A stretch of 64,000 nt of DNA. Origin: Pocillopora damicornis (lineage: Eukaryota). This document shows, piece after piece, positions 1 through 64,000 of the stretch (its first letter is position 1; every line of letters begins with the position of its first letter). The stretch is taken from NCBI RefSeq assembly GCF_003704095.1, contig NW_020844518.1, positions 186,001 through 250,000 on the forward strand, given 5' to 3'. The position numbers were made by a program, and so were the translations under genes. Under the pieces are notes generated by a model. The model did not search any database and had not been told where the DNA came from. It saw nothing but the letters and a program-made list of their open reading frames with translations.

Positions 1-521
1 GATGGGAGCCTGACCCCTCCCTACCATTTTCAAACCAAAACTGTCAGGCAAACCTGAGTGCTATGTTACTATTGCTGTCAAACATTTGTTTATCATACAG
101 ACTGCAGCACCCATCATTTACCCATGCTACCCCCCTAGGGTTATTATCACAAAGGCCTCATTTGGGGTCCTTTCACAGCAAGAGATGACAGATAAATACA
201 TCACAGACAGCAATAGACATCAGACAAGAAACACAAAGTGCTTGTTTCTATTCGCCATGCAGTTACAGTATTCCTATAAACTCCAAGTCAAAGCTTTAAC
301 CCATGCTATTTTTCTATGTAGTAATACTGTTAAATCATTCATCATGATCAAAGAGATGAAGGAAATCTGATGATTGTGAAACTAAGAATCTTTGTTTGTT
401 TAACAAGTTCTTCTTGTCAGCACCAAAAGAAATATAAGGAGAAGACTATCAAGAGAATATGGATACTGATCTTAAGGTGTTAATTAATCATTAAAATGTA
501 CTTAGTTACTTTTGTGGGTAC

Positions 522-3500
522 CTGCTTTTACTGCCGAAACAGTGATCTCGAATCCCTTGTATGTATGTAAGCTATCACTCTGGAACTCAATGTACATTCC
601 ATTTTCAGTTGAATAAATAACCTCAGGGTAAATGGTATCACAGTATTTTCCAATAACATCACCACCAGATGAGTCACCATCCGAAAATGTCAGACTATCA
701 AATGGGCAGTCTCCTGATCCAGTGTTATATTGTAGATCAAATTCATTGAAGGTTGCTTTTATAATAAGGCCAGCATCTGAAGTACTTACTCGCCAGATGC
801 ATTTCTTATCATTGTCATAGTCAAGAGGAAAGTTGGGACTTGTTATAATTGTTCTCACAGATTCTGAAACTGTAACTCCAGTACCATACCATCCATCACA
901 GGCTATCATGATTAAAAAAACAAAAAAACAAAACAAAACAAAACAAAATTGATCATGTAAATCAGTTTCAAAAAATATACTATGCAAGCCTAGGGTAATA
1001 TTATAAACAAAAATTCACCAAATTAAGTGGTGGCCATTTGCCACCAACACTGAGGTGAAAAGTTGTATTATTATATACTAAAATAGTAAGTTAGTATAAC
1101 ACAAAAAGATGATTTTTACTCATTCAGTAACAACTGAATTACAATGTTTTCAGGCCCAAATCCCACACATGTTGTACCAAAGTGAACAGCAAAGGTTATT
1201 TTGAGTATGATTAGCCAATCAAAGTGTGCCTTCAAAGCTACCCACTGTGTGAGTATTTAACATACTAAATACTCATACTATTACAATTGGCCAGTAGACT
1301 AATAATTCAACCTAAGTACCCTTTAATTCAATGAAGTGATTTATAAAAATAAAACTGCTTTCTGACAAATAGTGGAATGAAAAGTAGCCTTCACCTGGTA
1401 CAAAAATATGCTCCAAAATATCTCATTGCAGTATAAAAATTGATGGATATATAGAGGGGATACACCTGGATATTTACCAATTTTAGCTGGGGCATAATGA
1501 GTCATTACTGAGACCTTTGAATCAATTCTATATCAGCAAAAATAAATAATGGGTATGATAATGGTTCATTATCCAACAAAGAGAGATAAAAGGAGACAAC
1601 CTTTTCAGCCAAAATGTGTATGTCTGGTATTAAACATCAAATTCTATGAACTTACAAAAAAGTATACAACAACATCATGCACTACCAGGGAAAGTTGCTG
1701 ATCAGATATTTGGAGAAGAAAGGGTAATAGCATGTTTAAAATTAGAATATAAACTGAATAAAAAAAGATTTTGGCAAAAACTTCTATTACAGAAGTTGAA
1801 ACCATTAAAAATTGTAAATTTTGTAATAAACAGATTTTAAATTTCAATCCTTTAGCTCCTAAGAGTGACTTGCATGTTATTTCTCCTTACCATATCACCC
1901 CTGAATCAAACATGAAAGTTATGAGAAGAGAGGAGATGATCACCAACTAAAGCAGCTCTTGATTGTTACACAAATTCTCCTTATCAGCCTCTTTGGAAAT
2001 TTATGGAGAACAGTGTGGAGAATATACACACTGATGTTTGGTGCAAAGGGTTAAGGTTGAATTACAAACTAAACCTAACTTAACCGTTTAACTTCCAAGA
2101 TCTGATTGTCAACTCTTTTCTCTGGCTGCCTAACATTTCCTTGAGGATTAGTTATGAGAAGTTGGTACTAAATCAAGATAACAACCTCTACTTTATAAGT
2201 TTGAATATTCTCATTACCAGATGTTTGCTGAATAATTGGATATCATAAGGAGAAGTTACATGTTAATCACTTCTGGGGGTTAAAGGGATATAAAAGGGAA
2301 TGGTTTCACCTCGTTACAATTAGAGAGGAGATCAGGGGATGATTGGATGGAAAAATGGTCAATTTTATTAAAAATGTTCCACATACAGAAGATTAACTCA
2401 CCAGAATCCTGAGTAAATACACCATGCATGGATAAGAAAATCAACACCAAAGCTGTAGAACAGAAATTATTTAAAAACAATGGTTAATTAGTTAGAAAAA
2501 AAATATATTCATTTGTTTATTGTCTAATGTATAATGTAGAATTAACGGCAGTTTCACTGCAAAAAAACATCCATGCAGGCATCCAAACCCACTTGTATTT
2601 CTATCAAAAGTGTTGAGTATTAACCAGTGATTAAAGTAAATCAACATTGGTAAATTTATCCAACACACTGCTATCAGTTAGTGAACAAACACTAAAATAT
2701 GTGAGTAGAATTATAGCCTAAGAGAGCAAGCCACCATTATTACTGCTGAGTGACTTGGGTTTCTCCTTCTGCAGGAAGATTGGACATGATTTGGAGAGAG
2801 GTTTGCCAGGATTCAGGCAATTTATCTCAACCCATTGTGAACTCTGTGCTGGTTCTCATTGCTCAAGGCTGTATATATACACATTCCACAGGCAACATAG
2901 TGCCAAAGTGCTGACTATGAGTGACTATTTGCAAGCTAGCAGAATAACATTAAAATGTTCCAAGCAAATTAAATGCCCTAGGAATTAAACTAAAATGCTC
3001 CAAGCAAGACTTTAACAGTACATGATCCTAAATTTTTGTTATATAGGCTAGAATGCTAAAAGCCTATTTTAATTTATTTGCGTAGGACAACATTTCTTTT
3101 TAAATCATTTGTTAAGAGAGAGGTTTTAATGTGTCCCAATCCATGATTCTGAAAAAAATATCATAATTGCTATGTAAGCATCATGAGAGCAGCTCTGAAA
3201 CTCCTTTTAGTTCTAATAATTATGTTCACAGTACTTTTATAATAACCCTTTAACTCTCAAGATCTCATTAGTAATTCTCCTTACTGTCTCCCATACAGTT
3301 CTTGTGATGTTTGTTTGGAAAATTTGGTATTGGATCAACTAATATTCCCTTAATTTATATTTTTCTTTATTCTTATCACTTGTCTGCTTGATATTGTATT
3401 GATATTGTAAGGAGAAATTCTGTCTTGGTCACTCATGGGAGTTAAAGGGTTAACTGACCCTGATGCAGAAGAGGATGTTGGAAGCCTGAGTACCTTGACC

Positions 3501-4729
3501 TAACCCTTTAACCCTTGAGGGCGACCGTGAGCACCTAATTTTTCACCAGGGTAGTTATTATTATCAATTGAGTCAATTGATAACGTAAATTGGCCTCTGT
3601 AAAGAGTTTAAAAGCTGAGTTTTGGCTTCTAAACTCTTACAGTGGCCAATTTACCAAATCAAGTCAATTGATAATATTTAATTATCCTGTTATTCTCTCC
3701 CACCAACACAGCACCAAAGTTTCTTTAGAAATTTATGCCCCTTAATTTCTCACCAGTTATTAGGTATTCACTCCAGAATCAAAAATCAATTATAGGCTTG
3801 TAAGAATTGAGGAAATCATGGTACACTTGAAATTAAAGTTCTCCTTATTTTTTCCAGAATTTTTACAAGAATTCTTCTTGTAATTGCCATAGGAAATGTA
3901 TAAAGAAAAGTGCAGAGAATTAAAAAATGCAGATCTTAGGGTGTAAAGGGTTAGATGATGGTAATTAAAAGCAATTAATTCACCTGAGGACTGTATTAGA
4001 TGAAAATCAATAAATACATTTATCAAAGAGCCATTGATAGAAAACAAAATGCAAATATATAAATAATAGTCAGTGAATAAGCTATGAAACACTGGTTGTA
4101 GAATCTCTTTTTACGAGAAAAGATTATTTCTCAGGAAAATAATTTAAGGCTTGGCTTCTCCGCCTCTGCTTCCCTGCTACAATTATAGCCTCAGGCTTTA
4201 AATGGTCTGCTCTGATCGTTTGAAACAATTTAATAAGGAGCTTCTGCATGTTGCACATCTGACAGTATCGAATGGCCAACTATCAAATATCTGTCAGTGT
4301 TTCAATCCAACGCCAGATTTCACCTTTACGAAACCTGTTACAAAATTGATACGTTTTTTTTTCAAATATAATTGTATATGCTTGCAACTGATCGGCAGGT
4401 AACGAAAATTCACAATTGACAGCCAATTTGCAGTCTGCTAAACACCCTGTGTTGGATTTCACAGTAATATTTTAAAATAAATTTCATTTCGGTTTCCAAT
4501 GGTAAGCTAGTTTTCAACCACTGCACGGAAGACTGTTGTACCCATGCTAACACAAGCTATCAGCTGTCAACCGAATTCAGCGTGGGGCTGAAGAACACAC
4601 CCGGAGTCACGAAGTATTAACACATGCACTGAACACATAACAGACGAATGGAGCACTTCGTAACATGCTAAGAGACAAGATAGAAAACTTACCCAAAATG
4701 TGGCTGGCCGTGACGGCTTCCATACCCAT
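522..4729 (-). CDS. CUB-domain receptor paralog A, 5' part (continues beyond left window edge)
   Basis: Exons 4693-4729 (MGMEAVTASHIL), 2402-2452 (ALVLIFLSMHGVFTQDS) and 522-902 (CUB: ITSPNFPLDYDNDKKCIW...FDLQ...CPFDSL...GKYCD...FQSD...KGF). All GT-AG and phase 1-1; signal peptide is split over two exons as in paralogs B and C. Confidence 0.85.
1846..2287. mobile_element. Two adjacent diverged copies of the TTAA MITE family
   Basis: 1846-2054 resembles 5995-6206; 2080-2287 resembles 35510-35720 in reverse and 62129-62335. Confidence 0.7.
3243..3453. mobile_element. ~210-bp MITE, TTAA-flanked, piggyBac-like ends
   Basis: TAACCCTTTAACTCTCA...TGGGAGTTAAAGGGTTAA terminal inverted repeats; closely similar to 23079-23290 and 36282-36488. 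Confidence 0.85.
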
Positions 4730-5994
4730 AGATTTGATTATTTCGAGAGAATCAGCACTTCATATGCCCTGTTTACGCACCGATGTTGTAAGGATTCTAA
4801 AGGAACTGGGAACGAAAGAATTGGCCTGCAATGCATAATTATAAGCTTGGCTAAATCTACATATCATTGAAGATAGTGAGCGCTTCAGTCAAAAACATCA
4901 CACTTAACATTCTGTTCCTTTAACTTCGCAGGTGCTCCTACCGATTCATTGTTTGTCGTATACGATTTTCATTAAAGCTTGACAGAGGATTGGCTACATT
5001 CTCCGCTCCAACAAGCCTTCATCGCTCTGATCTCTCTCGTCATAACTACCATACCTCTGATAGGCGCTGGAGACCCTTGTAATTTCTGATGCACAGAAGA
5101 ATGGTCACAAATAAAATAATGCCTGAAAGTTACTCAAAATATTGAAAAGTTTTCGCTATAAATTTTGCTAGTATGCAAAATGCAATCCTTTATTTGATAT
5201 TCAAGCTCAAAGGAACTTTGATAAGTATAGAATTTCTTGATACAGCAATTTTTTGCATCTAAGAAGTAGGATATAGTAAACGGCTAGTCAAACAAAAGGC
5301 CAAATAACCCTCTATGCCGGAATAATCTCAGTACAATATAATACCACGAAATTTAACCTTCCACATTTTTCCCTCCTGTGCAACTGAATAACAACAATAG
5401 GGACGACGACGAGGGATCCTAAGTGGTAGATGAACAAAAAATTATGTTGAGAATTCAGCAATTTATTTATTTATTTGGTATTCCTTTCAAGGAAGCTGGC
5501 GCTCTTGACTGCTGTCTGGGAGTTGGGAGCTACAGAACCGCGAAAACAGACAGACGACGTAAAGAGGGGCCTGGGAGAGGACAGGGAGCAAGTCTGTGAA
5601 TCTTGGTTAAAATTTTCATCAAACTTCGAAAATACCGCCGTTACGCAAGCTAAGAGAAACATATTATTCATTACGTTTACTCCCTTTCGAGTTACAACTC
5701 TCTTATTTAACGGCTTCAGTTAATGGAGGCATTGCTTTAATTTCTGGTAAGTATTCGTGTAGTTTATTTTGATTAACCTTTTCAGTTATAACAATATGTG
5801 TTAATGCTATCGTCTATATTAATTTTATCTTACAAGTTATGAATTTCGAAAGACACAAAATCAGATGATATTGTACAATCCTGTCGTCATGCCGAGGAAT
5901 GCAGGCTTTTGAACCAGCGGTTTTGTTCTTACCGCATTTTGACGTCATCTGTAAGCTGTGAATGAACAGAAGCACGACAAATAGCATCTATTTG

Positions 5995-6206
5995 TTAACC
6001 CTTTGACCCCTAAGAGTGACCAACATCTAATTTCTCCTCACAATATCACCCCTGAATCACACATTAAGGTCATGAGAATCAAGGAAATGATCACCGACTA
6101 AAGACTCTCTCGATTGTTAAACGAATTCTCCTTGTCGGCACCTTAGGAAATGTAAAGAGGACAGTATGGAGATTATACATATTAATATTAGGGTGTTAAG
6201 GGTTAA
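5995..6206. mobile_element. TTAA MITE copy
   Basis: TTAACCCTTTGACCCCTAA...TTAGGGTGTTAAGGGTTAA. Confidence 0.8.
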
Positions 6207-6665
6207 ATATCATGGAAATATGCTGACGTTCTGACTAAATATTTATACAGTATCTGTACAGTTTTAACTGTTGTTTAAATTTTAAAAAATTTAAATTCAC
6301 GTGGAAATAGGGTACATCATCATACACTATTACACAACTTATGGACTGTAATAAAGTGTGTGATTGACGCTGCAAAATGTTTTTTTTTTTTGCCTGGCAC
6401 AGTTACAGTTTTCCTGTGAGAGGTTACGGTGGAGCTTCCTTTCTCCAAGGTTAAGTGGTGGTTTTGTATCAGATTTTGGTACACTGAGGCAAGCCGATAA
6501 TCATTTGACGGAGCTGGAGCAAAATCTACGGATGGTCTCTGTAATGAAGGGGAGTGTTAACCGAGCAATCCTGACTGTAAGGGAGGGGAGACTTCAGCAG
6601 TAACTTTTTACAATGAATTCTCGCATTGTCTTTTCGTTTTTGTTGCTCTTCCAGATACACAGCAC

Positions 6666-9600
6666 TCAGACAATCATCACAGCAGCTAGAACAATTGTAC
6701 TAACTGTGCAGGCGATAGCCTTGAACGTCGAGGAACCTAAAGACAGAAATCAAGAGAACAGGCATTTAGCTGAGCTCATTCCAAGAGAGACGTCGTCTAC
6801 TTTTAATCTAATTTACAGCCCAGTAAGAATTTCACCTAAGGAACCTGTCATTATTTAATACCTAGGGAAGGGGGGCATCGACGGATTTTGGGGATCACAT
6901 AGTTAAAATAGTTTTCAGGGATAATGGAAGGGGGATCGGTCGTCGCGAAGATAGTATAAAGGGAAGGCTTAGGAAAATTGACTGCCAATGAGAGAGGTAT
7001 TTATAAGAATGCTAAAGACCATAAAGGGGGGTGGGGTGGGGGGAGAATGGACCGGTAAATTATAAGGCAACGCAACCGAAATCCTCCAATTCCCCTCCTC
7101 GGCACTGCTGAATAAAAATATCCAGCCCCGAAAGTCAGTTAAACGTACCTCTGGAAGTTTCTCTAAACGTGGCCTTAAAACCTTTGTAATACGCAGCTGA
7201 AGCGTCTGATCTGAATATGACCCTCATGTACCGTTCGCTTGACTGAATGTCCTCTGGTTTTTCTTTACCACAGAATCTTCCTTTGCTCGCGCTGCTCCTG
7301 TCCTTTCCATCTAGGATTTCTACATAATCTTTAGTGCATGGCTGGCCAAAGCTGGGTTGCAATTCAAACATGTCAAAGCTGAGTTTCACAACTTTTCCAT
7401 CTCGCACAGTGATTAGCCAATCGCAGCTCATATCTGGGGGGTAAGCTGAATTCTTCTCTGGACTTCTAAGAGTTCCATTTGAACCAGTTAATTTAAGGTT
7501 GTTATTGTTAACGTTTCCACGATAACATAGTTCTTTAGAGTAAGCATCAGGAGCTATGAAAAAGGGATAAACAACGAGTTAATTTATCATCGTTTTAAGG
7601 TTTTTTCAGTAACTGTGGCAACTGAAACCGTTACCTTCTTCATTTTCTGCGTTTATTATCTGCACTATCGTGACCGGTATCGTTAATGTTATCGTTACCG
7701 TTATCGTTACTGTTATGGGCCGTGAACCTTACAAAAAGGAAGGGTTGGTTTCACACGTAAATATAGATTTACTATTGTTTATCTATTTCTTATAACGAAT
7801 ATACTGCTGTAATAGAGCTGCCTTTTAGTCGGAAATCACGCTCATTTGGATCAATGTCAGTATCCGAATAAATGCGTACCTACCCCTCCCATAACCCACC
7901 GAAAAGTTAAACGATTACAAGTACGGGTAAATGTTGGGTTAGGGGAGGGGTAAGTGTGCAGTTGCTCAGATACTGACATTGATCTTCTCATCTCGACATA
8001 AGCGACAAATTACTTACAGGCGTCTACAGATTGGTAACGGGCCTTGAAGCCTTTCGAGGCAAGTCGACTTAACTGACTGAGTCTTAAGGCGGCAAACGTG
8101 ACCCGCATATAATTTCCTGTGGAATAAACATCGTATATATTTCCCAAAATCGGCTGGTGCCATCCACAAAACAGAGCAAGCTCTTTGCTATCTTCCATTC
8201 GCCCATCTCGTATGCGCACATAATCTGTTGAATCCCTATTTTCGCAAATAACATCAACTTTTAATCCTAGGTTAAAGTCTTCAAATGCCAACTTCACTCT
8301 CCGTCCAGCAGGAACGGAGATCACCCAAGTGCACTGGACACCCATTGGGTAAAGAACAGGGTAATCTGGGGTAAAGAATGTACCAGATGACCCACCAAGC
8401 TCAAGGACTTTATCTCGTCTGTCTGTCCTACGACAAATACCAGCGGCTTCCTCTAAATGGAATAAAGACGACACAGACATGAATTACCATTCCAGGGATA
8501 AAATGTAGTACTGAACCGTCGATGAACCTCGCACTCCAGTTTGAAATCTATCGTATAAGTTACAAATCTATCGTTTAAATTACAAATGATAATGACGCAT
8601 TTTTAGAGCACATTTTCCATGCGAACAAGCTTTAATGCGCTTTACAACACTTTGCAGAAGACTTAAACGAGACTGCATTAAGTAGTTAACAATGTTGAAA
8701 GGAAATTTTACAGGTGCCCCCAATTTAGGGATTTTTTCAAAGGGAAACAAGGCCAGACCACAACACTGGAAATAGCATTCCCTACTCTTTGCGTGAAGTG
8801 CGTGGGTTCTTTAACGTCCTTAGCCAACCAGTACAGAGAAGATGCAGGGGACGACGCCTACGGTTTATTTTCGTTATTCGATAGGACTGGAACGTCTAGC
8901 CGATCGCAGATTTCATAGCAAAGGCAGCACGAAAACCTCAACCTCCGGCAAGGCATTGTGGTGCTCTACAACCTGAACTAACCTGGCGGCGTATAAGTTT
9001 GTTGCATTTCTTTTCTTTTCCTTCCCATTCTTTCCTTTCATTTCCCTTCCTTCCCTTTACTTTTCTATAATTTACTTTACTTTCCTTTACTCTTCTTTAA
9101 TGTGCTTTTAATTACTTTTCTTCTTTTTCCTTTCTCCTTTTCTTTTTCCTCTTTTCTTTTTTCTCTTCCTTTCGTTTTTCTCTTTTCCTTCCTTTTTTCA
9201 GTTTTCACTCCTTTTTTCCCGTATGTATGGACATAAAGGGAAGTCTAGGTGCACTACAATAAACAAGACGAGTAATTATTGACATACCTTCCAAAACAGC
9301 CGAAACATTGAAACTGAATCCCCTGTCGGAATAACGTCCATCTGACTGGAACTTGACGTACAAGAGCTGTCCAGTAGAATAAACAACCTCGGGAGGTACT
9401 TCTCCACAATATGATCCAAGAAGATTAGACAGACTAGTGGTGTTACCATCATAGAACTCAAGTTTGTCTTCACAAACAGGATACCCGCCTTGTACTAAAT
9501 GAAGGCTATTGAATGTCACCTTCAATATAAAACCAACGGATGGAAGATCACTGACAACTTCAATTAACCAATTACATTCCAAGTTATTAGTGTAATTCAT

Positions 9601-12600
9601 AGGGTAATTGCGACTCGTGATAGTTGTATTGTGCCATCTGGAAGCATTGACTCTTTGCGGAATAATGGAACAACCTGGAAAAAAGGTTGATTATAACTTT
9701 TTAATATCACCATTGCGCAGTGGTATTACAAATCGATATTCCTATCCTTGCAGTTTGCAGGAAGTTTGTCACCATGAACATGGTTAAATGGCTTCGTTTG
9801 CTACGAGTCTCCAAAAGCTCACTGGTTGAGCGTTCGAAGTACTGATTGGAATTCGCTGGTCTAACTCCTATTGAAGTTCTTTTCCTCCGAGTCTCTCTAC
9901 CATTTATTGAAGAAAATAATCTTTCAACTTTTTAATGAGCTACTTGCAGAATAACTTAATTTCGGGTGTTCGACTGAAAACAATTGCATTGCACTCTTTG
10001 CTTCAAAAAGCAAGGTTTGCTTGTGTGACACTTTCCTGGCAATACTTGTTCAAGGATTTCTGTACTTAACCAGCTATAAGACGGGTGATATGATTATTTC
10101 CGGAAGGATTTGTCTTGGATTAATTGTTTAGCTCTTTTCCTGTTTATAAAATTGATGCTGATTATCAGAAATAAATGTTCCAACTTACTGTTATTCTGTG
10201 CAAATGAACCCAATAAGAACCAGGAAAGCGTCAATAAAACATAAACTGCAATAAAAACAGAAACTCAAAAATATTGTTAGGGTCAAATCTCAGGTCATGT
10301 ACAATGGCAATACACAAGTAAAAAAATAGTAATTTGATAAAATAATAATAATAGATAATATTTTAGGTAGCCTGTCCGCAGGTCGTCATGATTAGCGCTG
10401 CAAGACGCGGGTCTTACTCAGGCGATGTAGACGCTTTGGAATTCCAGCCAATCACAGCTGAGCAGAATTGTTTGTAAGGTAACGTTTACCTGCAGTCGAC
10501 CATATCGCCTAAGTGAGACTCGCCGTAAGCAGTCGAAACGTTGCGATGCATAGTCAGAAGTAACTTCATTGCGAGACAAACGATTACATTTTCAGTTACT
10601 CTCTTTTTCTTGAGGGTTCATAGGCATATGGCCTATTTGAGGGAATCGAAAACTCGTGATTGATGACTTAGTGGTGTCTTATCGATCATTTCATCGAAAA
10701 TGTTCAATCACGAAACTGCTTTCTTTGTGTAATTAAACAACTACCATGTCATTGAGTTGAAAACAGAAAGTCGTAGCAGAAAAATTAACTTCAATTTCTA
10801 CCTTATTTTATCTTACAGGTAAATAAGATTCTCAAGTTAAGGAAATACTAACGCAGTAGGATAACGATGGAAATTTTAGGGGTCACTTGAGATGACAGAC
10901 GGGAAGAGAAAGACAAAATTTAGTGACCCCAATGTACGGAATTTTGAAGGACCTCGGATAACAAAATGTCACACGTTTGAATACCACGTTTATTTGCTTG
11001 ATTTGTAAACCAATTCAGATTTGTTTTATTTTTTAGACAGAATTTCTAATTCAGACAAAACTGAACCAAGCGGTTGCGTGCAAGAAACTTATTTGCATAT
11101 TTCTCAAGACATGTCTCGATCACTTTGGAATAAATTATAGATGTGGCAAATCTGTTGACAGCATTTCATCCAGGGCATGTTGCCTATAATTAGCCAAATT
11201 TTTACGTCGCTTCGATGCTCGATTTTTTTCGTAGCAATGGGATTTAAGGATCGTCTTGATTCCCGTTCATACACGTCGTTTTTCACGTTAAATAATGTTT
11301 TTGTTCACGACGGTTTCTTCGTTTTTTATTACATTTAATAATGTCGATGTCGACTTATTTTTTCCCTTTCTACTGGTAAGCCATNNNNNNNNNNNNNNNN
11401 NNNNNNNNNNNNNNNNNNNNNNNNNNNNNNNNNNNNNNNNNNNNNNNNNNNNNNNNNNNNNNNNNNNNNNNNNNNNNNNNNNNNAGGGTAGAGTGGTGGT
11501 GATTCCGGTTGATATGGGTACTCTGGGGGTGGTGGATAGTTATCAAAGGGTACGGCAGCATAACCAACTGGAGGGTGTTGGTTAGAATATGATGCTAATC
11601 GGAAAGGAGGTTCAACTTCCGGCTGTTGAGGTAGTGTTGGTAAGGTGTCTCACACCTGGTTGTGGGTAACGGGAAACTGAACTAGTAAATGTGGACATAG
11701 GAATACCAGCAGCTGCTGTATGATTTGGTCTCTCCTGTCTGCGTTTTACAAGAATATATATCAGAACATTAAAACAGGCAACTAAGACGACCAAGCTGAC
11801 AGTGACAGCTGTAATAAATACCGAATTTGGAGGAGGAGCAAAATTCCCAACAAAGCAATTGAGATAACAGCCCTATGACAGATAAGGAAATCCCTTAAGT
11901 TGTGAAAAAACTACTCATTCTGAATATATCTATACATATTAACAAGAAATAGATGGATATGTTGAAAAGCAACTTCCCGCGATAACTAGAATTGAATTTT
12001 ACGATCCAAACATTTTTGACAACTTAATTGTTCCAGCAAGCGAATGAAAAAAAAAAATGTTTGATCTTCACTTGGCGTACGTATTGTAGCAAAAGAAAAA
12101 TTTCTTTCTGACCTTGTTATAACTAAGCGCCTTCCGAGGTTAGAGCCTCAGCTTTCTAAGGGATATTACTGACTAAGAGACAAGATTAAGCTACTTATTT
12201 GTTTTTTCCTCTGCCTTGTAAGTGGCCGTGAAACCATTGTAAGCATTCTCACAATTCAATCCGCTGAAATGATGTGCGGACTATGCGATTACGGCGGAAA
12301 ACCCATAATATTCATCAGCATGTACTAAAACAATGGATAGCATTGAAGGTGTTTTCTGCCGATTTTATTGTGGGGATTGCGCAGCTTGATAACTGTTACA
12401 ACCATAGAACTGTCCCCAAACTTACCACCAAGTCCATATGCAGTTCCTGGTATCCGGGAAGCAAATATAAAAACTGTAAAAGAAAATTATGGAAAAGGTA
12501 CGGCTAATAAAAAAAAAAATTGATTGGTCGAACTGTAGGCAGGGAATTCGGACATAACCAAATACTTCAGACTTGTGCAACACTTAGTCAAATTAAAACT

Positions 12601-13872
12601 AATTAGGGGAAACTCTCTAACGGATAAATAAAGGTACTACAATTATTAACATTAATTGTTTTTTTATGCAAAACTGCAACTGAAAAAAAAAACAAAAAAA
12701 AAACAAACTATCTAGATACGTCCGATGAATCATTAGACAAAAAAGTAGTCGGAACTAAATCAGACAAACTCCTGCAGCGTCAACTATAAATCTAAAATCG
12801 CCTAAGATTTCATTTTTTTTTTGAAAATGCGTTTTAGAGTCTTATGAGACTGATATAAATAGACCTCAAAATCTTAATGGAGACTGCTTAAACTGAAGCG
12901 TATTTGTTACATATTAGAGCTGATCAAAAGTTTATAGATCGTACTTAACTTTTCCCGTTTTAAATCAACTTATTGTATTTTCGATCAGTTCATCAAATTG
13001 TTTGCTTCACCCAACCCTCAGTCCATAATTTCAAGGTTATTCAATTGATTGCGATTACTCTGTCACTACGATGTTCAATATGAAAAGAAGATATATTCAC
13101 TGGGAAAAAATGAGGGGCAGGGGGCCTGGTAGAACTTTTACTTTACTTCCTCTAAAAATCTCTCCTACCACCCCTTCCTTGTCACAAACATCGTGAATAA
13201 ATTCGAAAATTCACAATCGGTGCTGTTATGTTCAATTGACTATAATACAAAAGATCCAGCCTGGGAGTGTCTATTTAGATTCATACGGTGAAATTTTCCT
13301 GATGTTTACGACACAAATATTAGGTTTGTCTAAAAAAAAAAAGAAAGCTGCGTCGTTTCAACCAAAACATTCAGTTGAATGCACGCTACATTTACATGTT
13401 ATTCTTCAGCTTTTAAAAGTGATTCGAAGGATTAAATATGGATGAAGACTGATGCGATCGAGTTATCGATAAAGTTTCCGAAAATAAACGAAATTATGCC
13501 GTAACTTTGTACCAGATCAATTACGAAATTTGCAAATTTATAAGAGCTATACTCACGTACAACGACGCTCAATCGGTTACGCTAACCATACATAAATATA
13601 GCGAAATCTGCGCAAAACCAAACATCAGTATCATTGTGCTTTTTTCTCACCAATAGTGAGTACTTTAAGGGCTTCAAGTATTTCTCCATTGAGACAAAAA
13701 CTATACTTTTCACTAACACGTAGTTTTCTTCGATATTAATACTTCGAGTTTCATGTAACTTATTTACCATTGGATCACAGCTAAACTAAAATAATCACTC
13801 ACGAAACATTGCGAAATTTGAGGATAGGAAATTCTACTTACCTATGAGAATGATGCATTCCCCAAATGCCAT
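6666..13872 (-). CDS. CUB-domain paralog B: signal peptide, 3 CUB domains, short hydrophobic C-terminus (461 aa as modelled; GPI-anchored or recently pseudogenised)
   Basis: Exons 13842-13872 (MAFGECIILI; assignment uncertain), 10189-10245, 9288-9674 (CUB1), 8018-8452 (CUB2), 7149-7553 (CUB3), 6666-6736 (GSSTFKAIACTVSTIVLAAVMIV-TGA). Phase-1 GT-AG junctions throughout; same exon architecture as paralog C. Confidence 0.8.
7849..7984. mobile_element. Short palindromic MITE (second family)
   Basis: GATCAATGTCAGTATC...GATACTGACATTGATC ends with internal TACCCCTCCC/GGGAGGGGTA; related copies at ~18020-18100 and 56101-56237. Confidence 0.75.
9007..9219. repeat. Polypyrimidine (T/C) low-complexity tract
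   Basis: About 210 bp of TTTC/TTCC-like units in an intron of paralog B. Confidence 0.85.
11370..11838 (-). pseudogene. Orphan TM plus Pro-rich tail pseudo-exon of the CUB receptor family
   Basis: Reads PPPNSVFITAVTVSLVVLVACFNVLIYILVKRRQ...GIPMST, then shifts frame to PQQPEVEPPF...NYPPPPEYPYQPESPPLYP, homologous to the last exon of paralog C. The acceptor reads TTTTG instead of TTTAG. Interrupted by an N gap. Confidence 0.75.
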
Positions 13873-14229
13873 TCAGAATTAGGCGATCTAAACAAACAGT
13901 ATGGATTTTGCGGGTAGAGATCCTGAAATTCTTGGGTACGTAATTAACGTTTTGTGTAAAACACCACAGGACATCCAGCCACTAGATAGCGCTATATCCT
14001 CTACTCTGGATCAAGTTGATTAAGAAACACGGGTCACATATTCGTGTTTCTTGTACGAGGGCGTCGCACGCACACATACTGAGCGAAAAGTTTGGATTCA
14101 CTAGGCTAAAAATTTGATGGAGACGCTGCTAAAATCATCGCCCTCCGTATAATAATCTATTAAACTATCGATCTCCTTTTTGGGTCTGATACACATTTTT
14201 TCAAATTAGATGAGAAGAAATTTAACAGT

Positions 14230-27200: not shown

Positions 27201-30200
27201 GAATATTAAATTTGCTTTTCACTTTAAAGTAAGGCAAAGAAATAAATATCTGTGTTGAGACTTGAAATCCGAACCACATCCTCTCGTAATTATTTTAATC
27301 GGATGGTGTAAGCTTGGTGGTTTTGTCCAATTGCAAGTCGCCCTCTACAAGTTCGCCCCTACCTCAACGTAGTGTTGCAAATTTTATCGATGAGTGGAGT
27401 CAGTGCGACTTCAGCTTCACAAATTTTGGAAATAATTTTTGAATATTTGGAGCCAAGTATTTCAAAGAAAAGAAGCAGTTTTATTTAATATTCCTAAAAG
27501 AGAGTCTTACACAATTATACTATTACAGTGTCTACTGGCTTGGTGCATGATATATTAAATGATAATGAAACAAAAACTACATGCGAAAATGTTTACACTA
27601 TCGTGACGGATACACGAAGTATCCAAGGTGGTCCGCTGACCTATAAAGCTCAAATCCGTGCTGACGGTAATCGAGTAAATTTTAATCGCAATTCACCCTC
27701 CTCCTTTTTGTCGTGCAGTACAGTTGTTTAATTTAGATTATTTAATTAAGGTTAAAAACGTCTGCACTTAATGTAAATTGCACTTGATGCGAAAAAGGTC
27801 AGGTGAAAACTTTGTTTGCTACCGTAAATTTCTGGGGTCGAAGTGACTCCCTCCGTAATCTCAGTGGAGTCATGTGAACAATTTTGGCGTAAAATACGCC
27901 TAATTTGGCACATTTGCGAATCCTGTCAACGAGTTGGCCTCATCAACTACATGAACTTCTTTACCACGCCTTTCTAAACACTGAGGTTCGTTTAACGCTT
28001 TACACCATAAAATCAGAATCCATATTCTCTACACTCTTCTCTTTAAACTTATTTTGGTACTTACAAGGAGAATTTGTTTAACAATCAAAGCTTCTAAGGT
28101 TGGTGATCATTTTCTTTATCCTTATGATCTTAAATGAATGATTCAGAAGTATTACTGTGAGGAGAAATTATAAGCTGGTCACTCTTAGTGTTTAAAGGGT
28201 TCAGAGAAAAAACATGTTTCTTCTGGCTTCAAGATTCACATGCAAAATTCTTGCTGTGACTCACATGTTTGTCTAATAATAAAGAGCTTCCCTAGTTGGT
28301 GATCATTTCTTTTCTTCTTGAAACCTTTATGTGTGATTCAAAGCTGATATTGTAATGAAAAATTAGATGATAGTCAAAGGTTAAAGGGTTCACTAAAGAA
28401 GATTTATGATGTGATTAGCTTTGCACCCTCAAACCACATTGAGAAGATCTGATTTTTGCCAAGAGATTTTCATGGATGTTTACAAAATCGTATAAAACTT
28501 GCATCAAATGAAGGCAATCAACACCCACATAGCTGCTATTTGTAATTTATATTGTCTTCTAATATTTTCTATATTGTTTAAGGCCAATCTATTATGTATG
28601 AATTTTTTATTCCGAGTATTTCTTCGCTTTCTACTTTTACACTATGGACAAAAACTGAGTGCAGTGACAGAATACAATGAACTGCGAAAAATAGTAATGA
28701 ATGATTACCTTTTGCAACAGCTGCAACATTTAAACTAAAACCCTTGTAAGAAGAACCATAACGAGACGAGAACTTTATATACAGGTAGCGACCAGAGGAA
28801 TATATAACTTCTGGATTCACTGTTCCACAATAGGATCCAAAGGGATTGGACGATGTGCTATCTCCATCATAAAATTCCAACTTCTCACTAAAACAAATTC
28901 CAAGAGATCCCCTTCCGACCTGAAAGTCATTAAATGTAACCTTCACTATATAATCACTGAGAAAGCTGCCAGCTTGGATGCGCCAATTACATTCCAAGTT
29001 GTAGCCATAATTTGATGGATAACCAGGACTTGTGATAGTTGTATTGAACCCCGTTGTGGCATCAATATCTTGTGGATAAACTGAACAACCTAAGTTAAAA
29101 GAAATTGAGTTATGAAAAGCAATTAACTAAACAATTAAACAACTAACAACAATAACAACAACACATCATAAAAATTTAAGAATAAGAGAGGTTTTCTTCC
29201 TGGTCAACCAACACTTACTGCACCTTCTATACCTTAAACTACCAAACAGCAAGAGCCACAGTTCCTGACATTGGTTTTTTCAAACTGGTAGACCTATCTA
29301 AAAATCCATTAATTTTAGTCCCTCTCAAGTTTTTAGATAGCAATACTCCCAAATTTTTATTTTTTGTACCCTGCAGATTTTCTGTCAGTGTTAGGGGTGC
29401 AATCATTTCCTTTGCCACCATAATAATGAAAGATAATTAATTAGTATGTGATGTCACTGTTAAAATTTAAACTATAATCAAACAGAGGAGTTACATAAAC
29501 CTATCTAGGAAACAACAGCCAAACTAACTACATGAAAAGAGATTACATTTTAGACTAAGTAAAAGCCTATTTTTTCCAAAAAACTGCTCACCTGATGAAG
29601 GTTTAATTTGAAAAATAGAGATGCTACTCAAACTACCAAAATGATCTAATTTCCTGAATCCATATGACAATGAATAATTTCTGACACAACTTTCTGAACC
29701 TTTTTTATCTTACAAATCTTTCATTTAAAAAAGCACCTATAATATATATAACAAATAAAATGGAATTACAAGCAAAAACATCATCAAAAGTCACACAATG
29801 TTTTCAACCATTGATAACATGGTTATTGACAGTCTATTGACTGCATTGTCTTTTTTTTTTTACAATAAACATTTGAAAAGTTGACAAATAATAATACAAA
29901 GGGTCATGGAATTATCAAAAGGATAAATTAATATTTAGTGCTCTTTGAATTTGCTTCTTTAAGAGGTAACAGCTAGACCCTTCTTATCATCATCTTACAA
30001 ACATAATTTCAAGTTTTATTGTAAGTTAATAGTAATACAATTATAGCAAAAAAATATTGCCAACTTACTCTGTCCATAAACAGGTTCAGAAATCCATGAT
30101 GAGGCTAATACAAGAACTATAATCAAAAGTAAAGTAAAGGTTAATGCTTTCACCCTTAAACTCTCATAAGTGACCAAGAAACAAAGAAAAATCATATGCC

Positions 30201-31534
30201 ATTGAATTACATGCACTAACTTCCCAAATGGTGTTGTTTTGCAATAGGGCAAAAGCAACAACCGTCCATATTGATCCCCTAGAGAGTCATGTATTTGTTC
30301 AGATGTACTTTCGCATTATGATCCTAAAAACAGAGTCTCTTGAGCTGATGCAGCAAAATTTGGAAACCTTTTTGGGTAGGTATTTGCAATTTGCTCTCAC
30401 TGGTGCTAATTTGAGAGAGATCGTTTGAATTTTGTGGAATTTATCAGCCTTTGGATGGCAAGGGTTGGTGCTTGGGACCAGTCTTCCTAATTTTAAATAG
30501 TGCACAACATGTGGTACAAGGAAAGTCAACAAGTCCAGAAGTGACAAGGTGGCTACGGAATAAAAGTAAGAAGGCTAAACAGATCTTAACATGTCAGTTT
30601 TCTTGCTTGTAGTGTACTTCAATTTTTTTCTATTTTTCTCTTTTTTTTATTACGACACAAGCTCATGCTTAAATTTTAATCTTAATCCCAAAATCACACA
30701 CAGTAAACTTGGGACACCAGTGGTTTGATTAAATTTTTTTTGTATTTCTGCTTGATGAATTATTTGCTTTCCCAACTGCAACCCACCCCTCCACCCCTTT
30801 TGAAATAGCTCCCCTCTCCAACCTATCACTGAAATTGTACACACACACACACATACACAATTGACTGCTGTCCTGTTTGCCTGACCCAAACTGAGACAGG
30901 CAACAACAAAACAGAACGCTACAATACCTGGTGCCACCCTAAAACTTTAATTTAAAATGTCGATTTAGATTCAACCCTTCGTTTGCATAGTAGAAAAATC
31001 ATAAGCTTCGTCTCATCACGAAGTGCTTAAGCTTCGTTTCGACCAGATTGATTAATCGTGCATGTACGCTATACATAATAAACTTTGAAAAGAAATCTGG
31101 AGGATTACAACAATGAAGGCACGAGTGAGCTGTCGGTAAAGTTTGCAAAATAAATGAAGCTAAGGTGAGGCTGTAGACTAATTGCAGACACTGCAAATTT
31201 ATAGAGACTACATGGAATTCTTTCTTTCGCTTGTTGTGACATTCGATCGATCGAAGTAAAAAATGTTTATAAATCACAAATTTAGATCTATAAAAGTTAA
31301 ACATCTATATCAGATCGCTCTTTTCGTACCTATATAGGTTGCTTTAGGCACTCTCGAGTCATCGATGAGGAAAAACACCTTAAACGTAAATACTAATCGA
31401 CTTTGATGCTTCGAATTGCATTGATCTTCATCGATCGCATCATGTCTAAGTGAGGGAGCTAAACCAAAAAAACAACACAAAATTTAATCATAGAAAAGTT
31501 TACCTATCACGTTGAAGCTTGCTCCAAGTGCCAT
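24251..31534 (-). CDS. CUB-domain receptor paralog C: signal peptide, 3 CUB domains, TM, Pro/Tyr-rich cytoplasmic tail, 578 aa
   Basis: Exons 31504-31534, 30069-30116, 28709-29089, 26716-27135, 25546-25953 and 24251-24699 give 1737 nt open, all phase-1 GT-AG. TM is IIVAITVGVVVFIVCICVVVCVA followed by KYK; tail carries PTAP, PPGY, PPPY and PSAP. Confidence 0.92.
24890..25015. repeat. GC-rich interspersed repeat with internal 15-bp tandem (GGGGGCGACAGGCTA)
   Basis: Reverse complement resembles 17349-17472 (GGTGATGTC.CCC...GGTCGCCCC...CGTCG...CCGAAAT). Confidence 0.6.
25975..26185 (-). mobile_element. tRNA-derived SINE-like repeat
   Basis: Minus strand TGGCTTGGTAGCTCAGTTGGTAGAGCACTGCACCGGTATCGTAAAGGTCATGGGTTCAACTCCCGT has A and B boxes, followed by a non-tRNA tail; intronic. 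Confidence 0.7.
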
Positions 31535-33186
31535 GAACAATCCAGCGGACAGAGATTTAACTAGTAAACGTTCAGATTCTGCAGGTGGACTTTTATTCGG
31601 TTTTCAGGCGTGGGTGGAATCATGGGTAGCTAATTAAGGTCTTGCGAAAACGGCCACAGGACAACCAGCAGCTTAACTGCTCTGAATAGCATTATTTAAT
31701 AACTTTAAATTACCAGAAACTGGTAATTACCAGAAATTTACTGGAATTTAAAAAGAAATTCTGATATTAATTCCGCGTGAATCTACTTGTTTTATACTTA
31801 TTTTAAAGCTAACATCAGATTTTTTATCCTTTCATTTCATTTCCCTGATTCACACAATTTCCAACTCTTCCTGTTAGACATTTGTTACCTCCTTAGCCCC
31901 GAAAATATCCTCATTATTGTGAAATTTTTTCCATTCAACTATCCCCTTGAAGATAAAACGATGCTGTATGGAAAAATTTCTCGATGGTCACTCCTAGAAG
32001 TGAAAAGGTTTTACTCCTTCCGCTACCTGGACCAATGGCGTCCTTTCTTTGCGGGAGCCTAACGCAGGAGAACCACAAAAGCCGTTAGATGTGGGACAGA
32101 GAATGCGTGATCCATCCACTTGAGCGATCACTTGTTCTGCCTTATGGTTTTAGCTTTACTCAGTGCTTTAACCTTCCCCCAGTCCCTCGTCATTGGTGCT
32201 CCAGGACGCGCGTTTATCGGCCTCGATAAGATTTGAGACGGGTTAGGGAGAGGTTTGCCGGGCAGGGATCTAGTGCATTCGCGAAAATAAGAAACGGTCG
32301 TGTCGAAGGGCTTGAAAAGCCAGGGACTGCCCATAGGCTATTATTGCTTTCGAATATATGTAAACAATAACTGCAAACTATTTTCGAATGATGAGCAAAC
32401 TTTCAATTAATTAAAAAAAAACAATACGGAATGGTGCTCCTGTGCATTGAATTCTAAGGTTAATCAGAAACCGGGCAACATAGTGGTATGTTCCATCATA
32501 GGTATAGCCGCAAACGCTAATCACTCGTATTTCAAACTTTACTAGAACAAACTTGACACATTGTTGAATACGGTAACTGAAAAAGACAAAATTACAAACA
32601 CGCGAATGAGCATAAAATAACTTACATCGTATGAGTGAAAGTACTGGAAAACGACAAAGCGAAATAAGCAAGGATACTTACAAGACGAATGTGACCAAAC
32701 CAAAGACGAAAACATGAAACCCAGAGCTAGATATGTAACGATAATTTTCGCAAACTAGACAACTAACCAAATAAATTACGCGCAACCAATATATATACGA
32801 TATGCAAATAAATATAACAAGTACAAAACTGGTAACTGACAAAGGACACTAATGAAGACGAGAAAATAAACACCTAACACGAAACTATGAAACACCAACA
32901 CTAACAAAAAATGATAATACAAATTCTTGCGCCTACAATAGGTATATAATTTTTTGCGTGAAAAACCTGTGTTCATGATCTCTTCTCTTCAAGAAGCTTA
33001 ACATCATCACATAATTATTGCTGTCAGCACTGACAGCAAAATTTAGGTGATATTTAGGTGTCCTGTGGCAGATGTCTCTCATTGAGTACGAGTTTGGTGA
33101 AACTTAAGGAAGTGTCTTAATTAAGTGTTTAAATTTCATTTTCTGAAGACTTCTTTCAAATACGGCTTTAAAAGTCCAATTTCTTC

Positions 33187-33239
33187 TAATTTTGCATGCA
33201 TATAATTTACAATCCATAGCTTCTGCTACTTATTCAGAG
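33187..33239 (+). repeat. 53-bp inverted copy of 34728-34780
   Basis: 52/53 identical to the reverse complement of 34728-34780. Confidence 0.9.
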
Positions 33240-33306
33240 CAGTGTGTCAGCACCTTAATCCCTGCTGTGTGACCACTGGTCGCATCATTTGTAAAGTAAA
33301 CAGAAC

Positions 33307-34813
33307 TTATGGTTCCTGAGGGGGGCGTGGACCGTTTGACTAGCGCATTCTGTTGTCATGAATACGACTGTCGTAGGGGTGGATACTATGGAACTGCTTC
33401 CTCCTCAGGGTAGGGTGGTGGTGACTCCGATGGATATGGGTACCCCGGGGGTGGTGAATATGCGTTGGACGGCGCATGAGCGAAATCCACAAGAGGGGCT
33501 GGGTAAGGATTTGATACCGGCTGCGGGAGTGGATGATGTATCACACCTGGCTCTGTGATATGGGGTTGTGTGGTTTGCGTTGACATCGGAATCCTGGCAG
33601 CAGCCGATTGTCTCTGAATCCTCCGCCTGCATTTTACAACATACACCAAATAAAGATAAGATGAGGAAGACAACCACACCGACAATGAGGGGTACTGTAG
33701 CCGACGAAGACTATGAGGAAAGAAGAAAAAAAGATTAATAATCACGAGAAGCTGTGGCCGACCTGCTAATGTATACTCAAGTTCTAATGATGACATTTTT
33801 TTATTTTTTCCTCTATTCCGAATTCCCGTTTTGTTATGTTTGGGTTTCTCAATTAGTTAACGAGTCAGTTAAATAGCTAATTGATTTGTTTGTTTTATTT
33901 TTGTCTCGTTAATTTTCCCTTTATAAGCAATTCAAATGCGCTGTAATCGTCATGATGACGCATACTTAGCTACCATTCTGAATATTCTTTTACCCGGGAT
34001 CACTAGTTACCAGTCTGGCGCCCTAACCACTCGACCACACTGCCTTCTTGATGTTTATCCTAACACCACACCCTTAATTAAATGAGAGTCCGTTACTAGC
34101 TTTTTCTCGCTTTAATCTACTAAATTGATAATCATTCACAACGAAGCATATGATCTGAACATGGACATGTCTCGAAGAAGTCGCGAGTTTGAATTTCGCT
34201 GTGAGGCGTAAATTTTAGGAATCAGACTGATTTTTGGCGAACAAATCCTTCCGTCTAGCGAAGGAAAGAAGGAAATAATCGCCATTTGGCGTAAACCAAC
34301 TTTGATTTTGGACCCTGTTTGTTCCAAGCGCCTTTCGAATAGCTAATTCAAAATCCTAACTTGGCGTTCTCACAGATAGAAAGCTTTTCAATTGAGTGCG
34401 GTTAAACCAAAAAGTTTTGGAAAATCAAAAACTGATAACAAAATAAAGCAACTTACATTTTACGTCCCTTACTGTAAATGTGCCTTTGAAACCGGTAACT
34501 TTCTTTCCTCTCTCGAACTTCTACATAATCTCCACAACATGATTCGTAGTCGTGTTCTAGTTGAAATTCATCAAAGTTGAGTCTCACAATCTTCCCTCTG
34601 GAACCGTGATCACCCAATTACATCTCTTACCTGGAGGGTACAAGAAACCTTCCTTTGGACTTGCTAAAGTTCCTTTCGTTCTAGTCCAACTTGGTTTCTC
34701 ATCGTTGAATTTCCCTAGGTAACATTTCTCTGAATAAGTAGCAGAAGCTATGGATCGTAAATTATATGCATGCAAAATTAACCAAAAACACGGAGGCCCG
34801 ATCCAAGTGCCAT
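33307..34813 (-). pseudogene. CUB receptor paralog D, internally deleted pseudogene
   Basis: Exon-1 copy 34783-34813 (MALGSGLRVF) lies only 35 nt from a CUB3 copy (34457-34747) that has a frameshift and an internal deletion. Tail exon 33307-33710 has a frameshift in the TM and a premature TAG at 33386. Promoter and 3' flank match paralog C. Confidence 0.85.
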
Positions 34814-35509
34814 GAACAATCCGGTGAACCGGGATAAAACCAAGTATCAGCAAAGATTTTACATGTAAATACCCGCATTAAGGCGGAGGTGGAGTCATGG
34901 GAGCTTTTTAATAAAAAGATCACAGGACAACCAGCAAATTAATACAGCGCTGTTTTATAACTTTGCTGGGACAGCTTGAGATGAAGGTTCCATTTAAAAG
35001 GAAAAAGGGCGTTTCATGCACAATTGTAAGACGAACCGATCGTTACACACCGATTAACAATACCAATTTATTGGACACTGGTTTCGAAAGTCAGCGAGCT
35101 TCAGAAAGCCGAATCTCAAGAGTTCTGCGTGACAAACAGCCCAAAGTGTAATACGAGGGCATGAGACAAAATAAAGAATTGCGATGTTTGGGAGCTTTTG
35201 CCTTGTGCCTCACAGTAATGCATTGACCACATAGACAATGAACAGCTCTACATTAAACACTTAATATTCCTGGTCACAATTGTTTTTAAGATCATATACC
35301 AAATCAACCAAATATATTTTTTACATCTTAGAGTGGGCATAAAAATCGTGCATATCTTATAATCTGGTCAACTACAAATGGACTAATTTAGGGGGGCACT
35401 GAAAAAGCTATATCCAAAAAAACAAAAAAAACTTGCTCTTGCCAGAGATGTAGGAAGCAAGGCAAGCTATTGACTAGTTTCCAAACTCTAGAAACAAAGT
35501 ATCCGAGAC

Positions 35510-35720
35510 TTAACCCTTTAACCCCCAGAGGTGATTAACATGTAAGTTCTCATATAATATCCATACATTATCCTTCAAACAGGTAATGAGAATACTCAAA
35601 CTGATCAGGTAGAAGTTGTCATCTTGATCTAACACCAAATTCTTGTTACTATTTGACCGGGAAATGTGTATCTGCTAGAGGGGAGAATTAACAATCAGAT
35701 CTTGGGATTTAAAGAGTTAA
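35510..35720. mobile_element. TTAA MITE copy
   Basis: TTAACCCTTTAACCCCCA...TGGGATTTAAAGAGTTAA. Confidence 0.8.
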
Positions 35721-36168
35721 AGACAGTTTCTAAGGTCCAGTTTGATCAATCCTGATGTAATTGATTTTCAACAAGTTTATTTTAATTGGTTTTTCCCTCA
35801 AGATGATCAGACTTGACCAGAAGGATTAAAATGTCACTGCTGTTACTGATGTTGGTCATCTTTTTTGGACAACTGTACATATCACTGGTGTTAAGTAGCT
35901 ACTGAGAGTTCCCTCTAAATGTAATAAATTAAAATTGTGATCAATGAAAACTTTGTTGCAAAGAGCTGATCAAAAATAGTAAATGTTAAATAAAGTGACT
36001 AAGACTGACAAATTCTGCATTATTTTTTGAGCAATGGTTAGCTGATTAATTAATGTATAAGATCACTGGCGTCATATGATGATGATGATAAACTTCTTTG
36101 AATGGAAAGACAACATTCTGTACACTTTAAAACATTGTTTTTACATCTGCTGCCATCAGAACTGAGGT

Positions 36169-40699
<4,531 letters not shown>

Positions 40700-40807
40700 T
40701 GATCTGATGTTGAACACACGGTTATGGCAAAGCTGTAATCCAAGGATTGGCGATTAGAAATCAGTTTGACAACAGAATTGTGTTTGTTTTACGCGGTGAA
40801 CAGGACC

Positions 40808-41496
40808 ATGGAGAATCGTGGTGCATTGTGGACTTTCCCGCTTCCCGCTAAAATGAGAGAAGACTGGGGTTAGCTAAGCTACCTTTCTTTCCCAAACCTT
40901 TGTCATTATTAGGGTATTCGAGACGGACCTTTTATTTTCCTTTTGATTTTAAAAGAAAAAGAGTGTTTTTTAAGTTGCTTTATAGCCTTCCAAGCTAAAA
41001 GCTAAAGCATCTTTGTGTTCAGCTCTGACCGTTGCATACCCAACTTTGACCTAGAAATTACATTAAGTGTAACGAGATTACCATCAGACTAATTCTAAAA
41101 AAGACGTGGAAGGGTTCTATGAAATTAGTTCTAATTATCTTAATTTGAAATTGTTGGTTATTCTTAATTGTATTCCCGCGAAATAATTTGTATCTTCATC
41201 AAAACAAAACAGATAAATTTAGACAGGAAGCACTCGAACACAATGACTCCTTTCGCTAATCCGCCTAACGCGCTGGGGTAATTCAATCAATTAGGTCCTT
41301 TACTTTAAGGGTTGAAAAAGAACATTTATTTCGAGTACCTAACCGGAGTTTGATCAATCCTGTACTAGTAGCACCGAGATCACAGTACTCGTCACTCTAC
41401 CAGAAGAGACCGACCCAGGAGACAAGATTGAGGCCAGGAAGCCTTATCACAAACACTGCCCGGAATGCTTGCGCATTCGAGACAAAGGCGGCTGAC
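40808..41496 (+). CDS. Putative small gene divergent from centrin, unknown product, runs into N gap
   Basis: accATGg at 40808; exon 40808-40868 (phase 1, GTTAGC donor) joins in frame to a tandem TAGTAG acceptor (41372) and stays open to the gap: MENRGALWTFPLPAKMREDWAPRSQYSSLYQKRPTQETRLRPGSLITN... No homology recognised. Confidence 0.35.
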
Positions 41497-44400
41497 NNNN
41501 NNNNNNNNNNNNNNNNNNNNNNNNNNNNNNNNNNNNNNNNNNNNNNNNNNNNNNNNNNNNNNNNNNNNNNNNNNNNNNNNNNNNNNNNNNNNNNNNCATT
41601 ACAAGACTTGATTCCCATCATTCACCACCGAAATAAGAGGACTCTGGTGTGTCCCCTCCCAACCCCCTCGTTAAAAATCATGTTTCAGAGGGGCATGCAT
41701 TCAAGCAAATCACTTGCATGAGTGCGAGAGCAAGGTCACGCGGTTCGATCCGATGCACTTATTAGATTTCCCTTTAACGAATTAAAGCTATATCATAATA
41801 AGATAAACATCAATTTTGAACTGACCACAGATAGCACTTTTTGATTTGCATAACATTGCCTCGGTTATATCAGCCTGTATACCACATTTGGTAACCAATC
41901 ATAAACCATCCGCCCTTCAGACCTGGCTTATCTAGCTTCCGCCTAAGTATATTTCCGATGAAAATCAGACAAACTTTTTTGTGAGTAAAATACGCTGCCT
42001 GTATTTATTTATGGCATGCAGGCCACCGTATCCGGCGGAAAATTTACTAGCCATACGGCGAGACTGGTGGAACATAGGATATCACGGAAATCGGAAAAAT
42101 AGCGCTAGCTTGCGTTCGATTCCTTCATTACGCGCCAGCTCCTCTTTTATATCATGTTTATCCTTAACTTTGACATAGTCATATGCATCTCGACTAGAAT
42201 TACGCTTTCATGACGTGGCGTGCTCGTCTTCTAACTGAGATGGGCTGCACTATTAAGTTTTAACTCACCAACACTTGAATTCATCTGAGCCAACGACCAC
42301 ATCCGTACAAATGTAACTTATTTATGCACATCTCCTTATTTATCATGATTTCGTTCAGCTTTAATCCTCAATAAATGCGTCGGAAAATCACTTTAATCTT
42401 TTTTTACAAGAAGGTTATTTTATTTGAATGACATAGGATCAAACAGTAAATATATATAGATGACCTCATTCGCGCCTTCTCTGCAACAGGTTTCGCGATC
42501 GATCCCGTTAAACTCTGCTCTCTGACAAATGAAACTGATACAGCGAAAGATCTTACAGCTTGGTCATGGGAATTAAAGTAGCGATTTCAGCTTTTTTTAT
42601 TATTACATAATAACATAACAGTTTTTCTTCCGGTCTGTGGGAGACATGGAACAGGCAAACAAACAGAAACAAAGAAATGTAGCTACTCAGACCAAACAAT
42701 TTTAGAATACAACAGTGCAAATTTGAATTTCTGTATCTAGCTAAGCTTGGCAGGAGATTTCAAGAGGATGTGCGCTTGACTTCATTTCTTTTGTTTTTCG
42801 ATCTCGTGGGAGTGAAATAAGGGGGCCGATATGATATCACATTGCAATCTGAAGAGGTGTTGTCCGGTGTCATATCTAAAATAAAATTACCATTGTGGCC
42901 GATAGACCTCGTTGTCGGATACATGAGACATCTAAAGTAACCGAGAGAAACTTAATAACGATAGAAGAGGCAAGCATGATCAGAGTATGAAATTTCATTT
43001 CTTCAGTAGCACTTAGGTAGACGATCTGGTGCAAAACCGCAAATTCTGGTACTTCCGTTTGCGTGGGCACAGTTTTTCATAGAGGGACCTAGAAGAGACG
43101 AAATTGTCTGTGCTGATCGTCTGAAGTCTCAACGATTTCCTATCTTAAGGTAAGATAATGCAACAATCTTTTTTATCGTATTGGAAGGTTTTCATTTGTT
43201 ATTATGTCGGTGCCGAGAATTGAAAACGTTTTTCATTTACTCCAGGCACAGTAAAAGGTAGAAATAGGATGTATGGGTATCCGTTAGGCCGCTCGGATCA
43301 ATTACCGCTACAATTTAAAAGTATAAAAGTGAAAGCAACATTGTTTACTATATATATATATATATATGTATATATATGTATGTACAGAAACCATTAAGTG
43401 CTTGGAAACACACCATGTGCGATTATTGAAGCGATCCAACCAGTATTCACGAGGCTTAATCGGAGATTCGGTTGAAGCGAAAATATCGATCGATGGAAAT
43501 CGAAATTATTCACGGGGTATTATTATAGAATATGGAAATTAGTCAAAGCGCATCATGAAACAAGTTAGTTGTTGACTTGTTCAAGCCTGGAGAAATATTA
43601 TCTACGACTGAAACAAGATTATTAGTTGGCTGAGGTCAGACCTGGAAGTTCAAGGGTATCTTATGTTTACTCCCAGATCTGATTGCAATGTAAATTCTCT
43701 CAACATAATCAATGGGTTGTCCAGCAAACAGGTAATGAGAATTGAAAAACTTTCAATTATCAGCTAAAAGGTGCTACTTTGATAAAATATAAAAAAACTC
43801 CCAAACGTGTGGTGTACATCGGCCAGGTTAGAGTGAGAGTTATGGATTAGAAGACATTTGGAATCGAATTTTTTTTTTTTTTTTTTTTTACCTCTTGAGC
43901 CGGTAGAGAGTCACTTGAATAGCTCTTTACTCTTAGTTTGATTACCATAGCTGTAACTTGAACAAATGCCAAAATAGCCGGAAAAACGCTTGCTTACCTG
44001 CGAGACGTGAGCTAATCAAATCTAACCCCCTTCCTTACTCCTCGACAAAAGGAAAAAAAAATAAGAATCGAGTGAACTTCCCAAGTGCTTTCAGATTCCA
44101 TTAACTTTACATGATGTTTTATTTTTGTTTATTTTGTAACTTTACGTCGAACATATCTTAAAGAATTGGATTACACAAACGTTCAAATTTTCATTAAATC
44201 AGCATAACTATTTTGAGTGGGTTTTTGGACTATGACCGGAAGCGGCGGTGGTCACTGATCAACGAGCTACACGCAAATGTGCCCCGAGTGATTCAGCTGA
44301 CCTACAAAGTCATGGGATTCATGCATGGATATTTTAGAACTTTGGAATATTGCCTAAAGATCAATTTATTATTTTTTATGGCGTCCAACTTTTGACGTCT

Positions 44401-47400
44401 TATCAACTAGAGCTGTCAAGTAGAGGAGACACTTAGCGGTTTTTTCCCCTTTTTTATCTCCAAGGTGTCAGCAAATGTGACGGAAATTTTTGTGTTTTAA
44501 TCTTTAGACGCGAATCCCTGAATAAACACCTCGTCACTGAGAAAGGAAATAGAGATCGTAACTTAACACCTGCCCTCGTAAACACGCAGGAAATTATTCA
44601 TTGACAGACCTGAAGTGCTTGCTTCAACAGGAAAATTAGCGAAAAACGTGGTTTTAAGCCAGTTCTTTGGAGTAATAGAACGTGTTGCATCACGAGTTTA
44701 CCGGCGAGTTCGCCATATTCGATTCAGAGCCATAGAAACCCATTGACCCTACTTATAAAGGTGAGTATTGGTTAGTTATATTTGTTCTGTGAGATGAAGA
44801 GAATACTCATCAAATTGAATTACGGTAAGAGCCATTGCAGAAAAAATTGAGATGTCGGGCTTATGTAATTTGTTTCGATGTTATCTCGTTTATTATGTCT
44901 GAGCAGATTCCGGATGGTTCGTGTCGCTGGAATAGATTTGAACTCGACTAATTTAGCCCCTAATATCTTATAGTATATCGTCACTTTAGTATTGTTTATT
45001 GTGTCACTATTTTTGTATTGCCACCGTTCCATAATTGAGATTTTGTCACAAGTAACTACGTTTCTTGAGGAAATGTTTCAAAAAATTTCCCCCGATGTTT
45101 ATTGTTCAACCTAATTCACAACACCCAGGAAATGCGTCAGTAGTTTGTACTTCATAACAAAAAAATTAGCGCAGACTTTATTTAATTTAAACTTGCTAAT
45201 TATGTTAAATATACAACACATTTTTGCCAAGGATACATGTACAAACAGCCATAAAATATCGAAACACTAATATATATATATATCGGCTTAACTATTAAAT
45301 TTTCTGGGGGCCAAGGTTAGATAAAGTATACAGTCTCCATATTTTGGACGGATTGATTTTCCTAGATCATTTTCTGATGATTCAAGCTGTTGTTTTGAAT
45401 GTGCTTAGGCATGTTCAATTTGCTTCGTTTGAGTTTTCCAAGCTTTGATCTCAAGAAAAACTGCGCTGCACATCGAAAGAGCTTTATTAAGTCATGTGAC
45501 CGTAACAGGTCGCCATTACTCTGGCGTAAAATACTCCAAAGGCCAAATATTGCCGAGTTTCATAAGGTTCATTTGGATGTGTTAGACCCCTGCGGCCTAG
45601 AACTGCCGACAAATTCTGCCAAGTAGTACGCATGTACAGTAGTAAAACTGTGCGCGAAAGTTAGTGCACGGAAACCGTCACTAACTTTTTCCTGATATTA
45701 CATGAGAGGGCAAATATTTGCCCGCGGTTGACAACACCTCCGGTTCGAAATATATTCCACGCCATCTCCCGGATTGTATTTCTTTTCCTTTTTCGTGTTA
45801 TCACGACTACCATCACATTCTTCGCTTCTGTGGTAAGCAACGAGATAAGTAAGTTACTGGCCTGAAAACAAATCATGGAAAACCAAAACAATAAGATTTT
45901 TATTAGTTCCAGGCTTTCAAACAACGATATTCGATCTGCTCTCTTGCACCAAATGACACGTGCTAATTGAAATAATTTGCCGCAACAAAAGACAGTAGTT
46001 TTTAGGGCATCACAATAACGTCTTTGACATGAAGCGATGACAGTTCATAAGGCGACTCATTTCAACAGACATCTGTCAACAACTTTATTTATGAGCACCT
46101 TTTGAGACAAAAAAATTTAAACTCCAACTAAACGTGGTGATTCCCTTGTCTGTTGCAAACTAAATCTGGTGTCAACTGAGAATAATTCCATTGCAAGAGA
46201 TTCTACGGTTGTTGTAGGAACTATTTCAAGTATACCCACCATTTAAAAGAGGTGAGTCTAACGCGATGCCTTAGTGTGACACTTTGTGCTATTCAAAGTT
46301 ATACGCTGGGCAGGTATCGCCATAGTTCATCGTGTACATGACTGAAAGGCGTGATTTCGAACGTATTAAACTACCAATTGATAAGTCTAGAAATTTCATT
46401 GTCCTTTTAAAAGAAAGATAAGATAAAAGAGATAAGGTTCGGAGAGAATGCTAACAAAAGGTCCCTCGTATGGAGTCTGTACGGCGTCGTATTTTACAAA
46501 CCCCTCGGGCCAGTTTAAGCCTCGCGATATTGTCCTTCAGAACAATGGCTCGTGGGCCGTAAAATATGTTGTGGTTTACCAACAATACTCAGCAACTAAC
46601 TATCTTCCTTACGCGTCGTTGGAGAAAAATAAACGCTATATCATTGCGCTTTTTATTAGCATCACAATGTAATATTTACGCGGTGCTGTTTACCTTGTCA
46701 TATCCGGTCAAAAGAGGGGGCGAAAACGCTTCATGCAATCGTCGTTTAAAATTGCCATGATTTCGGAGAAAAACTTGACTGGAGAACATCTTTAAGGTAT
46801 TTTGACCTTTAAATTTACGTTATTGCTTCCTAACTATTCCTTCAAGTGGAGTGTAAATACAGTAGTTGAGTTACTTTTCGATTAGATAACAATAACAATT
46901 TTAAGGGGTCACATGATAAAGAGATTAAGAATTGGAAAGGTTTAGCACAGACCATGAAAATCGACGAACGCGTCCTTCTAAGATAAGAATGCCAAACTCG
47001 TTAAGAGCGTTTATATTATGCCCCTAATGAGAATGTTAGCGTTAATCTTTAGCATAACGTTCATTTTAGGTGGCAAAGGGCGAAACTATCATGTTTGTCT
47101 ATAAACCGGATTGTGTTAAAATATGTCACTTTAGGAAACATCTCAGTGATGTCTCGCAACAAGGATTCTATGATTTAGTAAAGACTTCTTAAACAGGCAA
47201 ATCTTGTTTAAAGTTGCTTCGGTTAGCAGATTCTCCACTTGAGTCTTATAATCCGGAAGACTGTAACAACTAGAACTTCATGGGGTGCGATCCTAGACTG
47301 AAAAAAACTGAGCAAAAGTACATTAGAGGGATCAGCGACGTCAATGCACACAAAACCGACAAACCTACTTCAATGTTATTCGATCGAAGAGTTTTAATGT

Positions 47401-50400
47401 GCGGTTGACGAATTAATTGTGCCAAGCGTTGATCGATAGAGAATGACTTCTCTGCCTTTCTATTGTGAAATTTCCTTGGCCATTCGTACGGTTAATCCAA
47501 AATCATTTTCTATTTTATGCTGGCGTCCACTGACACAATCGCAGTGTCTTTGCATAACAAATGCTTTTTACGCTGGACACACGCACGGTTGACTTCACCT
47601 GTCACGTCCGATAAATATCGAGTGTTAAATCCTTCAGTGTAAACAGGTCACGGTCGCAAGAAAAAATTTTTTTGCTGTTGAAAAAAATTAAAAATACTAT
47701 GAACTCGGACCGGAGGAGCGTGATCTACAAGAGCTACTAAACATGTGCATCTTGGAAAGTTTAGACAAGTTCGTCGTTTGCCAATCTTCTCCATTCTTAA
47801 CGAGTCTTGTTTACGTATATTGTTCCCTCTGAAAGGCTTCCTTAAGTTTAAGGAATCAAATTTTTTTTACGGCTTCGATCCTTAATTCCAAGTTGCATGT
47901 AGTTCCGTATTGCTCGTCACAAGGAACGTCTACACGGAAAGTAAGGGAACTCACGTGCAAAAAACACCGAGTTTAATTAAATGAACGTTGGATATCATTT
48001 TTCACCATAAGCCTATTTTAGCAATTTTTAACTGAAAGGATTTAGCTTTAAAAGGTTTAAAAACTTTGGCCGGTCATTGGATGGGCGACCGCTCTGGCAC
48101 TGGAGAGAAAGCATGCACGGATTATCAAAGCGATGAAGATAAACAACATAGCCAACTAGGATCTCCAAACAAAACAAAAACTAATAAACAACAGACAAAA
48201 GTAGACAAACACGCTTCATTTTGTTTTCCTCCGCAAACTTCTCTTTAAGATCTTGGGAAATCGCGTGCGTTTACTAGCTTCCGATATCAACTTTTCCCGC
48301 AATATCCGATGAACTCCAAAATTAAAGCTGATATTGAACATCCAAATCTGCTCGATCGCTAATATTTGATGAGGTAGCACAAAGGGTCTTTTTGAAAATG
48401 GAATTGAATTTTGCAATGAATATCACAGACAGGAATGTACGTACTCTACTTTTTGTTCCTACCTATGGTTTATCATTAATTATTTGTTCATTGTTGTTGC
48501 AAGGGGAAATTTCCTGTGCTAGGTTAATCAATGCATTGATTGCTACGTGTTTTTCTTGTTCGTGAAGAGTGATTTTTTTCTTTACTGTTAAGAAGGTTAA
48601 CCTTACCAACTGCCAACTTAAGAGGCGGCCTCCTCCTCGGTCTTCAAAGCCTTATAAATCACTTTTAGTTGATACAATTTATTTTGAATAAAATTTCAAA
48701 TAATGAAACGGGAATTTTCGTTGATGGACGACTTAAAACAAAATTAACTATCTCGAGTTGTCACTACAAGGATCACTTTGGCACTGCTTATACTAACAAG
48801 TGCATACAAGACATTTGTCTAAAACTTTGAATATTGTGATCCAATTTATCAAACACTAATTATATGTACTGCAATGTAGTGTCAACTGTTTGACGAATAA
48901 ATGTTTCTTTTGTCAGCCACTTATAGAGTACAACCAATAAATATAATTTGGATTTACAGAATTGCCTCGATTCAAATCCGTATACCAATAAAATGATTTC
49001 AACTCGTTATACCTGTGACGCCCTTCAACATCATTGAAATAGTCCTAATCGTTTTATATCCTTTGTTTCCGTCACGTTGGGGATCAAAAAGTGCTATCTT
49101 TTTCGCACGTGCACAAAGCATGTTACCTCTGTCGAAAACACTTCCGATCCCAAACATCCTCACAACTTTTTTTCATATTACGTTGCCAGAAAGTGTCCAA
49201 ATTCTAAAACAGGTCAAAAATTGAGAAAAACTGTCATTTTAACGGACAAATGTAGACATATACTAATATTGATTGTCTTATTACTTCCAATAGCCTTTGA
49301 GTTTAGTAACACTCGGTTGAAGCTGGTACGTGCCTTTGTACTTGTATGCACTTGTAGTAATATTTTTCACAAGTGCTCATCATTCTCATATATATAGATA
49401 TCGTTTCACTCGGAAATTCGATCTTATCTCGGAACTAATAGTTACAAGGATGGCAAGAATTGTTTTCGCATTTAGAATAGAAGTATTTCTTTCCCTTTAC
49501 ACACAAAATAGCACTTACTAATGGCGCCATTAGTCTCTTTATTCATGAAATTTTCACGAATACTGCTTTGATTGCGTCTGGCGTGGGCCATTTCTTAGGT
49601 TCAAGGCCACATTTTTTAACGGCCGAGTGGTGATTCGACGAAACAGAACATCCCGCCTTCGCACGAAATCTCTTGCGGGCGTTTTAAAATGTGACAAAGT
49701 CCTCATCTCTCACTAACACTTTGATGATGGGTAGAATTCGAAAATTGCAAAGTAAAAACAACCAGAAATAAGCTTTTAAAGATCGAAATTTGTTTCAAAA
49801 CGTTTAACATAGACAGTTGATGATTGATGGCTTGAAGTATGTGATAAATAATTGTTTTAACTGACGTATCAAGGCTTGAGACATGGGAAATCATGTATTT
49901 AAATTATAACGAGTGGTTTCTGGCCAAAAGGCAACGATTCACAGAAAAATGTTAATTGCACAATTTGCTGTTGTTAGAAAGACATTTTAACCACATTGAC
50001 TAAAACATTCACTAAAAAAAACCCCGAATAACAAGAGAAACGTTAGTGGATCTCTAAGGTAAATTGTCTTTTTTTTAATCACTTATAATTATTCTCTGGT
50101 GAACCTCAGTATAAAGATAATATCTTAATACTTTTTATGTGCGAAATCTAGCTTCGTTTTTACAATCAACAATTTATATTTCGTTCGGTAGCTAGCATTG
50201 CCGTATCTTTCGGATTTTGTTTTATACTTTACAATATCGTAACGTTTCCGTGACACAAACTCTAAGAAGCGAAATCGGCTCGAGCCGGATTTTTTCCTTT
50301 TGTTCTTTCGGTTTGGTAAGCACGTCTTGAGTTTTAGTTATAGTGGCTAAAGTTTTAACACAGAAGGATTACACACAAACAAATATTCTTATATCCCTCT

Positions 50401-50956
50401 GAATCTCAGAATGGCATATGATAAACACGGTTAACTTTGATGTTCTTCTATTCTCACTCGAGCTTTACCTATTTTTAGTCAGATCTTTTTTGAGCCTCTT
50501 TGCAACATGCTTTAAGTGTAGGTAAAACGTGCTATTAAAGAGAATTTCGATAGATCCTTTTCCGTAAAGTCAGTGGTATCCCCAGATTATCGTAAGCTTT
50601 AAATTAATGCGCGTGTTTTATCAATGATGGTCCATCAAGTAGTACGGCCTGAAACAATACCTTCTCGTCTCACACAATCATTATGAACGTCAGAAACACT
50701 CGGATATCTATTTTAAGGTAAACTATGAAAAAACACAATATTGCAGTGATCAGGTTAATTTAAGTCAGCGTGCAAACGAGTTTGTCCTGCCGGTCTTTGC
50801 TTAAAAGGCTGGCATTGGGAGTCCTCGCGCATTCGGCAAGAACTATTTCGAACGAAGCATAACTGGCTGGTATGGTGTTTGTTAAGTGGTGAGACATGCT
50901 CCAATGCCCTTCTTTACATAGGTTTTTTTTTTCACAATCCACCGGCAATTTTGGCT

Positions 50957-52265
50957 ATGTTAATGGCGGCAAAATCTTCCTTTATTCCGCGTTGTGGCGA
51001 ACCCCACGACTTGGTGCGACAACCACGAGCTTTCTCTAANNNNNNNNNNNNNNNNNNNNNNNNNNNNNNNNNNNNNNNNNNNNNNNNNNNNNNNNNNNNN
51101 NNNNNNNNNNNNNNNNNNNNNNNNNNNNNNNNNNNNNNNCACCGACGATAAATAATGAATGGTCCCATAATTTTACAACTTTTCCCGTGCTTGTGGACCT
51201 GATTCGTTCTTAGTCGCTGTCTCGGTCGGATCCTAAGTGACATTTAACTCGCCTGCTCATCTTTAAACTCGCGGCTCTGATGGACTTCTTTATCAAATCT
51301 AATATTTTCCATAGCATGAACAATCCAATCAGCTACAGAGGTCAATTCCATGTTATGTTATCTTTTCTCTAAGTAAATTGAGGTAAATTAGATGACAGAG
51401 TTCCTAACTAGCGTGTTTTCTTCCATTCGACAGCAATCGTAGAAATATGCTCTGTGGGAGCCGGCTTAGTGAAAATCGCAGGAGTAGAAACCGAGTTCTT
51501 TCTTACAATCGATGATTCTGGAACTCTTCGCGCCACGGTGAGTCTAGATATAAAACGTAGATCTCTTATGAAAATAACTTAGAACAATAGAAAACCCATA
51601 CACTTTTGCAAAGAGTAAAGAACGTAGCTCCCGGTGTTGTGGTCTGGGCTTCTTGCTGTTTATCCAGGCCCCCATGTGAACCAGCTTTGAAGCTGAACTG
51701 GGCCAGCCTGTTTATGTATCGCTAATAAATGAATAAATAGGTGAATAAATACAATTAAACCATTTTAATTCAATCATTATCTATTTTCTAACAGGACGCA
51801 GACAGTGAGGAGTGCGTTTTTGAGGAAGTGATGGTGAAGGATTTCTATAGCGCTTACAAATCATATGCATATTCGAACGAACATTGGACAGTAGCAATCA
51901 GCGATAAGGATGGAAGAGCGTATTCTGCTCGTTGTCAAGGACTTCTTGATTCAGATCTCGAGGCGCATTCATTACCTGAGATGATGCCTGATAGCGACGC
52001 ATCTTCGGACGAGGAGTCTACATCAGAAACCCGAACATCACCCGAGGTTGACTCGGATACATCAGGCTTTGTAGGACTGGATGCATCGCGCTTTCTAGAG
52101 CAGCAAACTTCGCGTCTCTTTGATCTTCTCAATTTTGATCTAGAAGCGTGTTTAATGGCTGAGATACAAGAAGACGCGGGTCATGCTGTTGTGTTTCCCG
52201 ATAATAATACTGACATTGGACCATCTCTGTCCGAGATTCTACGCGAGTTAGGAACCAATTTGTAG
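50957..52265 (+). CDS. FGF: Fibroblast growth factor family protein, atypical, with acidic C-terminal extension
   Basis: Exon 51434-51537 is 104 nt, phase 1-0, like the canonical FGF middle exon (IVEICSVGAGLVKIAGVETEFFLTIDDSGTLRAT). Exon 51795-52265 carries EECVFEE (CxFxE), YSAYKS, WTVAI..DG and HSLP. Probable first coding exon starts at ATG 50957 or 50963 (MAAKSSF...LVRQPRAFS) and enters the N gap. Confidence 0.88.
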
Positions 52266-54790
52266 AGCGCACAAATAGCTTGCCTTGGAGCGTGCCCATG
52301 ACAGGGGATCCTGGTCACAAACGATTTTGTCTTTTTACGAGGCCAGCTGATATTTTTGGGGGCTGGAGGGGGGTTAGATTTTAAAGCGCGCTTCAGAGAA
52401 GAGCAATAATCTTACTGACCACTGAACTGGTGACTTTTGACTGTCATAACTCACCAGCAGATACGTAAGGATAGGAAAGCTCAAGCATCCTTTCTAATTT
52501 ATATAAGGGACTGGTCATTATTCGTCGCGAGGGAGGGGGGGTTGGGGGAGTTTGGTTGTGTCGCAATAAAAATTTACATGATCCTCTCCAAGGCAAGATT
52601 CCACTAGAATTCTCCGAACTTCTCTCTCCCCAGGCGATATTATGACTGGTTCCTAATGACATGCATCCGTGTTCAATTTTTATTGCTCGTGCACCTGATT
52701 TTTAAGCTACATGCAAAAACTGGTGTAATAGAGTTATTTTAGGGTTTTTTAGAACTTTCTTTCTCTTGTGATGAAACTACGCTGTAAACATGCCAAAGAT
52801 TTAAATTTCGTGTTGTGCTGAAATCTGTTTTTGTGTTTAGCAAAGAAAGTTTCTTCCTTTGTTGTGTAACTTTCAGCACCAATAACTGTTACAGTATCAT
52901 TTAAAATTTTTTTAATCGCTCTATTACCTGTGGGTATTATTTTGAATTAAGAGGTTATTTAAGTTATAAGAATGCTTTTATTGCGAAGGATTATAATATT
53001 TGTAATTTAACTATGTAAATAAATAGGTTTATTTGTGAAATGATACAAAGTAAAATTTTACATGTTGTTATGAACATTTTATTTGGCACCAGGTCTTAAC
53101 TTTCGTTCAGTTTTGACAGTTTATGATTTAAAAAGTTAAGAACTGTTAAGGATCGGTGAAAAACTGCTCAGATTTTTTTGGAAAATGAGTAAGTTTTTCT
53201 GTTATTTTGCAATCCGACTCAGCGACAGCAAATAGCGACGAGTGAGTGGAGATGAAATAGTTCACACACCTGCGCATCTGACGGGCTTAATTTTTTCGGC
53301 TTTGAGAAACTGTTCGGAAATTCGACTGTCTAATTCTCCTAATTAGGTGGATTTCTCTTTGGAGAATGTACGTTTGCGAGGTTCAGGTGTATTTGATCTT
53401 CTCACAAAGTGCCATTTCATTTTTCTCTTGTATGAATTCTTTTTGACGGCGACAAAGTGGTAACATGTAGAGAGGTTTCAACTTATCAGTCTTAAAAAAA
53501 AAAACGTGCTGAGAACTCAGTCATTTGTTCAACTATACGAAAGTTAACTTCCCGTCTTGTTGCAGCTTACGCTCTATCCTTCCTTTCTTGGATCCTAGTT
53601 GACCTTCAGTATATTTTACAAATTTTTTTTGGTCGCTATCTTCTCTCCATCTACACCAGATGGAGAAAGGAACTGCGCGAGTTAAGAACCATCCAAGAAA
53701 AAATACAATCTGGGAAGGGCCTCAACTCAAGAGGCACCACTGGGGTTCAGCCCTTCCTGATACGGAAGATCTCAACGGCTATTCGTTTTACTGCTGTAGT
53801 TCCCTCTAGAAAAGTTTTTTTTTAGTAATTCAGTCATCACTAATCTGAGGGTGTCAATGAGGTGATGGCTCTTACGGCTAACGGCAGGAGCCCACTGCTT
53901 TACTTGCTCCTGCTAACGGTTAAAATTTTGGGCATTTCATGGCTAACGGTTAATTTCTTTCCAATACCTTGAAAAATAAGTTGAATTCTTTTTTGAGCCA
54001 AGGATTAAAATTTGTCAATTTTTACGCTAACGGCTGATTTAATTTTGCAGTCTTACGTTAACACCATTTAGCGCCTTTGTTCTGCTCGGTGGTGCATTGA
54101 TATTAAGGCGAATTTACCCCCTGGTCACTGGAGCTAAGTATGTTCAAGGCCGCTTGACAGTGGGCCTCGAGCCCTTTAAACAGGGGTGAAACCGATTCTG
54201 AAAAGAAAGAAAAAAATGTAGAGGAAAGGGATAATTTCTGGGTCATTCTTTGCGCAGCTTGCATTTAAGGCTCAGTTACCTTCAAAGTAACTGAAAAGTA
54301 TTGAAAGACTGATTCCTCAAAAACGTCGACCGACCTACGCGCGAGAAGACAGTGAAGCTACATAAAGTGGTGTCATCGAAAGGAGCGGAACATTCATGTC
54401 AATTTACTGGAAAGTGGAATAATACCTNNNNNNNNNNNNNNNNNNNNNNNNNNNNNNNNNNNNNNNNNNNNNNNNNNNNNNNNNNNNNNNNNNNNNNNNN
54501 NNNNNNNNNNNNNNNNNNNNNNNNNNNTCCTTCGCAACGAGATCTTTAAATGGCGTGACCAGCCTTGTGTAGGTGTTGAGTTACAAGAGTTGACTGGCAC
54601 GCGAATTGATCGTGACAAGATTTTTATTCATGAATAGTTCAGACTTTCCTAAGTAAAGTGCTTAATATAAGGAATACCAGACACTTGAGTCAAGTCACGT
54701 GAATCGCTACTAATTAACGTAAGCTTCAAACGGCATTCTTAACTCCGATCGTCACTAAAGGAGCGTCAGAGTTTTTCGGGCGGTGTCAAA

Positions 54791-55249
54791 ATGAGCAAAA
54801 AACCAGTGTTGAGGGACGAAGGAATGCTTAAAGATATCTTCCAACTGTATGACACTACAGGAGGGGACAAAATTGACGTGAATCAACTCGGTCAGGTTTT
54901 GCGAGCGACAGGGTTGAATCCCACACAGAGCGAAGTCCAGAAAGTGGAAAGAGATGTTGGCAAGTCGACGGTTTCTTTCGAAGAATTCTTGCCGATATAC
55001 AACTCCGTTGCGCAGCACATGACAAGTGTATCAAGTGTGAGTCCTGAACAAGTTGTGGATTGTTTCAAACACTTCGATCGGGAGGGAAGCGGTAGTATTT
55101 CGTCCAGTATGCTACGTCATGTTCTGACTTCGTTGGGCGAGAAACTCACAGATGAAGAATTCGATGCTTTGTCGTCAGGCCATGTCAGCTCAAAAGGAGA
55201 AATTAGCTACGAGGTCTTCATACCTGCCATCATGGCAAACGCTGAATGA
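54791..55249 (+). CDS. MYL6: Myosin essential light chain-like EF-hand protein, single exon, 152 aa
   Basis: FQLYDTTGGDKID..QLGQVLRATGLNPT...SFEEFLPIY...FKHFDREGSG...LRHVLTSLGEKLT are essential-light-chain signatures; aaaATG context. Symbol indicates family, not proven orthology. Confidence 0.9.
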   Translation: MSKKPVLRDEGMLKDIFQLYDTTGGDKIDVNQLGQVLRATGLNPTQSEVQKVERDVGKSTVSFEEFLPIYNSVAQHMTSVSSVSPEQVVDCFKHFDREGSGSISSSMLRHVLTSLGEKLTDEEFDALSSGHVSSKGEISYEVFIPAIMANAE

Positions 55250-57777
55250 TAAAATGGGGAATTTTTTTTATTAAGATGATTCGACTTGCGAGCGAAATGG
55301 AGTGATTGTCAACTGAGAAACAATATCACCTAGGAATACTTGAGAGCTTTTATGTGACATGCCATGTTGACCCTTTGAAACGCGTTGAATTCTATCGCCT
55401 TTAAGTCCGCCTAATTGACCATCAAACTTGTAATCGTTAGTAATTTAGCGCCATAAATAACAAACTCCCTGGAGAGCAAACTACAGGCTTTCTGATAATT
55501 CTGTTCTTTATTATTGTAACCAGAAGAAACGAAGTTAAAGTCGAAATTGAGTTGTCAACACTATGAAAATATTTAGTCTTATAGACGCCTCGATATGTAA
55601 ACAAATGATGTTATATGATGGTCTGATAACACAGAGATATGGGAATTAGGAGACTTGTGAAATTCATTCACTTTTACGGTCTTTCATATGCAAAGGGTGA
55701 TAACTTATTATCTTGTTTCCGAACACGATTGGACGAGTTATGTTCCGTCAGACACTTCAGAAAACGCTCTTGGTAGAATTGAATACTATGCAAATTATGT
55801 AAACACGCAATAATGAGCAATAAATCTATATGTTGACTTTGATACGGAGCCTATTTTCAATAGATCGCAGCTTGAATTCTTCACTACCCAGGCTGTTTTA
55901 GTTCTCATGATATTGCACCTTTCCTTGAGATTTCGTATGATACGCAAATGGTACCCTTTGACAATCGACAAATTTTTGTTAGGTTGAACGGGTTTGACGT
56001 CAATAGCGGTGAATGCAACACCCGTCGGAATCTTTCAACTCCTGGAAAGGACTGGTAACTAATCAGAAAAGTCCAAACCGATCGACATCCTCATTCTTTT
56101 GGATCATGTTAGTATCTTAGCAACTACACACCTACCCCTCCCCTAACCAACATTAACTTTAGCATTGACAACATTAATTTATTATCCATTTTTTGGGTTA
56201 GGGGAGGGGAGGAGGCGCAGTTGCTTAGATACTGACCCATCAGTCCTTCCAAATTATCTTCATAAACAGCACTGCGCTGATAACACTTCGCACATTCTTT
56301 GCATATACTCAGAGCACTTTGTTGGGCACCTTGAACCTTTTTCATTCAATTTAACTGATAACACCTGGTTTCATACGACCTTTTATTTCCAATGCTGTCA
56401 CCAATCTGTATCATTTTATAAATTGAGGCACGTCAAGAGTTTCGTGCACTTTTTCTAAAAATTTGATTTTCTGGACCTTTGTGTTGCAGTGGTCCTTGAC
56501 GGCATCGCAAACGTCTAAATATGATAGAAATAAACAAAGTGGCTACAGGACGCAAGGCTTTAGCGTGCTCTATTTTGACGATGATCGAGGACGCGCGTAA
56601 TAGCAAAACAAAGTAAATATAACGGATGGCAGTTCATTGAATCTGTGATTCGTCAATTTCAATGATGTTCTCGACACTGCTAGCGTGAATGCATTTCTGT
56701 TCGTTAGGTGCCAATCCTTTAGCAATAATAACCCAAAAGTCTAGCTTTTTTCAGTTCAGGATTTTTTTTCCTCATTTTTTGCACCCAAAACCGACCTCGC
56801 TCGAAGACTCACTCTTATCTTGTTATTTTTCAGTCCTTTCAGGCTTGCATGACATCGGGACACGTGTTTGCGTAATGAAGCTAAGACAGCCTATAAATCA
56901 CGTGGCGGAATGGAACTTCAGAGTGTTAGAAAATTAAACTTCGCTTCCAAAGTTTGTATCCCACTAAGTGACACCCTTAAATTTCAACGGGAATGACTTC
57001 CCAAAGACTTCTATTCAGCTAATTACAATATCTAACCAACGGAAGGAGCGCAAATTTACGCTATCAGGAGCCCGGGTTGGTACATTCCAAAGAAATATTG
57101 TGCCTACACCCAACTTTACACCCATTGATTAAAACTGGACAACCCGAGCTCAAGTATAACAGCATTTTTCCTTTACCCTATAAATCCAGTCAGTGCCGTT
57201 GAAAATGTTTCAAAGATTGCGTGACTCTTCTAATTTGACACCTGACGTCATCTCACATGACACGCGATCTACTAGCTAATATTACAAACTTTGAAAATGA
57301 AATCTTCTTTATAAAACTTTATTCGAGGTTTCTAACATAACCAGTTTATTTTAAGATCAATTTTATTTCCTGTCAACCCGAGGGAAATTTGTATTGTAAA
57401 CTAAGCCTGAGAGCTTAAACATGATATTCCGCAAGGCAGCGATCATTACTTTCGTGTCGCAAGACAATTGCCGTCCTTGCCTCTTCCCGTGGTTTCGAAA
57501 ATTATCGAATGTTTTGTGAGAATTATCGAATTTTTTGGGAGAAGTATCGGCTCCAGAGGGAAAAAGGGAACACTAAAGCAGATTGCGTGACAATATTTGA
57601 TTGTTAGCAATTGTTCTTTGCCAAGTACAGTATGCAAAACACGGCTGGCCCAGCCTTCTTTGTGGGTGTATCCATAAAATATCAAGTTTCTCTTTACATT
57701 CCACGCCTCGTGAGTTTTGCCTCTTGAAAATTTAAAACCGACCGTCTGAGTCGAACCACTTCATTTCTTGTTATAAA

Positions 57778-58002
57778 ATGGCTGCGAATTGCGGATGGCT
57801 TTGGTCTTTTGTGTGGCTAATCATTCTGGTAGCCCTCGCCTGGCCTCTAGGAATTCTGGCTGCGGTATTATATGCGATATTTTCACCGTTCGCTGCTTGT
57901 TGTGCCCCGTGTACTGACTTTACTAACTTTCTTATGGAACACGGCGTTAAGTTGCCCTATACAGCCGCTAGTAACATGGTTCATGGACGAGCTGGTTGTT
58001 GA
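57778..58002 (+). CDS. Small Cys-rich membrane protein, 74 aa, unknown function
   Basis: aaaATGg start, higher GC than the flanks, long hydrophobic stretch broken by WP, then CCxxC and an amphipathic helix, C-terminal Cys. Confidence 0.75.
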   Translation: MAANCGWLWSFVWLIILVALAWPLGILAAVLYAIFSPFAACCAPCTDFTNFLMEHGVKLPYTAASNMVHGRAGC

Positions 58003-60619
58003 GTTCTGTTCTAGTGTGTGAAAATCGCCAAAACCGTGATTTATCTTACCAAGACGTATCGATGTTGTGTAGTTTGTTTGAACAGAATGCGAGAAGTGAT
58101 GCACGAACAGAGCTAGAAGAAACACACCACTTTTATAGATCTCTACTTTCCTTTGTTTCAAGATGATTACTGTACCCGAAAATCAAAATTTCCAAGACGG
58201 ACCTTGCTCAAGCTGTAAAAAGGAAGACATCTTCTGTCGCTACGACCTTCGATCTGCAACAAGAGAGCTGACGAATCGACGCTTTTCCTGATTTCTCATG
58301 TTTTCATGGTAAAATTCAGTGTGAATGGCTTCTGATGTGGTTTAGATAACAGTTGAAAGGAATGAATTTCAAATTTTCATAGAGAAATGATTGCTACTCG
58401 TGTTCAGGCAGTAGGTTTAAAGAACTAAGTTATACAAATTACGAAACAGTGAAATTCTTTTGTTTATTTTTGTATTGTATTCATATTCAAGGTTCAATAG
58501 AAAATTGCATTTTAGTTCTTCCATCTTCTGTTTGATTCGCGACTTCCGGCTTTACAATTAGCTTACTGTAGGCGGGAAAAGGAGTCGCCTTAACTTTTAG
58601 GGCAAGTTTGCAAAACCTGTTCATTGCATAGCTTTGTGTCTACGAATTGTTCAACATCAGCTTTGATGTATATAAAAAAAAATAATAACAATGCATATAA
58701 AAACCAACCTTTCATCTAAAATTAAGTTTTAATCAAGTGTGGTTAAGAGTCTTCATTTTTAAGACAATCTTATCGTGTCATGGGCTATCCACAGAAAAAT
58801 TTCCCCACCAATTGTTAGCCCGCATTGATATTCCCACACAGGCAGACAGAAAAAGATGAAAGTCAATTGTGTAATCATGCATTTTGGAAATGAGGTGATT
58901 TTTACATGACCAGCACATTCCCACACACCACAGCTTTGAAACCATCAGTAACTGAGACAGAATTTCTCCTCACATTGTCAAGACAATATCAAGCAGACAA
59001 ATGTGGAGAACAAAGAAAAATAAGCAATTATTGAATGGGGTCGAGCTTGATATCATATGTATGAATTATCAATGCCAAGGTTTGAGTTGTTATAAAGCTG
59101 TGGGCTGAGGCAGATAACACAAACACAAGGTTTAATAATTTATGATATCACGCAAAAACTGAATTCAACAATTGTTTTATTGTACTTTTTTTAAACAGTC
59201 TGCAAAAGAAGATTCTTCTGTCTGAGTTTGCACAGTTTGAGAACACTACATGATCAAGGGGCTTGGACACCAGGCAGACTTTGAACCAATATTGGGTTAC
59301 CATGTTGACTTCACATGTTATTGTAGGTTGACTGTTTGGTCTCAACCAATCAGAGTTTTCATAGTAAGGCTAATGTATTATAATACCAATTATGGGATTA
59401 TTAGTTGATCCAATAGCATATTCTCCAAACTGATCTCATAAGAATTGTAAAAGGCAACCAGAAATATTGCTTTCAGGTCCATATTGGGTTACCCCTGGCA
59501 TTTGTTCACTCCCCTGATGGTTCACTACTGCCTATTTTCTACATACTACTAAGGTGAAGAGAGTTTATCATTTAATTAGCTTTCTTATATTGCAAGTTAT
59601 GTATTTGTCATTATTATTTCCCTATTTCCATCACTGACAAACCTGAATTTCATTTATTTTAGACTAAAACACAACAAGGTGATATTTGAAACAGCCTAAA
59701 TTGATACAAAGGTACTCACAACAAAATCGAAATTTGTAGAGTACAAGTGTAAAGTAAGAGAATTCTATATTTAGAAGCCTGTTGAAGGAAGGATTACATA
59801 TTACTTTCTTCTCAAATTTAAACAGTGAAGCCTCAGCAACATAGCAATAAGTTATAACAATAGTTTATTATTATTATAGATACAAGTGGACAATATATTT
59901 TCAAGTTAATCCCAAGAGTCTACTAAATCTTTCAAATGACACCTTCCTGTATGCTTGGCATACAATTAACGCTGTTTGCACATCTTACACATCTAAGTGA
60001 AGTCGAGTATACTCTTGTGTACACAAAGCACCTCTTAGGAGTTAGCAAGCAGGGCAAGCATAATACTGTTAGTTACTTTTACATTAATATCTTTAAATTC
60101 CTTAAGATTTTATCCTCTTTTTTCCCACCAATTTCACAAGCTTGCTAGCCATATTTTCCTCCAGGAAGGGTGGGGTGGGAGGAAGGGGAGGGGTACTTGA
60201 GTCAAATTTGCTTGGTATGTGCCTCTGGCCTCTCAGAATCCCTACCCTACTATAGTCAATTCTGTGGCCCATTATAGACCTTACTGTAGTCACTTTTTGG
60301 AAATTGCAATGTTTGCAATCCCAATCTAGTCACTTTCCGTCTATGTATAAACCATGTAAAGCATTTAAATCTAATAAATCCTAAAATAAATTGATGCATA
60401 TGTTAAACTGGAAATAGAACACTAATTTCTTACCCCAAACATTCCAAAAATATGCATCCCCTAGCTAGTAACTATTGAAAATGCAACCTTATTGTAGTCA
60501 ATCTAGTCATGAAAAATGCGACCCTATCCAGCGGCACATCCCCCCTGATCTATTTTGTATCACTAGGAACTACCCCCCCCCCCTGCCGTCCCACCGCGCT
60601 TGTTAGCTTTCTTCACCCT

Positions 60620-61240
60620 TTATCGTTTCGGTTGGTTCACCTTAAACATTTTCCCATGGCCAGGTATAACCCAGTCCGCCATCTGTAACACTTTAGCCCT
60701 GCTTTCTTTGTGTTTCTCCGGGCATTCGCTGTATTCTTCCCACACATTCTCGTCATCTTCATGTTCAAACAGATCTCCACAGACAATAACTGTTCCATAA
60801 TCAGTGCTTCTTACCACAACACTTACATCTGAGAACGTGTGTCCTGGAGTAGAAATAACCTGGACAGTTTCACCATCAATGCAATACGGTGTTCCTTTGT
60901 CGAAATTTTCGGGAAGATCGGCGTAATAATCCTGCTCTTGCAATATATCATGAGACACCATTTGGACAGCGTTCGGAAACAGGTTCAAATTTCCAACGTG
61001 ATCTATATGGCCGTGAGTGCAGACCACAAAGTTTACTTCTTCTGGTGCATGACCGAGGTGTTTCAGTTTATCAAGCAGACGTTGTTTATCCCTTGGGCTT
61101 CCCGTGTCCACGATTATTCTGTTATTAGGCCCAGTGATTAAAGTGCTTGTTCCATTAGCTCTATATCTGTTTTCCTTGTCTGTGTAACCATAACCGTCGA
61201 GCAAAATAGAAACTTTATACAATGCGCCTTCTTCCGCCAT
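60620..61240 (-). CDS. MBLAC1: Metallo-beta-lactamase domain-containing protein 1, single exon, 206 aa
   Basis: ANGTSTLI, IVDTG, VVCTHGHIDHVGNLNLF (HxHxDH), TPGHT, GDLFE and IPGHG motifs; gccATG-type context. Confidence 0.93.
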   Translation of the reverse strand: MAEEGALYKVSILLDGYGYTDKENRYRANGTSTLITGPNNRIIVDTGSPRDKQRLLDKLKHLGHAPEEVNFVVCTHGHIDHVGNLNLFPNAVQMVSHDILQEQDYYADLPENFDKGTPYCIDGETVQVISTPGHTFSDVSVVVRSTDYGTVIVCGDLFEHEDDENVWEEYSECPEKHKESRAKVLQMADWVIPGHGKMFKVNQPKR

Positions 61241-61419
61241 TTTAGAGGAAGTGAAAGGATAACGAGTGGAAACAGACTGGTGACTAATGTTTTGAAAACC
61301 GCTTGTCAGTTGAGCTATGGGCGCAGATTGTCGTTTACCGTCGAAACGACGACGGTAATCTGTTTGCTGTATAGGAATTGCTGTTTTTCAGTGTGAAAAT
61401 TTCATGAATCTTCACCACC
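61241..61419. promoter_or_regulatory. Bidirectional promoter, MBLAC1/SCOC
   Basis: Only 179 bp between divergent start codons; locally CpG-rich. Confidence 0.75.
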
Positions 61420-63352
61420 ATGTCAGGTAGTGAGCAAGAAGGTAAAGGGGAGGCCAAGATGGTTTCGATTCCCTTGTCATCCGATGATGAGACATCACTC
61501 GGTTAGTATCTCTACTTGAAAGAAGTTGAGATTTTTCAAGCTTCGTGTAAAACCTTTCATCCTTCTTTTTAGGTATTTTAAAGCAAAGTTCGCTTGCTTT
61601 ACAAGTAATGAAATATTCGGGATGTTTACGGGTTTATCGAGGTCCGTACGTACTGATGCAGTGATTGAAAATGATCGCAATCTCGCAAGAAGCCTAATTA
61701 ACGTGAATCTGTTCCCTTCAAATATTAAGTGATTTGTCGTCCTCTGAATTTTTGTATTATTGTGTCGTTGTTATTCAGGGTAAGTCATTGATCAATTGAT
61801 GAAAGGCAAAAAAGGGTGGAAAAAAGCTTGAACTAATTGCGCACAATAGTCATCACCTAAAGGATATTTGGATTCATTTATACAAAAAATATTTTAGATG
61901 TGGGTGCTCTCTTGTGTATGCTGTAGCATCAAGGTTATCTTAATTACAACTTGTAGTAAATGTTTTGGAGTTTCAAGGGCAGTTGAGTATGATTTACTTC
62001 TCTGAAAACTGGGTCAAGAGGACTGATTCTGAGGCTGATTAAAGAGAATCATTGGATGGACTTCTCTTTGGCAAGACCTCATCTTGAGTCTTTCAGTGTT
62101 ATTTTTTTCTCTCAGTGGCGTATAGAGGTTTAACCCAAGATCTATTTGTATATTCTCCCATCTAGCTGCCACACAGTTCCTAGCAAATTAGTTATGAGAA
62201 CTGGTTGTAACATATAGATCAAGATAACAAACTCTACTTGATATAAGTTTGAGTATTCTCGTTAACTCTTTGCTGGATAATGTATGGATATTGTAGGGAG
62301 AAGTTACTTCTTAATCACTAATAGGAGTTAAAGTGTTATCAACAAACTAGAGCAGGGAAGACAGGGGAGGTGATATCCAATCAATTACAAGTGGAGGAGG
62401 ATCTCTTATCCTTTTTCAGCAAAGCATGAAAGTGCATTTTAAAATTTGCCCATACTAACAATATGAGATTGTGATCACATTTATTTTGTAAGAATGTGAC
62501 TTAAGTTGCAGCATGTTTTCCTTGTATTTGGTAATTTTAATCATTATTGTGGAACTGATTTTTTTTTTTTTTTTGTGGTTCATCTTTGACTAGGGACAAG
62601 CAGTCATTATCCAAATCAACCAAGCTACAATTCTAAGGAAGGAAGAGAAGGCGGTGCCTTACAAGGTAAAAGTCTACCTTGCAGGTTGAACACCTTTGAA
62701 AGTTCTAGCTTTGGAAATTGTGGGACTTAATGTTCTCAAACTGATACTGGTGTTGCCTTAAAGTTCTATCAGTATTTAAGCTTCCCACTGAAATTTGTTT
62801 GTCTATTCCAATCTTCAACCCTTTTCAGTTTAACCCTAATTACACCCTAACATCAGTATTCTATATTCTCTATTGTTATCTCATGATCTTAACGAACGAT
62901 TCAGCAGTATTACTGTTAGGAGAAGTTAGATACTAGCCACTCTTAACCTTTTAACTCCCATGAGTGATCAAGAATAATTTCCCCTTACTTTCCACTGTAC
63001 TATCAACCAGACAAGTGATGAGAAAAAAGAAAAATATCAATTTGGCGATTACTAGTTGATCCAATACCAAATTCTCCATATTAACATCACAAGAACTATA
63101 GGCAGACAGTAAAGAGAATTACTAAATTACCAAAGGGTTAAGAATTCAATCAGTAAATGTGACTTTGACAGACTTGTGTAGACGTACCAGTGTTTAGTAA
63201 TTTTTTTTCCCTTTTCTAAATTGTATGTAGTCATCTAGACAGCATTATTTCAATTCTCATTCTAGATGATGTAACAGAGGATGAAGAAAATGAAGCAGAT
63301 GAGAAAAAGCGCCTTATTAGTCAAGTACTTGAGCTTCAAAACACTCTTGATG
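61420..63352 (+). CDS. SCOC: Short coiled-coil protein, 5' exons (continues beyond right edge)
   Basis: Exons 61420-61501, 62594-62665 and 63266-63352, all phase 1; the third encodes EKKRLISQVLELQNTLD, the conserved start of the SCOC/UNC-69 coiled coil; caccATG context. Confidence 0.9.
62943..63141. mobile_element. TTAA MITE copy in SCOC intron
   Basis: TTAACCTTTTAACTCCCATGAGTGA...AAAGGGTTAA; reverse orientation of the 3243 family. Confidence 0.7.
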
Positions 63353-64000
63353 GTGAGTTTGAGTGCCATGCATACACAAAAAGTTTTTGTTGAGTCTTTC
63401 AAATGAGGGACATGCAAACTTCCACGAGGAGGAAAGATCAGTTGGTCCTGTTAAGAGCCTTAGTGGGGTCCTTTATATCACAGTGGAAGAGGCGTGGTCC
63501 CACATAAATCAAAGGTGTTTATTCAGCATTCAATTTAACTACTCTTTAATAAAGATGAAGAAGACATAAATTCCTAAGGAGCAAAAGAAAAGGACTTTTA
63601 CAAAACTATACTAACATATAATATAGGAAAAATAAATGCAAAGATGCCATGAGATGAAAAATTACCAAATGCTGAGGGAATATATTAGACATGAACCACT
63701 TATAGGAAAAAGTTTTACAAGGACACAAATTAAAGTAAATTAGTCGTTTAAAGTGTGGAAATAATTGTTTGGAAATGATACATGTAAAAACGAAAAGAAT
63801 TAGTGTTCAGCAATATAAGACCTAACTGTGAGAAATTTAAAAAAATTACACATTTGTCACAAATTTTGCCCAAATGCCCCTCTTCTTCCAGGAATATATT
63901 AAATAAATTTGTACTTAATACATTTTTGGAAGAACAGGGAACTTCTTTTAAGGTGATGGGGAATCATATTGGAAGTGGTCTTACTAACTATAGTACTCAA

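Follow-up and report, generated by a model that had tools for sequence, protein, structure and literature searches.

What does an FGF do when the basic surface with which its relatives hold heparan sulfate has become acidic, and when a long acidic tail has been added to its C-terminus? This question is raised by a gene on the plus strand of a 64,000-nt stretch of Pocillopora damicornis DNA (hereafter, the window). A sequence-only reading of the locus had described an FGF that appeared to lack a signal peptide, and had proposed an independently evolved long-range, antagonist or intracellular FGF in a non-bilaterian.

The locus is an expressed and spliced FGF gene

We mapped reads and contigs from four of 24 listed runs to positions 48000-54300 of the window, and found that the locus is a stony-coral FGF gene that is spliced and expressed. 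Coding exon 2 (51434-51537, plus strand; 104 nt, residues 121-155) is present in spliced RNA, and its product is 97-100% identical in orthologues. It is followed on the same strand by a GT..AG intron of 257 nt (51538-51794), by the coding part of exon 3 (51795-52265; residues 156-311 and the stop codon), which is supported by RNA and by identity to Pocillopora protein, and by a 3′ UTR running from 52266 to approximately 53025, with RNA contigs that reach 52918 and 53025. Splicing of the intron is seen in 20 raw reads with 15 starts, and in contigs from two more RNA runs. First mates of the raw reads map to the minus strand, as expected for plus-strand RNA. The translation of exons 2 and 3 is identical to an uncharacterised 311-aa protein (P0106, P0107) from P. 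damicornis, P. meandrina and P. verrucosa, and the product of exon 3 is also identical to Pocillopora proteins P0026, P0107 and P0106. Among the differences listed, which leave aside 68 further substitution rows and 6 indel rows, the four in coding sequence, read off the sequence, are all synonymous. No long repeats were found around the gene.

Pfam family PF00167 matches exon 3 alone with an E-value of 1e-5, exon 2 alone with an E-value of 7e-5 (23.3 bits, slightly under the cut-off of 24), and full-length orthologues with E-values of about 1e-26. FGF genes typically have three coding exons, the middle one being 104 nt long, and RNA and related loci reveal the same pattern here, with exon 1 supplied by the related loci. 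The FGF core with canonical exon structure that had been read from the sequence is therefore confirmed by the Pfam matches to exons 2 and 3, the length of exon 2 and the spliced intron.

Coding exon 1 most likely lies within an assembly gap

The sequence-only reading had placed a candidate N-terminus at 50957-51039 (plus strand). RNA depth in the bin containing this segment was 0 in raw reads, compared with 33-35 on exon 3, and 1-3 (1.3-3.1) in RNA contigs, compared with 114-327 on exon 3; positions 50969-51039 are covered by a single low-depth contig (3.85 versus 114). Transcripts that extend 5′ of exon 2 enter sequence that is absent from 48000-54300 (about 360 nt in one contig, 210 nt in another, and 17 reads). 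Allowing up to 3 mismatches, the last 30 nt of this true upstream exon match nothing in the whole window; translated, they give the residues directly before exon 2 in Pocillopora protein P0106. Moreover, the N-terminal 120 residues of nine orthologue queries gave no significant tblastn match in the window. Given the near-zero RNA depth, the different spliced upstream exon and the lack of a significant orthologue N-terminus match in the window, we conclude that 50957-51039 is not the coding start, but intron or a minor UTR exon; its low RNA coverage may reflect unspliced RNA or such a minor UTR exon.

Immediately downstream is an assembly gap (51040-51139, plus strand), represented by 100 N but larger in reality. 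This gap is the candidate site of coding exon 1, because a contig from run X1 extends 416 letters beyond 51039 into the gap, because the spacing in related loci agrees, and because the exon is not found elsewhere in the window. Five related loci contain coding exon 1, always as one exon with 355-364 coding nt that lies 250-831 nt before exon 2; the end of the gap is 294 nt upstream of exon 2. Most likely, then, the gap holds coding exon 1, for which we expect 361 coding nt encoding a basic N-terminus and strands beta1-beta4.

Further upstream, and outside the stretch to which reads were mapped, positions 46733-46796 (plus strand) are the probable 3′ part of a 5′-UTR exon, with a donor GT at 46797-46798. 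This segment is the best, albeit non-significant, tblastn match (E 2.3) to the extension found in Stylophora isoform X1. The remainder of the extension aligns in another frame as far as the donor, implying a frameshift between the two frames. In this genome the exon holds an upstream ORF of 20 codons and would put an in-frame stop ahead of the main Met. The segment is thus probably a 5′-UTR exon here, rather than an N-terminal extension. Beyond the donor, conserved non-coding DNA (46845-47258, plus strand) aligns by blastn to L007:16-448 with 67-76% identity (E 3e-9). It lies about 4.2 kb 5′ of coding exon 1, a distance similar to that at the L007 locus, and may be regulatory or further UTR sequence.

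The N-terminus is basic and lacks a hydrophobic leader

The full protein consists of an 88-residue basic N-terminus (18 K/R, 11 D/E), a core of ~128 residues and a tail of 95 residues. Within the first 40 aa, the maximum 9-residue hydropathy was 0.2-1.0 in 15/15 orthologues and no higher than 1.5 in longer isoforms, compared with 2.5-3.1 in four leader-like FGF rows. The real N-terminus is thus basic and, by this measure of hydropathy alone, which is crude, without a hydrophobic leader, such that the protein would be leaderless. The original claim of leaderlessness had rested on the wrong N-terminus; its substance survives in the N-termini of the orthologues. No N-glycosylation sequon is common to 13 orthologues. 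The stretch equivalent to the internal hydrophobic secretion motif of FGF9/16/20 scores 2.16; the corresponding values are 2.02 for an FGF11-14-like row and 2.7 for FGF9/20-like rows. Database records include several 5′ isoforms, and an ESM Atlas search with the N-terminus returned nothing usable.

A predicted FGF fold with an acidic surface in place of the heparin site

Structure prediction, which had been suggested as a check on the sequence-only reading, returned a core that is modelled as an intact FGF beta-trefoil. In an AlphaFold2 model made from a 93-row alignment, pLDDT is 96-98 across most of the core and 90 in the beta10-beta11 block; outside the core, it is 67-76 for N-terminal helices at residues 45-71, and about 50 for the tail. 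The core model aligns with FGF1 over 130 residues (Z 23.6, rmsd 1.6 Å) and fits FGF1, FGF2, FGF9, FGF10 and FHF structures about equally; the top Foldseek match, FHF1b, is tied with FGF9 and FGF1. With both PF00167 and a predicted beta-trefoil, the protein is a member of the FGF superfamily. The listed fold matches are all FGFs, and an IL-1/IL-33-type alarmin was rejected as a reading on that basis; cnidarian IL-1anc proteins are described as combining PDZ with an IL-1-trefoil (PMC13736523).

An acidic segment (51900-51968, plus strand) spans beta10-beta12, where a basic heparan-sulfate site would be expected. It contains 5 D/E and 3 K/R, and its beta12 motif reads HSLP. Net charge over residues 190-212, counted after 12 near-duplicate or non-FGF ids had been dropped, is -1 to -4 in 9/9 stony-coral orthologues, +3 to +6 in 28 FGF11-14-like rows (0/28 at or below zero), and +5.6 on average in 75 other FGF rows, only one of which is at or below zero. 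In the wider leaderless rows, 5/13 are at or below zero, and within the gene's own orthogroup (see below) the value is +5 in two jellyfish-group rows and 0 in P0329 and 3/3 octocorals. The basic site that marks paracrine FGFs is thus absent from all nine stony-coral orthologues, and the acidity that replaces it exceeds chance, as judged from these charge counts. Hence, the acidic segment described from the sequence extends to all nine orthologues; the accompanying change from HFLP to HSLP is genuine at this locus but not uniform, since five of the nine have HLLP. The core as a whole has a net charge of -4 to -8 in stony corals; for 121 other FGFs the median is +6, and three of them reach -4.

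Putative receptor-facing positions are partly altered. A beta1 position that we assume to have a role in receptor binding is Tyr/Phe in 70/75 other FGFs, Leu in 9/9 corals, Ile/Val in 3/3 octocorals, and Arg/Lys in two jellyfish-group rows. P0329, the closest tail-less relative, keeps a Phe here; all other members of the orthogroup lack the aromatic. The beta8 Glu and the aromatic that follows it, which we take to be receptor contacts, are kept in 8/9 corals and, as Y/F, in 9/9, respectively. A literature search on receptor-site residues found no paper. Residues that are invariant in, and specific to, the orthogroup concentrate at 146-158 (beta7-beta8): R153 is found in 2/121 other FGFs, D156 in 7/121 and D158 in 0/121. 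The glycine box, GxxxxGxx(T/S), was found in 0/9 corals and 0/24 other cnidarian-type rows. These 33 cnidarian or cnidarian-grouping rows include FGFs with leaders and basic sites, and only 36/75 other FGFs have the full box; absence of the glycine box is non-discriminating.

The tail contains two conserved blocks

The acidic tail (51978-52262, plus strand) is, among the orthologues found, confined to stony corals, and is mostly low-confidence or disordered in the model. Its 95 residues include 22 D/E (23%) and 4 K/R, and 36% are D, E or S, in agreement with the acidic, Asp/Glu/Ser-rich tail noted originally. Octocorals and P0329 have tails of 5-6 aa, the jellyfish group has tails of 23 aa, and those of stony corals measure 83-96 aa.

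Pairwise comparison of 10 full-length orthologues gave a mean identity of 89% for the core, 77% for residues 43-88 and 58-59% for the acidic linkers of the tail. Two tail blocks reach 85% (block 1; 52086-52166, plus strand; residues 253-279; predicted helix) and 93% (block 2; 52212-52262, plus strand; residues 295-311, ending in T-x-L). A comparison of exon 3 from the window with six distinct loci gave pN/pS values, uncorrected and with pS near saturation (0.5-0.9), of 0.08 for the core, 0.22 for the whole tail, 0.33-0.35 for the acidic linkers, 0.12 for block 1 and 0.01 for block 2. These values point to strong purifying selection on the two blocks. AlphaFold2 places possible helices at residues 252-280 and 300-306 (pLDDT about 50).

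We compared the tails with the PDZ class I C-terminal consensus and the export-signal consensus. The ending [ST]-x-[VIL], in the form T-N-L or T-S-L, occurs in 73 of 75 distinct tails, a set that includes many alleles; 4/144 background proteins have an ending of this type. The C-terminal T-x-L is therefore a putative PDZ-type, cytoplasmic-type end, although the terminal T and L belong to a wholly conserved 17-residue block, and a PDZ ligand is not required to explain them. Export-signal-like spacing, which lies in block 1, is present in 74/74 tails. LxxLL, likewise in block 1, to which LFDLL had been fitted by the sequence-only reading, is present in 67/74 and hence common but not strictly conserved. 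PDZ, export-signal and NLS motifs are all short and common, and chance matches to them are frequent. An ESM Atlas search with the tail returned only FGF leads below 0.8 and detected no relative; neither this outcome nor that for the N-terminus is evidence of novelty. Complex prediction for the tail against the N-terminus and core scored 0.01, which is not evidence either way.

The gene belongs to a cnidarian orthogroup of leaderless FGFs

Full-length orthologues were found in Pocillopora, Stylophora, Oculina, Orbicella, Montipora and Acropora, and in Desmophyllum the gene model is truncated. Profile searching across 1.84 billion representatives yielded 471 matches, of which the best 150 were used. 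In a careful tree of 46 cores, a hand-chosen subset of 147 aligned over 143 columns, the orthogroup forms a clade with 98/98 support that contains stony corals, the tail-less P0329, Dendronephthya, Xenia, a Rhopilema protein named 'FGF12-like', and a relative, P0177. Paramuricea joins the orthogroup in a quick tree of 105 rows. Automatic names across the orthogroup include FGF1-like, FGF11, FGF12-like and FGF20. There was no sea-anemone orthologue among the matches listed, few of which are named; loss is not implied.

The sister group (91/83) comprises leaderless FGFs, including Nematostella A7SU37 and a Porites paralogue, CAH3174110. These two share with the coral protein a leaderless N-terminus and a weakly charged heparin site, but they are paralogues that lack both the beta7-beta8 signature of the orthogroup and the tail. 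Besides the orthogroup itself, a second leaderless FGF group (98/98), the one with A7SU37 and CAH3174110, is formed by P0184, P0198, P0228, P0217, P0191 and P0250; its members have weakly charged or acidic heparin sites, and some have long Ser-rich tails. We also noted P0175 (138 aa), which copies exon 3 but has many substitutions that introduce Phe, Leu, Val and Cys, and possibly originates from bisulfite-converted reads or a decayed copy.

Reference groups in the trees were labelled by motif, and none of them was recognised as FGF8 or FGF19. AU tests rejected two unions of the orthogroup, one with FGF9-like rows (p 0.017), the other with FGF1-resembling rows (p 0.015). Union with FGF11-14-like rows was not rejected (p 0.098; 0.31 with the wider leaderless group); the two are apart in the careful tree and weak sisters (43) in the quick tree. 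Thus, placing the gene among cnidarian FGFs, as had been recommended, defines its orthogroup clearly (98/98), whereas the deep position is not fixed with 143 columns. The trait set likely evolved independently of FGF11-14; to that extent the earlier phrase 'independently evolved' stands, with the proviso that the AU test leaves room for an FGF11-14 grouping.

The trees bear on two further likenesses. FGF20 is the best sequence match among solved structures (1e-20), and FGF9/16/20 resemble the coral protein in having an Arg-rich beta1 and no classical leader. However, grouping with FGF9-like rows, labelled by motif, is rejected; the basic heparin site and beta1 Tyr-Cys of FGF9/16/20 are replaced in the coral protein, and its internal hydrophobic stretch scores lower (2.16 against 2.7). 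FGF9/16/20 are reported to be leaderless yet secreted by means of an internal hydrophobic motif (PMC11733497). FGF1/2 are also leaderless, and FGF1 is closest by structure. Nonetheless, FGF1/2 have a basic heparin site, as does Hydra FGF-1 (10.1101/596734), and grouping with the FGF1-resembling rows, which are labelled by resemblance only, is rejected.

Read along the tree, the charge counts and tail lengths show stepwise change in one gene: the jellyfish group has a basic heparin site, octocorals have a neutral one, and stony corals have an acidic one together with a new tail. Leaderlessness predates corals; what stony corals added is confined to the acidic site and the long tail.

Intracellular and extracellular readings of function

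We propose, with a probability of about 0.55, that this 311-aa FGF-fold protein is an intracellular, receptor-independent adaptor that resembles FGF11-14 in its action. This reading fits best because the protein has no leader and no conserved sequon, has lost the beta1 aromatic, and has a conserved cytoplasmic-type T-x-L. The protein would be made in the cytosol and stay inside the cell as a cytosolic or nucleo-cytoplasmic adaptor, no longer using heparan sulfate or FGF receptors. Its trefoil would bind a putative, probably basic, partner through the new acidic beta7-beta8 surface that has been kept from jellyfish to corals. In stony corals, the tail would add docking sites: the terminal T-x-L for a PDZ scaffold and an amphipathic helix that might act as an export signal or an activation-type motif. 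The basic N-terminus may target the protein to the nucleus or to a membrane. Points against an intracellular role are that leaderless FGFs can leave cells, that part of the putative receptor surface is kept, that P0329 retains the beta1 Phe, and that FHF1 itself reportedly binds FGFRs and activates them (PMC7193404).

Among the three options put forward by the sequence-only reading, the intracellular one is thus favoured, while its analogy to endocrine FGFs and Klotho has no positive support beyond the loss of the basic site. FGF19/21/23 share with the coral protein a beta10-beta12 heparin site that is eroded, as judged by charge, the lack of a glycine box, and a C-terminal tail. However, endocrine FGF19/21/23 carry a signal peptide and the coral protein has no leader, its tail has no detected relative, and no endocrine FGF was identified in the trees. 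We consider it unlikely that the protein is a heparan-sulfate-independent long-range ligand, released unconventionally, with a tail that binds a co-receptor in convergence with these hormones. Such a ligand would account for the loss of the basic site and the gain of a selected tail in the same lineage, on a fold that is modelled as intact, and vertebrate endocrine FGFs are described as pairing the same two traits (PMC8465397). Against it, the protein has no leader, no beta1 aromatic and no conserved sequon, and its C-terminus is of the cytoplasmic type. A neutral site is already present in the tail-less octocoral orthologues, and loss of the glycine box is unspecific; it does not help the analogy, because the box is absent from all 33 cnidarian-type rows. 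In addition, hormone-like FGFs are reported to be vertebrate-only (PMC2948652).

Slightly less probable is a cnidarian branch of the FGF11-14 lineage itself, regulating voltage-gated channels by the same surface. Shared features are a beta-trefoil, the absence of a leader, a basic extension at the N-terminus, several 5′ isoforms, which for the coral gene come from database records, and the intracellular action that we propose. In addition, the top Foldseek match is FHF1b, albeit tied with FGF9 and FGF1, the AU test does not reject the grouping, and automatic names include 'FGF11' and 'FGF12-like', though others are FGF20 and FGF1-like. The diagnostic residues nevertheless differ. FGF11-14 are marked by a Val where canonical FGFs have Asn; this position is V in 28/28 FGF11-14-like rows, N in 62/75 others, and S in 9/9 corals. 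A Leu-Arg pair in the beta4-beta5 loop is described as specific to FGF11-14 (PMC11733497). In corals the pair is A-G (9/9); it is L-R in 28/28 FGF11-14-like rows, a count that holds by construction, since those rows were picked by a motif that includes the pair, which is not so for the Val count. Moreover, FGF11-14 retain a basic heparin site (+3 to +6) where the coral site is acidic, the coral protein has a long, helical, acidic tail, and the two groups occupy separate places in the best tree. The coral protein may act like FGF11-14, but on these comparisons it would not be a diagnosable member and should not be filed there.

A further alternative, an extracellular decoy or antagonist that occupies an FGFR or co-factor without forming a heparan-bridged signalling dimer, appears improbable. 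Reversal of the heparin site with retention of part of the putative receptor surface is what such a protein would display, and a Nematostella ligand, FGFa2, is described as restricting apical organ size, and thus as limiting output (10.1101/2023.06.07.544043). However, a decoy would need leaderless release, the coral protein has lost the beta1 aromatic, and its conserved N-terminal helices and terminal T-x-L are left unexplained.

Among the orthologues found, the tail and the net-acidic core are confined to stony corals, and the tail, having arisen in a skeleton-building lineage, might serve calcification. This is very unlikely: selection is strongest on the hydrophobic blocks (pN/pS 0.01-0.12) rather than on the acidic linkers (0.33-0.35), there is no leader, and D/E make up only 23% of the tail. 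Lastly, although the protein departs from the family at several otherwise shared residues (the beta12 Phe, for one, has become Ser or Leu), a decaying gene with an unselected read-through tail, the outcome that the sequence-only reading had named as fatal to its proposal, is refuted by expression and splicing in three RNA runs, the four listed coding differences, all synonymous, 89% identity of the core among orthologues, pN/pS of 0.08 (core) and 0.22 (tail), and the two conserved tail blocks.

Relation to previous work

In earlier work, cnidarian FGFs are assigned only to FGF8/17/18 and, weakly, to FGF1/2 (PMC3420111), a study of coral FGFs covers FGF8 only (PMC8764167), and an intracellular FGF13-like gene is proposed as ancestor of the FGF family (PMC2948652). 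Searches by six gene identifiers and by topic found no literature on the coral gene; subscription papers and supplements, which were outside the scope of these searches, may include it in a tree. The gene is already present in public annotations. Within the literature searched, what is new is a cnidarian orthogroup of leaderless FGFs and, in stony corals, the charge-reversed heparin site and the selected tail.

The proposal of an intracellular ancestor is directly affected by a conserved leaderless orthogroup that extends from jellyfish through soft corals to stony corals. A broader claim, which we hold tentatively and at a little under even odds, is that cnidarians own a long-lived class of intracellular, receptor-independent FGFs, convergent with or sister to FGF11-14, that was rebuilt in stony corals, by charge reversal of the heparin site and addition of a docking tail, for a coral-specific scaffold or nuclear role. 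If this is true, the idea of an ancestral FGF acting inside the cell becomes testable outside bilaterians. On a practical level, the automatic names hide the orthogroup, and consequently coral transcriptome studies may read the gene as an ordinary FGF ligand.

Neighbouring genes and repeats

An intronless EF-hand gene (window 54794-55249, plus strand; Pfam EF-hand_7, 2e-15), resembling myosin-light-chain or calmodulin-like genes, lies 2.5 kb downstream of the FGF gene. An EF-hand neighbour is also found downstream at L005:5282-5763, with 81% DNA identity, and the linkage of the two genes is conserved, because the same neighbour lies downstream in this other coral locus. A short dispersed repeat (window 53844-54027) is partly matched by many reads and contigs that run off both its sides.

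Elsewhere in the window, a gene with CUB-like exons is present in tandem at about 500-34900 on the minus strand, in at least two copies and probably in three. It also encodes a transmembrane segment and, in a proline-rich tail, PPPY-like motifs, domain names being given by resemblance. Between the copies, at 17096-20536 (minus strand), are exons that we take to resemble an NXPE-type protein. An AT-rich, trinucleotide-type microsatellite (14210-14563) yields Asn-rich and Ile-rich open frames. A small ORF of about 75 aa (57775-58002, plus strand) is cysteine-rich and hydrophobic, and Pfam gave no match for 57781-57999. Finally, a long, apparently intronless ORF (60623-61387, minus strand) contains the metallo-beta-lactamase-fold motif HxHxDH, and is presumably an ordinary animal gene of the MBLAC1 type.
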